DNA from: an uncultured candidatus Porisulfidus sp.
Lineage (GTDB): Bacteria; Pseudomonadota; Gammaproteobacteria; Poriferisulfidales; Oxydemutatoraceae
Reading direction: 5' to 3'
DNA: 64,000 nucleotides
Assembly: GCA_965215125.1 (NCBI GenBank)
Contig: OZ244052.1
Coordinates: 832,713-896,712 of the forward strand
How positions within the stretch are numbered: the first letter of the stretch is position 1; each line of letters starts with the position of its first letter. Both the position numbers and the translations under genes were made by a program. Of the stretch, positions 1 to 64,000 are shown one piece after another. The notes beneath the pieces are model-generated. The model had not been told where the DNA came from. It worked only from the letters and a program-made list of their open reading frames with translations, and did no database searches.

Positions 1-352
1 AATTGATGGGCAGTTCGTGCACGATACTCTTTAGAATGTAGCTCAAGTTTATCAACGCCATCTATAAATTGATAATCTAAACCGAATGCATCTAATTGCC
101 TTTGCATATTTAGCCTTCTTTCAGGCGTGCGCTTCAAGCTGATGATATAAATAGGAGGTAAAGACATACTCTATAGAAATTTAAATACAAACGATAAAAA
201 AAATTTTTAGTCCTAGGCTGCACAATACCAAACGGTAAACACGGCTAAAATCCTTAATATTTTTCATAAAATGACTTTATGCTCTATTATAGTTTATACT
301 ATAATTCCTCTCGCAAGATATTCCGAACAACTATAACCTTATATGAATAGCT

Positions 353-2695
353 ATGGCTGAGAATCTTTTAATCGTAGAATCCCCCGCTAAGTCCAAGACC
401 ATTAAAAAGTATCTTGGACCCAACTTTGAGGTAATGGCATCGTACGGTCATGTCAGGGATCTGGTATCCCAGGAAGGCGCGGTAGACCCGAGCAATAATT
501 TTGCTATGAACTATCAAGTTATCAAAGATAGTGTCAAACATGTACGTAAAATAGAACAGACCTTAAAGAAATCTAAAAATCTTTATTTGGCAACCGACCC
601 GGATCGTGAAGGCGAGGCAATTTCATGGCATCTTTACGAGATACTGAAAGAGAAAGGAATAATCAAAGACAAGGGGGTGTATCGCGTGGTGTTCCATGAG
701 ATTACACAGCGAGCCGTTTCCGATGCAATTGCAAATCCTCGCCAACTATCGGATGATTTAGTTAATGCACAACAGGCGCGGCGAGCTTTGGATCACCTAG
801 TCGGCTTCAATCTGTCACCGCTTTTATGGCGTAAAGTGCAACAAGGGCTTTCCGCCGGGCGTGTGCAGAGCCCCGCACTTCGCCTATTGGTAGAGCGAGA
901 AGAGGAGATAGAAAAATTTAAGGCGCAAGAATATTGGACCCTGGAGGCACTCTCCGAAAAAGAAAACACGCCTTTTAATGCCAAGTTATTCGAACTGGAA
1001 GGTCAAAAGCTCAAACAATTTGATATCAACAACGAAGAACAGGCAAATAAAATACGCGAAACCATTCTTGAAAAAGCACAAGACCGTTTGAAAGTTACCC
1101 GTTGCGAAAAAAAGCAACGCAAACGATACCCGTCGCCGCCTTTTATTACCTCTACACTACAACAAGAAAGCGTACGCAAATTATATTTTTCGTCGTCGCG
1201 CACGATGCGTATCGCACAGCAGTTATACGAAGGCATTGATTTAGGTTCCGGGCCTGTAGGGTTAATCAGTTATATGCGCACCGATTCGGTAACGCTTGCG
1301 GAGGAGGCGGTTGCCGAGCTGCGTGCCTACATCAAGTCGCAATTCGGTGCAGATAGGCTACCGCCTAAAGCCGTGAAGTACAAAACCAAATCAAAAAATG
1401 CACAGGAAGCGCACGAAGCCATCCGCCCGACTTCGGTAAAACGCACACCCGAACAAGTCAAAGCCTATTTGAATAACGACCAATATAAGTTGTACGACTT
1501 GATCTGGAAAAGGACAGTTGCATGTCAAATGATTCATGCGACTTTAGATACTGTCACCGCCGACTTGTCGTGTCAAGAATACTGCATCTTTAGAGCGACC
1601 GGTTCTACTATCAAAGACCCGGGATTTATGTCCGTCTACACCGAGGACAGCGACAAAAACAACGATGCGAAAAACGGCAAAACAGTTTCTACAACAGAGA
1701 AGAAACTGCCACCGTTGAACGAAGGAGAAGAAGTGCCGTTGAAAGAATTAACCGCATCGCAGCATTTTACCGAACCACCGCCCCGCTACAGTGAAGCATC
1801 GCTGATAAAAACACTGGAGGAATACGGAATAGGACGTCCCTCTACTTACGCAAGTATCATTTCTACGCTACAATATCGGAACTATGCAACTCTGGAAAAA
1901 CGTCGTTTTTATCCTACATCTACGGGACGGATCGTCAGCAAGTTTCTGACCAATCATTTCTCACATTATGTAGATTATGATTTTACGGCAAACTTGGAAA
2001 ATGTTTTGGATGAGATATCACGAGGTGAAAAGACATGGATTCCGGTACTCAAAGAATTTTGGCAACCCTTCAAGCAACTAGTGGACGAAAAAAAAGATAC
2101 GGTAACAAAAGCCGAAGCAGCAAATGAACGTGTTTTGGGGACCGATCCCAAAACCAACAAGCCGGTGAGTGCGCGTTACGGGCGTTATGGTCCCTATGTT
2201 CAAATAGGCACCAAAGACGACGAAGAAAAACCACGTTTTGCATCGCTTAGACAGGGACAAAAAATAGAGACGATTAGTTTTGAAGAAGCGATGGAATTGT
2301 TCAAACTCCCTCGTGATTTGGGTGAAACTCCGGACGGAGAGCCGGTGTCGGCAGGGATCGGGAGATACGGACCGTTTATTAAGTACGGCAAAAAGTATGT
2401 CTCTCTCAAGGAGGACGATCCGCATGAGATTGATCTTGAACGCGCATTGGTCGTCATTACGGAGAAAAAACAAGCCGATACAGAAAAAATTATTGCAGAC
2501 TTTCCCGAACACAATATACAGGTATTAAACGGACGCTATGGACCTTATGTTAGCGACGGTTCTAAAAACGCCAAAATACCCAAAGAACAAGAACCGTCTA
2601 CTTTGACCTTGGAACAATGTTTGGAACTCATAGCTAAAGCACCCGAGAAACGCAAGCGAGCACCGGCAAAGAAAAAATCACAAGCTAAAACATAG
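353..2695 (+). CDS. topA: DNA topoisomerase I
   Basis: 780 aa; the N-terminus LIVESPAKSKTIKKYLG...ASYGHVRDL is the canonical Toprim start of TopA; length fits; followed by the mutY-yggX cluster. Confidence 0.9.
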   Translation: MAENLLIVESPAKSKTIKKYLGPNFEVMASYGHVRDLVSQEGAVDPSNNFAMNYQVIKDSVKHVRKIEQTLKKSKNLYLATDPDREGEAISWHLYEILKEKGIIKDKGVYRVVFHEITQRAVSDAIANPRQLSDDLVNAQQARRALDHLVGFNLSPLLWRKVQQGLSAGRVQSPALRLLVEREEEIEKFKAQEYWTLEALSEKENTPFNAKLFELEGQKLKQFDINNEEQANKIRETILEKAQDRLKVTRCEKKQRKRYPSPPFITSTLQQESVRKLYFSSSRTMRIAQQLYEGIDLGSGPVGLISYMRTDSVTLAEEAVAELRAYIKSQFGADRLPPKAVKYKTKSKNAQEAHEAIRPTSVKRTPEQVKAYLNNDQYKLYDLIWKRTVACQMIHATLDTVTADLSCQEYCIFRATGSTIKDPGFMSVYTEDSDKNNDAKNGKTVSTTEKKLPPLNEGEEVPLKELTASQHFTEPPPRYSEASLIKTLEEYGIGRPSTYASIISTLQYRNYATLEKRRFYPTSTGRIVSKFLTNHFSHYVDYDFTANLENVLDEISRGEKTWIPVLKEFWQPFKQLVDEKKDTVTKAEAANERVLGTDPKTNKPVSARYGRYGPYVQIGTKDDEEKPRFASLRQGQKIETISFEEAMELFKLPRDLGETPDGEPVSAGIGRYGPFIKYGKKYVSLKEDDPHEIDLERALVVITEKKQADTEKIIADFPEHNIQVLNGRYGPYVSDGSKNAKIPKEQEPSTLTLEQCLELIAKAPEKRKRAPAKKKSQAKT

Positions 2696-3736
2696 GTGGT
2701 CATCTCGGATCGTTTATTGAAATGGTATGCCCGTTCCGGGCGAACCGATTTGCCTTGGCAACGCAAGGTGTCGGCTTATCGGGTATGGGTCTCCGAAATC
2801 ATGCTCCAACAAACGCAGGTGCAAACGGTCATACCGTATTATCGTCGCTTCATCGGTCGTTTCCCGAGTCTCAAATCGTTAGCCGATGCGCCTTTGTCCG
2901 AAGTCATCGAACACTGGGCAGGGTTGGGATACTATGCGCGTGCCAGAAATCTACACCGCACGGCGCGCCTGATAAGAAAACATCACGGCGGTCGTTTTCC
3001 GAAAGATAAAAATACTTTGATGGAATTGCCGGGTATCGGTCGTTCTACCGCAGGTGCAATCCTAGCACTTAGTTATAATCAAAGGCATCCCATTTTAGAC
3101 GGCAATGTCAAACGCGTACTCGCCCGTCATGCCGATATTGCAGGCTGGCCGGGAGAGGCATCGGTGAACCGTGCTCTGTGGGAGCAAGCGGAGAAATACT
3201 TGCCGAAGCAAAACATAGCACAATATACTCAAGCACTGATGGATTTGGGGGCCATGATATGCACGAAAACACAACCTCAATGCGCACTTTGCCCAATCTC
3301 GGCGGATTGCCTTGCCAGAAAAGCCGGGTGTATAGCCGAACGCCCTCGGCCACCACCGACAAAAATAAAACCACAACGCCATGTATTTATGCTAATGGCA
3401 ATATACAGAGACCGTCTTTTGCTTGAGCGCAGACCGATGTCGGGGATATGGGGTGGATTATTGAGCTTCCCGGAGATGGGTAGCGAAAAGGAAGCCAAAG
3501 CATGGTGTCAAAGACGGCTCGGACACATTCGGAACGCAAGGTGTCTGCCGTCGTTCAAACATCAATTTACCCATTTCTCGTTGACCATAACGCCTTTAGA
3601 AGCAAGGCTTTCAAAAATTCATTCACAAATAAACGAGGAAAATCATCTTGTTTGGTGTAAACTTTTATCCTCAATCAACGGTGTGCCTGCACCCGTTAAG
3701 AAGCTGATAACACAACTGCAAAAAACTAACATATAG
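2696..3736 (+). CDS. mutY: A/G-specific adenine DNA glycosylase MutY
   Basis: 346 aa; LLKWYARSGRTDLPWQ start and an HhH-GPD region (LPGIGRSTAGAI); four-Cys cluster CxxxxxxC..C..C (CTKTQPQCALCPISADC); conserved mutY-yggX gene pair. Confidence 0.9.
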   Translation: MVISDRLLKWYARSGRTDLPWQRKVSAYRVWVSEIMLQQTQVQTVIPYYRRFIGRFPSLKSLADAPLSEVIEHWAGLGYYARARNLHRTARLIRKHHGGRFPKDKNTLMELPGIGRSTAGAILALSYNQRHPILDGNVKRVLARHADIAGWPGEASVNRALWEQAEKYLPKQNIAQYTQALMDLGAMICTKTQPQCALCPISADCLARKAGCIAERPRPPPTKIKPQRHVFMLMAIYRDRLLLERRPMSGIWGGLLSFPEMGSEKEAKAWCQRRLGHIRNARCLPSFKHQFTHFSLTITPLEARLSKIHSQINEENHLVWCKLLSSINGVPAPVKKLITQLQKTNI

Positions 3737-3739
3737 ACG

Positions 3740-4012
3740 ATGACCCGCAAAGTTCACTGTTTGAAACTCGGAAAAGAAGCCGAAGGCTTGGATTATGTAC
3801 CCTATCCCGGTGAACTCGGACAACGTGTTTATGATAATATCAGCGCGCAAGTATGGCAGCAATGGGTCGACCATCAAACTATGCTGATCAACGAGTACCG
3901 CCTCACCCCGATGGAACCTAAAGCACGCAAATTCCTCGAGGATGAGATGGAGAAATTTCTGTTCGGCGAAGGCTCCGAAAAACCCAAGGAGTTTGTCGAC
4001 CCGAACGAATAG
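3740..4012 (+). CDS. yggX: Fe(2+)-trafficking / oxidative damage protection protein YggX
   Basis: 90 aa; [18 protein letters not shown]...[15 protein letters not shown] is typical of YggX; sits immediately downstream of mutY as in enterobacteria. Confidence 0.8.
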
Positions 4013-4057
4013 TCGTCTCGGACGATGATGCTAAATAATCGGCAACTATAACGGCAC

Positions 4058-4133
<76 letters not shown>

Positions 4134-4200
4134 TCGTTGTGAAACCCGTTTGCGACTATTCGACCCGGTGCATTTATAGACTATAAAATGAAGTAAGGAA

Positions 4201-6897
4201 ATGGCAACAAAACTAGTATTGGTAGACGGCACCGCTTATCTATATCGTGCGTATCACGCACTGCCACCTTTAACCGGGCCTGCAGGACAACCGATCGGGG
4301 CGGTCTTCGGCGTAGGGAAAATGTTAAAAGCACTGATTAGGCAAGAGACGCCCGATTATTTTGCGGTCGTGCTCGATGCGCACGGCAAAACCTTCAGACA
4401 CGAGCTATACCCTCCGTATAAAGCACAAAGGCCACCGGCACCGGAGGATTTGATTGCCCAATCGGACACTTTGAAACACCTTATCAACGAGCAAGGTTAC
4501 CCGCTATTGGAAGTCCCCGGTGTAGAGGCGGACGATGTCATCGGTACGCTGGCTCGCAGTGCCGAGGCGGCAGGTTGGGAGGTGCTGATCTCTACCGGCG
4601 ATAAAGATATGGCTCAGTTGATCTCCGAGCGTATTACGCTAGTTGATACGATGAAGAATCAACGCATCGACTCCGATGCAATACAAAAGAAATTCGGTGT
4701 GCTACCGGAGCAGATGATCGACTACCTAGCCTTGGCAGGAGACAGTGCCGACAATATCCCCGGAGTTGTCGGTGTCGGACCTAAAACCGCGGCGAAGTGG
4801 CTTTGCGAATATCAAAACCTAGACGAAGTTATTGCACACGCAGACTCTATCACCGGCAAGGGCGGCAAAGCCCTACAAGATGCACTGCCCAAGCTACCTC
4901 TTTATAAAGATTTGGTGACCATACGCTGCGATATAACGCTGGACCACACGATTGACCAGTTAAAAATTACCGCACCCGCACCTGAGCGGTTAATCGCTTT
5001 CTATCGTGAATACGGATTTACCCAATGGCTCAAAGAAGAAACCGACGAAGCTGCCGACACGGTCGCCGAGCCAAGCACACCGATCGAACAGCCTAAATAT
5101 CAACTGATTTTGACGCAAGACACATTGGATTATTGGCTGGAAAAACTAAAGTCGGCAGACTGCTTTGCACTCGATATAGAAACGACAAGTCTGGACTATA
5201 TGCAAGCGCAGATCGTGGGATTATCGTTTGCGGTTGCTGCCGGCGAAGCTGCATATCTGCCTGTGGCACACGATTATTGTGGTGCGCCTAAGCAGTTGTC
5301 CATAGATTTGGTCTTAGCGCAGCTGCGTCCTTTATTGGAAGATCGAAAGATCGGCAAATTAGGACACAACCTTAAATACGATATGGAAGTACTGCTGAAC
5401 TACGACATTCGCTTGCAAGGCATCAGACACGATTCTATGTTGGAATCGTACGCCTATAATTCGGTTGCGAGCAGGCATAACCTAAAAGAGCTCGCATACA
5501 AATACCTCAATATTCGGATGCAAACATACGAGGATATTACCGGCAAAGGTGTCAAGCAAAGACCATTTGTTCAGATCGCAGTGAGAACCGCCGCCGAATA
5601 CGCCTCAGCCGATGCCGATTATAGCTTGCAACTACATGAATATTTTCATCCTCGCTTGAAAAAAACCTTACCGTTGCTCAAGGTCTACGAGGAAATAGAA
5701 ATGCCGTTGTTGCCGGTCATCGCCGAGATAGAACGCACCGGCGTGCTGATCGATGCCGACCGTTTGTCCGAACACAGCCGTGAATTGCAAGAAGCAATCT
5801 CTCAAACCGAACAACAAATTTATCAACTGGCAGGACACGATTTTAATATCGCCTCACCCAAACAAATACAAACCGTGCTGTTCGACGAAGCGGAACTGCC
5901 GGTGATTAGCAAAACCCCCAAGGGTCAAGCCTCTACCTCCGAAGACGTGCTACAAGAACTCGCCCACGACCATGAACTCCCGAGATTGATCTTGCACCAT
6001 CGCTCGCTCAGCAAACTAAAATCAACCTACACCGACAAACTACCGCAGCTGATCAATGCCGAGACCGGGCGGGTACACACCTCTTATCACCAAGCGGTTA
6101 CCTCAACCGGACGCTTATCGTCGTCCGACCCCAACCTGCAAAACATTCCTATCAGAACCGCCGAAGGACGGCGCATACGCCAAGCCTTTATCGCCCGCAA
6201 AGGCTATTGCCTCATCGCCGCAGACTACTCGCAGATAGAAATGCGCATCATGGCACATGTATCCCAAGACCCGGGTCTATTGAATGTATTCCAAAAAGGT
6301 ATGGATATGCACCGCGCAACCGCTGCCGAGGTCTTCGGTTGCAAACCGGAGGCAGTCGATGACGAGCAACGACGCATTGCCAAAGCCATAAACTTCGGAC
6401 TGATTTACGGAATGTCGGCATTCGGTCTCGCAAGACAACTCAATATAGATAATAGAGAAGCGGCGGATTATGTGAAAACCTATTTTGAGCGGTTTGCCGG
6501 TGTGCGGACCTATATGGACGACACGCGTGAACAAGCGCGCAAACAAGGTTATGTGGAAACCATCATCGGTCGGCGGTTGTATTTGCCGGAAATCAACGCC
6601 AAGGATGCTCGCCGTAGACGCTACGCCGAGCGCACCGCAATCAATGCGCCGATGCAAGGGTCGGCTGCCGATATTATCAAACGAGCGATGATACGCATTG
6701 CCGAACAATTCAAGGACGACCCGAACGATGCGGTGATGATTATGCAGGTACACGACGAGCTAATTATAGAAGTGGCAGAACCGCATGCCGACGATGTAAT
6801 GAACAAATGCTGTGCCTTGATGGAGTCGGCGGTGGAACTTTCGGTGCCGCTAAAAGTCAACGCGAGTATCGGCAATAATTGGGACGAGGCGCACTGA
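4201..6897 (+). CDS. polA: DNA polymerase I
   Basis: 898 aa; 5-prime nuclease N-terminus (LVLVDGTAYLYRAYHALPPLT); 3-5 exo and polymerase motifs (RRxAKAINFGLIYG, QVHDELI). Confidence 0.95.
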   Translation: MATKLVLVDGTAYLYRAYHALPPLTGPAGQPIGAVFGVGKMLKALIRQETPDYFAVVLDAHGKTFRHELYPPYKAQRPPAPEDLIAQSDTLKHLINEQGYPLLEVPGVEADDVIGTLARSAEAAGWEVLISTGDKDMAQLISERITLVDTMKNQRIDSDAIQKKFGVLPEQMIDYLALAGDSADNIPGVVGVGPKTAAKWLCEYQNLDEVIAHADSITGKGGKALQDALPKLPLYKDLVTIRCDITLDHTIDQLKITAPAPERLIAFYREYGFTQWLKEETDEAADTVAEPSTPIEQPKYQLILTQDTLDYWLEKLKSADCFALDIETTSLDYMQAQIVGLSFAVAAGEAAYLPVAHDYCGAPKQLSIDLVLAQLRPLLEDRKIGKLGHNLKYDMEVLLNYDIRLQGIRHDSMLESYAYNSVASRHNLKELAYKYLNIRMQTYEDITGKGVKQRPFVQIAVRTAAEYASADADYSLQLHEYFHPRLKKTLPLLKVYEEIEMPLLPVIAEIERTGVLIDADRLSEHSRELQEAISQTEQQIYQLAGHDFNIASPKQIQTVLFDEAELPVISKTPKGQASTSEDVLQELAHDHELPRLILHHRSLSKLKSTYTDKLPQLINAETGRVHTSYHQAVTSTGRLSSSDPNLQNIPIRTAEGRRIRQAFIARKGYCLIAADYSQIEMRIMAHVSQDPGLLNVFQKGMDMHRATAAEVFGCKPEAVDDEQRRIAKAINFGLIYGMSAFGLARQLNIDNREAADYVKTYFERFAGVRTYMDDTREQARKQGYVETIIGRRLYLPEINAKDARRRRYAERTAINAPMQGSAADIIKRAMIRIAEQFKDDPNDAVMIMQVHDELIIEVAEPHADDVMNKCCALMESAVELSVPLKVNASIGNNWDEAH

Positions 6898-7029
6898 CGG
6901 CTCTGCACCAGAACATTTTACTCACTGTACAGATGCGACATAAATAAGCAGATATTCTCAGGAAAGTAAATCAAGCAATAGGTATAATAGTCGGTTATTA
7001 AAAGTACTCATACAGAAAAATTCATTTCC

Positions 7030-7806
7030 ATGATAATTTCCCACAAATTGCAAGTCATATTTATAAGACCAGTCAAGACTAGTGGTTCATCATTTGAAAC
7101 AGCACTAAAATATTATTGCGGTAAAGGTGATGTAGTTACAGATGATAAAAATTTTGTAAACTATTATAACGGTCATGATTTTACAAACGGCCACATAAGT
7201 GCTTCTGATATCAAGCGTAAGATACCGAAGAATATTTGGGATAATTACCTTAAAATATCTATTGTCCGCTGTATTTACGATTCTATAATTTCTTTATACT
7301 ATTGGGAACATATTGGGCTTAAAAAACCTCAACCTGTAAACTTTAGAACATATGTTTTACTTTCAGGGAATAGACAAATAGAACGTAATTTTAGAAGGCT
7401 TTGTGATGGTCAAAAATCTATCGTTGATTTTATTATTAGATATGAAAATGCAGACGAGGATATTACGGATTTAGAATGGAAAATAGGCTGTGTCGGCTTA
7501 CTAAACAAATATAAATCTAGGTCTGAAAAAACAAGAATTCGTCCTCACGGACAAGATATCTTCAAAGTTTACTCTAAGTACCCGATAGCGAGAGAACTAG
7601 TAGATACGCACTTCACCGAAGCTATGGAACGAAATGAACTTATTCAAAAATACTACCCGCTGTACAAGGAAAGGTTGAGCCGAAAAATTCCAGAACCGGG
7701 ATATCTTCCCAGAAAAACGGCGAAACTACTATTCTCTTTATATAATTATTATCCGATACGAAGATTGTATTATAAAAAACGATCCCGTTTTGAGACTGTA
7801 ATTTAA
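7030..7806 (+). CDS. sulfotransferase-fold protein (putative, PAPS-dependent)
   Basis: 258 aa in a visibly AT-rich tract; a 5-prime-PSB-like loop IRPVKTSGSSFE (compare the K-x-G-[ST]-[ST] motif of sulfotransferases); a 3-prime-PB-like segment IVRCIYDSIISLYYW (R...D...S.Y); no reliable homolog recall beyond the motifs. Confidence 0.4.
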   Translation: MIISHKLQVIFIRPVKTSGSSFETALKYYCGKGDVVTDDKNFVNYYNGHDFTNGHISASDIKRKIPKNIWDNYLKISIVRCIYDSIISLYYWEHIGLKKPQPVNFRTYVLLSGNRQIERNFRRLCDGQKSIVDFIIRYENADEDITDLEWKIGCVGLLNKYKSRSEKTRIRPHGQDIFKVYSKYPIARELVDTHFTEAMERNELIQKYYPLYKERLSRKIPEPGYLPRKTAKLLFSLYNYYPIRRLYYKKRSRFETVI

Positions 7807-9170
7807 ATTGTGTAAGTTCTAATTAAGATAAACTAGGTGGCAACACCAAACTAATAAAGGAGAACTTATGAAAGATATAAAAAGCATCGGGAAAGAATTA
7901 TCCCGTCATGTAAAGACCCAACAAGAGATGACCGATATCATCGGTCAGTTGATTAAGTCAATGATGGAAGGCATACTCAATGCGGAGCTGGACGACCATC
8001 TCGGCTATGAGAAAAACGACAAAGCATCCAAGCGTAGAAAGAATACCCGCAACGGGCATAGTGCCAAGACCTTAAAGACCAATTATGGGGATATAACGAT
8101 ACAGACACCGCGAGATCGGGAGGCGTCGTTTGAACCGATGATTGTGCCGAAAGGGAAAACCCGTTTAGACGGATTTGAGGATACGATATTGGCACTCTAT
8201 GCGCAAGGGATGACGGTGCGACAGATACAAGAGTCGATTAAAGAGTTGTATCATGGTGCGGAGATTTCTACTGCGGTTATCTCGAATGTCACCGATGCGG
8301 TGATAGACGAGGTGCGGACTTGGCAGAGCCGAGTGTTAGAGTGCCTCTATGTGGTGATGTATCTGGATTGCATCGTCGTCAAAGTGCGAGAGCAAGGCCG
8401 TATCATTAACAAGTCGATCTATGTTGCACTGGGCATAAAGCGCAGTGGACGCAAGGAATTACTCGGGTTGTGGATTGCCGAGACCGAAAGTGCTAAGTTC
8501 TGGTTAGCGATATTAACCGAGCTACAAAATCGGGGTGTGAAAGATATCTTGATCTGTTGCATAGATGGTCTGAAGGGTTTCGCAGAGGCGATTGCCAGCG
8601 TCTATCCGCAGGCAAAAATACAACTGTGTCTAGTCCACATGATGAGAAACTCGCTACGCTATGTTGCGACTAAAGATAAGAAAGCAGTCTCGGCAGCGTT
8701 AAAGAAGATATACAATAGTCCTACGGCGCAGGCTGCCGAGCAGGCGTTAGATGAGTTTGCCGATTGCTGGTCGGCAAAATATCCGAGTGTTGAGCGGTCG
8801 TGGCGCAATAACTGGGACAACCTGATTACGTTATTTGATTACCCGCCGGAGATTAGAAAAATTATCTATACAACGAATGCGATAGAAAGTCTCAATAGCG
8901 TGATTAGAAAATCCATCCGCAACCGGAAGATATTCCCGAGCGACCAATCGGCATTGAAAGTAGTTTATTTGGCAATCAAAAAAGCCTCTGCTCGCTGGAC
9001 GCTGCCGATACGAAATTGGATACCGGCGATGAACCGATTAGCTATTGAATACGAAGGTAGATTTGATATTGAGGAAAACGAAGTTACACAAAATAGTTAA
9101 CAGGCTCCCCGTTTTGGTCCCATTCCTTTTTTAAACAACGAAGATAAGCTAGTCTGATACATTCTTGAAA
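7805..9170 (+). mobile_element. IS256-family insertion sequence (boundaries approximate, terminal inverted repeats not identified)
   Basis: Transposase ORF 7868..9100 with a strong RBS (AAAGGAGAACTTATG); IS256 elements usually extend about 60-100 bp beyond each end of the ORF; I could not see convincing terminal IRs by eye. Confidence 0.45.
7868..9100 (+). CDS. IS256-family (mutator-type) transposase
   Basis: 410 aa; the N-terminal region LDDHLGYEKNDKASKRRKNTRNGHSAKTLKTNYGDITIQTPRDREASFEPMIVPKGKTRLDGFEDTILALYAQGMTVRQIQ is typical of IS256 transposases; DDE region present with the conserved C-terminal W...IE. Confidence 0.9.
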   Translation: MKDIKSIGKELSRHVKTQQEMTDIIGQLIKSMMEGILNAELDDHLGYEKNDKASKRRKNTRNGHSAKTLKTNYGDITIQTPRDREASFEPMIVPKGKTRLDGFEDTILALYAQGMTVRQIQESIKELYHGAEISTAVISNVTDAVIDEVRTWQSRVLECLYVVMYLDCIVVKVREQGRIINKSIYVALGIKRSGRKELLGLWIAETESAKFWLAILTELQNRGVKDILICCIDGLKGFAEAIASVYPQAKIQLCLVHMMRNSLRYVATKDKKAVSAALKKIYNSPTAQAAEQALDEFADCWSAKYPSVERSWRNNWDNLITLFDYPPEIRKIIYTTNAIESLNSVIRKSIRNRKIFPSDQSALKVVYLAIKKASARWTLPIRNWIPAMNRLAIEYEGRFDIEENEVTQNS

Positions 9171-9273
9171 ACCGTTAGCCGGATAACATAGTTACGTTCC
9201 CCCATTTGTCCAATATGTCATGGCATCGTACAGATTATTCTATAAATATGCTAATATACCAACTTGGTAATAC

Positions 9274-9489
9274 TTGAGAGCTAAAATGTCTATTTTAATG
9301 AAAATTAATATCAATGCCGTGCTACAGCACGGCGAGTTTCTGCGTCAAGTGCAGGAGCATCAAACCAAATCTTGGATAAAGGCCGGTATGGCCGGCCGTA
9401 AGCCGTCTCAGACCACTGCGCTGGATGCAATTCTAGAAATCGCCCAAAAGTACAAAAAAGAAGTCTTAGCGGCCTCTGAGAGAAGTTAG
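9274..9489 (+). CDS. hypothetical small protein
   Basis: 71 aa ORF between the IS and argC; no recognisable motif; coding status uncertain. Confidence 0.2.
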   Translation: MRAKMSILMKININAVLQHGEFLRQVQEHQTKSWIKAGMAGRKPSQTTALDAILEIAQKYKKEVLAASERS

Positions 9490-9604
9490 TAGATCGGCAA
9501 AGTTTTTGGATCAGTGCGAATAAGCGTTTTTATGTAAAATCACGATCGCCGAAGTTATGCACCGATTATAATAGTAAGTTACAGACAATAAAAGGAGATT
9601 AAAA

Positions 9605-9811
9605 ATGTCAGAAATCGCACTTTACAATGTACTAACAAAGTTAGGGTTAGACCATGACGAAGCAAAGGAAGCGGTTGCCGATATTGCTAGCACAAAGGAT
9701 ATGGCAACGAAGGTGGATCTAGCAAGCTTGGAGACAAGGCTAACAAATAGAATATATGCCGTCACTGGCATAATAATCGGAGCCGTCGGATTGATGATTA
9801 AGTTTTTATGA
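9605..9811 (+). CDS. DUF1640-like small coiled-coil protein with C-terminal membrane anchor
   Basis: 68 aa; excellent RBS AAAAGGAGATTAAAAATG; architecture MSEIALYNVLTKLGL..EAKEAVADIA...ATKVDLASLETRL....GIIIGAVGLMIKFL matches the bacterial DUF1640 pattern (short helix, charged coiled coil, hydrophobic tail). Confidence 0.45.
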   Translation: MSEIALYNVLTKLGLDHDEAKEAVADIASTKDMATKVDLASLETRLTNRIYAVTGIIIGAVGLMIKFL

Positions 9812-10091
9812 ATAGGATTGCCGGCAAAGAAAACCAAAAATAAACTAATTAGCAATAGTAAAAAGCCTGTTTGCAAAAAGCGCGAGGTTATTGTACTGAA
9901 AAAAAAGATCTTCCCCCAAATAGTAGACATTTTTTTATGCCCGCTTTGTGATAGATTTTTCATAATCTACGGGACACATATAGCCTAGTGCAGAATGCAT
10001 AAGCCACCCCGGCACAGGATGGGGATAAAGCGGTACATATCCGCTATTAGTGATAAAATACGGCACTAAACATTCACAACGAGGTTAAACA

Positions 10092-11111
10092 ATGCATTCC
10101 GTAGCGATCATAGGCGGTACCGGCTACACAGGGTACGAATTGATGCGTCTTTTGGTGCGTCATCCGCATATTAAACTCAGTCAAGTTGTATCTCGTAGCA
10201 AGGCGGGTTGCGCCATAGCAGAAGTATTTCCTAAAATGAAGGGACATACCGATTTGTGCTATACGCAAAGTTTTGCCCCCGACCTCGGTGCCGATTTAGT
10301 ATTTTTCGCAACACCCAACGGAACGGCAATGAAGCAAGCCGAAGCGTTGCTTGATTCGGGAATACGTATCGTGGATTTGGCAGCGGACTTCAGATTGAGC
10401 GAGGCAGACGAATGGAAGCATTGGTACGGAGAGGATCACACCTGCCCGCATTTATTGGAGAAGGCAGTCTACGGTCTAAGCGAAATGAATCGTAACCCTA
10501 TTGCCGATGCGACTTTGGTGGCTAACCCGGGCTGTTATCCGACTTCGGTGATACTCGGCTTAAAGCCTTTGATAGAAGCAGGCTATGCCGATATTTCATG
10601 TTTGATAGTCGATTCAAAATCGGGTGTAAGCGGGGCAGGTCGGCAAGCGAGTGTGGAATTGCTATTCGGAGAGTGTAGCGAAAACTTTAGAGCCTACAAA
10701 GCCTCCGGCCATAGGCATTGGCCGGAAATCAACCAACAATTATGCCGGATTGCCGGTGTCGAAGTCGGATTCGGTTTTACGCCCCACTTGCTACCGATTT
10801 TTCGCGGTCTGCAATCGAGCTTGTATATTAAAACGGCTGCCGAGCTATCGGAACTTCAGTACTGCTTAGAGCAGGCTTATGCAGATGAACCTTTCGTACA
10901 GGTCATGCCGCCCGATAGTCATCCACAAACCCGAGATGTGAGCGGCACCAATGTATGTTTGCTTGCGGTGCATAAACCGCAATACGGTGATATTGCAGTC
11001 GTGTTTTCGGTAATCGATAATCTGATCAAAGGGGCTGCCGGTCAAGCGGTGCAGAATATGAATTTGATGTTCGGCATAGATGAAACGGCAGGGCTTGTTG
11101 ATTTATACTAA
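10092..11111 (+). CDS. argC: N-acetyl-gamma-glutamyl-phosphate reductase
   Basis: 339 aa; VAIIGGTGYTGYELMRLL NAD(P)-binding start, NPGCYPT active-site cysteine region, length typical of ArgC. Confidence 0.9.
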   Translation: MHSVAIIGGTGYTGYELMRLLVRHPHIKLSQVVSRSKAGCAIAEVFPKMKGHTDLCYTQSFAPDLGADLVFFATPNGTAMKQAEALLDSGIRIVDLAADFRLSEADEWKHWYGEDHTCPHLLEKAVYGLSEMNRNPIADATLVANPGCYPTSVILGLKPLIEAGYADISCLIVDSKSGVSGAGRQASVELLFGECSENFRAYKASGHRHWPEINQQLCRIAGVEVGFGFTPHLLPIFRGLQSSLYIKTAAELSELQYCLEQAYADEPFVQVMPPDSHPQTRDVSGTNVCLLAVHKPQYGDIAVVFSVIDNLIKGAAGQAVQNMNLMFGIDETAGLVDLY

Positions 11112-11138
11112 AAGTCTATATCATTCAAAGAGGAATAT

Positions 11139-13412
11139 GTGAAATACCGAACATACGCCAAGAGATCAAAATCTACCGCAAACATTTTGGGACACGACTC
11201 GATGTATCTGCGCAAAGGAAGTGGTTTATTGCTTATCTTCATAGGCTTATATTTTCTGCTCTCAATGTTGAGTTATCAAGCGGACGACCCGTCGTGGGCA
11301 AATAATATCAGCATGGACGAGACGCAAAACTTGGGAGGAATCGTCGGTGCATGGGTTGCCTATACTTTTTATTTTCTTTTCGGGGCACCGTCGCTCGTGC
11401 TGTTGCCGCTGGCTATTTTTACAAGTGCCCGCCGTTTGTTCAATCCTAATTACACACAGCTCTCTATATGGAATAGGCACCTAATTATTTGGTTGGCTGC
11501 GTTGCTGGCGATAATTGCTTGTTGTGGATTGGCAACCTTGCATTTTGTCACACCTGATCTTCCTACCAGTAGCGGTGGTCGTCTGGGTGAATTGGTTATA
11601 CAGAGTTTTTATCCGCTATTCGGTATGATAGGTTCCACCTTGTTATTGCTGGGTTTGATCGTAGGCAGCCTGACGGTGATGATGGATATCGCATGGCTGA
11701 AGATAGCGGATGCGGTCGGTTTGGCGTTGTTCTCGACTGCACAATGGTTCGTGGATACCAAGCAGTGGATACAAAGCCGTCTATTGGTTCACGAACGTTC
11801 CGTAGAACGCGCCCGAGCAGTCTCAAAGCGTAAGAAAAAACTCGTCAACAGAACCCCTCCCAAAATAGGAAATATGCTCAACAGTCTGTCGCCCGGCACG
11901 AAAAGTACGAAAAAACAACAAATCGCATTGCCGATCGAAGGAAAAGAGGAATTACCTTCGTTGAGTCTACTAGATCGAGAAACAGCATCGGTCTCGAGTT
12001 ACTCTAAAGACGAACTGGAAAAACTTGCCAGACAACTGGAAATTAAATTAGAAGATTTCGGCATCGTAGCTCAGGTGACCGAAGCACAACCCGGCCCTGT
12101 GGTCACCCGTTTTGAAGTGATGCCGTCTCCCGGCACCAAAGCGAGCAGTATTAGCAACCTCCAAAAAGACCTTGCGCGATCCTTATTGCTCCCCAGCATC
12201 CGAGTAGTGGAAGTGATCCCGGGGAAATCGTCGGTCGGCATAGAAGTGCCGAATAGAACGCGATCGGTTGTCAAATTCGGTGAACTCTTGCAGTCCGAAG
12301 AATACGAAAAACAGCACTCGCCGTTAACGCTTGCATTAGGCAAGGATGTTGCAGGTCAAGCGATATTCATAGATTTAGAAAAGTTACCCCACCTGCTGGT
12401 TGCCGGCACCACCGGTTCGGGCAAATCGGTTGCAGTACATTCTATGCTGGCGAGCTTGTTATTTCGTAATCTCCCCTCGCAAGTTCGTTTGATTTTGGTA
12501 GACCCTAAAATGCTTGAACTTAAATCGTATGAGAATATCCCTCATTTATTGTTACCTCTGATTACCGATATGCAGGAAGCTGCCGGTGCCTTACGGTGGG
12601 CAGTTGCCGAAATGGAACGGCGCTATCGCTTGATGGCGGCACTCAATGTACGCAACATCACATCGTATAACAATAAAGTTACTAAGGCTAAAAAAAGAAG
12701 GGAACCGATTGCCGACCCGCTCTTTGAGAGTGAAGACGAAGCCGCAATAGCTCCAACACTCGACGAGATACCGTATATCGTCATCGTCATCGATGAATTC
12801 GCCGATATGATTATGATGGTGGGCAAGAAAGTAGAAGAACTGATTATCCGACTGGCTCAAAAAGCACGTGCTGCGGGAATACATTTGGTACTGGCTACAC
12901 AAAGACCTTCGGTTGATATTATTACCGGTCTGGTCAAAGCGAATGTGCCGGCGAGAATCGCATTTCAAGTTTCCTCAAAGGTCGATTCGCGCACCATATT
13001 GGATCAAAACGGTGCCGAACAGCTGCTGGGGCAAGGCGATATGCTGTGTCTGATGCCGAGCTACGCAACGCCGATGCGTGTACACGGTGCTTTCATATCG
13101 GATAGCGAAGTGCAAGCGGTCACCGACTTTTTACGCAAACAAGGCGAGCCGTTTTATATAGAAAACCTGAATACATCGGACAACGGGGAGGTCGGTTTTA
13201 ATGCTGCAGAAACCGAAGACCCGCTCTATAAGCAAGCGGTGGAAATCGTAACCGAATCGGGTAAAGCGTCTATCTCTTATCTACAACGCCGCCTCAAAAT
13301 AGGTTATAACCGAGCGGCACGCATGATAGAAGAAATGGAAAGTGCCAAGATAGTTTCCAGCATACAATCGAGCGGATCCCGCCAAGTATTGGTCTCGTCG
13401 TCTAGAAAGTGA
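11139..13412 (+). CDS. ftsK: DNA translocase FtsK
   Basis: 757 aa; N-terminal membrane segments, a linker, a Walker A (VAGTTGSGKSV) motor domain and a C-terminal gamma winged-helix (SISYLQRRLKIGYNRAARMIEEME); followed by lolA as in many proteobacteria. Confidence 0.9.
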   Translation: MKYRTYAKRSKSTANILGHDSMYLRKGSGLLLIFIGLYFLLSMLSYQADDPSWANNISMDETQNLGGIVGAWVAYTFYFLFGAPSLVLLPLAIFTSARRLFNPNYTQLSIWNRHLIIWLAALLAIIACCGLATLHFVTPDLPTSSGGRLGELVIQSFYPLFGMIGSTLLLLGLIVGSLTVMMDIAWLKIADAVGLALFSTAQWFVDTKQWIQSRLLVHERSVERARAVSKRKKKLVNRTPPKIGNMLNSLSPGTKSTKKQQIALPIEGKEELPSLSLLDRETASVSSYSKDELEKLARQLEIKLEDFGIVAQVTEAQPGPVVTRFEVMPSPGTKASSISNLQKDLARSLLLPSIRVVEVIPGKSSVGIEVPNRTRSVVKFGELLQSEEYEKQHSPLTLALGKDVAGQAIFIDLEKLPHLLVAGTTGSGKSVAVHSMLASLLFRNLPSQVRLILVDPKMLELKSYENIPHLLLPLITDMQEAAGALRWAVAEMERRYRLMAALNVRNITSYNNKVTKAKKRREPIADPLFESEDEAAIAPTLDEIPYIVIVIDEFADMIMMVGKKVEELIIRLAQKARAAGIHLVLATQRPSVDIITGLVKANVPARIAFQVSSKVDSRTILDQNGAEQLLGQGDMLCLMPSYATPMRVHGAFISDSEVQAVTDFLRKQGEPFYIENLNTSDNGEVGFNAAETEDPLYKQAVEIVTESGKASISYLQRRLKIGYNRAARMIEEMESAKIVSSIQSSGSRQVLVSSSRK

Positions 13413-14044
13413 TGAAGCGATATATTAAGGCAGTTTGCCTTGTTTGTTTGTTTGCTATCTTTACACCCGCACATACCGATACATTGACTGCTCTGGATGT
13501 TTTCTTCAAATCCGAGACTTTTCGAGCCAATTTCGATCAAGAGGTTTATAGCTCGGAGGGACAAAAAATCGACGAGTCCAAAGGATTTACCTTGTTTCAT
13601 AGACCCGGCCGCTTTCGTTGGGAATACGTCTCCCCGGAACCTTATTTGATTTTAACCGACGGCTTAAGTCTGCTTATCTACGATGTGCCGTTAAAACAAG
13701 CGTATTTACGCCCTACACTCAATACTCTTGGAAAAGCACCACTGATGCTCCTTTTGGATAAGCGTACTGCGGTTGACGATTTTTATATAGACATCATAGC
13801 CGACAACGCCTACCCGAACATAGAGGGGGTGAGTTGGCTGAGGTTGGTACCAAAAGTAGACGACACCGACTTTGTTTTTTTTGATATAGGGTTTGAGGGA
13901 GAGCGTCTATCGCATTTAATACTCTACGACCACTTCGATCAATACACTCAGATACATTTTTACGATATACAAACAAACCCGGAATTTAAGAAAGACTATT
14001 TCCGTATCGAGCTACCGGAAGATGTAGATGTGATTCGGAATTGA
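13409..14044 (+). CDS. lolA: outer-membrane lipoprotein carrier protein LolA
   Basis: 211 aa; signal peptide and a LolA-like beta-barrel sequence; conserved ftsK-lolA adjacency; 4-bp overlap with ftsK. Confidence 0.8.
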   Translation: MMKRYIKAVCLVCLFAIFTPAHTDTLTALDVFFKSETFRANFDQEVYSSEGQKIDESKGFTLFHRPGRFRWEYVSPEPYLILTDGLSLLIYDVPLKQAYLRPTLNTLGKAPLMLLLDKRTAVDDFYIDIIADNAYPNIEGVSWLRLVPKVDDTDFVFFDIGFEGERLSHLILYDHFDQYTQIHFYDIQTNPEFKKDYFRIELPEDVDVIRN

Positions 14045-14100
14045 AGCCGTGTCGCTATAAAAAATAGAACCGCCACTTGTTGCAGTAGTGCAAGTGGCGT
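14045..14100. repeat. repeat-family copy (hairpin variant: gaaccgccacttgttgcagtagtgcaagtggcgtgac)
   Basis: Palindrome ccacttg-ttgcagtag-tgcaagtgg flanked by gaaccgc..gcgtgac, related to module a of the repeat family; a similar hairpin (gccacttgctccagttgggcaagtggcgtgac) is at 35300-35330. Confidence 0.6.
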
Positions 14101-14128
14101 GACGTTATAAGGTAGGCTTACAGTGTAA

Positions 14129-14941
14129 TTATCCGTATCTGGCAAGATAAAGCTTTATGCCTCGGTATCGCTTAATGGTAAGGAGTTTCTGAAAGGCATT
14201 TTTTCTAGTTATTAAATTTTGCTCGCTTAATTTTTTTTGAAAAAACTTAAGATCACTGGAAGAGTTAAAGCCCCTCCAATCTCTGTTTCCTCCTTGTTGC
14301 GAGAGTTTTTTATAGTAGTTATAGTTTTCTATAAAAGCCTTGTAACGCTCATAGGATCCATTCAGAAAATATCTAATGCGAGATATTTCTCTTTCCGGGT
14401 ATGTTAGTAAATCTTCATAGTATATAACCATTTTGTCTCCCTTAAAACGATCGTAGGCAACTATTAAATCTAAATAATCGAAAGCTGTACCGATAAAATT
14501 TATAACGTTCCTAGGTCTACTAATAAGTTCATGATAATCTCTAATTATCAGCAAAATAGCCGATACAAAAGTCGCTTTATAAGCCCAATGAGATTTATAA
14601 AGAATAAAGGGATTTTTTGGATTTACATGAGCTAAGGGATGTTCTTTGCCAGGGAAAGTATTTAGATAAATAGGAACATCTTTTGCATTACCTATGCCTC
14701 CATAAGTAGGGGAACTGGTGAGATATTCGGCTATAAAACGAACCCAATGATTACCGCTTTGAGGAGACGACCATAGTGCCCTATGATTGAAGGCAAGGTT
14801 ACGGGTAAAATAGCCAAAGTAATCTATCTTATTCGGATTAGTTAGAAATAAATAAAATAATAAGTCTGCGATTCTTTTTGAAAAAAATGAGTTACTATCA
14901 AGTCTATTGAATACAAGTCTATTGAATAATTTGCGATACAT
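14129..14941 (-). CDS. sulfotransferase-family protein (putative)
   Basis: 270 aa in an AT-rich tract; WSSPQSGNHWVRFI resembles the PKSGTTW 5-prime-PSB loop of sulfotransferases; IIRDYHELISRP resembles the RNPKD..VS 3-prime-PB motif. Confidence 0.5.
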   Translation of the reverse strand: MYRKLFNRLVFNRLDSNSFFSKRIADLLFYLFLTNPNKIDYFGYFTRNLAFNHRALWSSPQSGNHWVRFIAEYLTSSPTYGGIGNAKDVPIYLNTFPGKEHPLAHVNPKNPFILYKSHWAYKATFVSAILLIIRDYHELISRPRNVINFIGTAFDYLDLIVAYDRFKGDKMVIYYEDLLTYPEREISRIRYFLNGSYERYKAFIENYNYYKKLSQQGGNRDWRGFNSSSDLKFFQKKLSEQNLITRKNAFQKLLTIKRYRGIKLYLARYG

Positions 14942-15045
14942 GTATCATCCGGTAAATAATATTAAACATTATTTTAGCATTTATAGGGGAAAGCTATGTG
15001 TCATTGTAATGCGCTTAGGTTCTACACAAAGTTACACCGTTTGTG

Positions 15046-15510
15046 TTATCGCATCTTCTGGAGCCTGCGCTTTTCCATATCCCAACTGCGGTTGCGTTCA
15101 GCCATGCGTTTATCGTATTTGTGTTTTCCTTTGCCGATCCCCAGTTGGAGCTTGGCGCGGTTATTTTTCCAGTGCAGATCCAGCGGTATTAGGGAGTAAC
15201 CCTTGCGCGTGAGTTTTCCTTGCAAGCTGCGTAGTTCACGGCGATTGAGTAATAACTTGCGGGTGCGGGTAGGGTTTATCCGCGGATCACTTACGCTCGG
15301 CAACGGACTGATATGCGCATTGATTAACCACGCCTCGTTATCTTTCAGTATCGCATAGCTTTCTTTTAATTGTATGCGATTGGCTCTTAGACTTTTAACT
15401 TCCCAACCGTTGAGTACGATACCCGCTTCTATGCGCTCGTCTATGAAGTAGTCGCGCATCGCTTTAGGATTATGTGCCGTTTTGTTTCTTTTTATTTTGT
15501 TAGTTTTCAT
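15046..15510 (-). CDS. smpB: SsrA-binding protein SmpB
   Basis: 154 aa; NRKARHDYFI-like start (KAMRDYFIDERIEAGIVLNGWEVKSLR) and a basic C-terminal tail; conserved smpB / ratA-rnfH-bamE neighbourhood. Confidence 0.9.
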   Translation of the reverse strand: MKTNKIKRNKTAHNPKAMRDYFIDERIEAGIVLNGWEVKSLRANRIQLKESYAILKDNEAWLINAHISPLPSVSDPRINPTRTRKLLLNRRELRSLQGKLTRKGYSLIPLDLHWKNNRAKLQLGIGKGKHKYDKRMAERNRSWDMEKRRLQKMR

Positions 15511-15541
15511 AGTTCTACTATAATAAGGTTTTACTTTTTAT

Positions 15542-16927
15542 TTGCGGGGGGGCATATTCTATACAATGAAAGAGAACGATAACAATTATACACACAGCCA
15601 GTGGAGTTCTCGCTTCGTATTCATTATGGCAGCAATTGGTTTTGCGGTTGGTCTGGGTAATATATGGCGTTTCCCCTATATCGTCGGAGAGTATGGCGGT
15701 GGTGCTTTCGTATTACTCTATATATTCTTTATAGTACTGATGGGCTTGCCGGCCATGATGAGCGAGATCATGCTAGGTCGTCTGGGCAAGCACAACACCA
15801 TAGATACTTTTACACATTTTCGCTCCGAATACGGAACTAGTTCATTCTGGAAAATAATCGGTTTGATGGGGATTATAACGGGTATCTTGATTCTATCCTT
15901 CTATAGCGTAATTGCCGGGTGGGTCCTGTCTTATATACCCTATTCCGTGCAAGGTGTTTTTGAAAATCAATCGGTCGAAGGTATTGCGAGTATTTTCGAT
16001 GAACTCACCGCAAACCCCGGTCGTATGATTTTGTGGCACACCTTATTTATGATAATCACTGCGATCGTATTTATGCGCAACATCAATGCCGGCGTAGGGA
16101 GAGTAGTCTCTTATTTTATGCCGTTGCTACTACTACTGATAATCGCAATGATGATCTACAGTGCTTATGAAGCCGATATGGGACAAGCCATACACTTCCT
16201 GTTTAGATTCAGTTGGGATGACTTCAGTACCGAGATGGTCATAGTTGCTTTAGGGCAAGCATTTTTTTCATTGGGTATCGGCATGGGTGCGGCAATGATA
16301 TATGGTTCTTATTTACCGAACCGAGTACCGTTATTAAGCACAACCGCTATCATCGCCACAGCCGACACTCTGGTCGCTATTTTTGCCTCCTTGATGATTT
16401 TTCCTATTTTGTTTTCCTTTAATCTAGAGCCGGCAGCAGGGCCAGGCTTAATTTTTAAGACTCTTCCTATTGCTTTCTCACAAATGCCCGGAGGTGATTT
16501 AGTAGGCTTCACATTTTTCATATTACTTTTTATCGCTGCCTGGACCTCGGCTTTCTCGTTGTTGGAACCTTTCGTTGCGTGGTTGGTAGAATATACTCGC
16601 TGGACACGCGGGCAAGCTGCCGCAATCGCCGCCGGTTTGATTTGGTTGTTGGGCTTCGCAACTATCTTTTCTTTTAATATATGGCAAGAAGTCAAACTAG
16701 GAGGAATGACACTGTTTGACTTGGTGGATAAATTCACCGCCAATATCACGCTACCCTTGGGCGGGTTGTTGATTACTCTGTTTGCCGGTTGGTTTTTGCC
16801 TGCGATGGCAAGCAAAAAACAACTTAATTTAGGTTCCGAGTTGCATTATCGGATATGGCGATGGAGCGTACGCTATTTCTGCCCGATCTTGATATTGGCC
16901 ATTATGATTGCCAGTTGGATAGCTTAA
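15542..16927 (+). CDS. sodium-dependent transporter, neurotransmitter:sodium symporter (NSS/SNF) family
   Basis: 461 aa; the hallmark WSSRFVFIMAAIGFAVGLGNIWRFPY motif of NSS transporters; 11-12 predicted TM segments. Confidence 0.85.
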   Translation: MRGGIFYTMKENDNNYTHSQWSSRFVFIMAAIGFAVGLGNIWRFPYIVGEYGGGAFVLLYIFFIVLMGLPAMMSEIMLGRLGKHNTIDTFTHFRSEYGTSSFWKIIGLMGIITGILILSFYSVIAGWVLSYIPYSVQGVFENQSVEGIASIFDELTANPGRMILWHTLFMIITAIVFMRNINAGVGRVVSYFMPLLLLLIIAMMIYSAYEADMGQAIHFLFRFSWDDFSTEMVIVALGQAFFSLGIGMGAAMIYGSYLPNRVPLLSTTAIIATADTLVAIFASLMIFPILFSFNLEPAAGPGLIFKTLPIAFSQMPGGDLVGFTFFILLFIAAWTSAFSLLEPFVAWLVEYTRWTRGQAAAIAAGLIWLLGFATIFSFNIWQEVKLGGMTLFDLVDKFTANITLPLGGLLITLFAGWFLPAMASKKQLNLGSELHYRIWRWSVRYFCPILILAIMIASWIA

Positions 16928-16934
16928 GTAGCCA

Positions 16935-17378
16935 ATGAGTCGTATTGCACGCGAAGCCATAGTGCCTTATACCTGCCGCCAAATGTATAATTTAGTCACC
17001 GATGTGACGAGCTATCCCGAATTTATTTCATGGTGCAACCGCGTTGACACCGAAATCGTAGACCAAAACTCGGTTAAAGTGCGGCTAGGAATACTTTATA
17101 AAAAAAACGTAGACTTGTCTTTTACGACGATCAATACTAATACACCCGGTCGGTCCGTAGAAATGAAATTAGCAGACGGCCCCTTTAGCCGATTGAGCGG
17201 TCATTGGTATTTTAATTCTTTGGGAGAACGCGGTTGTAAAATCATCTTTCAATTGGATTACGAATTTAATAAATCCTTGAAAAATTTACTGGTTAGAAGA
17301 GTCTTTAACGAAGTGTCGACATCTTTGTTGGATTCTTTCCGCACGCGTGCACGGCAAAAATACGGAACACCCGCCTGA
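16935..17378 (+). CDS. ratA: SRPBCC-fold protein RatA/Coq10-like (ribosome association toxin family)
   Basis: 147 aa; similar to YfjG/RatA polyketide-cyclase-like fold (MYNLVTDVTSYPEFISWC); conserved position between smpB and rnfH. Confidence 0.75.
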   Translation: MSRIAREAIVPYTCRQMYNLVTDVTSYPEFISWCNRVDTEIVDQNSVKVRLGILYKKNVDLSFTTINTNTPGRSVEMKLADGPFSRLSGHWYFNSLGERGCKIIFQLDYEFNKSLKNLLVRRVFNEVSTSLLDSFRTRARQKYGTPA

Positions 17379-17652
17379 AGGACGGATAGAGATCGTTTAT
17401 GCCTCGGCGCATAGCCAAAAGGTGGTACACATCGGTTTCAAACCTGCGATGCGCGTCATAGATGCAATTCGTCAATCCGGTTTATTAACAGAGTTTCCGG
17501 AAATCAACACGACAGAACCTGCGGTCGGTATATTCGGTCGCAAAGTGTCTTTAGATACACCGCTTAATGAGGGTGACCGCGTAGAGATTTATCGTCCCTT
17601 GGAATGTTCCCCACAAGATGCCCGTCGTCGTCGCGCCTTCAAGGACAACTAA
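17347..17652 (+). CDS. rnfH: RnfH-family protein (YfjF-like, ubiquitin-fold)
   Basis: IEIVYASAHSQKVVHIGFKPAMRVIDAIRQSGL...GIFGRKVSLDTPLNEGDRVEIYRPL is typical RnfH; the listed ORF start overlaps ratA, so the true start may be downstream. Confidence 0.7.
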   Translation: MHGKNTEHPPEGRIEIVYASAHSQKVVHIGFKPAMRVIDAIRQSGLLTEFPEINTTEPAVGIFGRKVSLDTPLNEGDRVEIYRPLECSPQDARRRRAFKDN

Positions 17653-18059
17653 TTTTTGTCGACTTCTCTAGATCTATTTTCAACAAGATTTTTTGTTTTC
17701 CGCAAACGTTCTATGCGGTTGCCGTCGAAAAATAATGTCAGGCGATGAAGTTCTATCTCTTCATTTGAGACATTACGGTAATAAACATAGTCCCAGCGGT
17801 CGTCGTGAAAAACGGTTGGCAACACCGGTTCCCCCAACAGATAGATCACCTGATTTTTATTCATACCCACTTTTACTTGCGCAACTTTTGATTGCTCCAA
17901 TATATTGCCCTGTGTAATCTCAATTCTATAGAGTCTATAGGTGTCGGGGTTGAATAAGCGAGCAAAAAATCCTGTTGATTCCTCGCCCAGTTGACTGCCA
18001 CAAGAACAAAGCAATATACTTAAATTTGCGATAATTAGCTTGAAATTTGGTTTGCCCAT
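17649..18059 (-). CDS. bamE: outer membrane protein assembly factor BamE (SmpA/OmlA)
   Basis: The track ORF is 17649..18209; I set the start at the internal Met (MGKPNFKLIIANLSILLCSC lipoprotein signal with lipobox); the mature part VKVGMNKNQVIYLLGEP..DRWDYVYY is BamE-like; conserved bamE-rnfH-ratA / smpB cluster. Confidence 0.75.
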   Translation of the reverse strand: MGKPNFKLIIANLSILLCSCGSQLGEESTGFFARLFNPDTYRLYRIEITQGNILEQSKVAQVKVGMNKNQVIYLLGEPVLPTVFHDDRWDYVYYRNVSNEEIELHRLTLFFDGNRIERLRKTKNLVENRSREVDKN

Positions 18060-18087
18060 TACACAATGATAATATAAACGGCTTAAA

Positions 18088-18531
18088 TTGGTAAATAATA
18101 TGAACCAACAAGATATTAAACGGGCAGGACTTAAGGTTACGGTACCGAGAATCAAAATACTAGAAATAATGGAGGGAGCGGACTCTCGCCATGTAACCCC
18201 TGAACACATACACCGAAAGCTAACCTTAAAAGGGGAGAATGTTGGTTTGGCAACTATCTATAATGTGCTTGCCCAATTTGAAGCATCCGGACTGATACTG
18301 CGCCGCTATCTAAAAAAAGGACAAGCCTGTTACGAGATCAACCGAGGCGAACATCACGATCACATGGTCTGCACCCAGTGCGGTAGAATAGTCGAATTCG
18401 TCGATCAAACCATAGAAAAACGTCAAGACGCTATTGCCAAGAAACACGGTTTTAAACTCAACGACCACTCTTTGGTGATGTACGTGGATTGCACCTCAAA
18501 AAATTGTAAATATCTAAATCAATCCGAGTAG
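18088..18531 (+). CDS. fur: ferric uptake regulator Fur
   Basis: 147 aa; AGLKVTVPRIKILEIM DNA-binding helix; HHDHMVC and CxxC metal sites. Confidence 0.9.
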   Translation: MVNNMNQQDIKRAGLKVTVPRIKILEIMEGADSRHVTPEHIHRKLTLKGENVGLATIYNVLAQFEASGLILRRYLKKGQACYEINRGEHHDHMVCTQCGRIVEFVDQTIEKRQDAIAKKHGFKLNDHSLVMYVDCTSKNCKYLNQSE

Positions 18532-18656
18532 AACCACCGATTGAGCCGGTAGGTCAATCGGCGTGACATTGTGCAGAACCTTAACATGGGTGTGTAGGGC
18601 GGACCATTCCCCTCCTGTGGAGGGGTGGCAGGCGAAGCCTGACGGGGTGGTTGTGT
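18529..18656. repeat. composite repeat element (module a + module c)
   Basis: gaaccaccgattgagccggtaggtcaatcggcgtgacattgtgcagaaccttaacatgggtgtgtagggc...attcccctcctgtggaggggtggcaggcgaagcctgacggggtggtt sits directly after the fur stop codon. Confidence 0.8.
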
Positions 18657-18767
18657 CGTATTTGCACTATTTTATACATTCATCCATTTGATCTATGGGA
18701 ACCATTATTTGTTTATGCAGGGTGGTTGGTACTGCGCATAACAGCACTCGAGGGAAATGGTCAGCCC

Positions 18768-20462
18768 CTAACGAGTATGCGCTTCGAGCATCTGTTGGGC
18801 GTGGGCTAACGATTGCTTGCTGATTTTCGTACCTGCTAGCATTCGCGCAAGTTCTTGCAATCTAGGTTGTTTGTCTAGTTTGCTCAGTGATACCGATGTG
18901 GTTTTGTCTTTGGTGTTTTTCTGCACATAAAAGTGATGGTCTGCTTGACTTGCGATTTGAGCTAGATGGGTAATGCAAAATACTTGCGCTTGTGAGGATA
19001 ACTTTCTCAGCAGACGACCGACAATTTCTGCAGTAGCACCGCCGACCCCGCTATCCACCTCATCGAATATCAGCACCGGTATCATGCGCTGATTAGAAAG
19101 CGCAACCTGCAGTGCCAAGCTGATACGGGATCGCTCTCCACCCGATGCAGCTTTTGCTAAGCTCTGCAGTTTTTGTCCGGGATTGGCACACAGCATATAT
19201 TCAATGCGCTCGGTACCGTTCGGTGAAGGGTCGGAGGAATCCAAGGCACTAAAGTTTATTTTGAATTGTGCTTGCGGCATATTCAGTTGTTTTAGCAACT
19301 CCAGTACTTCTTTTTCCAGTATTTGTGCAGATTCCCTTCGGGTGTGGCCCACCTTGCCGGCAATTTTTTTATAATCCTCTTCCAGTGCCGATTTTTTGCT
19401 CCGGAGTTGCTCTATACTTTGTTCGGGATTATCCAATGCCTTTAACTCGGCGCGTGTTTGTTCCAATTTCTCGGGTAATAGATCGGCGCGTGTTTTATAT
19501 TTGCGGGCAAGTTCGGTCAAAGTGGCAAGGCGTCTTTCCAATGCTTCAAAATCGCCTTGCGCCGTATCTATACGGTCTAGATATTGTCTGATTTCGTGTG
19601 CTGCGTTATTGCCATGTTCAAGGGCATTGCCAATCAATCCGGCAATTTCTCGTAAATTAGTATCTATGTCGCCTAAAGACTGAAGCTCCCTATGTGCAAG
19701 ACCTAACAGCCGTATTGCGTTTTGATCGGATTCGGCATCCAAAGCACCGTATGCCGTAGAAAGTGCCTGTTTAATCTTTTCAGTTTGTGAAAGTACACGA
19801 TGTTCTTGCTCTATTTGTTCAAACTCACCCGGCGTAATCTTTGCTTTTTCTAGTTCTTCGCATTGTAGTAGTAACCATTGGTGTTTGATTTCCGTTTCTT
19901 GCGATTGTTGTTGTTTATGATTTAATTGATCGGCAATCGCTTTCCATTGCTGATAGATCGTTTGCATTTCCGCCAACTGCGGTTCATGGTTGCTATAAAG
20001 GTCTAATAAAGCCAAATGTCGCGAACGATCCAATAGCTGTTGCTGATTGTTTTGACCGACCACATCTATCAATAGTGTCGTGAATTCTCTTAGTTGTTCC
20101 AAAGTTGAAAGTACCCCGTTGATGAATGTCTGAGAACGACCGTCAACATTTATAACTCTCCTGATAATGCAGTCGTTACCCTCGCTTTCCATGCTTCGTT
20201 CTTTGAGCCATTGAGTTGCAATCGGCTGTTCGCTGAGCTCCACACCGATACTTACGGAGAGTTTGTCGGCACCGGGGCGCACCAGATGGCTTTGTGCGCG
20301 CCGACCCAAAGCGAGTTCCAACGCGTCTATCAGTATAGACTTGCCGGTGCCGGTTTCGCCGGTCAAAACCGTCATGCCACGTTCAAAATAAACTTCTACC
20401 CGTTCTACGATTAAGAAATTCTCTATCGTTAATGCACTTAGCATCAATCTAAGGTTTGACAC
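18768..20462 (-). CDS. recN: DNA repair protein RecN
   Basis: 564 aa; SMC-like N-terminal Walker A (LTGETGTGKSIL), long coiled coil, C-terminal signature and Walker B region; nadK-recN adjacency as in E. coli. Confidence 0.9.
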   Translation of the reverse strand: MSNLRLMLSALTIENFLIVERVEVYFERGMTVLTGETGTGKSILIDALELALGRRAQSHLVRPGADKLSVSIGVELSEQPIATQWLKERSMESEGNDCIIRRVINVDGRSQTFINGVLSTLEQLREFTTLLIDVVGQNNQQQLLDRSRHLALLDLYSNHEPQLAEMQTIYQQWKAIADQLNHKQQQSQETEIKHQWLLLQCEELEKAKITPGEFEQIEQEHRVLSQTEKIKQALSTAYGALDAESDQNAIRLLGLAHRELQSLGDIDTNLREIAGLIGNALEHGNNAAHEIRQYLDRIDTAQGDFEALERRLATLTELARKYKTRADLLPEKLEQTRAELKALDNPEQSIEQLRSKKSALEEDYKKIAGKVGHTRRESAQILEKEVLELLKQLNMPQAQFKINFSALDSSDPSPNGTERIEYMLCANPGQKLQSLAKAASGGERSRISLALQVALSNQRMIPVLIFDEVDSGVGGATAEIVGRLLRKLSSQAQVFCITHLAQIASQADHHFYVQKNTKDKTTSVSLSKLDKQPRLQELARMLAGTKISKQSLAHAQQMLEAHTR

Positions 20463-21339
20463 TCCACATGAGCTTATTTCTAAGTGTGGTGAAATAGTCG
20501 TGCTCTAATGTTTGTATCAATTTTAGTTTATGGGGAAAGCGTCTGATGGCAATTTTATTACCGGTTTCAAGGTTGCGGGTTATTTGACCGTCTATAGCCA
20601 CGACCGCATCGCTGTGGTATCTTTCGGTTACCGAAACCTCTATAACCTTCCTTGAATCTATGACTAGTGGTCTTTGGCTTAGCGTATGCGGGCAGATAGG
20701 CACCCATAGTATCGCTTCCATAGTCGGTTCCAACAGCGGTCCGCCGTTTGCCAAAGCATAGGCGGTTGAACCTGTAGGTGTAGAAATAATAAGTCCGTCG
20801 CCGTGTATGGTGTTTAGATAAACCCCGTCCACCTGCGTATCTAACTCAAGCATACGCACAGTATTTTTGTTGCGCATTGCAACATCGTTGCATGCGATAA
20901 AGTTCTCGGTACCGCCCTCACTACCGTGCAACATTACTTCGAGCATAATTCTTTCTTCCGTGCGATAGTCTCCTTCAAAGATAGCATCCAGTCGGCTGCG
21001 AAAATCATCCGGCGATATCTCTACGAGAAATCCCAATCTTCCCAAATTGATACCGACGATAGGAATATCGTACTCGCTACATAGGTGGCTCGCTTGTAAT
21101 AAAGTACCGTCGCCACCTATAGAAAAAGCGAGTTCGCACTGTTGCCTGAATTCTTCGGTGGATACAAACCTTATGCCTTCTTTATCGGGCGCGATAGCTT
21201 TATCCTCTTCCCGTACGACGATAGAGTCAAAACGTTGCAACAGATAGTCGCTCAAGCGTTTTGCCACCGCTTGCGTTTTGCTACGCTCGCTATATTTCAG
21301 AATCAAACCGACACATTTAATATCTTTGATGTTTTTCAT
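20449..21339 (-). CDS. nadK: NAD kinase
   Basis: 296 aa; GGDGTLL motif, NxGxLGFL, DGxxxxTxxGSTAY; overlaps the recN start by 14 bp. Confidence 0.9.
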   Translation of the reverse strand: MKNIKDIKCVGLILKYSERSKTQAVAKRLSDYLLQRFDSIVVREEDKAIAPDKEGIRFVSTEEFRQQCELAFSIGGDGTLLQASHLCSEYDIPIVGINLGRLGFLVEISPDDFRSRLDAIFEGDYRTEERIMLEVMLHGSEGGTENFIACNDVAMRNKNTVRMLELDTQVDGVYLNTIHGDGLIISTPTGSTAYALANGGPLLEPTMEAILWVPICPHTLSQRPLVIDSRKVIEVSVTERYHSDAVVAIDGQITRNLETGNKIAIRRFPHKLKLIQTLEHDYFTTLRNKLMWSVKP

Positions 21340-21436
21340 TCGTATACGGAGTAAGATGAATTAATGTTGCTTATTATAAAGGTATATCAACCTAAAGTAG
21401 AGGAGAATAGAACGACACTGTACTTGTGCGGATACG

Positions 21437-21550
21437 CCACAACCACCCCATGGAAAGGTTTTACATTTTGTATATATGCTAGGGTTTTGCACAATGTCAC
21501 GCCGATTGACCTACTGGCTCAATCGGCGGTTCTATTGCGCCTGCCATCCT
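21437..21550. repeat. composite repeat element (module b + module a, inverted orientation)
   Basis: cacaaccaccccatggaaaggttttacattttgtatat...ttgcacaatgtcacgccgattgacctactggctcaatcggcggttctattgcgcctgcca; gives rise to the spurious ORF 21364..21588. Confidence 0.8.
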
Positions 21551-21682
21551 TTCACAAGAGGGTAGTAACTCGCGCCATAGGACATTAAAAGCAACTGGTA
21601 CCACAAAGTAGTATAAAATTGCTTTATTGATTTGTACGCACCACACCGAGAAACCGATACCCGTATTATTTACATAGCATAC

Positions 21683-22543
21683 ATGAATATCAGATTTACA
21701 AAAATGCACGGTTGCGGCAACGATTTTATGTTAATCAACCGTCGCGAATATTCTACCCTGTTTGCTTTGGATGAAGAATCCATTCGCCGATGGGCGGATC
21801 GCCGTACCGGCGTCGGTTTTGACCAACTATTAATAATAGATAATCCTTCGCAATCGGGTGTTGATTTTGATTATCGCGTCTACAATGCCGACGGTAGCGA
21901 ATCGGCTCAATGTGGTAACGGCGCGCGGTGTGTAGCTCGCTTTGTTACCGAAAAGGGGCTGACCGATAAGAAAACGATACGGGTGCGCACGGTAGAGCGC
22001 ATCATAGAGATGGCTGTCCAGGATGATAATAACATCGCAGTTGATATGGGTGCGGTAGTATTTGACCCTGAGCGTATCCCGTTTAATCCTAGCGGGTTGG
22101 TTGCAGTCGGTGAACGGATAGAAGAGAAAATGTACACGGTTAAATCTCCCGCACTGGAAGTTTGCTTCGGAACTGTATCGTTCGGTAATCCCCATGCGGT
22201 CATCAAAGTCGAGAATATAAACACAGTGCCGATCGCCGAGATAGGTGCGGCTTTACAAACACATCGCTGTTTTCCGACTAGCGTCAATGTGTCTTTCGTG
22301 GAAGTACGAGATAATGTTTTGCATGCGCGGGTCTACGAGCGCGGCGCAGGTGAAACTCAATCATGCGGGAGCGGTGCTTGTGCGGTTGCAGTGATCGCTC
22401 GTATCCAAGGATGGATTCCTCAAACTATAGATTCGGTGCCGGTACGATTAACCGGAGGTTTGTTGAACATACGATTTGAGGAGAATAGAATTAAACTAGT
22501 AGGACCGGCGGAAGCGGTCTTTGAAGGTCGTATTAAGATATAG
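21683..22543 (+). CDS. dapF: diaminopimelate epimerase
   Basis: Start moved to the internal Met (MNIRFTKMHGCGNDFMLIN is the canonical DapF N-terminus); second active-site Cys region GNPH..SCGSGACA; followed by DUF484-xerC as in E. coli dapF-yigA-xerC. Confidence 0.9.
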   Translation: MNIRFTKMHGCGNDFMLINRREYSTLFALDEESIRRWADRRTGVGFDQLLIIDNPSQSGVDFDYRVYNADGSESAQCGNGARCVARFVTEKGLTDKKTIRVRTVERIIEMAVQDDNNIAVDMGAVVFDPERIPFNPSGLVAVGERIEEKMYTVKSPALEVCFGTVSFGNPHAVIKVENINTVPIAEIGAALQTHRCFPTSVNVSFVEVRDNVLHARVYERGAGETQSCGSGACAVAVIARIQGWIPQTIDSVPVRLTGGLLNIRFEENRIKLVGPAEAVFEGRIKI

Positions 22544-22546
22544 TTT

Positions 22547-23269
22547 ATGGTAGCAAAGAATAAAACTACAAGTATAGACGAGCAACAGGTCATAGACTTC
22601 CTAACTCGGCATACTAATTTTTTCAACGAGTACCCCGAGTTATTGCTTAAACTATCATTGCCGTACAAAGACGGCAAGGTGTTATCTCTATCTCAAAAGC
22701 AAGCAGAGGTTTTAAGAATGGAAACTGCCTCAATGCGAAAAAAGTATTCCCAACTTGAGCAGGAAATCACGACACAAATAGATATCGTCAAGGAAAACGA
22801 AAGGCTTAGCATTTGTTTGCATCGTTTGTCGCTAAAATTACTCCATAAACGAGAAGTTGAAGCCATCGTCTCCGAGACGATAAAAACATTGAGGGCACAA
22901 TTTCCCTCCAATCAAATTATTATTAGCCTGTTACCGCCATACTCCGATTCATCTAAAACAGCACGTGCGCTCAATGCAAACGATCCGATATTGAGGGCAC
23001 TGCTTGCATCGGTATTTAAGATCAACAAACCGGACTGTGGTCCGTTCAACGGTGCGGTTCAAAAAGCATTATTCGGAAACTTTGCGCAGCGCATACGCTC
23101 GTCTATCGTAATGCCGCTGAGATTCCATAACCAAAAGTTGGGGCTTTTATTGTTCGGCAGTCCTCGCCTGAATGCTTATGTCCCCGGTCAAAGCACAATG
23201 CTATTGGTACAGTACGGTGAATTGATTGCAGCGGCTATCGCAGCTTGTGCAAAAACCCGAAAGGACTGA
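22547..23269 (+). CDS. DUF484-family protein (YigA-like)
   Basis: 240 aa; coiled-coil N-terminus and a GAF-like C-terminus; conserved position between dapF and xerC. Confidence 0.65.
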   Translation: MVAKNKTTSIDEQQVIDFLTRHTNFFNEYPELLLKLSLPYKDGKVLSLSQKQAEVLRMETASMRKKYSQLEQEITTQIDIVKENERLSICLHRLSLKLLHKREVEAIVSETIKTLRAQFPSNQIIISLLPPYSDSSKTARALNANDPILRALLASVFKINKPDCGPFNGAVQKALFGNFAQRIRSSIVMPLRFHNQKLGLLLFGSPRLNAYVPGQSTMLLVQYGELIAAAIAACAKTRKD

Positions 23270-24198
23270 TGGGCCCTATTCAAGCGTGTGATCAGTTTCT
23301 TAACGCATTAAAAGCCGAACGAAACTATTCAAATCATACTATCGATAATTACCGTCGCGACATTCTACGCTTCCTGAAGTACATCTCGGAAATCGGAGCA
23401 GACTGGGGCAAACTGGAGGAAATACAGATATTAAACTATCTATCGTCGCGTCATACTTCCGGTATCAAAGGTAAAACACTCGCTCGAGAGTTATCGTCGC
23501 TGCGACACTTTTTTAGACATTGCATAGCGCAAGGCTACAACTGCAATTATCCGTTTGACGGAATTAAAGCACCCTTAGATCAAAAGAAGCTACCCAACAC
23601 ATTGAGTGTCGACCAAGTCTCGCAATTACTCGACCAAGGTCAAAGCGATTGCTCACCGTTGCTGATTAGAGATATAGCGATTATGGAATTGATTTATTCA
23701 TCGGGCTTGCGCTTGTCCGAACTGGTCTCGGTAGATTTGGGTAGCATTGATATGAGCAACCGGATGATCCGCGTGATGGGAAAAGGTAGTAAGGAGCGCG
23801 AGATACCGGTCGGCGTTCGTGCAATTAAAGCGATTGAAAGATGGCTAAAAATACGTCAAACGATAAGTTGTAGTGGCGAGAAAGCACTATTTTTGAGTCG
23901 CAACGGAAAACGCCTGAGCGCGCGCAACGTGCAGTTGCGCCTCAAGCAATACGCTCAATCTCAAGGCATGCAGCAACATCTGCATCCCCACAAACTTCGC
24001 CATTCTTTCGCAACGCATATTCTTGAATCGTCCGGTGATTTGCGCGCCGTGCAAGAACTATTAGGACACGCCGATATCGGTACGACACAAATATATACGC
24101 ACTTAGATTTTCAGCACCTTGCGAAAATCTACGACCAAGCGCATCCTCGTGCGCGTAAACAACAGCGCAGTAAAGATAAAAAGAGCAAAGAACACTGA
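23245..24198 (+). CDS. xerC: site-specific tyrosine recombinase XerC
   Basis: 317 aa; N-terminal core-binding domain (NTIDNYRRDI) and C-terminal catalytic R..HxxR..Y (HKLRHSFATHILE...IYTHL). Confidence 0.85.
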   Translation: MCKNPKGLMGPIQACDQFLNALKAERNYSNHTIDNYRRDILRFLKYISEIGADWGKLEEIQILNYLSSRHTSGIKGKTLARELSSLRHFFRHCIAQGYNCNYPFDGIKAPLDQKKLPNTLSVDQVSQLLDQGQSDCSPLLIRDIAIMELIYSSGLRLSELVSVDLGSIDMSNRMIRVMGKGSKEREIPVGVRAIKAIERWLKIRQTISCSGEKALFLSRNGKRLSARNVQLRLKQYAQSQGMQQHLHPHKLRHSFATHILESSGDLRAVQELLGHADIGTTQIYTHLDFQHLAKIYDQAHPRARKQQRSKDKKSKEH

Positions 24199-24210
24199 AA
24201 TCAAGTATAT

Positions 24211-24552
24211 CTACTTAGGTCTATAATCGGCGGAGGTTTCATTCACGGACACTCGCCTATGATCAAAAACCACATACTTTTCCTTGATGACTTTCTTAAA
24301 ATCATCCGATATGTTTTGCCAATCTAAAACATCTACTTTGAAAGGAAGATCCGATTCTTCAAAGTCAAATTTAAGTAAGTTCATAACCTGCAAAGGTATT
24401 TTGTTTTGTGAAACGATAGCCAAGTCAAGATCGGAACTATTATTCGCAGTCTGCTTTACGCGCGAACCGAAAACCCAAATCGTTGCATCGGGAACATGCT
24501 TTTTAAGAATACGCCGAACAATTTTCTCGTGACGAGGTCGCAGGCTAATCAT
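24211..24552 (-). CDS. minimal nucleotidyltransferase (MNT), antitoxin-type partner of HEPN
   Basis: 113 aa; pol-beta-type NTase motif GSRVKQTANNSSDLDLAIV (GS...DxD); overlaps the upstream HEPN gene by 8 bp. Confidence 0.7.
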   Translation of the reverse strand: MISLRPRHEKIVRRILKKHVPDATIWVFGSRVKQTANNSSDLDLAIVSQNKIPLQVMNLLKFDFEESDLPFKVDVLDWQNISDDFKKVIKEKYVVFDHRRVSVNETSADYRPK

Positions 24553-24958
24553 TTAATTTCCGTTCCATTTGTTTGAGGACATATTGAACCTCTTGCAGAA
24601 AATCATCGGTTGCGTAAAAAACTTGATCGGCAATGCTTAAATCGTAAGTATGGGAACTATTATCTCTATTATTTTTATAGACGAACCATTTCTCGGCATC
24701 CGATAAAATCCCTACTTTTTGACCGTAACGAAAGATATCCCGAATAGGCATTTGATCGAAGTTTTCGTCGTAATATTCCTTTAAGTAGCGAACCAGCATT
24801 TTGCGCGCCATTTCATAGCTAATAACAAATGCCTGAATAGCCCCTCTTTTTAGTGAGCGCTCGTGTTTTTCGTCCGTCCCCTTATATTTGTTATAGATAG
24901 TCAGAGACTCTTCCAATGCTACGATAGTTTTCTTAAAACTACTTAAATCAAGTGCCAT
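24545..24958 (-). CDS. HEPN-domain protein, HI0074-family nucleotidyltransferase substrate-binding protein (toxin-type)
   Basis: 137 aa; HI0074-like sequence and a C-terminal Rx4H HEPN motif (RDNSSH). Confidence 0.7.
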   Translation of the reverse strand: MALDLSSFKKTIVALEESLTIYNKYKGTDEKHERSLKRGAIQAFVISYEMARKMLVRYLKEYYDENFDQMPIRDIFRYGQKVGILSDAEKWFVYKNNRDNSSHTYDLSIADQVFYATDDFLQEVQYVLKQMERKLND

Positions 24959-25084
24959 AGGTTCCCATTCAATAATTAGAGATTTCGGAAAATATTTTTG
25001 TTAAATAAAACGATTTCCCATATCCCACATATTTTACCATTCCTTTGATTCGTGATAATTCATGGATGTATTCTGTACCGACAT

Positions 25085-25203
25085 AACGCTTTAAGGTTCT
25101 GCACAACGTCACACCAATAGACCTATCGGGCAGACATCATAATTGCCGATTGACCTACTGGTTCAATCGGCGGCTCTATACTGCCCCTACAAACTCAATC
25201 GGT
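25085..25203. repeat. repeat-family copy (module a variant, inverted)
   Basis: ggttctgcacaacgtcacacc...gccgattgacctactggttcaatcggcggctctatactgcccc...caatcggtggttc overlaps the 3-prime end of the glycosyltransferase gene. Confidence 0.7.
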
Positions 25204-26406
25204 GGTTCTCTTTTTTTCAATACCGGCAACCTTGTCATATCTAAGGGATTTTTTCCAGGCCTTATCCACTCTAGCTTTCCGTACAAGATCTTTTTGAGGA
25301 ATAGAAATATAATTTGAAATACTTTTATGATATCTGATTTTTCGGTTGTCCATAGAAACGATTTTTATTGCAGGATTAAAGAATCTAATAGTGTCTATAA
25401 AAAAAGAACCCACAGTGTAAATCATTTTGACTTTTGCTAATGTCAAAATGTCAATCAAAGCATCTTGTCTTTGTTGATGCCCTGCATACGGTTCATGGCG
25501 GTGTAGTGATCGCCTGTCCTTAGACCGTTTTATATCTCTGCTAATTACTCTACCGGAAAATGCTTCGTGTATTGCATCAACGAAATGTGTATTATCCGAA
25601 CATGCATAGATCTGACAATGATCATCTATTACTTGTTTAAGATAATCAATATAGCTATCTATGCTAATTATTCTATTTTCGTCAATAACATCGGTTTGAC
25701 GATAATGTACTCCTATACACTCTTCTTTAATATTTGCATTACTCCATTGATCCGCTTGCTGTTGTATTTCCTGCTTGATAGATAGCTTTGAAATTATTTT
25801 ATATCCGTATTCGCTGGAAATTTTAGACTTAGCGAATTCTTCCCATAGGCTAGGGTATATCTTTTCTCTATAACACAGATCCACCAGCGGTTTCTTTAAT
25901 TTTGTAAAATTCTCCGGATGGTATGTTTTTGCATAATTCAAAACAGGATTTTCAAAGAAATTGCTACCACCGGTGATAAAAGTATCGGGGAAAGTAAACT
26001 TGACATTAATGCCTAGTTTTTCACACAACCAAGCTACTCCAATTATTCTAGGAAAATAACTTCCTAGCGCAGGACAATCTATTTTTACATAAGCATAATC
26101 GGCCAAAGAGGTTTTGCGGTGCGCAGTATATTGTTTGAAGAAATCTTTATATAAAAAATCATATGCTTTTTTGACGGGTTCATAATTATATCTAAATTCA
26201 AACTCTATTTTTTCAGGGAATCCATTATTGAAACAAGCAAAAGGGTGTCGCATCAAAAACAAGGTGTTCCTAATCAATTGCCCATAGAATCTTTTATATC
26301 TAGTATTGGAGCACTGCTCGGAAACACAGAAAAAAACATAGGCAATTATTATTCTAGCTTTAAGTATGTGAAAGTAATTAGTGACTTTAAAAAACATTTT
26401 GTTCAA
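25195..26406 (-). CDS. fucosyltransferase-superfamily glycosyltransferase (FUT8/NodZ/GT11-like motifs)
   Basis: 403 aa, AT-rich; motif I IGVHYRQTDV (compare GVHVRRTDK); motif II IYACSDNTHFVDAIHEAF (compare FLATDDP...EA); motif III DILTLAKVKMIYTVGSFF (compare DIYILSQADFLVCTFSSQ); assignment by motif only. Confidence 0.45.
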   Translation of the reverse strand: MNKMFFKVTNYFHILKARIIIAYVFFCVSEQCSNTRYKRFYGQLIRNTLFLMRHPFACFNNGFPEKIEFEFRYNYEPVKKAYDFLYKDFFKQYTAHRKTSLADYAYVKIDCPALGSYFPRIIGVAWLCEKLGINVKFTFPDTFITGGSNFFENPVLNYAKTYHPENFTKLKKPLVDLCYREKIYPSLWEEFAKSKISSEYGYKIISKLSIKQEIQQQADQWSNANIKEECIGVHYRQTDVIDENRIISIDSYIDYLKQVIDDHCQIYACSDNTHFVDAIHEAFSGRVISRDIKRSKDRRSLHRHEPYAGHQQRQDALIDILTLAKVKMIYTVGSFFIDTIRFFNPAIKIVSMDNRKIRYHKSISNYISIPQKDLVRKARVDKAWKKSLRYDKVAGIEKKRTTD

Positions 26407-26517
26407 TAGACCAATTTTTGATATAGCGTATATTTTACTATCTTAAGGTGAGACAACCAAGTGTGTGCCGATGCATTGCGCCAATACGGACATTGTGTTT
26501 GCCCATTGAGCAGACAT

Positions 26518-27336
26518 TCAACGCTGACAACGCGGACAATAAAAGGTTGAACGTTGTGCGATGCGGATTAGCCTTATGGGTGTTCCACACGATAGACAGG
26601 GTTCATCGGCTCGTTGATAGACATTGAGTGCTTGCTTGAAATAACCAGGTCGTCCGTCTTCGGCAACAAAATTACGCAGTGTGGTGCCGCCTTCTCTGAT
26701 GGCGTTTTTTAATGTGACACGAACTGCCTCAACTATAGATCCATAACGAGTGCGTGAGATTCGCCCGGCAGCACGCACGGGATGTACACAAGCCTTATAA
26801 AGAGCTTCGTTCGCATAGATATTACCGATGCCGACAACAATACGACTATCCATCAAAAAACTTTTAATAGCAAGTTTGCGCCCTTGTGACATCCGATATA
26901 GATACTCACCGTTAAAGTCCGCACTCAACGGTTCGGGACCGAGGTCTCGCAACAACTTATGCTGCATCGGGTTTTTTGATGTCCACAAAATCAAACCGAA
27001 CTTTCTAGGATCGCAAAAGCGTAGTATACGGCTATCATCCATGCCGATATCTACGTGGTCATGCGGACCTGCAGTGCATGTTTTATCAAGTATACGCAGA
27101 CTACCCGACATACCTAAATGGTAAATCAGACAACCGAACTCAAACCTAATTAGCAGATATTTTGCGCGCCGCTCTATCGCCTTAATACAAAGTCCGTTAA
27201 TTCTTTGTTCTAGTCCTTTAGGTACCGGACAACGCAAACGCCTTTGACGTACGACGACCTTGCGTATACATCTGTCTATCAAGTGCAATGACAAGCCACG
27301 CCGAACCGTTTCTACTTCGGGAAGTTCAGGCATCAC
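26518..27336 (-). CDS. mutM: formamidopyrimidine-DNA glycosylase
   Basis: 272 aa; MPELPEVETVRRGL N-terminal catalytic Pro; C-terminal zinc finger CxxC...CxxC (CLSCGTPI...CPRCQ). Confidence 0.9.
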   Translation of the reverse strand: MMPELPEVETVRRGLSLHLIDRCIRKVVVRQRRLRCPVPKGLEQRINGLCIKAIERRAKYLLIRFEFGCLIYHLGMSGSLRILDKTCTAGPHDHVDIGMDDSRILRFCDPRKFGLILWTSKNPMQHKLLRDLGPEPLSADFNGEYLYRMSQGRKLAIKSFLMDSRIVVGIGNIYANEALYKACVHPVRAAGRISRTRYGSIVEAVRVTLKNAIREGGTTLRNFVAEDGRPGYFKQALNVYQRADEPCLSCGTPIRLIRIAQRSTFYCPRCQR

Positions 27337-28298
27337 TCATTTATAGGGTCGGATATAGCCATAGCCTCTATTTCCAGGAGTAGTTCGGTGCGGCACATCT
27401 GTCCTTCGAACACCTGCAATTCAATATCCAAACCTAAATGTCTATCAATCAGTGTAGCGATGTCTGCCGATACGCGCTTGTCTACATACAGTTTGATGTG
27501 TCGCAATCGTTCAATCGGCATTTTGCTATAACGATGTTCTGTTTTGGCTGCTTCGCTCAATAACGAGTTTAGATTATTTACTATCTCGTTTAATTGTGCG
27601 TCTGCATCACCCTCGTGCAAGCTCTCGTGGCCTACGATTGCAGCGGTGCCGGAGATATAAAGATGACTTTTGCCCCCCCATTGTTTTAGCGTTGCACGCG
27701 CAAACATAGGGGCTGGTTCTACATAGTGCTTGGGGTACATATACGGTAAAGTCTGACGAGGATTTTTGACGGCGATACCCGCTTTGCGAGCCGCAACAAA
27801 ATAGACTACGCCGTAGTGTGCCCCCGTTCCGATCACGGTGGCAGCGCAATAAGAATCCTCTTTATGCAAGGAAAAAGCCTGCGCCCTTGCATCGCAAAAC
27901 ACTTGATAATCGGATGGTTCGGCAAGTTGTGGCAAATAGTGCCAAACCCTCAACAACGAATAATGTTCCGAGTTTAATAGTTGCACCATATCTTTGTATG
28001 TTTCTCGCAAATCTTCGGCAATACGCTTTTGATCGAGTTCGGCATGCCCGAATAAAACGGCATCGTTGAAGGCATAAGATAATTTCCCGCGTTCTCCGAG
28101 ATGAACCGGTTGGTCGGCATACCAATTCTCAAAAGGTTGTATTTGACACAAAGGCATCAAGTTTGTTTTTATGACATCTTCGGGTGCGTATGCTTTCAGG
28201 GCAATGCTGGCGAGACGGCATGGATGGTCGGATGACAATGGCTCTTTTTCAAGCCGTATATCAAAAGGCATTTGGGGCTGTTGAAAGTGTATTGGCAT
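27333..28298 (-). CDS. FkbO/Hyg5/XanB2-like chorismatase candidate (N-terminal domain + RidA/YjgF-like C-terminal domain)
   Basis: 321 aa; the C-terminal about 110 aa (LYISGTAAIVGHE...NEIVNNLNSLL...IKLYVDKRVSAD...ELQVFEG...EIEAMA) fits the RidA/YjgF fold; the two-domain size matches the FkbO-family chorismatases; translationally coupled to mutM (4-bp overlap). Confidence 0.35.
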   Translation of the reverse strand: MPIHFQQPQMPFDIRLEKEPLSSDHPCRLASIALKAYAPEDVIKTNLMPLCQIQPFENWYADQPVHLGERGKLSYAFNDAVLFGHAELDQKRIAEDLRETYKDMVQLLNSEHYSLLRVWHYLPQLAEPSDYQVFCDARAQAFSLHKEDSYCAATVIGTGAHYGVVYFVAARKAGIAVKNPRQTLPYMYPKHYVEPAPMFARATLKQWGGKSHLYISGTAAIVGHESLHEGDADAQLNEIVNNLNSLLSEAAKTEHRYSKMPIERLRHIKLYVDKRVSADIATLIDRHLGLDIELQVFEGQMCRTELLLEIEAMAISDPINE

Positions 28299-28299
28299 C

Positions 28300-28630
28300 G
28301 CAAAAATAGAATCGCCGATTAAGCCGGTAGGTCAATCGGCGTGACTTTGTGCAGAACCTCAACATGATTGCTAAATGCATGCATTACAAAATGTAATAGC
28401 TGCTTGCGCCACCCAATTACGCAAACCACCTGCGCCGTATGGTTTTGGTTTCCATAAATCGGGTGGATGTATAAATTGTTCAGATACGACACAACCACCC
28501 CATGGAAAGGCTTTACATATTGTACTATGTACAAAGGTTCTGCACAAAGTGACACCACTTGTGCTACTGCAACAAGCGGTGGTTCTATTGCGCCTGCCAC
28601 CCCTCCACAGGAGGGGAATTGACTCGTGCA
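28300..28630. repeat. large composite repeat block (module a, module b, module a-inverted, module c-inverted)
   Basis: gccgattaagccggtaggtcaatcggcgtgactttgtgcagaacctcaacatg ... acacaaccaccccatggaaaggctttacatattgtactatgtacaaaggttctgcacaaagtgacaccacttgtgctactgcaacaagcggtggttctattgcgcctgccacccctccacaggaggggaatt; produces the overlapping spurious ORFs 28319..28642, 28371..28631 and 28375..28698. Confidence 0.8.
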
Positions 28631-28632
28631 AA

Positions 28633-29667
28633 TCAAGGACAAGGGTTTGGAATTCGGTTATGAGTTTTCTCTATTTCTTCCAGCACATCTTTGGATAACT
28701 CAATGTTTACACTGCTGATATTAGCTTCAAGCTGCTCCATCGTGGTGGCACCGATAATATTGCTAGTCAAAAAAGAGCGTGTGTTGACATACGCAAGTGC
28801 CATTTGTGCCGGATTTAGTCCTGCCTGTTCGGCAATCTTGCAATAATGCTCGGTTGCAACTACACCCAAGTCATTGCTATAGCGGCTGAAGAAATCAAAC
28901 AAAGTTAAACGCGCCTTATCGGGTTTTTTGCCACCCAGATATTTGCCGCTCAACACACCAAAACCCAAAGGCGAATAAGCCAACAAGCCGACTTGTTCGC
29001 GATGTGCGATTTCTGCCAGTCCGACTTCAAAGGTACGATTCAATAGACTGTATGGATTCTGCACGCTGACTATTCTCGGCCGGTTATGTTCCGATGCAAG
29101 GTTCAAATAGCGCATCGTCCCCCACGGTGTCTCGTTGGAGATCCCCACATAGCGTACCTTGCCTGCTTTAACCAAATCATTTAATGCCTCTAAGGTCTCG
29201 GCGATAGGTGTGGAATCATCGTTTTCTTCGTGTGTATAACCCAAATCACCGAAAAAGTTAGTCTTGCGAGACGGCCAGTGCACTTGGTATAAATCAATAT
29301 AGTCGGTTCCGATACGCTGTAGGCTTTGTTCCAATGCCTGGGTGATATGATCCCGCGTCAATTCCGGTCCGCCGCGTATATAACTTTGCATACCCGGCCC
29401 CGAGACTTTGGTGGCAATAATCAGGTTCTCTCTATCGGAGTAATCGGCGAGCCAGCTACCGAAATAATGTTCGGTTAATCCTTGTGTTTCGGCCTTAGGC
29501 GGCACCGGATACATTTCGGCCAAGTCTATAAAGTTAACACCTTGTTCAATGGCAAAATCCAACTGTCGATGCGCTTCTTGTTCGGTGTTTTGTTCCCCCC
29601 ATGTCATCGTGCCTAGACAGATTACACTGACCTTAACGGAGGTGTTCGAGAGCTGGCGATATTCCAT
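28633..29667 (-). CDS. NADP(H)-dependent aldo/keto reductase (Tas/YajO-like)
   Basis: 344 aa; AKR signature (ICLGTMTWG, FIDLAEMYP, catalytic tetrad region). Confidence 0.85.
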   Translation of the reverse strand: MEYRQLSNTSVKVSVICLGTMTWGEQNTEQEAHRQLDFAIEQGVNFIDLAEMYPVPPKAETQGLTEHYFGSWLADYSDRENLIIATKVSGPGMQSYIRGGPELTRDHITQALEQSLQRIGTDYIDLYQVHWPSRKTNFFGDLGYTHEENDDSTPIAETLEALNDLVKAGKVRYVGISNETPWGTMRYLNLASEHNRPRIVSVQNPYSLLNRTFEVGLAEIAHREQVGLLAYSPLGFGVLSGKYLGGKKPDKARLTLFDFFSRYSNDLGVVATEHYCKIAEQAGLNPAQMALAYVNTRSFLTSNIIGATTMEQLEANISSVNIELSKDVLEEIEKTHNRIPNPCP

Positions 29668-29741
29668 TTTTTTAGCTTCAATAAGAAAGTTAGTATGTCT
29701 GCTATGCTAGTATAACCTTTTACGATGACAATATAAACCAT

Positions 29742-31613
29742 ATGCTTGATAATTTACCGATCCTAAAAAGAATAAATAAAGTACTACTCGAACTTTATAA
29801 AAACATAACGCCTTTCCTAGGCTGGGTCGGTGAATTAAAAAACACCGAAATAATCAAAGCCGATGTGCTTGCGGGCACAACGGTAGCACTCGTGTTAGTA
29901 CCCCAATCTATGGCGTATGCACAGCTCGCAGGATTACCACCGTATTACGGTTTGTATGCTTCTTGTCTTCCCGTTGCTATTGCCGCCTTGTTCGGTTCTT
30001 CGCGTCAGCTTGCAACCGGACCGGTTGCCGTAGTATCGTTATTAACCGCATCTGCAATAGAACCGCTCGCAGTAAGCGGTGGCGAAGGTTATTTTATGTA
30101 TGCGGTGATGTTGGCATTTATGGTTGGCATGGTACAACTCATATTAGGTGTAGTACGTCTGGGCATAATGATAGACTTTCTCTCCCATCCGGTGGTCACC
30201 GGATTCACCAACGCTGCGGCGATTATTATTGCAACTTCTCAACTCAACAATATTTTCGGTGTAGAAGTAGATAGAGCGGAATATCACTATCAAGTCGTCT
30301 GGAGTACGCTAAAAGCCGCATGGGATAACCCGCATCTGCCGACTTTATTAATCGCAGTAGGTTCTTTGTTATTGATGATAGCATTAAAGAGATACCTGCC
30401 TAAATTACCTTATGTTTTGATTGCGGTCATTATAGCGACCCTAGTTTCTTGGTTCTTTGATTTTGAGGCAAACGGCGGGCGTGTTGTAGGAAAAATTCCG
30501 CAAGGATTACCGTCTTTTGAATTGCCAATCGTCAGTTGGAAGATGATACAAGAAATGGTAGGGGTTGCGTTGGCGATTGCACTGATAGGTTTTATGGAAG
30601 CGATATCAATCGCCAAAGCAATGGCGGTTCAAACAAGACAACGGCTAAATGCAGATCAGGAACTTATCGGACAAGGTTTATCCAATATAACCTCCAGCAT
30701 GTTTCAAGGTTACGCGGTCTCGGGATCGTTTTCTCGGTCGGCGGTCAATATAAATACCGGTGCGGTTACCGGTTTCTCTTCTATCGTGACCGCAGTAATA
30801 ATCGGCTTTACACTGCTGTTTCTAACACCCTTGCTATACCACTTGCCGCAAGCAACCTTAGCATCGGTCATCATTCTAGCTGTCGCCTCGCTGGTGCGAA
30901 TCAAGGCGTTCAAAAATATATGGCGCATACAGTATCAGGATGGCTTTGTTGCCGTAGTAACTTTTGTGCTTACATTACTTTTTGCGCCTCATCTAGAGAA
31001 CGGTATTTTAATCGGTGTGGTGCTGTCTTTGGGGCTTTATGTATACCGCACGATGCGTCCCGATATTTCTTTACTCGGCAGACACACCGACGGCGGCTTA
31101 AGAGATGCCGCTAAATATATCCTTAAAGTATGTCCTCAAATCGCAATTGTGCGTTTCGGCGGACCTTTATTTTTTGCAAATACGGGTTATTTTCACGACA
31201 AAGTATTGGAGCGAGTTAGCAACCAACCGGAACTTAGATTCATTATTATAGATGCGGTTTCGATGAACGAAATAGATGCAACAGGACAAGAGATGTTGTA
31301 TGAACTGGCGCGCACCTTAGTGGAACAAGACATAGAATTTTTATTCGCCCGCCCACCTATAGAGGTGATGAATACTTTTGAACGCAGCGGTTTCGCTAGC
31401 GAAGAGTGGGCTGATCATTTCTTTAATTCTCGCGATCAAGCCCTGCAATACGCATGGGCAGAATTGGCTAAGCAGAGGCGTAACTGTTCGGTGGAAGGCT
31501 GTACGGCTAAAGATATGTCGGGTTGCATTTTGAGGAGAGAGCGTCGTATACCTAGTCAGCTACTAAGAATTATGGGTGGGGGCTTGCCCAAACCTAGCAC
31601 TTCGGATAATTAG
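29742..31613 (+). CDS. SulP-family anion (sulfate/bicarbonate) permease with C-terminal STAS domain
   Basis: 623 aa; SulP membrane core (VPQSMAYAQLAGLPPYYGLY) and STAS domain (IAIVRFGGPLFFANTGYF). Confidence 0.85.
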   Translation: MLDNLPILKRINKVLLELYKNITPFLGWVGELKNTEIIKADVLAGTTVALVLVPQSMAYAQLAGLPPYYGLYASCLPVAIAALFGSSRQLATGPVAVVSLLTASAIEPLAVSGGEGYFMYAVMLAFMVGMVQLILGVVRLGIMIDFLSHPVVTGFTNAAAIIIATSQLNNIFGVEVDRAEYHYQVVWSTLKAAWDNPHLPTLLIAVGSLLLMIALKRYLPKLPYVLIAVIIATLVSWFFDFEANGGRVVGKIPQGLPSFELPIVSWKMIQEMVGVALAIALIGFMEAISIAKAMAVQTRQRLNADQELIGQGLSNITSSMFQGYAVSGSFSRSAVNINTGAVTGFSSIVTAVIIGFTLLFLTPLLYHLPQATLASVIILAVASLVRIKAFKNIWRIQYQDGFVAVVTFVLTLLFAPHLENGILIGVVLSLGLYVYRTMRPDISLLGRHTDGGLRDAAKYILKVCPQIAIVRFGGPLFFANTGYFHDKVLERVSNQPELRFIIIDAVSMNEIDATGQEMLYELARTLVEQDIEFLFARPPIEVMNTFERSGFASEEWADHFFNSRDQALQYAWAELAKQRRNCSVEGCTAKDMSGCILRRERRIPSQLLRIMGGGLPKPSTSDN

Positions 31614-31846
31614 CGACAATCATTCCCCTCCTTCAAAGGGGTGTCAAGCTCTGCTTGACGGTGACGTTGCAGCGTGTCTGCACAACTATAGTGCCGGTAC
31701 ATTCCCCTCCTTCGGAGGGGTGGCAGGCGCAATAGAACCGCCGATTGAGCCAGTAGGTCAATCGGCGTAACATTGTGCAGAACCTCGATACATAGTACAA
31801 AATGTAAAGCCTTTCCTTGGGGTGGTCGCAGAAGTATCCGTACAAG
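31614..31846. repeat. composite repeat block filling the whole sulP-trmB intergenic region
   Basis: attcccctccttcaaaggggtg...attcccctccttcggaggggtggcaggcgcaatagaaccgccgattgagccagtaggtcaatcggcgtaacattgtgcagaacctcgatac...acaaaatgtaaagcctttccttggggtggtcgc...attcccttcctctggaggggaatg: modules c (twice, variant loops), a and b-inverted. Confidence 0.8.
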
Positions 31847-32542
31847 CTAATTCCCTTCCTCTGGAGGGGAATGTGCCGGTACTCTATATTGCAAATCATG
31901 AATGTGATGCTTCAATGCTTTTCCGCGTCGTTCAAATCCGGTAATCGGACGCAGCGGTGGTGTGTCTATTTTTTGATAGCGCTTACTTTCGGCAATCGCG
32001 GTGTGCATCTCTTCGGCGTAATCATCCCAATCGGTGGCTAGATGTAACACACCGTCCGGACAGAGTTTATCGGCTAACATATCGACAAAGCTCGTTTGTA
32101 TCAGTCTACGCTTATGGTGACGCTTTTTAGGCCACGGGTCCGGAAACAAAACTAAAATTTTGTTCAGGCTGCGGTTCGTAAAACATTGCGGCACCACCGC
32201 CGCCGCATCCGCGCGTATTATCTTTATATTGCTCAGTGCTTTGGTTTTAATTTTATTCAGCAATGCACCTATCCCGGGCGGATATACTTCTATCCCTATA
32301 AAATCGGTATCGGTATCGGTTTCCGCCATAGCCGCCAATACCTCGCCGTTCCCGAACCCGATCTCCAACACCGTCGGAGCTTTGCGCTTGAAAATAGTCT
32401 CTAGATCCAGCAAGCGGTCGCCGACATCTATGCCGTAATCCTTCCAATATGTCTGCAACGCATATCGCTGTGCTTTTGTGGTACGTCCGCTGCGTAGCAC
32501 ATAGCTGCGTATCGGATAGTGCAGCGGTGCAGATTTCAACAT
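31847..32542 (-). CDS. trmB: tRNA (guanine46-N7)-methyltransferase
   Basis: The track ORF 31847..32893 overlaps thiG; the TrmB-like part starts at the internal Met (MLKSAPLHYPIRS...) giving about 232 aa with the SAM-binding LEIGFGNGE and FPDPWPKKRHHKRR motifs. Confidence 0.8.
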   Translation of the reverse strand: MLKSAPLHYPIRSYVLRSGRTTKAQRYALQTYWKDYGIDVGDRLLDLETIFKRKAPTVLEIGFGNGEVLAAMAETDTDTDFIGIEVYPPGIGALLNKIKTKALSNIKIIRADAAAVVPQCFTNRSLNKILVLFPDPWPKKRHHKRRLIQTSFVDMLADKLCPDGVLHLATDWDDYAEEMHTAIAESKRYQKIDTPPLRPITGFERRGKALKHHIHDLQYRVPAHSPPEEGN

Positions 32543-32562
32543 TCGGAGTATCGTCTTAGGGC

Positions 32563-33354
32563 TTAGAAGAATAATTGTTCGGAAGGCGACGATGCCGATG
32601 CAAAACGGCGCTTGGGCATACGCCCGGCGAGCCATGCCATACGCCCAGATTCTACGGCTTTTTTCATCGCCGCCGCCATCAATACGGGGTCTTCGGCTTC
32701 GGCTATCGCAGTATTCATCAATACACCGTCGCAACCTAGTTCCATAGCAATTGCGGCATCGGAGGCGGTGCCTACACCTGCATCTACGATAATCGGTACT
32801 TGCGCATTTTCCACGATACTTAAGATATTGTACGGGTTGCGTATACCCAGACCCGAACCTATGGGTGCCGCCAAAGGCATAACGGCAACACAACCGGCTT
32901 GCTCAAACTGCTTCGCCGCAATCGGGTCGTCGTTGGTATACACCATTACATCAAAGCCTTCTTTGACTAAAACTTCGGTTGCGCGTAAGGTTTGAACGAT
33001 ATGCGGGAACAAGGTCTCGGAGTCACCCAAAACTTCCAACTTCACTAACTGATTACCGTCCAACAACTCGCGTGCAAGTCGGCAAGTACGTATTGCATCC
33101 TCGGCGGTGTAACAGCCTGCGGTGTTCGGCAATATCGTATAGCGATCGGGTGGCACGATATCCAGTAGATTGGGTTGAGCCTTCTCTTGACCGACATTCG
33201 TGCGCCTGATAGCCACCGTCACAATCTCGGTACCCGAGGCTTCTATTGCATCTCGGGTCTCGGAGAAATCTCGATATTTACCGGTGCCGAGTAACAGACG
33301 AGAGTCATAGTCTTTGCCGGCAATATTCAGGGTCTTGTCCGCTCTTTTAGCCAT
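32563..33354 (-). CDS. thiG: thiazole synthase
   Basis: 263 aa; LLLGTGKY start and a conserved TIM-barrel ThiG sequence (VMPY..DP). Confidence 0.9.
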
Positions 33355-33368
33355 CGGCTATCGGTGTA

Positions 33369-33581
33369 TCAGCCGCCGCCGATTGCTTCTATGATCTCAA
33401 CCCGATCCCCGTCGCATAATTCGGTTTGTTCGTGCCGAGATTGCGGCACAATTTGCCGGTTAATTTCAATCGCGATTTTACGCTCGGTTAATGCAAGCAT
33501 TTGTATTAGCGCGGATACGGTCGTGCCTTTTTCTAAGCTACGATCGGTACCGTTGACCTGAATCCGAACTTGTGTGTGCAT
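33369..33581 (-). CDS. thiS: sulfur carrier protein ThiS
   Basis: 70 aa ending in the GG C-terminus (EAIGGG); immediately upstream of thiG. Confidence 0.75.
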   Translation of the reverse strand: MHTQVRIQVNGTDRSLEKGTTVSALIQMLALTERKIAIEINRQIVPQSRHEQTELCDGDRVEIIEAIGGG

Positions 33582-33594
33582 GACGGCACCGCAA

Positions 33595-34062
33595 TTAGAT
33601 ATTTAGGGCGGCTTCCAACACCTCGTTTACGTGATTAATCACTTTAACTTTGCGCCACTCTTGTCTTAAGACACCTTTCTCGTCTATCAGGAAAGTACTA
33701 CGCTCGATGCCGCGCACTTTTTTGCCGAACATACTCTTCTGCTTGATGACATCGAATAGCGTACAGAGTTTTTCGTCGTTGTCGGATAGAAGGTCAAAAG
33801 GAAATTGATACTTGTCCTTGAACTTCTCGTGGGAACTGATGCTGTCGCGCGACACGCCGATGATTTTGATATTATGTTTCGCAAAACTATCCGCCTTGCT
33901 TTTGAAATCTTTGCTTTCCATAGTGCAACCCGGCGTATTATCTCTAGGGTAGAAATAAATCACAAGTTTAGAACCCTTAAAATCCGATAAACCAACTTCA
34001 TTGCCGCCGGTGGCGGACAGCTTGAAATTAGGCACCTTTTTGCCAACTATTACTTTATCCAT
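33595..34062 (-). CDS. bcp: thiol peroxidase, peroxiredoxin Bcp
   Basis: 155 aa; FYPRDNTPGCT peroxidatic Cys motif. Confidence 0.85.
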   Translation of the reverse strand: MDKVIVGKKVPNFKLSATGGNEVGLSDFKGSKLVIYFYPRDNTPGCTMESKDFKSKADSFAKHNIKIIGVSRDSISSHEKFKDKYQFPFDLLSDNDEKLCTLFDVIKQKSMFGKKVRGIERSTFLIDEKGVLRQEWRKVKVINHVNEVLEAALNI

Positions 34063-34106
34063 ATCTCCGTGGAATGTTTATTTAATATCAAAAGGGGTAT
34101 TCTACA

Positions 34107-35228
34107 CTACTCCATAGAAATATCCGGCAAACGATAACTGGTGCTACGTCCGCCGCCCGGATTTTGTATGAAGATGCCACGCCCTTTTAGCCCTTGAATA
34201 TCTCGTAAAGCCGTGTCCGTTGAACATTTTGCCAACTTCGCATACTTGGATGTATTGATATAACCTTGAAAATCATACTCGAGCATACGATTTATAACCA
34301 AACGTTGACGCATATTGACCGGCTGCTGATTGATTTTTTCCCAAAGGCGCGCTTTGAATAACACGACATTCAGTTCATTTTCGGCGTTTGTAATTGCACG
34401 TTTTAGGCAATCCAAAAACCATCGCATCCAGCCGGTAATATCCAGCGAACCGCGCTGTTGATTTTCGAGTTGCTTGTAATATTCTCTGCGCTCCGACTCT
34501 ATTTGAGTAGAAAGACTGTAGAAACGGTCGGGGTTTTTGTCTGCACGAGCCAAAACCATATCGGCGATGGCTCTGGCAATACGACCGTTACCATCTTCGA
34601 AAGGGTGAATGGTCACAAACCAAAAATGAGCTAAGCCTGCTTTGAAAACTGCATCGGTGGTGTCGTCGTGCTTCAGCCATTTCATAAAATCTTGCATGTC
34701 TTGATCGATTCTGTTCGCCGGCGGTGCTTGAAAATGTATTTTTTCATGTCCTATGGCACCGGAGACAACTTGCATCGGCTCCGATTTCTCCGTACGCCAA
34801 GCACCCACTGTGATTTTGTGCATCCCGCTTCGCCCAGTCGGAAACAAAGCAGCGTGCCAGTCAAACAAACGACTTTTGGTTAAAGGTTTAGCGAATTGTC
34901 GGGTAGCATCGAGCATTATTTCTACGATACCCTCAACATCGCGACCGGTAGGAACGAGCCCGGCAATATCGATTCCTAAGCGACGAGCAATAGAGGAACG
35001 TACCTCTTCGGGATTTAAATTTTCTCCTTCAATAGCCGAAGACTTCACAACATCCTTGGTGAGTGTATTAAGATTTGCCTCCAGTCTTAAATCAAAGCCT
35101 AGATTTTTCATTCTACCGAGCAACATCCCCTGACTATGACGTACATCCGCAAGTTTATAAGTCAAAGTGTCGTTATCCCAAGTGAAATTCGGCCAGTTGT
35201 CGTGTTCGTATATCCACATAATAATCAC
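34107..35228 (-). CDS. Fic-family protein (adenylyltransferase/AMPylase fold)
   Basis: 373 aa; Fic core motif HPFEDGNGRIARA; N-terminal inhibitory-helix-like motif SSAIEGE ([ST]xxxE[GN]); C-terminal winged-helix-like region; the start is GTG at 35228, or ATG at 35219. Confidence 0.85.
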   Translation of the reverse strand: MIIMWIYEHDNWPNFTWDNDTLTYKLADVRHSQGMLLGRMKNLGFDLRLEANLNTLTKDVVKSSAIEGENLNPEEVRSSIARRLGIDIAGLVPTGRDVEGIVEIMLDATRQFAKPLTKSRLFDWHAALFPTGRSGMHKITVGAWRTEKSEPMQVVSGAIGHEKIHFQAPPANRIDQDMQDFMKWLKHDDTTDAVFKAGLAHFWFVTIHPFEDGNGRIARAIADMVLARADKNPDRFYSLSTQIESERREYYKQLENQQRGSLDITGWMRWFLDCLKRAITNAENELNVVLFKARLWEKINQQPVNMRQRLVINRMLEYDFQGYINTSKYAKLAKCSTDTALRDIQGLKGRGIFIQNPGGGRSTSYRLPDISME

Positions 35229-35262
35229 CGCAGAATATGCGGTGATTATAGGGTGTAATCAC
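35221..35262. promoter_or_regulatory. palindromic operator-like site overlapping the Fic start
   Basis: ataatcaccgcagaatatgcggtgattata (near-perfect 12-bp arms, aatcaccgc / gcggtgatt) followed 10 bp later by a third half-site taatcaccgc. Confidence 0.35.
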
Positions 35263-35276
35263 CGCAAAAGCAAGGA

Positions 35277-35400
35277 GAATCGCTGATTGAGCCATAGAAT
35301 CGCCACTTGCTCCAGTTGGGCAAGTGGCGTGACTTCGTGCAAAACTAAATACTGCGTCCGTTAGAAACATTACATATATCCAAAGTCAATCGGCGGTTCT
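35277..35400. repeat. repeat-family copy (module a variants split by a hairpin)
   Basis: gaatcgctgattgagccatagaatcgccacttgctccagttgggcaagtggcgtgacttcgtgcaaaac ... caaagtcaatcggcggttctac. Confidence 0.6.
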
Positions 35401-36100
35401 ACTTATCCGGCATCCAGCTTTTTAATGTCAGTGTGGTTTTGATTTTATCGCCGTCCAACTTTACGATCTTTATCGGCAGATAATCATGCTTCGGACTGAG
35501 CCAGTATATTTGATCCGGTTTTTCATTTTTGTATCGCTCTATGCGAATCGTATCAAACTTTTCTGCTGCAACTTCAATTATCTCCTCGCCTCGTTTTACG
35601 AAACGTCTCTCTTTCAATCGTCCATCGGAGATTAGAATATAATTTCGGTCAAAATCGGAGTCCAGCGTGTTGACAACATCGTCTCTTAGTTTGAGCTGAA
35701 AGGTGTTTTCATCTACCGTGCCTTTTTTAATGTCCAGAGTAGATTGTTCGCCTTTATACAGCACTTGGGCTTTATAGTTTTTCCAATCAAAACGGTACAC
35801 TTGTTTTTTGTTTTTGTTCGGAACCTCTTTTTCATAGACCAACGGTAGCCAGTGTTCGCTCTTTTTAATAATTTTGCTGTAGCTATGCGCCCGAATGTTG
35901 AAAATGTGTCCTAATCCCCTAGGCTCTACCGCGCTTTTATACAAGAACTTATGGTCTTCGCGTTTGAGGGCAACAGCCATCTCGGCAACGGTGATGTTAG
36001 GTCTGCCGATTTCGTAGATCGCTTTGAACGATGATAATTCCTGCCCTATACTTTGAACGGCAAGTGCGCCGCACAGAATTAATGCAAAAACATATCTCAT
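35399..36100 (-). CDS. DUF3108-family periplasmic protein
   Basis: Start at the internal Met (MRYVFALILCGALAVQS signal peptide); DUF3108-like beta-rich sequence; 2-bp gap from the upstream nuclease gene. Confidence 0.5.
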   Translation of the reverse strand: MRYVFALILCGALAVQSIGQELSSFKAIYEIGRPNITVAEMAVALKREDHKFLYKSAVEPRGLGHIFNIRAHSYSKIIKKSEHWLPLVYEKEVPNKNKKQVYRFDWKNYKAQVLYKGEQSTLDIKKGTVDENTFQLKLRDDVVNTLDSDFDRNYILISDGRLKERRFVKRGEEIIEVAAEKFDTIRIERYKNEKPDQIYWLSPKHDYLPIKIVKLDGDKIKTTLTLKSWMPDK

Positions 36101-38988
36101 GTCGTCGCCCAATCGTGGTATTCGTCCCATGCGGGACGTCTGCAAAGACCGGCATAATCGCAATATTTGCATACATTCTGCTTATTGCCCCACGCATTCA
36201 GGGGGTGTTCGGAATCGTAGTCGGTTTTAATGCTTAACAGCCTGCCTAGATTTTTATTGCGGTATTCGGCAAGTTCTTCGCCTTGCAGAGTACGTTGCTC
36301 GCCCCTATTTTTAGCACCCAATGCCAAGTAGATTGCGGTGTTGATGTTTTTATCGAGCAATGCATAGCTGGTTAGCTGTATGTGTTCGCCGCTTTTTATG
36401 TCTTTGTTGCTCGCTAAGCCACCGGTTTTATAGTCTACCAACATAGAACCTTTTTCGGTTTGTAAAATCAAGTCTGCGATACCCCGCATAGATAGATTTT
36501 CCGATAGTTCCTCTTCCAGTTTCTGCTCGGTGCTCGTTGACGATACAGCTTGTTCTCGTTGCCGTTCTATCATCCAATCTATGTAGTAGGTCATCGCTTC
36601 GTTCGCATCGGTGAACCAGAAATAATTTACATAATTACTGAATTTCGACTCCTTAAATTTCTCCCGCAGTATCTCGAGCGCAAAGGAGCTTATCTCGAAG
36701 CGTTTTTCGGCAACCCAAATCGGCGGGTCGTAACGCGCGTTGAGTCCGGCATGTAATTCTTGCAAACATCGGTGCAGATAATTGCCATAGTCCATTGCAT
36801 CCCAATAGTCGGATACTTCGCGGCGACTATAGATTTTCAAAATATCGCGAGCGTAGAATCGGTATGGGCAATCTATTATTCGTTGATACCCGCCCACACT
36901 GAGCCGTTGCGGCCATAACCGCTTGGGTGCAGTCGGTGTTGCAATACTTTGCATCTGCGCTTCAAACCCCTGCTCGGTTGCCAAATTGAGCGATGAACAA
37001 CGCTGCGCCATACTTTGCAACTCATAATCGCTCAAATCGTCGTACGCGATTTTATGAAAATCACGAATTGCGGTGAGCCAAGCCGACGGCATCATCTGCC
37101 TGTCTTGGTTGTATTGCTGGCAACTCAGCAATAGATGTCCGGCACTCTCCAGTAAGGTTCTAAATAGCATGAATTGGGTTCCCACGGATTGCTCGTAAGT
37201 CTCAAGCCCTAATTCACGGCGAATGTTCTCGTTGATTAAGCCGCCGGTTTGCGGTGGGTGGGGAAAGTGACTATGATCCAGTGCGACGATAGCCAATGCA
37301 TCAAATTGCATAAGTTCGGCTTGTCCGGGGTTCATTAAAAAGACACCGTGTTCTGGACAATCGGGCATAAAGTTGCTCTGCTCCAAATGATACAAAATCA
37401 AACTCTGCCATACACCGAAGCTCGCTCGCTCGCCCTCTATTTTGACTGCCCTATAGAGCTGTTGTAATTCGGAGATTATCCGCTCCCCGGCGTGGTCTGC
37501 GGATAACTTTTTATACATGCCCAGTTTGTTCATCGCATCAAACAAACATCCAAAATAATCCGTATATGGATGTTCTGCCCCATCTCTTAACCGTGCTATA
37601 GGGATTAACGCTGCGACAATTTTTTCGGCAAGTATGATTGATAGCGGGTTGCCGACAGCGACAGTCTTGATCTGCTCTAAGGCTTTGTCAATAGGACTAT
37701 GCCGTATCCGACGACTGCCAAGCAGGTGTTCTATATAATCTGCCGATGCAATCGCATCGCTATGCTCTACCTCTAAATCACAATACGGAGATCTCATCAG
37801 TTCCAACACCGTTTTGATGTCCGCTACACCCTCCGTATTGCCCAAAACATGCTTCAAAGCCGACGCACTGCTGGTGGTGGAAAGCTCCCAACCGGAATAA
37901 TCTATCAACGGGATATTGTATCTTTCAAAAATCGCTCCGATGCGCCGGCTCAATTTACGGTCCAAACTTATCAGCCCTATTTTTTGATGCTTCAGCTCCA
38001 ACCAACGACGCACCGCAATATAAATACCCCATGCGTGTTCTTCGGTGGTCATCGGAAAAAATAAGCGCACCCTCTCGCTGAAAGGACTTGTGGCAGATGT
38101 TTCGGCAAACCGTTGCGCACGCTCCGCAAAAGGTATGCTTTTCGGGTCGGACGAAACTCGGGCAGAGAATATGCTGTCCAGCAAACGGCTGTAGTCGGTA
38201 TCGCTGGCGGTGAAAGCAGGCGATTCCCCGACTTCCGCAGTGAGTTGCTCGGCGGTGTGTAGTACGGGATTATAAGCAACCGGAATAGCGGCGGTGTTCG
38301 CTTTGCTAATCCATGTTAGACGATTCTGCTTATATAAATTGCATGCCCATTTCTCAAAGCACGGCGATAGGTGATTCATACCGCATAGATAGACATGCTC
38401 GTCGGGTTCGGTGTAGGTGTCCGTATTGAGCATCTTATACCAAGCAAAGGTCGGATAGTTCTTTTCATCGTATAAACTTTTCCATGTCTGCCATAAGGTT
38501 AAAAGTATGCGCGTATCGTCCTGCCATGTTGCAGCGAGCGTCTCGGTATTTTTTTCCAAGCTGTCATCGGCTTGCTCGGTAGCGTAATCGTATTCGCTGA
38601 TTTTGTCGAAGACCGAAATTATCTCGTCGGCTAATTGCCATCTACTTGCATTGGGGAATAGGTTTTTATATCGATGTAGCGCAGTTGCTAAACTTAATCC
38701 GGCACATAAACCCTTCGTTGTTTTAGCGGTCGTTATATAACGTTCCGAGAACAACCGCTTCGGTGTTGCAATCGTCGGCGGGATGAGTGCCTCGTATCCT
38801 CGCCGCCGCGCTTCATCCGATAAGTGTTTGCGCAGTGTTAGGAACTGTATTCTGATACGCGCAGTCGCTTCGGGGACGAGTATAACCGCGTTTGATAAAT
38901 CGGGTAGCTGTTCCGAAAAATCCGCGACTACGGTCTCGGCACAAAATGCCGAGAGGTCGCTACGAAAAGGCAAAATATACGAAGGCAC
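36097..38988 (-). CDS. AddB-like PD-(D/E)XK nuclease-family protein with C-terminal Fe-S cysteine cluster
   Basis: 963 aa; degenerate N-terminal ATPase-like region; C-terminal nuclease region with CPYRF...YGNYLH... and terminal CKYCDYAGLC (C-x2-C-x5-C) typical of AddB/inactivated-helicase nucleases; no AddA/UvrD-type partner in the window. Confidence 0.6.
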   Translation of the reverse strand: MPSYILPFRSDLSAFCAETVVADFSEQLPDLSNAVILVPEATARIRIQFLTLRKHLSDEARRRGYEALIPPTIATPKRLFSERYITTAKTTKGLCAGLSLATALHRYKNLFPNASRWQLADEIISVFDKISEYDYATEQADDSLEKNTETLAATWQDDTRILLTLWQTWKSLYDEKNYPTFAWYKMLNTDTYTEPDEHVYLCGMNHLSPCFEKWACNLYKQNRLTWISKANTAAIPVAYNPVLHTAEQLTAEVGESPAFTASDTDYSRLLDSIFSARVSSDPKSIPFAERAQRFAETSATSPFSERVRLFFPMTTEEHAWGIYIAVRRWLELKHQKIGLISLDRKLSRRIGAIFERYNIPLIDYSGWELSTTSSASALKHVLGNTEGVADIKTVLELMRSPYCDLEVEHSDAIASADYIEHLLGSRRIRHSPIDKALEQIKTVAVGNPLSIILAEKIVAALIPIARLRDGAEHPYTDYFGCLFDAMNKLGMYKKLSADHAGERIISELQQLYRAVKIEGERASFGVWQSLILYHLEQSNFMPDCPEHGVFLMNPGQAELMQFDALAIVALDHSHFPHPPQTGGLINENIRRELGLETYEQSVGTQFMLFRTLLESAGHLLLSCQQYNQDRQMMPSAWLTAIRDFHKIAYDDLSDYELQSMAQRCSSLNLATEQGFEAQMQSIATPTAPKRLWPQRLSVGGYQRIIDCPYRFYARDILKIYSRREVSDYWDAMDYGNYLHRCLQELHAGLNARYDPPIWVAEKRFEISSFALEILREKFKESKFSNYVNYFWFTDANEAMTYYIDWMIERQREQAVSSTSTEQKLEEELSENLSMRGIADLILQTEKGSMLVDYKTGGLASNKDIKSGEHIQLTSYALLDKNINTAIYLALGAKNRGEQRTLQGEELAEYRNKNLGRLLSIKTDYDSEHPLNAWGNKQNVCKYCDYAGLCRRPAWDEYHDWATT

Positions 38989-38990
38989 AT

Positions 38991-39314
38991 TTAGTATTCC
39001 AACAAACCCAACTTGTCAGGTTTATCTTTCCATTCGTCGGCATCGGGGGGAGCATCCTTCTTAACGGTTATCACCGGCCATTGTTGTGAAAGCTCGTCGT
39101 TCAATTTGAGAAACTGCTTCTGCTCTTCCTCTAAATCGTCTTCGGACAAGATAGCATCTATAGGGCACTCCGGTTCGCAAAGAGAACAATCAATACACTC
39201 TTCGGGATCTATCACCAAAAAGTTGGGTCCCTCGTGAAAACAATCTACCGGACACACCTCTACGCAATCCGTATATTTACATTTAATACAATTTTCTGTA
39301 ACCACAAAAGTCAT
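38991..39314 (-). CDS. fdxA: 7Fe ferredoxin (FdxA type)
   Basis: 107 aa; [18 protein letters not shown] and [12 protein letters not shown] cluster motifs. Confidence 0.85.
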
Positions 39315-39377
39315 ACCAAAACCTCATTAGTTGAAAAGCCTATTTTACATGATAACCTACATGCTTAGAGGCGGACT

Positions 39378-39494
39378 ATTCCCCTCCTGTGGAGGGGTGG
39401 CAGGCGCAGCCTGACGGGGTGGTTATTCCCCTCCTGTGGAGGGGTGGCAGGCGCAGCCTGACGGGGTGGTTATTCCCCTCCTGTGGAGGGGAAT
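39378..39494. repeat. head-to-tail tandem array of repeat module c (2.5 x 47 bp)
   Basis: attcccctcctgtggaggggtggcaggcgcagcctgacggggtggtt appears twice exactly and is then followed by attcccctcctgtggaggggaat; lies between fdxA and xthA. Confidence 0.9.
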
Positions 39495-39501
39495 GTTGCT
39501 T

Positions 39502-40293
39502 CTACGGGTGGTTATCAAACTCGGCAATTATCGGGGCATGGTCGGACGGGCGTTCTAGGGTGCGGGGGTGTTTGTCTATGATGCTAGATAAGCAATGTTC
39601 GCAAAGTTCAGTGTTGGCTAGCAACAGGTCTATGCGCAAGCCTGCGTTTTTATCAAAGCTATTGTTGCGATAATCCCACCAGCTAAAAGTATCTTCGGTT
39701 TTATGTTCAAACAGGCGGAAGGTGTCGGCGAGACCTAAGTCAAAGAAGGTCGCAAGCATTTGACGTTCGGGTTCGGTGCAGAGTATATGACCTGCCCACT
39801 TTTTAGGGTCGTGTACATCGGCATCGGCAGGGGCAATATTAAAGTCTCCCAAAACAATAATGTGACGGTGTGTTTGCATCTCGGCGGCGATGAAAGTTCT
39901 GATGTGTTCCAGCCACTTCAGTTTATAGTGATAGCGGTCGGAATCCACTTCGGAGCCGTTGACCACATATAGGTTGACGATACGGACACCGTCTATGGTT
40001 GCGGCTAAAACTCGCTTGTCTTCATCGTCTATATTTGCCACCTCGGTGTTTTCATCGTTCGCTTTGCCGCGATATAACAATGCGACTCCGTTATAACTTT
40101 TCTGCCCACTGAACATGGCTTGATAACCTGCCGCTTTTATTTCCCTTATCGGAAATTGTTCGTCGGTGACTTTGGTTTCCTGCACGGCAAGTACATCGAC
40201 TTGGGTATGTTTGAGCCAATCCAATATATGTTTAAGCCGCGTGCGTATAGAGTTGACATTCCATGATGCCACCGTAAATCTCTGGTTGTGCAC
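39502..40293 (-). CDS. xthA: exodeoxyribonuclease III
   Basis: 263 aa; FTVASWNVNSIRTR start; EEP-fold catalytic motifs (LQETK, GDFN, SDHAP). Confidence 0.9.
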   Translation of the reverse strand: MHNQRFTVASWNVNSIRTRLKHILDWLKHTQVDVLAVQETKVTDEQFPIREIKAAGYQAMFSGQKSYNGVALLYRGKANDENTEVANIDDEDKRVLAATIDGVRIVNLYVVNGSEVDSDRYHYKLKWLEHIRTFIAAEMQTHRHIIVLGDFNIAPADADVHDPKKWAGHILCTEPERQMLATFFDLGLADTFRLFEHKTEDTFSWWDYRNNSFDKNAGLRIDLLLANTELCEHCLSSIIDKHPRTLERPSDHAPIIAEFDNHP

Positions 40294-40312
40294 GGATATA
40301 TGCTCTGAGGTA

Positions 40313-42715
<2,403 letters not shown>

Positions 42716-42862
42716 TCAGGGGTTTAGAGGTTAAAAACATACTTAATAATGAGATTTAATTTAGTTTTTTTCAATCGTTATATTTTAGCACATATGGTAC
42801 CGTAATTTCGGATTTTAAGTGCTTCGGAGGTTGTGGTTTTTAATGTATGTGCCACTTGATAT

Positions 42863-42950
42863 GTTGAGGTTCTGCACAAGTCACGCCATTTGTTGTCGTT
42901 GCAACCACCCCGTCAAGCTCCGCTTGCCACCCCTCCACAGGAGGGGAATG
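42863..42950. repeat. repeat-family copy (module a-inverted + module c-inverted)
   Basis: gttgaggttctgcacaagtcacgcc...caaccaccccgtcaagctccgcttgccacccctccacaggaggggaatg directly upstream of the accC stop. Confidence 0.75.
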
Positions 42951-42953
42951 TTC

Positions 42954-44306
42954 TTACAGGTTGTAATGCGGCAACTTGGTTTCTAGATAGTGTATATCTA
43001 ATTTCCCGTCGGCAAAAGCCGAGTCGTCTAATATCTGTTTATGCAACATGATATTGGTGTCAATACCGTTGATGTATATTTCGTTAAGGGCGATTTGCAT
43101 GCGTTTGATGGCAATATCTCGGTTATCGCCGTATGCGATGAGTTTGCCTATCATCGAGTCATAAAACGGCGGCACGGTATAGCCGCCGTAGATATGCGAG
43201 TCTACGCGTATGCCGGGACCACCGGGTAAATGCAAATGTTCTATTGCACCGGGCGACGGCATAAAATTTTTAGGGTTTTCTGCATTGATTCTACATTCTA
43301 TTGCGTGTCCTTCAAAGCGTACATCCTCTTGTTTTATATTGAGTTTAAGACCGGCGGCGATTTCCAGTTGTTTTCTAACGATGTCTATGCCGGTAATCAT
43401 TTCGGTAACCGGATGTTCAACCTGTACCCGGGTGTTCATCTCTATAAAATAAAATTTGCCGTCTTCGTAAAGGAATTCAAAAGTGCCGGCACCGCGATAG
43501 CCGGTGCGTCGGCAAGCCTCCTTTACGATATGACCTATCTCGGCGCGTTGTTCCTCGCTAATACCGGGGGCAGGTGCTTCCTCTATTACCTTTTGATGCT
43601 TGCGTTGCATCGAGCAGTCTCGCTCTCCCAAGTGGATTACGTTGCCATGGGAGTCGGCTAATACCTGAAATTCAACATGGCGCGGCTTTTGCAGATATTT
43701 CTCCATATAGATTTCGTCGCTGTCAAATGCCGCTTTGGCTTCGGCTCGGGTTAATGCGAGCGCATTCGCCAAGGCACCTTCGGAATGTACCACACGCATA
43801 CCGCGACCACCACCGCCGTCGGTTGCTTTGATTATGACCGGATAGCCGATACCCTTAGCAATCTCAAAACTCTCTTCGGTTCCGCCTTGCAACGGGCTGT
43901 TGACTCCCGGCACACAAGGCACACCGGCTTCCAGCATGGTTTCTTTGGCGGTTATTTTGTTCGCCATCGCTTTGATAGTCGCCGGCTTAGGACCTATAAA
44001 AATAAAGCCGCTCGATTCTATTTGTTCGGCGAAAGACGCACTTTCGGAGAGAAAGCCGTAGCCCGGATGGATTGCCATTGCGTCGGTGACTTCGGCTGCG
44101 CTGATGATTGCCGGAATATTCAGATAGCTTTGCTGTGCCGGCGGCGGTCCTATACACACCGACTCATCCGCCAGCTTGACATGCATCAGGTCTTGGTCGG
44201 CTTTTGAATACACTGCCACCGTCTTGATATTGAGTTCTTGGCACGCGCGTAAAATGCGTAAAGCAATCTCTCCGCGATTGGCAATCAATACTTTATCAAG
44301 CATCAA
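42954..44306 (-). CDS. accC: acetyl-CoA carboxylase, biotin carboxylase subunit
   Basis: 450 aa; [21 protein letters not shown] start, ATP-grasp motifs; downstream of accB. Confidence 0.95.
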
Positions 44307-44419
44307 TTTAAGGTTGTTGAAATATTACAAAATGCAAAACCGCCCCTACGGGTGGTTTGCAGATATTCTCGGCGCATAGCGGTTGCGGTCGTGCCAAACG
44401 GTACTTTAGGGCGGACATG

Positions 44420-44899
44420 TTAGTCCGCCCCTACAGAAGGTTCTATCCGAATAATAGTTTGCCCGAACTCAACGGGTTCTGCGTTTTCCACTAGGATCGC
44501 TTCAACGGTGCCGGAAATCGGGGCTTCAATATGGTTCATCATTTTCATCGCTTCTATAATGCAGAGAGGTTCACCTTTTTTAATCGTAGTTCCAATTTCC
44601 ACAAAGGGAGCGGCATCGGGCGATGAGGATCTATAAAAAGTCCCCACCATCGGAGCTTCAACATCATGTAAACTTGACGACAATGCTTCATGCTCTGCAC
44701 CGGCAGGTTGTTCACTGCTCGCTTGCTGCGTATTTTGCGAAGGTGCCGGTGTTGATATTGTCTGCGTTGTAGCTACCGGTGGTGCGATATTGCTTGCACG
44801 GCTGATTCTTACCGTGTCATCACCTTCTGTTACTTCTATTTCAGAGATGCCCGACTCTTCCAAAAGCTCTATCAGTTTTTTAACCTTACGTATATCCAT
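44420..44899 (-). CDS. accB: acetyl-CoA carboxylase biotin carboxyl carrier protein
   Basis: Start moved to the internal Met ([23 protein letters not shown]); biotinylation motif EAMKMMN; the longer track ORF would overlap aroQ. Confidence 0.85.
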
Positions 44900-44903
44900 T
44901 TGT

Positions 44904-45350
44904 TTAGCTTTGTAGATGCCCGACTGCGGCTTGCAATGCGAGTTCGTAGCCTTGCGCGCCGGCACCCGATATGACTGCGACAGCAATATCCGACAGGAAA
45001 GACTGTCGGCGAAATGTTTCTCGAGCAAACACATTAGATAGGTGTATCTCTATGAATGGTTTAGAAACCGAGAGGAGCGCATCGCGCAGGGCGACGCTGG
45101 TATGTGTCAATGCGCCGGGATTGATAATAATAAAATCGGTTTTATCGTCCATCGTTTGGTGTATACGGTTAATAATCTCTGCCTCGGAGTTTGACTGCAA
45201 ATGGTCTATCTCAATGTTGCGCTCTTTCGCTTTTGAGCGGACTTGCTCAGTAATTTGCGCTAGGGTTTGCGTGCCGTAGATCTCAGGCTCGCGCTTTCCC
45301 AGCAAATTTAGGTTGGGACCATTGATGATAAGTATCTTATTTGTTGTCAT
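44904..45350 (-). CDS. aroQ: type II 3-dehydroquinate dehydratase
   Basis: 148 aa; [21 protein letters not shown] start; conserved aroQ-accB-accC arrangement. Confidence 0.9.
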
Positions 45351-45476
45351 TGTTCATTAAATTAGGTGAAATTCGCCAAACATGTGGCTAGTAGCATAAC
45401 ATAATTATCCAAAATGCTAGAAATATGTTGTGCGGCACTCTGAAGAGTTAGTATCTAAAGGTTGAGGAATGCTTAA

Positions 45477-46829
45477 TTATCGCAGTGAATCTATCAGTTG
45501 GTCTTTCAGCCTGCCAAAATCGCCATTGGACATAATCAGCAAATGGTCTCCCTCTGCTAGCTCTTCAATAATTGCATGTTTTAGCTGTGCTATATCGTTA
45601 TGATACGAATACCGAGTTTTAGTTTTTTCCAATACCACTTCCGCCGACCAATCTAAATCCGGGGGGCTATAAAAGAAAAGACAGTCCGCTTCGTCAAAAG
45701 CGGCACCGAGCACTCGGTTGTGTTTACCTGCTTTCATCGTATTTGAACGTGGTTCAAAAGCAACCAATACGCGAGAGACTTTCCGGGCGCGCAATGCTTC
45801 TATGCTTGCCTTGATTTCAGTCGGATGATGGGCAAAATCATCGTAGACGGTAACTCCCTTATAGGTTCCGCAAACCTCAAGCCGACGGCGTACACCTTCA
45901 AAACTCTCTAGTGCTTGCAATGCGGTTCGGGGTGGCACACCGACATGCGCTGCGGCTGCGATTGCGCCTAAGGCATCGGCAATATTATGATCACCCGATA
46001 GCTTCCAGCGACAACATCCTTGCTGTCTGCCTTTATGAGATAATTCAAAGCCGTCGTTGCGCTTACGCGCCTGCCAGTCGGCAGTTTTATCCCCTGAATC
46101 AAAATACTCGCATTGCGACCAAAGTCCTTGTTCCAGAACATCTTGCAATGCGGTGTCGAAGGCGCGCACTAACACAACGGTATCCGCTGCCAGTGTTTTG
46201 AGTAAGTGATGAAACTGTGTCTTTATGGCATCTAAATCCTTAAAAATATCGGCATGGTCAAATTCTAGGTTGTTGAGCACCAAAACCTGCGGGCGATAGT
46301 GGATAAACTTCGATCTTTTATCAAAAAAAGCGGTATCGTATTCGTCGCCCTCTATAACAAACAAATCGGATTGTCCCAGGCGTGCAGAAACACCGAAGTT
46401 GATCGGCACGCCGCCGATTAGAAACCCCGGCTGCATTCCGGCAAACTCTAATATCCATGCGAGCATAGAAGCGGTCGTCGTTTTACCGTGCGTGCCGGCA
46501 ACGCATAAAACTCGGCGGTATTGCAGAACCTGTTCGTAAAGCCATTGCGGTCCCGAGTAGATAGGCATACGCCGGGCTAGCAAGGCTTCCACCGACTCGT
46601 CGCCTCTACACATTGCGTTGCCGACGATATAAATATCGTAACCGTCTAGCAACGATGCACTACAAGGTTGATCCAAACCGATGTTATGGGATGCCAACTG
46701 CTCGCTCATCGGCGGCCAAGCCGCTTTATCACAGCCTTGAACAAAATAGCCGAGTTCGCGGGCAATACCCGCAAGACCCGCCATAAAAGTGCCGCATATC
46801 CCGAGTAAATAAACTTTGCCTGCAGGCAT
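45477..46829 (-). CDS. mpl: UDP-N-acetylmuramate:L-alanyl-gamma-D-glutamyl-meso-diaminopimelate ligase
   Basis: 450 aa; Mur-ligase family with the Mpl-type N-terminus (LLGICGTFMAGLAGIAR) and GTHGKTTT P-loop. Confidence 0.85.
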   Translation of the reverse strand: MPAGKVYLLGICGTFMAGLAGIARELGYFVQGCDKAAWPPMSEQLASHNIGLDQPCSASLLDGYDIYIVGNAMCRGDESVEALLARRMPIYSGPQWLYEQVLQYRRVLCVAGTHGKTTTASMLAWILEFAGMQPGFLIGGVPINFGVSARLGQSDLFVIEGDEYDTAFFDKRSKFIHYRPQVLVLNNLEFDHADIFKDLDAIKTQFHHLLKTLAADTVVLVRAFDTALQDVLEQGLWSQCEYFDSGDKTADWQARKRNDGFELSHKGRQQGCCRWKLSGDHNIADALGAIAAAAHVGVPPRTALQALESFEGVRRRLEVCGTYKGVTVYDDFAHHPTEIKASIEALRARKVSRVLVAFEPRSNTMKAGKHNRVLGAAFDEADCLFFYSPPDLDWSAEVVLEKTKTRYSYHNDIAQLKHAIIEELAEGDHLLIMSNGDFGRLKDQLIDSLR

Positions 46830-46837
46830 AGTTCAAA

Positions 46838-47401
46838 TCACATAGCCATCAACGATACGAACAAACTACTCATTAAATAGAGCATCGCAATACCAATCGC
46901 AAAAGGCAGGCGTACTTCCAATGCATGAAGAAAAATATGCCCTAAGACTCTTAACATCCATATAAACAATGCCAAATAAACCAATGCGATTACCGCCCCG
47001 GCAGGAGAACTTTGCACCTGCGATTGAGCCTCTACGCCGAAACCGATAAGGTCGGCAGCAAAGAAGTTCAACGGTATAAACAAAACGCTAAACAAAGCGA
47101 TGCTACCGGTAATCGCTATCGCAGTTTGTGTGAAACGCATAGGAAAGCGGAATAACCATAATATTACTTTCAAGAAGGCTAACAAGAAAAACAAATCTAC
47201 GACGGTTTCCAACAAGTTAACTTCGGTCAAGCCTGTTGCAAGGCCCGAGAGAATGCCCATGGCAACCATAAAAGCACAAGACAAAATAAGTAATTTTCTG
47301 TATGCAGGCAGTTGTTGCGGAGTTGCCCGCAGTAGTATCAGATGCCATAGGATAACGATGAAATCCATCAATATCTCCCATAGTATTAATATAGATCTCA
47401 T
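46838..47401 (-). CDS. hypothetical integral membrane protein
   Basis: 187 aa, 5-6 hydrophobic segments; no motif recognised. Confidence 0.4.
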   Translation of the reverse strand: MRSILILWEILMDFIVILWHLILLRATPQQLPAYRKLLILSCAFMVAMGILSGLATGLTEVNLLETVVDLFFLLAFLKVILWLFRFPMRFTQTAIAITGSIALFSVLFIPLNFFAADLIGFGVEAQSQVQSSPAGAVIALVYLALFIWMLRVLGHIFLHALEVRLPFAIGIAMLYLMSSLFVSLMAM

Positions 47402-47448
47402 GATTTATTCAATCCGTCGCACTCGTATCGGTAGTGGGGTTAATACAC

Positions 47449-48213
47449 TCAATCGCGCGTGAAAACCCACTGTGTTTCGTTGGATAGCTTGGTCCGGTAA
47501 CGATAATTTCCTTCGCGAAACCGCTTCAGTAATTCGGGTGTCTTAATACGGTTTTTGATAATGTAGCGCGCCATCATACCTCGGGAGCGTTTGGCGGTGA
47601 AACTAATGACCTTATAGGTTCCGTTCTTTTTCTCCTTGAATATCGGCGTGATGATTTTAGCATCGAGATGATCCGGAACGATAGAATGAAAATACTCGTT
47701 GGATGCCAGGTTGATCAACACCGCATTACGCATCTTCTTAAGTTCGGCATTAATCGCTTCGGTGATGCGAGCACTCCAAAAATCGTAGAGGTCTTTGCCT
47801 TGTTTGTTTTTGAGACGGGTACCCATCTCAAGCCGATAAGGCTGTATCATATCCAACGGTTTTAAGACACCGTACAAGCCCGATAGTATACGCAGATGCT
47901 TTTGCGCAAAATCAAAATCTTTAGCCTCAAAGCTGGTAGCATCCAAACTCGAATACACATCGCCGTCAAAGGCTAAAAGTGCCTGCTTAGCTTTGGGGGT
48001 CGTCGTAGAGTTATCCCATAGCTTAAAACGGTCGGTATTCAAATCGGCAATTTTCGTGCTGACCGACATTAACTCCTGCAGTTGCTCGGTAGATAACTTT
48101 CGCAATCGCGTAACTAAATGGTTTGCATCCTCTAAAAATAGCGGCACGCTCTGTTTGCGTATCCTATTGCTATCAAAATCAAGACGTTTCGCTGGTGAAA
48201 TAATAACAATCAT
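47449..48213 (-). CDS. yaaA: peroxide stress protein YaaA (UPF0246)
   Basis: 254 aa; MIVIISPAKRLDF start characteristic of the YaaA/DUF328 family. Confidence 0.8.
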   Translation of the reverse strand: MIVIISPAKRLDFDSNRIRKQSVPLFLEDANHLVTRLRKLSTEQLQELMSVSTKIADLNTDRFKLWDNSTTTPKAKQALLAFDGDVYSSLDATSFEAKDFDFAQKHLRILSGLYGVLKPLDMIQPYRLEMGTRLKNKQGKDLYDFWSARITEAINAELKKMRNAVLINLASNEYFHSIVPDHLDAKIITPIFKEKKNGTYKVISFTAKRSRGMMARYIIKNRIKTPELLKRFREGNYRYRTKLSNETQWVFTRD

Positions 48214-49589
48214 AATTAATTCGTAATTTTTTTTATGCTCTTATTGTCTGCAACTCCATAACTGGGAATTATGTATTTAACCTGACAAGGTTTTTAGCCT
48301 TGCCATGTTCAACCATTTTTTGACGCTTCACAGACCAACAAATGTTGCAATCTCGACACCCGATAGCGGCACTCCCAGCCGCCATAATGTTTAATGCAGC
48401 ATTGATGTCCGCATTGCCCTCGTGTCCGCAGTACTGACACTTAAATATCGCTTGTGTTTTGCGGTTAGCTTTATTTACGCTTCCACATTTATTACAGGTT
48501 TGACTCGTGTAGTGTGCCGGCACTTTCTCCACATGGGCTTTGTAGCTTAAGCATTGCTCTAGCCTACTCCAGCCACTCTTTAGTATCTCCCTGTTCAAAC
48601 CTGACTTCGCCTTCACATTCTTACTCGGGCTGTCTATCGTCCCCTTCGCCGACTTCGTCATGCCTGCTGTATTCAATCCTTCCATATAAACACTATCGTA
48701 TTTATCTGCTATTAGCTTGTTGGTTTGATGACTCCAATTCGCTCTCACAAATCGCTCCGCTTGATATGCGCTCTGTAGTCTATGCTTCGCTAGCTTTCGT
48801 CTATTGCTCCCCTTGACCCGTCTTGCCACCATTCGTTGATAGTGCCTACGCCTTGCTTCCTTAAGCTTTAGGTCGGGTAGGTGATATATCGTTCCGTCCG
48901 ATAATGCTATCTGTCCCACATTCCTATCCAAACCCACTTCCTTTAGCATGTGCGGTTTGTCCGCTATCTCTACTTCATAAGTGATATAAGCATACCAGTT
49001 TCCGTACTCATGCTTCACTTGACCCGATACAAACTTCTCACCTTTATACCTATCCCCACCGGCAAACTTCATCCAACCAACCTTCTGTATGTAAATATGC
49101 TCGCCCGCTATTCGTGCTGTTTGCTTATCTATTGAAAATGAAGGATTATATGTATATCTGCTGTGAAACTTCGGCAATCCGCCATTACCAGTAAAGAAGT
49201 TTCTATAGCTAGTTTCTATTGGTTTTAATGACATCTTCACTATATAAGCGGAATATCCTTGCAGCCACTTGTCGCAATGCTTCCGCAAAGTCGTAAATTG
49301 CTTGCCTATTGTGAAATAACTAAACCGGCTCTCCCCGTAATACTCGTACTCGTCTCTCAACTTCTCTACAAAGTGATTCCAAACATATCGGCATGCGCCT
49401 GCAGTCCCGTGTAGCTTCTGGTGTTTCTCTTTTGTCGCCGGGTAAAGGCGATAGCGGATTGTTCTGTGGATTTTCATTGGTTTATTTTAACATTTTCTTG
49501 TCAAGTTATATGCATAATTCCGACTCAAGTAAATAGAATATCACCACTTGCTTCAAATGAACCGGCACTATACCCGTGCAGATACGACG
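48214..49589 (-). mobile_element. IS1341-like (tnpA-less IS605-family) element, approximate limits
   Basis: The tnpB ORF with about 55 bp to the yaaA start on one side and about 110 bp before the next repeat-family copy on the other; the ends are not defined by visible hairpins, so the limits are approximate. Confidence 0.4.
48269..49477 (-). CDS. tnpB: RNA-guided endonuclease TnpB (IS200/IS605 family OrfB, IS1341-like solo)
   Basis: 402 aa; N-terminal OrfB_IS605 region; RuvC-I GLDRNVG; RuvC-II YMEGLN; zinc finger CNKCGSVNKANRKTQAIFKCQYCGHEG; RuvC-III NADINAALNI; all three catalytic acidic residues present; no tnpA nearby. Confidence 0.85.
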   Translation of the reverse strand: MKIHRTIRYRLYPATKEKHQKLHGTAGACRYVWNHFVEKLRDEYEYYGESRFSYFTIGKQFTTLRKHCDKWLQGYSAYIVKMSLKPIETSYRNFFTGNGGLPKFHSRYTYNPSFSIDKQTARIAGEHIYIQKVGWMKFAGGDRYKGEKFVSGQVKHEYGNWYAYITYEVEIADKPHMLKEVGLDRNVGQIALSDGTIYHLPDLKLKEARRRHYQRMVARRVKGSNRRKLAKHRLQSAYQAERFVRANWSHQTNKLIADKYDSVYMEGLNTAGMTKSAKGTIDSPSKNVKAKSGLNREILKSGWSRLEQCLSYKAHVEKVPAHYTSQTCNKCGSVNKANRKTQAIFKCQYCGHEGNADINAALNIMAAGSAAIGCRDCNICWSVKRQKMVEHGKAKNLVRLNT

Positions 49590-49700
49590 GGGCTGTTGAA
49601 AAAGTATTCACGAACTGTAGGACGGTACATTCCCCTCCTGTGGAGGGGTGGCAGGCAGAGCCTGACGGGGTGGTTAATTCCCCTCCACAGGAGGGGAATA
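49590..49700. repeat. composite repeat (ggggctgttgaaaaagtatt module + module c + inverted-loop c half)
   Basis: acggggctgttgaaaaagtattcacg...attcccctcctgtggaggggtggcaggcagagcctgacggggtggttaattcccctccacaggaggggaat, between the tnpB upstream end and the tgt stop. Confidence 0.8.
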
Positions 49701-49701
49701 G

Positions 49702-51829
<2,128 letters not shown>

Positions 51830-51900
51830 TATTCTGTCCTTATAAGAATACAAAATAATAACAGTACTAAACTGTGTTAATAAATGATAGTGTGAAAATA

Positions 51901-51937
51901 AAAAAGAGCCGGGGATATTAAATCCCCGGCAAAGGGG
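51901..51937 (-). terminator. rho-independent terminator-like hairpin (minus strand)
   Basis: On the minus strand gccggggatttaatatccccggc is followed by TCTTTTTTATTTT; lies about 350 nt downstream of the dnaX stop and 70 nt upstream of the queA start. Confidence 0.5.
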
Positions 51938-52280
51938 TCGTGGTAATCATTACCACTTTCTAAGGAGGGTTTGACTTCCTGTCGCCGAGTTCAGGGGGGT
52001 CTCAGCAATTGATATAGTTTAGTCTAAATAACCCTTTCTCATGCAAAAAAATACTGTTGACCAAACTAAAACCAACATTAAAAATTCCATTTGTTTAACT
52101 CCTATATCCAAAGTACATTACATCATTTCTGTATATAAGTATATCATAATATACTTATATAGCAATACTATTCCAAGGTTTTTTTGAAAGTATTTTTTAT
52201 TCTATTGATTTTACCCAATTTATAGTTATAAAAAGTGAAAGAATCAAGAAAAACTCAGTTCAATTTTTAAGTCGTATTTG

Positions 52281-53981
52281 TTAATTTCTAGTACGTTCTA
52301 TGGGTTTGGTTGTGTTGGATATCACCTGTGCACCTAATTTTTTTTGCAGTGCCTGTACATTGGGATCCTCCCGAATAGATATTTCGGCATCGTGTTGCTT
52401 TTGCCGATTTATTTTTTCATCTTCGGAAATCGGTGTTGCGTCGGGTGTGGCATATTTGAATGTTAATTCTATATCGGTGCCGTTAAGTTGTTTAAGTTTA
52501 TTCAATATCTCTGTTTTGATATCTTCGGTGCATAAATTTTTAATATCGGGAGGGATTTCCATCGTTGCTTGATTATCGGACTCAATGGCTATCGACGAGT
52601 TAAGACATATTCCGAGAGCCGCACCTTTGAGTCCCGATGCTTCTACATAGTGCCGCCAGTCGTCTATGCTTTTGCAACCCAAAAGACTCTTTTGCCTTAC
52701 CGGTGTGTCATGAGTGGTTAGGGAGTTGTCCGAGTTTTGTGTATTTTTGTTTGTATGAGATACTTCGGCGACGGCATCGGTCGGTGGTTCGGATTTGGGT
52801 GTAGTGGTTTTTTTAGTGCGCGCGCCCGCTTTGGGTGTAGTAGCACCTGTGGTTGCTTGGGTTTGCTTTGGCGTAGGTTGAGAGACTGATTCTGCATGGA
52901 GCGGCACGAAACACACCATTTTCAGCAGGGTCATCTCAAAAGTAGCTTTATAATCCGAGACCACTGCCAGATCACGTTTGGCAGCCAATGCAAACTGATA
53001 ATATAATTGCGTGTCCTCCGGCTTAAGCGCGGTTGCCAGTGCAGCAACATCCGCCTCCTCAAATTGAGGCGTCAATTCGGCTTTGGGCAATGCTTGTCGC
53101 AATGCGACTTGATGTAATAAAGCAATCAACTCTCTGAGCACATCGTTAAAATCCACACCCGCTTGATAAATCTCTTCGCTCGTATCAATCACGCCGGCTA
53201 TATCCTGATCGGCAACGCGCTTGAGCAGGCTTGCAACCTGCGCTCTGGATGCGGTACCCAACATGGTCTTTACTTCTTTATCTTTAAGCGCGCCGTTTCC
53301 GTAAGAGATCGCTTGATCCAATAGGCTTAGTGCATCTCGCACACTACCGTCGGCAGCAACGGCAATTTCGTTCAGTGCATTTTCTTCAAACGCAATTTCT
53401 TCTTTGTTGAGCATTTTGGCAAGATAATCTCTAATGGCAATATAAGTCAGGCGCAATAGATTGAATTGCAAACAACGCGATAAGATCGTCACCGGTATCT
53501 TTTGCGGGTGTGTGGTTGCAAAGAAAAATTTTATATGCTCGGGTGGCTCTTCCAAAGTTTTGAGCAATGCGTTGAAGCTACTGATAGACAACATATGCAC
53601 CTCGTCTATTAGATAGATTTTATAAGTGCCGACATTCGGCGCATAGGGAACATTGTCCAGTAGCTCGCGCATGTTTTCCACACCGGTACGCGATGCCGCA
53701 TCGACCTCGATCAAATCCACATAGCGACCTGCATCGGTTTGCTCGCAGGCGGCACATTGATTACACGGGGTCGCACTGACACCCGCTTCGCAGTTAAAAC
53801 ATTTAGCAAGTATTCTGGCTAAAGTCGTTTTGCCTACGCCGCGCGTGCCACTGAACAAATAGGCGTGATGTAGCCGACCGAGAGATAAAGCATTTTGTAA
53901 TGCTTGAACGATATGCTGTTGCCCCACGACCTCCTCAAAAGTACGCGGCCGCCATTTGCGCGCAAGAACCTGATAACTCAT
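52281..53981 (-). CDS. dnaX: DNA polymerase III subunits gamma and tau
   Basis: 566 aa; the AAA+ clamp-loader start YQVLARKWRPRTFEEVVGQQH, Walker A GTRGVGKTT, zinc module CxxC..C..C, SRC motif. Confidence 0.9.
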   Translation of the reverse strand: MSYQVLARKWRPRTFEEVVGQQHIVQALQNALSLGRLHHAYLFSGTRGVGKTTLARILAKCFNCEAGVSATPCNQCAACEQTDAGRYVDLIEVDAASRTGVENMRELLDNVPYAPNVGTYKIYLIDEVHMLSISSFNALLKTLEEPPEHIKFFFATTHPQKIPVTILSRCLQFNLLRLTYIAIRDYLAKMLNKEEIAFEENALNEIAVAADGSVRDALSLLDQAISYGNGALKDKEVKTMLGTASRAQVASLLKRVADQDIAGVIDTSEEIYQAGVDFNDVLRELIALLHQVALRQALPKAELTPQFEEADVAALATALKPEDTQLYYQFALAAKRDLAVVSDYKATFEMTLLKMVCFVPLHAESVSQPTPKQTQATTGATTPKAGARTKKTTTPKSEPPTDAVAEVSHTNKNTQNSDNSLTTHDTPVRQKSLLGCKSIDDWRHYVEASGLKGAALGICLNSSIAIESDNQATMEIPPDIKNLCTEDIKTEILNKLKQLNGTDIELTFKYATPDATPISEDEKINRQKQHDAEISIREDPNVQALQKKLGAQVISNTTKPIERTRN

Positions 53982-54001
53982 TTATTTGATGATGACAGAA
54001 A

Positions 54002-54110
54002 AGCCTCCCGCGACCGCCGATCTTCGGCACCCAGTTGCATTGCTACCGTTGCTTCCTTCCGAACCTGGCGGGGTTCACAACAAACTGCCGCGAAGGAGCC
54101 GTCGCGAAAG
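54002..54110 (-). ncRNA. ffs: 4.5S RNA / signal recognition particle RNA (ffs)
   Basis: The minus-strand sequence contains CCAGGUUCGGAAGGAAGCAACGG matching the universally conserved SRP RNA domain IV (E. coli AGGUCCGGAAGGAAGCAGCC); the flanking arms can pair (CGCGAC...GUCGCG); position immediately upstream of dnaX matches the common ffs-dnaX linkage; ends approximate. Confidence 0.65.
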
Positions 54111-54212
54111 ACCAGTATATTATACCGTATCTAGACCCACCGCGTCATTAATATTTCCCTCCTGTGGCGAGGAGTTGCGGAAGTGTCTGCACGAGTATAG
54201 TACTGGTTCATT

Positions 54213-55370
54213 TTGGCTCAAAGTGTTAAAATTGTAGGTGAGATGGGTATTTCTGGGGCGGCACAAACACGCTTAAATGCGATGTTAAAAAAATTTCAGA
54301 CACTGGCGCAAAGTCAGGTCGGGTACCCCTGCAATCAGAAATTCGATTATTCGGAACTATCGGTTTTTATACGCTATTGTCTGAACAATGTCGGCGACCC
54401 CTTTCACAAAAGCAATTTTCTCAGCAACACCCACCAAATAGAACGGGAAGTTATCGCCGAGTTCGCCGACTTGATGCACCTGCCACAAGCGCAGGCATGG
54501 GGCTACGTTACGTCCGGCGGCACCGAAGGCAATATGTACGGTTTGTATTTGGGACGCGAGTTATATCCGAAGGGTGTCGTGTATTTTTCGCAAGATACGC
54601 ACTACAGCATACTCAAAATTTTGCATGTGCTCAATGTGCGCAACATCATGATCAAAAGCCAAGATAACGGTGAAATAGATTACGACGACCTTTACGAGAC
54701 CATACGCATACACCGAGATGTCCCGGTAATTTTCATGGCGAATATCGGAACGACGATGAAGGGTGCGGTTGACGACTTGAGCAAGGTGCATAACATATTG
54801 AGCGATTTAACGGTCAACAATTTCTACATACATGCCGACGCTGCGTTAAGCGGCATGATCTTGGCTTTCGTCGACGACCCGCAACCCTACGACTTTGATG
54901 CCGGCATAGACAGCATAGCAATCAGCGGTCATAAATTAATCGGTGCGCCGTTGCCGTGCGGCGTGGTGCTGACCCGCCGCGATTATGTCAACCGTATCGC
55001 CCGTGCGATTGAATATGTCGGTGTTTTAGATACTACTTTGCCGGGGTCGCGCAACGCATTAACGCCCTTGATGTTGTGGTATGCGTTTGAGAAGTACGGT
55101 CGCGCCGGCTTTAAGAGCGTAGTGGCAGACATGCTTGCGGTTGCCGAGTATGCGGTGTTGCGTTTCAACAAATTCGGTGTCAAAGCGTGGCGCAACAAAA
55201 ACTCGGTCACGGTCGTCATTCCTAAACCTTCGGACACATTTCTGCACAACTGGCAAGTTGCCTCGGAAGGAGACATTGCCCATATCATCACCATGCCCCA
55301 TGTGGATCGCACGCTTGTAGACCGACTGGTGGATGAATATGTAAAAGACAGACAGACACAAGCGGCATAG
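54213..55370 (+). CDS. PLP-dependent group II decarboxylase, histidine decarboxylase-like
   Basis: 385 aa; the Gram-negative HDC-like size and motifs WGYVTSGGTEGNMYGLYLGRE and the PLP-lysine region SGHKLIGAPLPCGVVL; an alternative start upstream is possible. Confidence 0.55.
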   Translation: MAQSVKIVGEMGISGAAQTRLNAMLKKFQTLAQSQVGYPCNQKFDYSELSVFIRYCLNNVGDPFHKSNFLSNTHQIEREVIAEFADLMHLPQAQAWGYVTSGGTEGNMYGLYLGRELYPKGVVYFSQDTHYSILKILHVLNVRNIMIKSQDNGEIDYDDLYETIRIHRDVPVIFMANIGTTMKGAVDDLSKVHNILSDLTVNNFYIHADAALSGMILAFVDDPQPYDFDAGIDSIAISGHKLIGAPLPCGVVLTRRDYVNRIARAIEYVGVLDTTLPGSRNALTPLMLWYAFEKYGRAGFKSVVADMLAVAEYAVLRFNKFGVKAWRNKNSVTVVIPKPSDTFLHNWQVASEGDIAHIITMPHVDRTLVDRLVDEYVKDRQTQAA

Positions 55371-55384
55371 GGAGAACTCGTATC

Positions 55385-55777
55385 GTGAAAAGAATTATTA
55401 TCATGGCCGAAAACAGGGTCGGAGTTATCGCCGACATCGGCAAAGTACTAGCCGACGATAAGATCAACATAGAGGCGTTGGATGCCGAAAGTACCGGAGA
55501 CGACGGCATCGTTATATTGATGACCGATGATCCCGACGGTGCTTTACACGCATTGACATACGCCGGGTTTAAGGCAGTGAGCGACGAGGCATTGATCCTC
55601 AAATTGAAGGACGAACCGGGGGCACTCGCTAAAGTTGCCGAGCAATTCAAACAAGCCAATCTCAATATACGCAGTTTTCACATACTCGGTCGCAAAGCGG
55701 GCTATTCTATGGTTGCGTTGACTACCGACGATAGAGCAAAAGCTCAAGCACTCATAGACGACAAATACATCATATAA
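55385..55777 (+). CDS. tandem ACT-domain protein
   Basis: 130 aa; two ACT-like beta-alpha-beta-beta-alpha-beta units (RVGVIADIGKVLADDKINIEALDAES...; EPGALAKVAEQFKQANLNIRSFHILGR); 14 bp after the decarboxylase gene. Confidence 0.55.
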   Translation: MKRIIIMAENRVGVIADIGKVLADDKINIEALDAESTGDDGIVILMTDDPDGALHALTYAGFKAVSDEALILKLKDEPGALAKVAEQFKQANLNIRSFHILGRKAGYSMVALTTDDRAKAQALIDDKYII

Positions 55778-55782
55778 ACACA

Positions 55783-55960
55783 TGGGGCTGTTGAAAAAGT
55801 ATTTCATACATCATAGGGGCGGACTTGCATGTCAGCCCGTAACGCGTTATGCCTGCACGATTTATACATTCATTCATCCAATTTATGGAAACCAAAACCA
55901 TACGGCGCAAACGGTTAAGTTTGTGCAAAACGGTACTTTTTCAACAGCCTCACATCACTA
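55783..55960. repeat. inverted-repeat (MITE-like) element
   Basis: Left arm atggggctgttgaaaaagtatttcat; right arm acggtactttttcaacagcctcacat (16-bp perfect arms ggctgttgaaaaagta); a spacer of about 125 bp; the same arm sequence occurs singly at 49590. Confidence 0.6.
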
Positions 55961-55961
55961 G

Positions 55962-56405
55962 ATGAAAAAAACGCAAGACTCGGTTGACCCGTTTGCCGAA
56001 GTCAACCGCAACCGATCTATCCTTGAAGTGAGTATGCAAATACAAAAAATCGCACAACACTATCGTTTTGATTGGCGCAATGCAAAGGGTGTGATTGCCA
56101 AACTCTACGAGGAACTGGAAGAGATAATTGAAGCGGACACCGACACGCCCGAGCGGGAACAGCGTATTGAGGAGGAACTGGGAGACTTTTTATTTACTGC
56201 GATAAGTCTGGCTCGGCACTATTCCATAGACCCCGAGGTTGCCTTGGACGAGGCTAACCGTAAGTTTGAACGTCGCTTTGAAAAAATGGTAGAGATTATA
56301 AAGGATAACGGTTCAACTATCGGCCGTGCCACCAAAGAACAGATGGAAGATGCCTGGCACAAAGCAAAGGAACAGGAAAAAGAATCGGTTGAGGCGAACC
56401 CATAG
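55962..56405 (+). CDS. MazG-like nucleoside triphosphate pyrophosphohydrolase domain protein
   Basis: 147 aa; the EExxE...ELGD MazG signature (LYEELEEIIEA...EEELGDFLFTAISLARH). Confidence 0.65.
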   Translation: MKKTQDSVDPFAEVNRNRSILEVSMQIQKIAQHYRFDWRNAKGVIAKLYEELEEIIEADTDTPEREQRIEEELGDFLFTAISLARHYSIDPEVALDEANRKFERRFEKMVEIIKDNGSTIGRATKEQMEDAWHKAKEQEKESVEANP

Positions 56406-56458
56406 GTTCGCCTCTGCGCAAGCGATGTTTCTTATGCTTACTTAACGCAAGTCTTGCC

Positions 56459-56980
56459 CTAAAAGGGCAGACCGTGTCCCATACCGCCGCCGATCATGCA
56501 CATCAGCATCGGTATAGAAAGCAAAGTGTTGGTACGAGATGCCATCAGTGCCTTCTTCTTGGCTGTGGCTTTCTCTTCGTCGCTGGCTTGTATGCCGCCG
56601 ATGCCCAATACCTTTTTCTGGTTCGGCCAAATAATGCCCCATACATTGAGCAACATAATAGTACCGAGCCATGCGCCTACGCCGATAACCTCATAGGGCG
56701 CACTAAGCAAAAATACTTTCGTGGTGCTTCCGCCACCGTAGACAATTTCTATTGCGGCAGCACCGGTAAGCCAGGTAAGCAAGGCACCGTAACGAAACCA
56801 TGCAAGTGCTCGCGGCGCAACATATTTGTTGATTGCAGCCGGGCCGGGACCGTCTTTGTCGTTCATCGCTTCGGCAACCGCCGGTACTTGTACGAAATTA
56901 AAATAATAGAGCAAACCTATCCAAATAATTCCGACGAATACGTGTAGCCACACGATTAAAGAACTCATGTTCATATCCAT
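56459..56980 (-). CDS. hypothetical integral membrane protein (possibly HemJ/CopD-like)
   Basis: 173 aa, 4-5 TM helices; the N-terminus LIVWLHVFVGIIWIGLLYYFNF is loosely reminiscent of HemJ-type proteins; weak. Confidence 0.3.
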   Translation of the reverse strand: MDMNMSSLIVWLHVFVGIIWIGLLYYFNFVQVPAVAEAMNDKDGPGPAAINKYVAPRALAWFRYGALLTWLTGAAAIEIVYGGGSTTKVFLLSAPYEVIGVGAWLGTIMLLNVWGIIWPNQKKVLGIGGIQASDEEKATAKKKALMASRTNTLLSIPMLMCMIGGGMGHGLPF

Positions 56981-57278
56981 AATGATATCTCCTTATGTCC
57001 GAGACACTAAAGAATTAAACTAATTATCACCGCCAAAATAAAGCCGGCGATAATTGTTCCGGTGATAGAGTCAAGTGGGTTCATAACACCTCCTCTTTGT
57101 TAAGTGGGTTTAGCCGACGATTATATCACAACACCGTAAATTTAATATTAAGAATGAAATTGTACAAAATGATGCCAATCTACTTTTGAGAAACTAAATT
57201 CTTTATGTCAATTTCAGATATTGAGTTTATTTTTGCTTTACAATATCTAATTATTGTTTTACAGAGGAGGAATTAAAT

Positions 57279-57917
57279 ATGTACCCCAAAAAAATTTTTA
57301 TTGTGCTCATTTTGGTCACGATGTTTGCCACAGGTGTCGCAGAGGCTCGGTTCGGTTCGGCACCCGAAGGTTGGCCGTGTGTACAAGGCTATGTTGCCGA
57401 AGTCTCGGCAGGTGCATTTTGGACCGGTGAATTGCCCGCTAGCGAAGCCGTAGCAAACAACGAAGCATTGATGAGATTGGTGGAGGAAGCGAGTGATAGG
57501 ACTATTTCTTATGAACAAAGCCTCGATAAGATAAAGGCTTTCTTAGATCAACTTGAAGGAAGTAGCCCCGAACATAAGCAGGAACAAGCCGCCTTACTAA
57601 TAGTCGCATTGACCGACTCAATCAACGGCAAACGTGTAAAAGTATTAAAAGGAATAGACCGCTTCAGTAAACGCCAACAAATGATGATTACCCGCATAGA
57701 AGACCAAGATAACAAGATAAGGGCTATTAAAAACGGCGAAACTTCGGAGAACGGTTCGGCACTTGCAGATTTAGAGGATCGTCAAATGTGGGACATTCGT
57801 GTTTTTGAGGAGCGCGAGTTCCAGAAAAATTATCTTTGTGAACAAGCGGTTTTACTCGAACAAAGATTTTTCTTTTTAGGGCGCGATATTGTTGCTTGGC
57901 TTGAAGACAGCGAGTAA
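57279..57917 (+). CDS. secreted hypothetical protein
   Basis: 212 aa; RBS GGAGGAATTAAATATG; N-terminal signal peptide (KKIFIVLILVTMFATGVAEA); charged coiled-coil-rich mature part. Confidence 0.4.
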   Translation: MYPKKIFIVLILVTMFATGVAEARFGSAPEGWPCVQGYVAEVSAGAFWTGELPASEAVANNEALMRLVEEASDRTISYEQSLDKIKAFLDQLEGSSPEHKQEQAALLIVALTDSINGKRVKVLKGIDRFSKRQQMMITRIEDQDNKIRAIKNGETSENGSALADLEDRQMWDIRVFEEREFQKNYLCEQAVLLEQRFFFLGRDIVAWLEDSE

Positions 57918-57959
57918 TTTCCGGCGTATAAAATTTATAAGCGTGTGATACCAACAGGT

Positions 57960-58448
57960 TTATTGATTGGATAGCTTGTTGGGTGGTGGGTCATCGTTTG
58001 TAACCGGAGGGCACTTTATGCTTTCAAAGCCTACTAAAGCGATATTAAATGTCGGGGTTCTTATCGGCACACGATTATCGTAAAGCCAGTTATATTGTAT
58101 GTTGTAGGCTTGCACTTCTCTTGCCTTCCAAGTCAGGCAGTCGTTTTCCAGAGACGGTATGTTGTGTTTATACTGCACATAATGAACTAATTCGTGTAGC
58201 AAGATACCACGCGCTTGCATGTTGTTTTGAACATCCAGCGTATTTTTAAGATATACAGTCTCGTCTTCGTTGGAAAACCAGCCTAGTACATTTCCGCACG
58301 ACTCACCGTCGCAGGCCTTGGCTTCAATTTGCGTTTGCGGTACAAACCGAACTTCCGGAGCGGCGATTTGCGAATCGGTGATATACATGGCAGTATTGAT
58401 ATATACCATCAATGCACTGACGATTGCTTGTAGTGAAGTTAACTCCAT
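57960..58448 (-). CDS. small secreted HExxH zinc-metallopeptidase-like protein
   Basis: 162 aa; hydrophobic N-terminus; LHELVHYVQ contains HExxH. Confidence 0.4.
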   Translation of the reverse strand: MELTSLQAIVSALMVYINTAMYITDSQIAAPEVRFVPQTQIEAKACDGESCGNVLGWFSNEDETVYLKNTLDVQNNMQARGILLHELVHYVQYKHNIPSLENDCLTWKAREVQAYNIQYNWLYDNRVPIRTPTFNIALVGFESIKCPPVTNDDPPPNKLSNQ

Positions 58449-58461
58449 TATTCCGATTCCT

Positions 58462-59271
58462 TTATGCAGCGATTACAGGCCATTGCGATTCGTATATTTT
58501 TTTTCTCGAATCTATCGCTTTGGCAAATAATACGTCATCGCTTTCGGTAGCTAGATAAGAAAAATCAAAGCTTGGATTCTCGCTGAAAGAGATATCACCT
58601 TCAACTGCAAACACGACTTCGTCAAGGCGATTTTTAATCTCCACCTTTTCAATATAGTGCGGAGGAATAAAAAGAAGTGTTTGCTGGTCTTTTTGTAGAC
58701 CCGAGTAATTAGGATGTGTGATGACAAGATGAAGATCGCGCATTTTTGGATTGTTGGTCGCCTCGTCTTGTATCAGTTGCATTTTCCCCATAGTCAGTTT
58801 AGACATAGGGTCAACTTCCATCGGTGGCGCAGAACACCCGCCGGAAGCTTTAACAAAAGTCTTATTCATATAAAGTTTGCCGTCGTTGGTTTCCGAGACT
58901 ACGCGGACATTACTATAAGTATTGACACGGATACGAGTTGATATATCTGCCGTACCGTTTTTCGGCGATAAAGAAAATTTGGCTGCGACCGGAGACGGGT
59001 TCTCGTCGACTATCAAATGGTGGTTTTTAATAAATTTGTCTGTTTCTTGCGGAAAGCGCGAGGCAATCGTTATCGGCACATCACCGCCGTTAGGAGGACG
59101 CTCGGGTGCTATAACCGAAATCCATTGACTTCCGTCATCCACAGGACGGTCCTGAAACAGAAAATTGCGAATATCCGTCCATGCTTGTTCTTGTTCTGCC
59201 CAGACATTTCCGAACTTAGCGGCGATACCCGTTGCAGCACTATACATTAAAAATTTGCGTCTGCTAATCAT
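58462..59271 (-). CDS. Tat-exported SoxY-SoxZ-like fusion protein (putative covalent sulfur carrier)
   Basis: 269 aa; twin-arginine signal SRRKFLMYSAATGIAA; mid-protein GGC motif (KTFVKASGGCSAPP) like the SoxY C-terminal GGCGG swinging arm, followed by a second beta-rich domain of about 110 aa. Confidence 0.35.
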   Translation of the reverse strand: MISRRKFLMYSAATGIAAKFGNVWAEQEQAWTDIRNFLFQDRPVDDGSQWISVIAPERPPNGGDVPITIASRFPQETDKFIKNHHLIVDENPSPVAAKFSLSPKNGTADISTRIRVNTYSNVRVVSETNDGKLYMNKTFVKASGGCSAPPMEVDPMSKLTMGKMQLIQDEATNNPKMRDLHLVITHPNYSGLQKDQQTLLFIPPHYIEKVEIKNRLDEVVFAVEGDISFSENPSFDFSYLATESDDVLFAKAIDSRKKIYESQWPVIAA

Positions 59272-59333
59272 GTCGTTCTCCCTAATTATGTAAAGTGAAT
59301 AAAAGCCTTTTCAAGTATACCACAAATAAATAA

Positions 59334-59470
59334 AACCGCCGATTGAGCCAGTAGGTCAATCGGCGTAACTTTTTACAAAACCTGAATATTGTGTCCATTA
59401 GGAATGTTACATATATCAAAATCAATCGGCGCGACCTCGTGCAGAACCTTAACATGGGTGTGTAGGGCCG
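59334..59470. repeat. repeat-family copy (two module a copies)
   Basis: aaaccgccgattgagccagtaggtcaatcggcgtaactttttacaaaacc ... caatcggcgcgacctcgtgcagaaccttaacatgggtgtgtagggc. Confidence 0.75.
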
Positions 59471-59620
59471 GATATATCAAACAAAGCTATCGCATTCTAA
59501 TAGTTTGCTACAATAACTACTCGGACCCCTCTTTTGAGTCTCGCATCCGGTAGACTTAAATAATTAATAGGGGTTTCGTGAAAATATATTTACTTTATCT
59601 TGATTAGAGGAGGAAAGATC

Positions 59621-60031
59621 ATGTTGAATAAATACTATAAAGTTTTTATAACCCTAGTTTGTGCTTCTTTGTTATCGGTTGCCTGCATGCATTCCGACAA
59701 CGAGACTATCCCGAATTTGGCCGGGGAGTGGAAAGGAGTCAATCACACTATATCCGACGCCAAAGGATATTCAGAATGGGAGAAAACAGTGACGATTAGC
59801 GAGCAGCGGGATCGTCGGTTCAAAGGCTACTTTGAATATAGCGAAGGCACTATAAACTTCTCGGGTGTGATTTTCGGTGATAACACATCTTTTGCGTGGA
59901 CATCCGAAAATAGCCAAGGCTACAATGTAGGAAGAGTACTCGGAGATAATAAAATCAGTGCGTGTTATGTAGAGTCCGGAGAGCAAGCGACCGCAGGCTG
60001 TGCCGAAATGACTCGCGCCTCCATGCCTTAA
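59621..60031 (+). CDS. hypothetical lipoprotein
   Basis: Lipoprotein signal MLNKYYKVFITLVCASLLSVAC (lipobox LSVAC); RBS GGAGGAAAG; start chosen at the second Met of track ORF 59600..60031. Confidence 0.4.
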   Translation: MLNKYYKVFITLVCASLLSVACMHSDNETIPNLAGEWKGVNHTISDAKGYSEWEKTVTISEQRDRRFKGYFEYSEGTINFSGVIFGDNTSFAWTSENSQGYNVGRVLGDNKISACYVESGEQATAGCAEMTRASMP

Positions 60032-60180
60032 CGCAACAACCGAATCCGTGTGGGGCTATTGTGCAAGGGAGGGTGTTAACCCTCCCCTACACGCATCGGG
60101 TAACGCATATTAGCAATGTCGGATTTGTAATAACTGCCTTGCATAGAATACGGTTGATATTCAAAGTGCAATGATAGGGC

Positions 60181-61170
60181 ATGAAGCGTAGAACATTTTT
60201 GAGTGTCGGGGCGAGCCTAATAATGTTGTCTATGATCGACCTAAAGCGTGGTTTTGGTTCGCCTCGACCCAAAGTCGGCATGGTCTACGATCCGTTATTT
60301 TCCGAAGATTGGCGCGTACACGACCATCCGGAATCGCCTATGCGCTACCGGTCAATAATCGACGGTTTCGAGCAAAACGACATATTGAGGCAAACTTCAA
60401 AAATAGAATTATTAGACGAAATTGAGCCTTCATTGCTGACGGTACATAATAAAAAACATATTGATACGATTAGAAAATTTTATGTTTATGCGCACGATGT
60501 TGCGTCGGCAGCGGTTGGTGCCGGATTGGCTGCTGTCGACGCAGTTTGTAGCGGTACGCACAATAGCGTTTTTTGTGCCGTACGCCCGCCGGGTCATCAC
60601 GCCTTAAATACCGGCCGGGAGGAAGGCTTTTGTTTTTATAACAATGTTGCCGTCGCCGCGCGTTATGCACAAAACAAATATAAGCGTAAGAAAGTCTTAA
60701 TCGTAGACTGGGATTACCATCACGGCAACGGTACGGAGGCAGTATTTTACGAGGATCCGTCGGTGCTTTTTTTCTCCACACACGATTATCGCGCTTATCC
60801 GGGAACCGGAAATCCGACCAGAGTCGGTGCCGATAAAGGCAAAGGATACAATATCAATGTGCATTTGGATTGTGGCGCAAACGATGAGGATATTATCAAT
60901 GCATTCAACGACATATTGATTCCTGCTGCGCACCGCTTCAAACCCGACTTGATATTGATATCGGCAGGATTTGATAGTCGCAAAGACGATTTATTGGGTT
61001 GCTTCGACATTAGCGACGAGGGTTTTGCTCGGTTGACGCATATCGTGCGTAATCTTGCAGACGAATACTGCGACGGATGTATGGTATCATTACTGGAAGG
61101 GGGGTATAGTTTATCGGGACTGGCAAATGCCACGGTCGCACACCTGAAAGCGATGCTCGATATGTCCTGA
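60181..61170 (+). CDS. histone deacetylase-family amidohydrolase (AcuC/Aph-like)
   Basis: 329 aa; the HDAC signature VDWDYHHGNGTE, FSTHD, and ISAGFD. Confidence 0.8.
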   Translation: MKRRTFLSVGASLIMLSMIDLKRGFGSPRPKVGMVYDPLFSEDWRVHDHPESPMRYRSIIDGFEQNDILRQTSKIELLDEIEPSLLTVHNKKHIDTIRKFYVYAHDVASAAVGAGLAAVDAVCSGTHNSVFCAVRPPGHHALNTGREEGFCFYNNVAVAARYAQNKYKRKKVLIVDWDYHHGNGTEAVFYEDPSVLFFSTHDYRAYPGTGNPTRVGADKGKGYNINVHLDCGANDEDIINAFNDILIPAAHRFKPDLILISAGFDSRKDDLLGCFDISDEGFARLTHIVRNLADEYCDGCMVSLLEGGYSLSGLANATVAHLKAMLDMS

Positions 61171-61271
61171 CTAACTGTGCTCGGTGCCCTTTTCATTGAT
61201 ATATCCGACTGCCAAACACAGCTACAATGAGGAAATAGTACCGACTTTATAACACTGATAAAGGAGTAAAG

Positions 61272-62969
61272 ATGAGTAGTTTTTTTTCAAAGGAGCGGAT
61301 TGTAGCCGAGGAAGGGTTTAATCGCTGGCGCGTGCCACCGGCATCGATTGCGATACACCTTTGCATCGGTTCGGTCTATGCGTGGAGTATTTACAATCCT
61401 GCATTGACGAAAGTCGTCGGTGTCGTCGCCAGTTCCGCCGACGATTGGACCTTAACCGAAGTCGTCTGGATTTTCACCGTTGCTATTCTGGTTTTGGGGC
61501 TTGCTGCGGCGTTTGCCGGCAAATGGCTCGAGGAAGTCGGGCCGCGCACGGTCGGTATTGTCGCCGCCTTTTGCTGGGGCGGCGGTTATGTAGTAGGCAG
61601 TCTGGGCATCTATCTGAATCAAGTATGGTTACTTTATCTCGGCTATGGCGTGATCGGGGGATGCGGTTTAGGTTTGGGTTATGTATCGCCGGTTAGTACT
61701 TTGATCCGCTGGTTTCCCGACCGGCGCGGTATGGCAACCGGAATGGCAATTATGGGTTTCGGCGGCGGCGCAATGCTGGGAACGCCCTTGAAAGAATATT
61801 TCCTTCAAAAATTTTACCGTGCACCCGAATATTTAGGCTCAATCGATAGTTTGGATTTGATTACCGAAGCCGGTAGACGTTTCGTGCAGATAGGCGGCGA
61901 ATTAAAAGAAGTGGTGGTGGTCGGTGCAAACGAAGTTTCCGGCATGATCGTTCCGGGAGATCCCGGTGTCTATCTACTCGGCACAGGTTCGGTCGGTGCA
62001 TGGCAGACATTTTTATTTATCGGTTTAATTTATTTTATTGTGATGCTGATCGCAGCGTTGAGCTATCGTATTCCGCGCGAGGGTTGGACTCCCGAAGGTT
62101 GGACACCACCGAGTAAATCCGTTTCCGATAAGAAAATGATAACGCAAGGCAATGTGGACATAGACCAGGCATTGAAGACACCACAATTCTATCAACTATG
62201 GATCGTCTTATGTTTCAATGTCACCGCCGGTATCGGTGTTATCGGCGTTGCCAAGACGATGATTACCGACATCTTCGGTTCCGCTTTGCCGGGCATAGTA
62301 GACGGTGCTTTTGCCGCAACCTATGTCTTGATGATCAGCGTGTTTAATATGATCGGCAGAGTATTGTGGGCAGGTTCGTCCGATTTTATCGGACGCAAGA
62401 ATACCTATTGGATATTTTTTGTCGGAGGTATATTACTTTATTTGTCTATCCCGTTTGCCGCACAACAAGTGAGTGTTCATCCTACGGTATTTTGGTTGGT
62501 ATTTTTCTATGCGGCAACGATGATTATATTCACCTTCTACGGCGGTGGTTTCGCAACCATTCCCGCCTACTTGGCGGATATTTTCGGCACCCATCATGTC
62601 GGTGGCATCCACGGTAGACTACTAACCTCATGGAGCACCGCCGGCGTATTAGGGCCGCTTGCTATTACCACTTTGCGGCAAAACTCACTCAGCAATTCAA
62701 TTCACGAGTTGGCTGCCAAAGTGGATCCGGCAAAATTTGCCGAAACCTTCGGGGCAGGAATTGATAAACTGGACTTATTGATTGAAAAAAAGACCGTAAC
62801 GCTCGCCAAGTTGCTCGAAATCTCGCCGCCGGGAACCGTGGACCCCACACCCAGCCTATATAATACGACGATGTATTTGATGGCGTTTCTGCTACTTCTA
62901 GCATTGATATCAAATGCGCTTATGAAGCCGGTGCATCCCAAGCATCACATCAATGACGGGAAAACATAG
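61272..62969 (+). CDS. MFS transporter, oxalate:formate antiporter (OFA) family
   Basis: 565 aa; the OFA-family N-terminus RWRVPPASIAIHLCIGSVYAWSIYNPAL; 12 TM helices with a long central loop. Confidence 0.75.
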   Translation: MSSFFSKERIVAEEGFNRWRVPPASIAIHLCIGSVYAWSIYNPALTKVVGVVASSADDWTLTEVVWIFTVAILVLGLAAAFAGKWLEEVGPRTVGIVAAFCWGGGYVVGSLGIYLNQVWLLYLGYGVIGGCGLGLGYVSPVSTLIRWFPDRRGMATGMAIMGFGGGAMLGTPLKEYFLQKFYRAPEYLGSIDSLDLITEAGRRFVQIGGELKEVVVVGANEVSGMIVPGDPGVYLLGTGSVGAWQTFLFIGLIYFIVMLIAALSYRIPREGWTPEGWTPPSKSVSDKKMITQGNVDIDQALKTPQFYQLWIVLCFNVTAGIGVIGVAKTMITDIFGSALPGIVDGAFAATYVLMISVFNMIGRVLWAGSSDFIGRKNTYWIFFVGGILLYLSIPFAAQQVSVHPTVFWLVFFYAATMIIFTFYGGGFATIPAYLADIFGTHHVGGIHGRLLTSWSTAGVLGPLAITTLRQNSLSNSIHELAAKVDPAKFAETFGAGIDKLDLLIEKKTVTLAKLLEISPPGTVDPTPSLYNTTMYLMAFLLLLALISNALMKPVHPKHHINDGKT

Positions 62970-63029
62970 GGTATACTAATGAGTTTGTTTTGGTTCAATA
63001 CACGATAATTTACGAGGAGAAAAAACGAT

Positions 63030-63542
63030 ATGATGTTTATCAATAGCAAAGAACAACTTAAAAATATCTGCCGTTGCTTGATAGCGAACCGCGGATTACT
63101 CATCGCAATATTTGCAGCCGGCGTACTGAGTTCACCGGCGGTTTCCGATGACCTTGCAAAAGGCGAAAAAACTTTTATCAAGTGCAAAGTATGTCACGCG
63201 GTGGAGAAGGATGTAAGCAAAATAGGTCCTAGCTTGCATGGTGTCTTCGGACGCAAAGCGGGAAGTTTGGAAAGTTTTCCGAACTATTCCGATGCAATCA
63301 AATCGACCGATATAGTTTGGGGAGATGAGACCATACGCGAATTCGTAAAGGCACCGCGCACTTATATCGCCGGTACAAAAATGATTTTTATAGGTATCAA
63401 AGACGATAAGGTGATAGATGACTTATTGGCTTATCTAAAATCGGTCACAGGTGCCGAAACCGGTTCCGAGACTTCCGATACCGAGACCTCGGATGCCGGC
63501 TCCGCCGCCGAGATGTCTCCGACCGAAGCGACTGTAGAATAG
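63030..63542 (+). CDS. class I c-type cytochrome (c2/c550-like) with acidic Ser/Thr-rich C-terminal tail
   Basis: 170 aa; signal peptide; CKVCH heme site; GPSLHGVFGRKAG; Met ligand GTKMIF; C-terminal ETGSETSDTETSDAGSAAE extension. Confidence 0.8.
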   Translation: MMFINSKEQLKNICRCLIANRGLLIAIFAAGVLSSPAVSDDLAKGEKTFIKCKVCHAVEKDVSKIGPSLHGVFGRKAGSLESFPNYSDAIKSTDIVWGDETIREFVKAPRTYIAGTKMIFIGIKDDKVIDDLLAYLKSVTGAETGSETSDTETSDAGSAAEMSPTEATVE

Positions 63543-63561
63543 TTTTTTATTACTTAAAGTT

Positions 63562-63895
63562 AATTCCCCTCCTGTGGAGGGGTGGCAGGCGCAATAGAAC
63601 CGCCGTTTGTTGCAAATAATCGTTCCTTGTTGCAGTAGCACAAGGAACATCACCTTATACAAGATTCAGCTATTTATGGCTGTTAGAAATAATACGAATA
63701 GCAAAGACAAACGGCGTGACATTGTGCAGAACCATAGCATATATACAAAATGTATGCCTTTTCATGGGGTGGTTGCTAAGGGTCTGTACAAGGTGCAGTG
63801 TCGGTACATTCCCCTCCTTCGGAGGGGTGGCAGGCGTAGCCTGACGGGGTGGTTGTGTGGTATCTGTACCAGTTAATTCCCTCCCTGATTTTTTC
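63562..63895. repeat. composite repeat block (module c, hairpin, module a-like, module b-inverted, module c)
   Basis: attcccctcctgtggaggggtggcaggcgcaatagaaccgccgtttgttgcaaataatcgttccttgttgcagtagcacaaggaa...aaacggcgtgacattgtgcagaacc...aaatgtatgccttttcatggggtggttgc...attcccctccttcggaggggtggcaggcgtagcctgacggggtggtt. Confidence 0.8.
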
Positions 63896-64000
63896 ATTAA
63901 CAACCCTCCATGTATTCGTTTTTAAGAGACACATAAATCTCTGCCGAATAAACAAGAAACTCTCTGTCCATTGCGCTGAGTTTACGGATTTTCTTTATCG

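Follow-up and report, generated by a model that had tools for sequence, protein, structure and literature searches.

The validated bacterial histidine decarboxylases (HDCs) of Photobacterium phosphoreum and Klebsiella aerogenes and the AngH protein carry a common signature, Y-P-E, N-N-C-G-D-W, D-Y-I-S-x-(H/R)-D and G-S-R-N-G-H. As to genomic context, AngH was found to lie within the anguibactin cluster, and the K. aerogenes hdc gene is accompanied by an antiporter gene and by genes carrying the annotation hisS. In the serine and alanine decarboxylases of plants (SerDC and AlaDC), the third residue of the Y-P-X motif is an experimentally proven specificity switch, and substitution of Tyr111 of AtSerDC by Ala, Leu, Val or Trp abolished the activity on serine (PMC11407765). 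We found no report in the literature of an ACT domain or ACT subunit that controls a PLP-dependent amino acid decarboxylase, and nothing relevant on the gene described below in sponge Chloroflexi.

The gene pair and its surroundings

The window, that is, the whole 64-kb stretch of DNA that was analysed, is core chromosome, with topA, polA, ftsK, gyrB, accC, tgt, queA, dnaX and ffs. The two ORFs that the earlier note had described, 14 bp apart on the + strand, were recovered at 54213..55370 and 55385..55777. The features of the locus are as follows:

54008-54104, minus strand: ffs, the SRP RNA gene (Rfam RF00169, 65.8 bits)
54105..54242, + strand: upstream spacer of 138 bp between ffs and the ATG at 54243, putative promoter and 5' UTR region of the pair
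54243..55370, + strand: decarboxylase ORF (PLP group II), 375 aa; the mechanical ORF opens at a TTG at 54213
55370-55375, + strand: GGGAGA, read from the sequence as the Shine-Dalgarno of the ACT gene, ~10 nt 5' of its GTG
55385..55777, + strand: tandem-ACT gene, GTG start, encoding a stand-alone protein of 130 aa

The true start of the decarboxylase is probably the ATG at 54243 rather than the TTG at 54213, because its relatives, of 375-376 aa, begin at the position where this internal ATG falls. The stop codon of the decarboxylase (TAG, 55368-55370) is overlapped by the GGGAGA of the ACT gene, and a simple scan revealed no + strand terminator between the two genes. Since ffs leaves only 138 bp, the spacer 54105-54242 must hold the promoter and 5' UTR of the pair. 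A scan of this spacer found no consensus sigma-70 site on the + strand, the promoter and terminator consensus scan gave nothing above the shuffled expectation, and Rfam detected no riboswitch or leader upstream of the pair, ffs being its sole match. The usual HDC contexts were missing, as the earlier note had remarked: profile searches found neither siderophore genes in the window nor an antiporter adjoining the pair.

The decarboxylase is an HDC-like group II enzyme

Profile searches bore out the proposed assignment to the HDC-like group II PLP enzymes. The protein scored 89 bits against Pfam PF00282 (cutoff 27), which makes it a group II (fold-type I) PLP decarboxylase, and 478 bits against NCBIfam NF002748 ('histidine decarboxylase', EC 4.1.1.22; cutoff 305). 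Its best solved-structure match was the Photobacterium HDC (7erv, 372 bits), which at 47.7% identity is also the closest characterised enzyme overall. Identity to HDCs was 43-48%, as against 52-57% to ACT-linked members from elsewhere, and 39-40% to the plant Ser/Ala decarboxylases. In controls with NF002748, genuine HDCs scored 574-605 bits; the score of the window enzyme is uninformative about its substrate, because the proven plant SerDC and AlaDC reached 461 and 454 bits. Numbering from the M at 54243, the motifs quoted earlier were located at aa 86-98 (WGYVTSGGTEGNM) and 228-231 (SGHK), the latter with these features:

54924..54935, + strand: S-G-H-K, with the PLP Schiff-base K231 and the phosphate-binding His230, aligning with Lys309/His308 of CsAlaDC

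S-G-H-K was invariant in the clade alignment, and so was the entire PLP and catalytic set (K231/H230, H120, D199/A201, G93-T94, S269 and Y258), which aligned with the corresponding residues of CsAlaDC and AtSerDC. The roles tested were the PLP-binding Lys, the ring-stacking His, the Asp at the pyridine N1, the phosphate-binding G-T, the Ser from the other subunit and the catalytic-loop Tyr, Tyr258 aligning with Tyr341 of AtSerDC.

Specificity positions differ from those of HDCs

The residues around the substrate depart from the HDC signature in three stretches:

54321..54332, + strand: G-Y-P-C motif, with Cys30 at the specificity position, which is Glu in validated HDCs
54384..54404, + strand: N-N-V-G-D-P-F loop, the counterpart of N-N-C-G-D-W in HDCs
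55011..55061, + strand: catalytic-loop Tyr258 followed by V-G-V-L-D-T-T-L-P-G-S-R-N-A-L, mapped by alignment

The window enzyme thus reads Y-P-C, N-N-V-G-D-P-F, E-Y-V-G-V-L-D and G-S-R-N-A-L and fails the HDC signature. The same held for the ACT-linked clade introduced below, with YPC / GDPF / YVGVLDTTL / GSRNAL where true HDCs have YPE / GDW / YISAHD / GSRNGH; Y-P-E, G-D-W and G-S-R-N-G-H, present in the three validated HDCs, were replaced throughout that clade. Cys30 corresponds in the alignment to Tyr111 of SerDC and Phe106 of AlaDC, and Y-P-C was found in 75 of 81 clade members and in 108 of 120 members of the wider subfamily. Positions 262 and 273 carry hydrophobic residues where HDC and SerDC have His/Arg (262) and His (273). 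Compared with HDC, the swaps are therefore Glu to Cys30, Trp to Pro53-Phe54, His/Arg to Leu262 and His to Leu273. AlaDC, whose substrate is hydrophobic, retains the histidine of G-S-R-N-G-H, so that position is no clean predictor.

On these alignments the pocket of the window enzyme is predicted to be neutral and more hydrophobic than that of HDC, with a catalytic-loop region closest to that of methionine decarboxylase. Because Cys30, Pro53-Phe54, Leu262 and Leu273 replace the HDC pocket residues, the preferred substrate is most likely a neutral amino acid and not histidine. It would probably be aliphatic or sulfur-containing, of the Val, Leu, Ile, Met, Thr or Cys class, an assignment drawn from the four or five motif positions that could be placed by aligning the enzyme with family members of solved structure. 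The earlier suggestion of a possible substrate other than histidine is thus favoured by the specificity residues as well as by the phylogeny.

The decarboxylase is linked to the ACT gene across genomes

An ACT gene lay immediately downstream of the decarboxylase, on the same strand, at 87/87 loci of the close clade, and immediately downstream at 62 of the 76 informative metagenome loci. The other 14 (13 with Y-P-V and one with Y-P-C) had no detectable ACT gene, which shows that the decarboxylase can exist without it. A 4-nt overlap of start and stop codons was the commonest arrangement (34/57 separate pairs), and at 4 loci the two genes were fused. We collected at least 13 distinct decarboxylase-ACT fusion proteins (P0122, P0123, P0391-P0394, P0439, P0457, P0458, P0478, P0490, P0501 and P0502). 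P0123 was found on two independent contigs, and its C-terminal module is 45% identical to the window ACT protein over 123 aa (E 2e-33). One genome of the Bryobacteraceae and a second lineage likewise had separate, unfused pairs. The alignment of decarboxylase plus ACT protein was anchored by 12 fusion proteins. The divergence of the two proteins was correlated (Spearman 0.69). The AF2 model of a fusion protein, obtained without an inter-domain error map, had a pTM of 0.70.

The decarboxylase and the ACT protein were the only gene families recurring around the locus; 82 close and 84 broader loci yielded no third conserved gene. Nor did over 160 related loci contain a His/histamine antiporter with a hisS paralogue or a siderophore cluster, whereas each of the verified HDC loci (L094/L095) had one of these two contexts. 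Distant Y-P-C relatives all differed in context, with threonine synthase after P0127, OCD-family and Pro_racemase-family genes downstream of the fusion P0123, topoisomerase and DprA near P0146 and phage-like ORFs near P0134. A single locus (L098), with ilvE upstream of the decarboxylase-ACT pair, ties the module to branched-chain amino acid metabolism. An apparent IlvE-decarboxylase fusion (P0429) was discarded as a frameshift artefact, the C-terminus of IlvE running on in another frame; the ilvE-decarboxylase-ACT adjacency is real and was seen once. We also discarded an ethanolamine kinase/cytidylyltransferase route suggested by AmgK/MurU-like genes downstream in one locus (L001), which look like cell-wall recycling genes and are missing from the window.

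The adjacency of decarboxylase and ACT gene is far beyond chance. Synteny is strict, many pairs overlap by 4 nt, natural fusions exist and the two proteins diverge in step, all of which argues strongly for the functional coupling to the ACT protein that had been proposed.

The ACT protein resembles amino-acid-binding regulatory subunits

The 130-aa protein matched PF01842 in two stretches (57.7 bits) and PF19571, 'ACT domain pair' (34.6 bits, cutoff 23.5). Its AF2 model (pLDDT 90.2, pTM 0.79) showed the order E-H-E-E-H-E twice, that is, two beta-alpha-beta-beta-alpha-beta units, and Foldseek retrieved BT0572 (2f06, E 7.6e-10), aspartokinase regulatory beta subunits and the AHAS small subunit. 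The nearest structural neighbours with a function are thus regulatory subunits that bind amino acids. The protein scored 43.6 bits against PF22629 (ACT_AHAS_ss) and stayed far below the cutoffs for AHAS small subunits (NF008864, 22.2 bits vs 119; TIGR00119, 19 vs 56.9) and for aspartate kinase (NF005159, 17.7 bits vs 379). Among its best NCBIfam similarities were the ACT of homoserine dehydrogenase and that of PGDH, which binds Ser. Candidate ligand loops were found in both domains:

55409..55480, + strand: ACT1 ligand-loop motifs E-N-R-V-G-V-I-A-D-I (N10, G13) and I-N-I-E-A-L (N28)
55610..55681, + strand: ACT2 ligand-loop motifs D-E-P-G-A-L-A-K-V and L-N-I-R-S-F-H

Among 37 family members, the beta1-alpha1 loop glycines, one per domain (G13 and G79), were invariant; in ACT1, N28 was also invariant and N10 at least 90% conserved, and in ACT2 the invariant residues were D76, P78, G79, A80, L81, A82, I95, S97 and H99. 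We presume the ACT1 loop motifs to be comparable to the sites that bind Ser in PGDH and Val in AHAS. The family is small and unnamed (358 matches of about 130 aa each). The earlier note had allowed for a common housekeeping gene of relatives; the ACT gene is no such gene, its family travelling with the decarboxylase.

Phylogeny and distribution

In a bootstrapped NJ tree, all the ACT-linked enzymes fell into one clade (89%), within which the fusion proteins were scattered, and the validated HDCs formed a separate clade (100%). A sparser first NJ tree had left two fusions on unresolved deep branches, and the single ACT-linked clade came with denser sampling. P0127, encoded 7 bp upstream of threonine synthase, is the sister lineage to the ACT clade. 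The phylogeny against HDC that had been called for therefore puts the window enzyme outside the validated HDCs, and it groups in the ACT-linked clade rather than in a well-characterised decarboxylase clade.

The window sub-clade (at least 67% identity) bears the labels Gammaproteobacteria, Chloroflexota, Nitrospinota, Alphaproteobacteria and Verrucomicrobiota. Several of the names point to sponge symbionts, and the sub-clade appears to be concentrated in such lineages, the GC content of its genes being adapted to each host genome. Such identity across labels of five phyla suggests a selected, habitat-linked function, possibly an amine production tuned to the amino acid pool. More widely, searches gave 533 matches among the species genomes of GTDB, and related proteins ran into the thousands in metagenomes.

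Proposed function and alternative explanations

We consider it somewhat better than an even bet, judging from sequence comparisons, that the pair represents an ACT-regulated decarboxylase subfamily not described before, with a substrate other than histidine. The pair would be a self-contained unit made up of a fold-type I PLP decarboxylase of the homodimer type and a dedicated tandem-ACT regulatory subunit, both produced from a single mRNA by coupled translation. The decarboxylase would strip an L-amino acid of its alpha-carboxyl, releasing CO2 and a primary amine, with Lys231 forming the Schiff base, His120, Asp199 and Ala201 surrounding the PLP ring and Tyr258 acting as proton donor. The ACT protein would dock on the decarboxylase, and in the fusions it appears to be tethered to the decarboxylase C-terminus by a predicted disordered linker of roughly 20 residues. 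Its two conserved glycine loops may be the binding sites for a small effector, probably an amino acid, and amine output could thereby follow the amino acid pool, as with the small subunit of acetolactate synthase and the beta subunit of aspartokinase. We infer the physical complex, the allostery, the direction of regulation and the substrate class.

That the enzyme is a genuine HDC producing histamine, with an ACT protein sensing histidine or a related pool and with lineage-specific site differences, is unlikely. It passes NF002748 with 478 bits (above the cutoff of 305), the Photobacterium HDC is its best solved-structure match (372 bits) and its relatives are named 'histidine decarboxylase' in public sources; but proven Ser and Ala decarboxylases pass the same HMM with scores much like its own. 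Neutral or hydrophobic residues have taken the place of Glu in Y-P-E, Trp in G-D-W and His in G-S-R-N-G-H, the clade is separate from the HDCs (bootstraps of 100% and 89%), and neither the window nor the related loci have a His/histamine antiporter, hisS or siderophore genes. Histamine from sponge symbionts has been proposed, though for a different, AADC-type enzyme (PMC10570526). The hdc of the Amphimedon symbiont was set aside as evidence on the ACT-linked family, having been diagnosed by Ser354 of long AADC-type enzymes, apparently a different type (PMC10570526). Still less probable is a bacterial decarboxylase of Ser (or Ala/Thr) whose product, ethanolamine or an amino alcohol related to it, would go into lipids, glycans or cofactors, with an ACT protein that senses Ser/Thr. 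The N-N-x-G-D-P-F loop and a W-Q motif common to the window enzyme and plant SerDC/AlaDC, the similarity of the ACT protein to the ACTs of PGDH (Ser-binding) and homoserine dehydrogenase among its best NCBIfam similarities, and the threonine synthase gene 7 bp downstream of P0127 in the sister lineage would suit it. However, the Tyr111 position is occupied by Cys, and Ala, Leu, Val or Trp at this position kill the serine activity of AtSerDC (PMC11407765). Moreover, Arg262 and His273 of SerDC are both Leu here, the plant zinc finger is missing, with no Cys in the C-terminal region, and identity to SerDC is only 39%. Threonine stays compatible with the neutral-substrate class of our main reading.

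The small subunit of AHAS is an activator of its catalytic partner as well, a precedent for an ACT protein that the decarboxylase could not do without, whether as a structural or activating component or as a carrier of a ligand; it would be required for the enzyme to fold, stay stable or be fully active, and would convey no metabolite signal. Fusions demonstrate joint action only, not regulation, and the closest structures, BT0572 and YdjB, have no known ligand-dependent function. Yet the invariant ACT glycine loops and flanking Asn are hard to explain without ligand binding, and the 14 subfamily loci devoid of an ACT gene indicate that the enzyme does not strictly depend on it; we regard a purely structural role as very unlikely. 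Unrelated genes that merely happen to be co-transcribed are barely conceivable: apart from the proof being comparative, nothing speaks for a meaningless adjacency, which is effectively refuted by the linkage at 87/87 and 62/76 loci from several phyla in otherwise unrelated neighbourhoods, the repeated independent fusions, the correlated divergence and the 4-nt overlaps.

Returning to an ACT-regulated, non-histidine decarboxylase, the pair's membership, by sequence, in a monophyletic multi-phylum ACT-linked subfamily is what this analysis adds to the earlier note, along with the apparent concentration of its sub-clade in sponge-symbiont lineages. The pipeline label 'histidine decarboxylase' is probably wrong for this family and, if so, surveys that count hdc genes for microbiome histamine, sponge holobionts included, would be misled. 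The fusions and coupled pairs offer a small, soluble-looking system for ACT control of a fold-type I PLP enzyme, and the family may reveal a substrate specificity not seen before, set by the Y-P-X switch. The amine made by the sub-clade could serve sponge symbiosis. A far-reaching version makes the pair the founding example of monophyletic, multi-phylum, non-histidine PLP decarboxylases with a built-in ACT, misannotated so far, one branch of which was acquired and retained by unrelated sponge symbionts and yields an amine mediating host-symbiont or community interaction; taken as a whole, this is quite improbable.

Comparison with known systems

The HDCs of Photobacterium phosphoreum (7ERU/7ERV) and Klebsiella aerogenes (Hdc) and AngH of Vibrio anguillarum have the fold and length (about 375-386 aa) of the window enzyme and share with it S-G-H-K, H-A-D-A-A, the catalytic-loop Tyr and G-G-T-E-G-N. 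They differ in having Y-P-E, G-D-W, Y-I-S-A-H-D and G-S-R-N-G-H where the window enzyme has Y-P-C, G-D-P-F, Y-V-G-V-L-D and G-S-R-N-A-L, and the dedicated ACT partner is lacking at the two verified HDC loci. Plant AtSerDC (8JG7) and CsAlaDC (8JIK) belong to the same short HDC-like group II subfamily and have in common with the window enzyme the N-N-x-G-D-P-F loop, the Y-P-X architecture and the catalytic Tyr. At the specificity position they carry Tyr/Phe, whereas the window enzyme has Cys, and in the catalytic-loop region their Arg and His are Leu here. The window enzyme lacks the plant N-terminal extension and the C-terminal Cys3-His zinc finger (it ends at residue 375, the last 46 residues being free of Cys) and has an ACT partner instead.

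The L-methionine decarboxylase of Streptomyces (7CIF), also HDC-like group II, acts on hydrophobic amino acids. G-D-P-F and Y-(I/V)-G-x-x-D-T-T-(F/L) occur both in it and in the window enzyme, as does a hydrophobic residue behind G-S-R-N-(G/A); its catalytic-loop stretch reads D-Y-I-G-A-P-D-T-T-F-A-G-S-R-N-G-F in the PDB sequence. Its similarity to the window enzyme is nevertheless far lower (122 bits), its 557 aa include large insertions, and it has G-Y-Q-A in place of G-Y-P-C; no ACT partner was seen at the one MetDC-homologous locus inspected (L097).

On the side of the ACT protein, the closest solved structures are BT0572 (2F06) and YdjB (9VP8), stand-alone tandem-ACT proteins of the same size and layout whose function is not known (sequence E 5e-7, fold E 7.6e-10, 26-27% identity). 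We know of no decarboxylase partner for either of them. IlvH/IlvN and the aspartokinase beta subunit are likewise small ACT proteins, encoded by separate or overlapping genes, that bind amino acids and dock on a catalytic subunit. Foldseek related them to the window protein with a probability of 1.00, although the differing arrangement of the two ACT units kept the TM-scores down to 0.4-0.5. Unlike these AHAS and aspartokinase subunits, the window ACT protein has a PLP decarboxylase as its proposed catalytic partner.

A decarboxylase gene coupled to a tandem-ACT gene

The two open reading frames, the 14 bp between them and the motifs WGYVTSGGTEGNM and SGHK in the decarboxylase were all located as the earlier note had described them:

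54213..55370, +, PLP decarboxylase (ORF reading)
55385..55777, +, tandem-ACT protein, GTG start (ORF reading)
55370-55375, +, ribosome-binding site GGGAGA of the ACT gene, overlapping the decarboxylase stop codon and about 10 nt 5' of the GTG start

As the close relatives of the decarboxylase are 375-376 aa long and begin at the position of an internal ATG, its true start is probably at 54243. Profile searches assigned the enzyme to the group II PLP decarboxylases (PF00282, 89 bits) and to NCBIfam NF002748, "histidine decarboxylase" (478 bits, cutoff 305), and alignments revealed that all PLP-binding and catalytic residues are kept. The ACT protein matched PF01842 in two stretches as well as PF19571 ("ACT domain pair"), and its AF2 model (pLDDT 90.2) contained two beta-alpha-beta-beta-alpha-beta units. 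A simple scan found no forward-strand terminator between the two genes.

Conservation of the pair and natural fusions

Among the close relatives (67-97% identity; 80 species-representative genomes plus 7 loci from an exact-sequence look-up), an ACT homologue (47-95% identical) lay directly downstream, on the same strand, in all 87 loci. When the ORFs of 82 non-redundant loci were clustered, the decarboxylase and ACT families were the only recurrent ones, the next commonest being present in at most 22 loci, and the divergence of the two proteins was correlated (Spearman 0.69). The ACT family is small (358 hits, nearly all of about 130 aa) and is named nowhere in the sources beyond "hypothetical protein".

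The wider group was sampled through 80 metagenome loci, 76 of which had enough downstream sequence. An ACT module followed the decarboxylase in 62 of these 76; 4 were fused and 57 were separate genes, 34 of the latter overlapping by 4 nt. The same overlap of the ACT start with the decarboxylase stop was found in unfused relatives from a Bryobacteraceae genome and from another lineage (ACT genes of 131-133 aa). No third conserved gene was found in the 80 loci. The ACT gene was not detectable in 14 of the 76 informative loci (13 with Y-P-V and one with Y-P-C at the Y-P-X specificity motif). The Y-P-V subgroup in which it was not detected (loci L159-L168, L175 and L177-L179; about 56-59% identical to P0402, an unfused ACT-linked enzyme) may be a derived branch that has lost its regulator, and some of its loci share a downstream ORF resembling proline dehydrogenase.

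A search of cluster representatives returned two longer proteins, P0122 and P0123, with an ACT pair at the C-terminus of the decarboxylase, and a search with P0123 added 11 fusion clusters (511-593 aa), among them one with the label Opitutales. P0123 is present on two independent contigs, and its ACT module shares 45% identity with the ACT protein of the window along 123 residues (E 2e-33). In the AF2 model of P0123 (pLDDT 85.9, pTM 0.70), the decarboxylase body is followed by a disordered linker (384-401) and a pair of canonical ACT units. The enzyme-ACT pairing pointed out in the earlier note is therefore a conserved module, and we are highly confident that its two proteins function as a unit.

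Elsewhere in the family, in its G-Y-Q (MetDC-like) part, protein P0185 (561 aa) bears a C-terminal cyclic-nucleotide-binding domain where the fusions have the ACT pair, so that this decarboxylase fold has a ligand-sensing module joined to it in a second and independent instance.

Phylogenetic position and probable substrate

In a bootstrapped NJ tree, a simple distance method (56 sequences, 370 columns, 100 replicates), all ACT-linked enzymes, namely the sponge-type clade, the other unfused members and the fusions, formed one clade with 89% support; among the "other unfused" tips, the ACT neighbour was confirmed individually for P0402 and P0455 only. The window's sub-clade was monophyletic (100%), and the fusions fell at several places within the ACT-linked clade, which indicates repeated fusion or fission. 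The validated histidine decarboxylases (HDCs) formed a separate clade (100%), and the window enzyme lies outside it. ACT-linked members from elsewhere were 52-57% identical to the window enzyme, HDCs 43-48% and the plant enzymes 39-40%.

Two further sequences deserve mention. P0127 (Y-P-C, no ACT gene; locus L089, 5001-7250) is the sister lineage to the ACT-linked clade. A bona fide gene for threonine synthase, thrC (TIGR00260, 288 bits), follows it after 7 bp, and the substrate of this lineage may accordingly be related to Thr. On Vibrio aquimaris pTHAF100_a (L096, 4812-6092), an HDC-like gene without annotation, which shares 52% identity with the Photobacterium HDC, branches beside the HDC clade with a signature mixed between HDCs and the ACT-linked clade (Y-P-V, G-D-W-A, G-S-R-N-G-L).

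The NF002748 match names histidine as the substrate. In control searches, this profile gave 574 bits for a partial Photobacterium HDC and 605 bits for a Y-P-E representative, and 454 and 461 bits for the proven tea alanine decarboxylase (AlaDC) and Arabidopsis serine decarboxylase (SerDC). Since the latter scores practically equal the 478 bits of the window protein, the label carries no substrate information. This "equivalog" (cutoff 305 bits) also accepts family members whose specificity residue is C, I, A or V (467-498 bits); raising the cutoff to about 550 would set the true HDCs (about 574-605 bits) apart from the rest. A structural study of SerDC and AlaDC found that the substrate is decided by the third residue of Y-P-X, which is Tyr111 in SerDC and Phe106 in AlaDC; swapping the two alters specificity, and other replacements abolish serine activity (PMC11407765). 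Three validated HDCs have Glu there: the Photobacterium enzyme (7ERV), Hdc of Klebsiella aerogenes, whose gene is accompanied by one for an antiporter and by others annotated as hisS, and AngH, from inside the anguibactin cluster. The window enzyme has Cys, as do 75 of 81 clade members and, in the wider subfamily, 108 of 120. Three further regions differ as well.

Motifs of the ACT-linked clade and of true HDCs
Region; ACT-linked clade; true HDCs
Loop at 51-54; G-D-P-F; G-D-W
After the catalytic Tyr; Y-(V/I)-G-(V/T)-L-D-T-T; Y-I-S-x-(H/R)-D-x-T
268-273; G-S-R-N-(A/G)-(L/I/V/F); G-S-R-N-G-H

In the catalytic-loop region the ACT-linked clade is instead like the methionine decarboxylase (MetDC) of Streptomyces (D-Y-I-G-A-P-D-T-T-F-A-G-S-R-N-G-F), which acts on hydrophobic amino acids. 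From these aligned motifs we infer that the substrate is neutral and probably either aliphatic or sulfur-containing. The Y-P-C signature, the separate clade and the profile control support the option, raised in the earlier note, of an amino acid other than histidine; we consider it likely that histidine is not the main substrate, and the enzyme is very likely mis-annotated as a histidine decarboxylase.

At one locus (L098, 6001-8516), the gene order runs ilvE, decarboxylase, ACT gene, amino acid permease, M20 peptidase; this is the only locus tying the module to branched-chain amino acid metabolism. An apparent IlvE-decarboxylase fusion called there (P0429, 717 aa) was rejected as a frameshift artefact. 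Being one case each, ilvE in L098 and thrC by P0127 were not used as a basis for the substrate.

Genomic surroundings and distribution

The pair lies in core chromosome, with dnaX and the SRP RNA gene ffs upstream on the opposite strand and a MazG-like gene downstream; topA, polA, ftsK, gyrB, accC, tgt and queA are also in the window. The window holds no siderophore cluster and no antiporter adjoins the pair, so that both usual HDC contexts are absent, as the earlier note had observed. Other features are:

54008-54104, -, ffs, bacterial small SRP RNA gene (Rfam RF00169, 65.8 bits)
55770-55965, imperfect 32-nt inverted repeat filling the ACT-mazG spacer (78% complementary, arms 132 nt apart)
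48269-49477, -, TnpB-type gene (Cas12f1-like TNB, OrfB_IS605 and HTH_OrfB_IS605 domains), inserted between yaaA and tgt
58462-59271, -, fused SoxY-SoxZ-like carrier (TIGR04557, "quinoprotein dehydrogenase-associated SoxYZ-like carrier", 228 bits, cutoff 140)
57960-58448, small putative metallopeptidase-like ORF adjoining the carrier gene
15542-16927, +, sodium:neurotransmitter symporter (SNF) family transporter, 38 kb from the pair
60181-61170, +, secreted-looking histone-deacetylase-family (acetylpolyamine amidohydrolase-like) protein, 4.4 kb from the pair

The last two are both amine- or amino-acid-related, and neither is conserved with the pair. As ffs occupies most of the dnaX-decarboxylase spacer, only about 138 bp remain for the pair's promoter. 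The 18-mer core of the inverted repeat, GGGGCTGTTGAAAAAGTA, has an exact copy beside the tnpB gene (49589-49608) and recurs with 2 mismatches at 28.27 kb (28273-28291), with 4 matches against 0.05 expected; a 29-nt inner piece is found again at 28.43-28.46 kb (28431-28459). No TnpA ORF was evident beside the TnpB-type gene. The repeat looks like a small dispersed element, possibly IS200/IS605-derived (MITE/PATE-like), and may account for the difference in downstream neighbours from the 95%-identical relatives of this genome.

The closest relatives of the enzyme come from MAGs labelled Ca. Oxydemutatoraceae (97%; Chromatiales) and Ca. Porisulfidus (94-95%), the latter termed a known sponge symbiont in a genome note. 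The rest of the sub-clade (at least 67% identical) is labelled Dehalococcoidia, SAR202 or Chloroflexota in its majority, and also Nitrospinota, Alphaproteobacteria and Pedosphaera, and includes proteins filed under the sponge Geodia barretti; names and sequencing programme, rather than individual records, suggest that these MAGs are mostly of sponge origin. Decarboxylase identity between any two members is at least 67%, and the GC content of the pair tracks that of each host's flanking DNA (46-66%, r = 0.89), indicating that transfers were not recent. Beyond sponges, the wider subfamily carries the labels Bryobacteraceae, Planctomycetes and Opitutales, with "sediment" in one contig name and TARA prefixes in two.

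Role of the ACT protein and comparison with known systems

The family alignment of the ACT protein revealed invariant motifs at the ACT1 loop (N10/G13, N10 itself at least 90%) and N28, and in ACT2 at D-E-P-G-A-L-A, I95, S97 and H99. The nearest structural matches are two stand-alone proteins of the tandem-ACT type without assigned function, BT0572 and YdjB. Next come the regulatory beta subunits of aspartokinase, also tandem-ACT and solved in complex with Thr or Lys, and the small subunits of acetolactate synthase. The invariant glycine loops, these structural neighbours, the fusions and the translational coupling lead us to propose that the ACT protein would be a dedicated regulatory subunit tying amine production to an amino acid pool, and we lean towards the ACT part being an allosteric sensor.

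The observation in the earlier note is thus confirmed and its interpretation extended: the pair apparently belongs to an undescribed ACT-coupled subfamily of HDC/SerDC-like PLP decarboxylases. No description of an ACT-controlled PLP amino acid decarboxylase was found in the literature searched, which lay outside most subscription journals. The pair joins a known enzyme fold to a regulatory module of known type, a combination we did not find reported, and its specificity is probably new.

Follow-up and report, generated by a model that had tools for sequence, protein, structure and literature searches.

SoxYZ-like carriers, SoxH-like hydrolases and a rhodanese accompany the lanthanide/PQQ alcohol dehydrogenases of many Proteobacteria, where their role is puzzling. 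PP_2677 of P. putida is the member of the carrier family described in the literature; together with PP_2678 and PP_2666 it is conserved with Ln/PQQ-ADHs, roles in maturation or protection have been hypothesised for these proteins, and RB-TnSeq in P. putida under lanthanide-free conditions gave minimal phenotypes (PMC12997753). SoxYZ fusions found beside PQQ-ADH and xoxF genes in symbionts have been assigned to carbon rather than sulfur metabolism (PMC11237559; PMC11582611). A curated NCBIfam model, TIGR04557, defines such quinoprotein-associated SoxYZ-like carriers, which combine a twin-arginine leader, a SoxY-like domain, an invariant GGC cysteine and a fused SoxZ-like domain. Canonical SoxYZ, represented by the Paracoccus and Chlorobium proteins (2ox5, 2oxg, 2nnc, 4uwq), consists of two polypeptides, is exported in a Tat-dependent manner and bears its sulfur-binding cysteine on a free C-terminal GGCGG arm of SoxY. 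A further point of comparison is the exported protein LutG of Methylorubrum extorquens AM1: lutG comes after lutF, the gene for the ABC permease, and mutation of lutG slows growth on methanol with La (PMC7391723).

The window, i.e., the whole 64-kb stretch of DNA analysed here, encodes a 269-aa carrier that has the SoxY-like domain, the GGC cysteine and the fused SoxZ-like domain of the TIGR04557 type, along with a putative twin-arginine leader. An earlier note on this DNA had read the protein as a SoxY-SoxZ-like fusion with a mid-chain GGC motif. Profile searches returned Pfam SoxY at 112 bits (E = 1.8e-32, residues 38–146) and Pfam SoxZ at 63 bits (E = 1.5e-17, residues 174–263), and Cys146, in the motif VKASGGCSAP, is invariant in 121/121 homologues, as are G144 and G145; with such strong domain matches and an invariant cysteine, that reading is therefore correct. 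The suggestion that this is a non-Sox carrier of the quinoprotein-dehydrogenase type also held, with TIGR04557 matched at 228.1 bits (cut-off 140; residues 31–260, profile positions 1–225 of 226), whereas the models for true SoxY (TIGR04488, 72.7 bits, cut-off 125) and true SoxZ (TIGR04490, 45.4 bits, cut-off 76) stayed below their thresholds. The carrier shares with canonical SoxYZ both domain folds, as judged by profile, and the HPxxSG motif in the SoxZ part, and Cys146 aligns with the carrier cysteine of the crystallised SoxY proteins 2nnc and 4uwq. Unlike the canonical protein, it is a single polypeptide with no soxAXB neighbours, and its cysteine lies mid-chain, within GGCSAPP in the linker between the two domains. 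The N-terminus, MISRRKFLMYSAATGIAAKFGNVWA, contains a twin-arginine motif suggestive of Tat export, the route of canonical SoxYZ; SRRKFL is followed by a hydrophobic stretch and VWA, RRxFL is kept in the family consensus, and the generic Tat models were just sub-threshold (TIGR01409, 16.2 bits vs 16.7; Pfam TAT_signal, E = 0.03). With 2006 homologues at E < 1e-5, the protein is a member of an already named family, the SoxYZ-like carriers of the PQQ-dehydrogenase type. Since this family has been named and discussed before (PMC12997753; PMC11237559; PMC11582611), no new kind of protein is involved.

Table 1. Features of the carrier locus, in window coordinates.
Feature	Coordinates	Strand	Basis or remark
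173-aa integral membrane protein	56459..56980	(-)	partial Urate_ox_N, PF06181, 68 bits
Secreted 212-aa helical protein, coiled-coil hairpin, unnamed family	57279..57917	(+)	LutG position elsewhere
HExxH mini-zincin, 162 aa, peripheral to Pfam DUF6647	57960..58448	(-)	motif, fold
Tat-type SoxY-SoxZ fusion carrier, 269 aa	58462..59271	(-)	Pfam SoxY/SoxZ, TIGR04557
Divergent carrier/lipoprotein promoter region with REP/MITE-like dispersed element	59272..59599	.	repeat family D3
Small membrane-anchored periplasmic protein, 143 aa	59600..60031	(+)	lipobox LLSVAC
Class I cytochrome c, CKVCH, c550/c2-like	63030..63542	(+)	conserved-set member

The surroundings of the carrier set this locus apart. Gene context was mapped across 86 carrier loci, with HMMs built from seeds that were checked against NCBIfam. 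A SoxH-like metallo-beta-lactamase (MBL; TIGR04559) lies directly upstream of the carrier in 64/86 loci, and a PQQ dehydrogenase (TIGR03075) is found nearby in 50/86, MoxJ_2 (TIGR03871) and a CXXCW rhodanese (TIGR03865) in 41/86 each; the ABC-transporter operon of these loci is of the TIGR03863/03866/03864/03861 type. In contrast to these usual loci, the carrier here is flanked by an HExxH mini-zincin and a small lipoprotein, and the four usual partners are gone: no PQQ dehydrogenase, MBL, rhodanese or MoxJ-like gene was found within 10 kb in the nine loci of the gammaproteobacterial clade to which the window belongs, or anywhere in the 64-kb window.

All five ORFs proposed earlier as a cluster were recovered in place and matched their description, and four of them form a conserved block, lipoprotein (-), carrier (+), HExxH (+) and 212-aa (-), which is fixed in nine loci of a sponge-symbiont-type gammaproteobacterial clade (the window, L001–L007 and L085). 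Order and orientation are identical down to 56% carrier identity (range 56–92%, the closest relative being L004 at 92%), while the flanks differ. The fifth gene, for the 173-aa membrane protein, was rejected as a member, its homologues adjoining the block in L004 and L005 only, whereas the cytochrome c gene, which lies outside the proposed cluster, belongs to the conserved set. The description of the carrier as stand-alone goes too far, since the ABC transporter of the PQQ system, pqqCDE or H4MPT genes occur no more than 10 kb away in relatives: the PedA1A2BC/Lut-type ABC operon and the cytochrome c gene are directly upstream of the block in L001–L003, L006 and L007, pqqCDE lies 10 kb from it in L002 and L003, and H4MPT-pathway genes adjoin it in L001. 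The HExxH gene is present and the MBL gene absent in 8/8 non-redundant loci of the clade; among the remaining loci, HExxH occurs in 4/77 and MBL in 64/77 (Fisher p = 0.001, with kinship of the loci ignored). The two occur together in four alphaproteobacterial loci, and replacement of the MBL is therefore not strict. The carrier thus sits in an unusual reduced block, in which a mini-zincin stands, by position, in place of the usual partner hydrolase.

The HExxH motif noted before in the 162-aa protein is present as HELVH, and the gluzincin motif HExxH...ExxA is intact, with H85, E86, H89, Q92, E111 and A114 invariant in 70 homologues. The predicted structure (pLDDT 89) matches zincin folds including Spartan, selecase and projannalysin; by motif and predicted fold, the protein is a real zincin. 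It gave no DUF6647 match itself in Pfam, with M76 and DUF6782 sub-threshold, and 32/70 of its homologues matched DUF6647 at E < 0.01. Identity to the minigluzincins (selecase, projannalysin, proabylysin) and to DUF6647/DUF6782 is only 15–18%. It differs from the minigluzincins in its four conserved cysteines, its extra N-terminal helix and its context, that of a bacterial periplasmic system, whereas theirs is archaeal and cytosolic. Its gene begins 13 bp past the carrier gene and has its own AGGAA ribosome-binding site; same-strand gaps across the clade are 13–63 bp. As a putative zinc-dependent hydrolase gene adjoining the carrier on the same strand, it resembles those of the SoxH-like MBLs (TIGR04558, TIGR04559; PP_2678), but the fold there is that of a metallo-beta-lactamase, and the MBL is a protein of ~300 aa with a signal peptide, encoded upstream, whereas the HExxH protein is encoded downstream and lacks one. 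No signal peptide was found in the HExxH protein of any SoxYZ-linked locus, and the protein could therefore be cytoplasmic, in which case the four cysteines could form a structural zinc site. Longer homologues (P0168–P0170, P0182), which have a signal peptide at the N-terminus, and the conservation of the four cysteines speak for an extracytoplasmic family. Many members of the HExxH family stand alone in unrelated contexts, and distant homologues in Methylophaga (L086) and L087 do not adjoin SoxYZ or PQQ genes.

The signal peptide noted earlier in the 212-aa protein is clear. In other bacteria its family provides the last gene of a PedA1A2BC/LutABEF-type ABC-transporter operon, in the order binding protein, beta-propeller, ATPase, permease and then the exported protein. 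Relatives occupy this LutG position, directly after the ABC permease gene, in 14 loci. The likeness to LutG lies in gene position and export, position alone being the match at the gene level; unlike lutG, the 212-aa gene of the window stands apart from the transporter operon and converges on the HExxH gene. Among the 51 loci with full flanks, the family is near the carrier in 30, compared with 33 for the dehydrogenase. The cytochrome c, whose best NCBIfam match is cytochrome c-550 CycA (101 bits, below cut-off), belongs to a family present in 30/86 loci, every gamma-clade locus included; in the window, an HDAC-family gene and an MFS gene lie between it and the block. Both families also accompany SoxYZ-like genes in distantly related Alpha- and Betaproteobacteria.

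The 143-aa protein, taken earlier to be a lipoprotein, does carry a PROSITE-type lipobox, as well as a conserved cysteine pair (ISACY...ATAGC), and no family was found for it in Pfam/NCBIfam profile scans. Homologues are confined to the nine gamma-clade loci, always directly upstream of the carrier and divergent from it; those of L002 and L007 have a signal anchor instead of a lipobox. The repeat at 59334, thought to bound the cluster, is a real element, but its place is the divergent promoter region of the carrier and lipoprotein genes, within the cluster, and it is therefore no boundary. Its hairpin, CGCCGATTGA-N9-TCAATCGGCG, spans 59337–59365 with a tail to ~59400, followed by a second partial copy at 59403–59470 and an extra half-site at 59422. 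The window holds at least six full copies of this repeat family, and 21 matches with at most one mismatch vs 5.4 expected, a number reached in 0/100 shuffles. Minus-strand promoter-like hexamers at 59314–59285 were not above chance.

We propose, with a probability of roughly 0.55, that the carrier, a TIGR04557-type protein in a clade-specific block, acts as a relay for a lanthanide/PQQ alcohol or methanol dehydrogenase, assumed to be encoded elsewhere in the genome. The carrier would fold in the cytoplasm and leave it through the Tat system. Once periplasmic, it would hold on Cys146, in the flexible linker between its domains, a small covalent adduct, most likely sulfane sulfur (a persulfide) in the style of a sulfur relay. 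Such a relay may keep the reactive vicinal disulfide and the PQQ of the dehydrogenase clear of sulfur adducts, or aid their maturation. In most bacteria, the SoxH-like zinc metallo-beta-lactamase and the CXXCW rhodanese would load and unload the carrier cysteine; in the gamma clade, the zinc hydrolase that works on the carrier arm is probably the mini-zincin. Having no signal peptide of its own, it may be taken into the periplasm in complex with the carrier, much as SoxZ travels with SoxY. For the 212-aa coiled-coil protein, we envisage an accessory periplasmic role in the lanthanide ABC importer, and for cytochrome c that of electron acceptor of the dehydrogenase. A more specific version, in which the mini-zincin hitchhikes through Tat on the folded carrier, unloads the Cys146 adduct as a zinc hydrolase of a new type, in non-orthologous replacement of the SoxH-like MBL, and the block is tied to lanthanide handling or to the repair of sulfur adducts on XoxF-type enzymes in sulfide-exposed symbionts, seems quite unlikely to be right as a whole.

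The part given to the mini-zincin has a competitor of its own: the HExxH protein may instead be a true peptidase, working in the cytoplasm or the periplasm, whose task is to process or degrade a protein rather than to unload the carrier cysteine. The carrier linker, the lipoprotein and the dehydrogenase are conceivable targets, and the gene would then be linked to that of the carrier for reasons of maturation or quality control. The intact active-site motif and the fold matches to the proteases Spartan, selecase and projannalysin agree with such an activity, as do the solitary family members and the four alphaproteobacterial loci, where co-occurrence with the MBL means that the two are not simply interchangeable. 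However, the tight same-strand coupling to the carrier across the clade and the complete inverse HExxH/MBL pattern in the gamma clade speak against a peptidase, which we regard as rather unlikely. That five unrelated genes for secreted hypotheticals came to lie together by chance, without functional unity, could be argued from their alternating orientations, the non-conserved 173-aa gene and the HDAC and MFS genes that intervene before cytochrome c. This is largely refuted by synteny, the four-gene arrangement being held in nine loci that are not near-clonal and have differing flanks, and by the distant SoxYZ-like loci that the 212-aa and cytochrome c families accompany, and it would be very surprising if it were true.

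A different role for the carrier itself has to be weighed against the relay for a dehydrogenase. The earlier statement that no sulfur-oxidation genes are nearby is right for sox genes, soxAXB included, none of which was found in the 64 kb, but rDsr genes are probably present from ~1 kb beyond the window onwards. The last gene of the window, represented by its 3' end, encodes a gamma-carbonic anhydrase; in L004 this gene directly precedes dsrK, dsrM and four small ORFs, with dsrM and dsrK ~5–8 kb from the carrier gene. The carrier might then be a periplasmic persulfide carrier that feeds cytoplasmic rDsr, independently of any quinoprotein, in a sulfur-oxidising symbiont. Conservation of the SoxY carrier cysteine and fold, the lack of a PQQ dehydrogenase within 10 kb across the clade and the label 'Ca. 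Porisulfidus' of a related genome are consistent with this, as are the four small ORFs, which match dsrEFHC by size alone. Nevertheless, we consider it distinctly improbable: the carrier falls below the true SoxY/SoxZ cut-offs and above that of the quinoprotein-associated model, soxAXB is absent from the window, and the dsr adjacency is not seen in L001–L003, L006 and L007, which have the ABC transporter of the PQQ system, pqq or H4MPT genes instead. Published analyses of fusion clades also oppose a role in sulfur oxidation (PMC11237559; PMC11582611).

The value of the reduced block is comparative and hypothesis-generating, and no new kind of system is revealed. The gamma clade offers a natural reduced version of the carrier system, in which the carrier is kept with a mini-zincin, a LutG-position protein, a small lipoprotein and a cytochrome c, and in relatives also with the lanthanide ABC transporter. 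This narrows the candidates for indispensable partners of the carrier, and the unnamed 212-aa family emerges as a widespread partner, nearly as frequent as the dehydrogenase.

The 269-aa SoxY-SoxZ fusion (N-terminus MISRRKFL...) belongs to a family that already has a name, the quinoprotein-associated SoxYZ-like carriers (TIGR04557). Pfam places SoxY at residues 38–146 (112 bits) and SoxZ at residues 174–263 (63 bits), confirming the likeness proposed in an earlier note on this DNA, and 2006 homologues were retrieved at E<1e-5. In an alignment of the query with its best 120 homologues, G144, G145, and C146 are invariant within VKASGGCSAP, so that the GGC cysteine singled out in that note is conserved; the SoxZ-type HPxxSGxQxD motif is likewise invariant. 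Cys146 aligns with the sulfur-binding Cys of crystallised SoxY, but the carrier scores below both the true-SoxY model (72.7 vs a cut-off of 125) and the true-SoxZ model (45.4 vs 76). The interpretation already offered from the sequence, a non-Sox carrier of the quinoprotein-dehydrogenase kind, is supported and agrees with the name of the curated family. Within P. putida's ped cluster, the family member PP_2677 occurs with PP_2678 (SoxH-like) and PP_2666 (rhodanese), and the set has been proposed to act in disulfide or cofactor maturation or to protect PQQ from sulfur nucleophiles (PMC12997753). In symbionts of lucinids, shipworms, and mussels, SoxYZ fusion clades lie beside PQQ-ADH and xoxF (PMC11237559), and the Sox(YZ) fusion and SoxH of Hyphomicrobium were placed in a PQQ alcohol-oxidation cluster, not in sulfur oxidation (PMC11582611).

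The usual gene context of the family was surveyed in 86 loci, comprising 80 genome loci with 10-kb flanks and several metagenome loci. One HMM was built per neighbour family, its seeds were checked against NCBIfam, and the models were mapped back onto the loci, in place of a single-linkage clustering of stop-to-stop ORFs, which had failed because of merged genes and shadow ORFs at high GC. In the canonical layout of Alpha- and Betaproteobacteria, the gene directly upstream of the carrier encodes a SoxH-like metallo-beta-lactamase (MBL, TIGR04559; 64 of the 86 loci). To this layout also belong PQQ dehydrogenase (TIGR03075), present in 50/86, a MoxJ-like protein (TIGR03871) in 41/86, a CXXCW rhodanese (TIGR03865) likewise in 41/86, and a cytochrome c in 30/86. 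The accompanying ABC operon has the order TIGR03863, TIGR03866, TIGR03864, TIGR03861, which is of the PedA1A2BC type. According to a passage in PMC12997753 that cites Wehrmann 2019, such an operon imports lanthanides in P. putida, and it resembles lutABEF of M. extorquens (PMC7391723).

The five genes listed in the earlier note at 56442–60031 were matched to the base by the ORF list. Four of them recur in a fixed order, lipoprotein (−), carrier (+), HExxH protein (+), 212-aa protein (−), in the window and in eight related loci (L001–L007 and L085), with carrier identities of 56–92%. None of these nine loci has the MBL, the rhodanese, the MoxJ-like protein, or the PQQ dehydrogenase within 10 kb. 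A cytochrome c gene lies just upstream of the block, as does the ABC operon in five loci; L085 retains ABC genes 10 kb off, L002 and L003 carry pqqCDE at 10 kb distance, and H4MPT-pathway genes adjoin in L001. The fixed gene order and the pqq, ABC, and H4MPT surroundings therefore identify the four-gene block as a conserved unit in a C1/PQQ/lanthanide neighbourhood. The 173-aa membrane protein was rejected as a member, being syntenic in just the two closest genomes (L004 and L005), and no family match was found for the 143-aa lipoprotein.

Coordinates of the features (window positions unless a locus is named)
Feature	Position	Strand	Remark
Membrane protein, 173 aa	56459–56980	−	ORF list; partial Urate_ox_N domain
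212-aa protein	57279–57917	+	ORF list; classical signal peptide
HExxH protein, 162 aa	57960–58448	−	ORF list; motif HELVH
SoxY-SoxZ carrier, 269 aa	58462–59271	−	ORF list; Pfam SoxY + SoxZ
Lipoprotein, 143 aa	59600–60031	+	ORF list; lipobox
HDAC-family ORF	60181–61170	+	Pfam Hist_deacetyl, 283 bits
MFS transporter gene	61272–62969		lactate/oxalate-formate type
Gamma-carbonic-anhydrase gene, 3' end	63907–64000	−	window end
IS256/Mutator-type transposase gene	7868–9100	+	
IS605-family TnpB gene	48269–49477	−	Cas12f1-like TNB domain
Dispersed hairpin repeat, full copies	18535, 21500, 25144, 28313, 31739, 59337	both orientations	
Dispersed hairpin repeat, half copies	35386, 59422		
Second repeat, single-copy	~63563–63591 and 63802–63869		near window end
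Second repeat, tandem arrays	L085 12472–13657; 15448–16538		15 and ~13.6 copies
Small secreted Cys protein	L008 10875–11237; L022 6050–6475; L023 7340–7720; L025 10792–11235	all −	MBL+HExxH loci

The lipoprotein and cytochrome c genes are separated by an HDAC-family gene and one or two MFS genes in the window and in L004, L005, and L085, the HDAC-family gene always being paired with the MFS transporter. The HDAC-family product starts MKRRTFLSVGASL... with a twin-arginine-like leader, kept in L004, L005, and L085 and, as VKRRTFLGIATSL, in L001. This suggests that a deacetylase or amidohydrolase is exported to the periplasm by Tat, which would be unusual for the family. At 0.40–0.43, the four-gene block (window 57000–60000) is lower in GC than the flanking genes (0.45–0.50), which may reflect a different origin or the mere composition of secreted-protein genes.

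The HExxH protein is a gluzincin-type mini-zincin. Its family comprises 424 cluster representatives at E<1e-3. Across 70 homologues, H85, E86, H89, Q92, E111, and A114 are invariant (the HExxH...ExxA signature) and four cysteines nearly so; Pfam DUF6647 is touched by 32 of the 70. The gene starts 13 bp past the carrier stop codon, with an AGGAA ribosome-binding site of its own. Because just seven codons precede the ATG and residues 1–20 form a confident helix of the fold, the protein is without a signal peptide, as are the four SoxYZ-linked copies in Alphaproteobacteria. Longer family members bear N-terminal signal peptides, which points to an extracytoplasmic family. All eight non-redundant gamma-clade loci have the HExxH gene and lack the MBL, vs 4/77 with HExxH and 64/77 with MBL among the other loci, counts that are not phylogenetically independent. 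A constant association of the HExxH family with SoxYZ or PQQ genes was rejected, distant homologues in Methylophaga (L086) and in another genome (L087) lying near neither. The four alphaproteobacterial loci with both MBL and HExxH genes carry, between carrier and HExxH gene, an extra small secreted Cys-containing protein with the motifs ...ADYVFACM... and, at the C-terminus, ...AEAE[IL]RCF; it has no name and is a candidate for membership in such systems.

The unnamed 212-aa family occurs in 34 of the 86 loci (30/51 with full flanks). Its gene directly follows the permease or beta-propeller gene in 14 loci, and in L060 it shares one ORF with PedC. By its position in the transporter operon the gene matches lutG, which encodes an exported protein and without which lanthanide-dependent growth is slowed (PMC7391723). 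The predicted model of the 212-aa protein is a coiled-coil (pLDDT 87) whose fold matches generic coiled-coils only.

The nearest genomes are MAG chromosomes labelled 'Candidatus Oxydemutatoraceae' (OZ244779.1, carrier 92% identical) and 'Ca. Porisulfidus' (88%). The gamma-carbonic-anhydrase gene that ends the window is followed in OZ244779.1 (L004 1–5417) by dsrK, dsrM, and four small dsrEFHC-sized ORFs; the genome of the window is therefore of a sulfur-oxidiser type, and reverse-Dsr (rDsr) genes probably start just beyond the window. Across the 64-kb window itself neither sox genes nor a PQQ dehydrogenase were found, in keeping with the earlier observation that soxAXB and other sulfur-oxidation genes are missing near the cluster.

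In the explanation that we favour, to which a probability of about 0.55 is given as a whole, the carrier would be exported by Tat and Cys146, on the inter-domain linker, would hold a covalent adduct. Sulfane sulfur is judged the most likely adduct, since a rhodanese and a SoxH-type hydrolase usually accompany the family and since a sulfide-oxidising host would expose the strained vicinal disulfide of XoxF/PedH-type enzymes and PQQ to sulfur nucleophiles. In the gamma clade, the mini-zincin would provide the zinc hydrolase function; it may cross the membrane together with the carrier, as in the Sox system, where signal-less SoxZ is co-exported with SoxY. The 212-aa protein would serve the lanthanide importer as an accessory component in the periplasm, and the cytochrome c would be the electron acceptor of the dehydrogenase.

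Alternatively, the zincin may act in proteolysis instead of unloading the adduct, which is unlikely. That the carrier acts directly in sulfur oxidation is less probable still: the nearby rDsr genes speak for it, but the missed SoxY and SoxZ cut-offs and the absence of soxAXB from the window, on which a canonical Sox role was rejected, speak against it. Chance juxtaposition of the cluster genes is very improbable, being largely excluded by the synteny.

Housekeeping genes make up the remainder of the window (topA, polA, asd, ftsK, lolA, smpB, recN, dapF, xerC, fpg, gyrB, accBC, tgt, dnaX, and SRP RNA), and the transposase and TnpB genes lie amid these. A repeat noted earlier at 59334 does exist, as a hairpin CGCCGATTGA-N9-TCAATCGGCG with a conserved ~40-nt tail (gtgcagaaccttaacatgggtgtgtagggc), but does not bound the cluster, lying inside the divergent carrier/lipoprotein promoter region. 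Its full copies, of which the window has at least six, are all intergenic (21 hits vs 5.4 expected). The element looks REP/MITE-like, and an operator particular to this locus was rejected, the repeat being dispersed. A second repeat, a 79-nt unit with the hairpin CCCCTCCTGTGGAGGGG, is single-copy near the window end and forms tandem arrays beside a DDE transposase gene in L085.

Three modest points are new here. The 212-aa family is recognised as a frequent member of SoxYZ-like carrier systems; among sponge-symbiont-like Gammaproteobacteria, the locus takes a reduced and rearranged form; and the carrier there has a mini-zincin partner.
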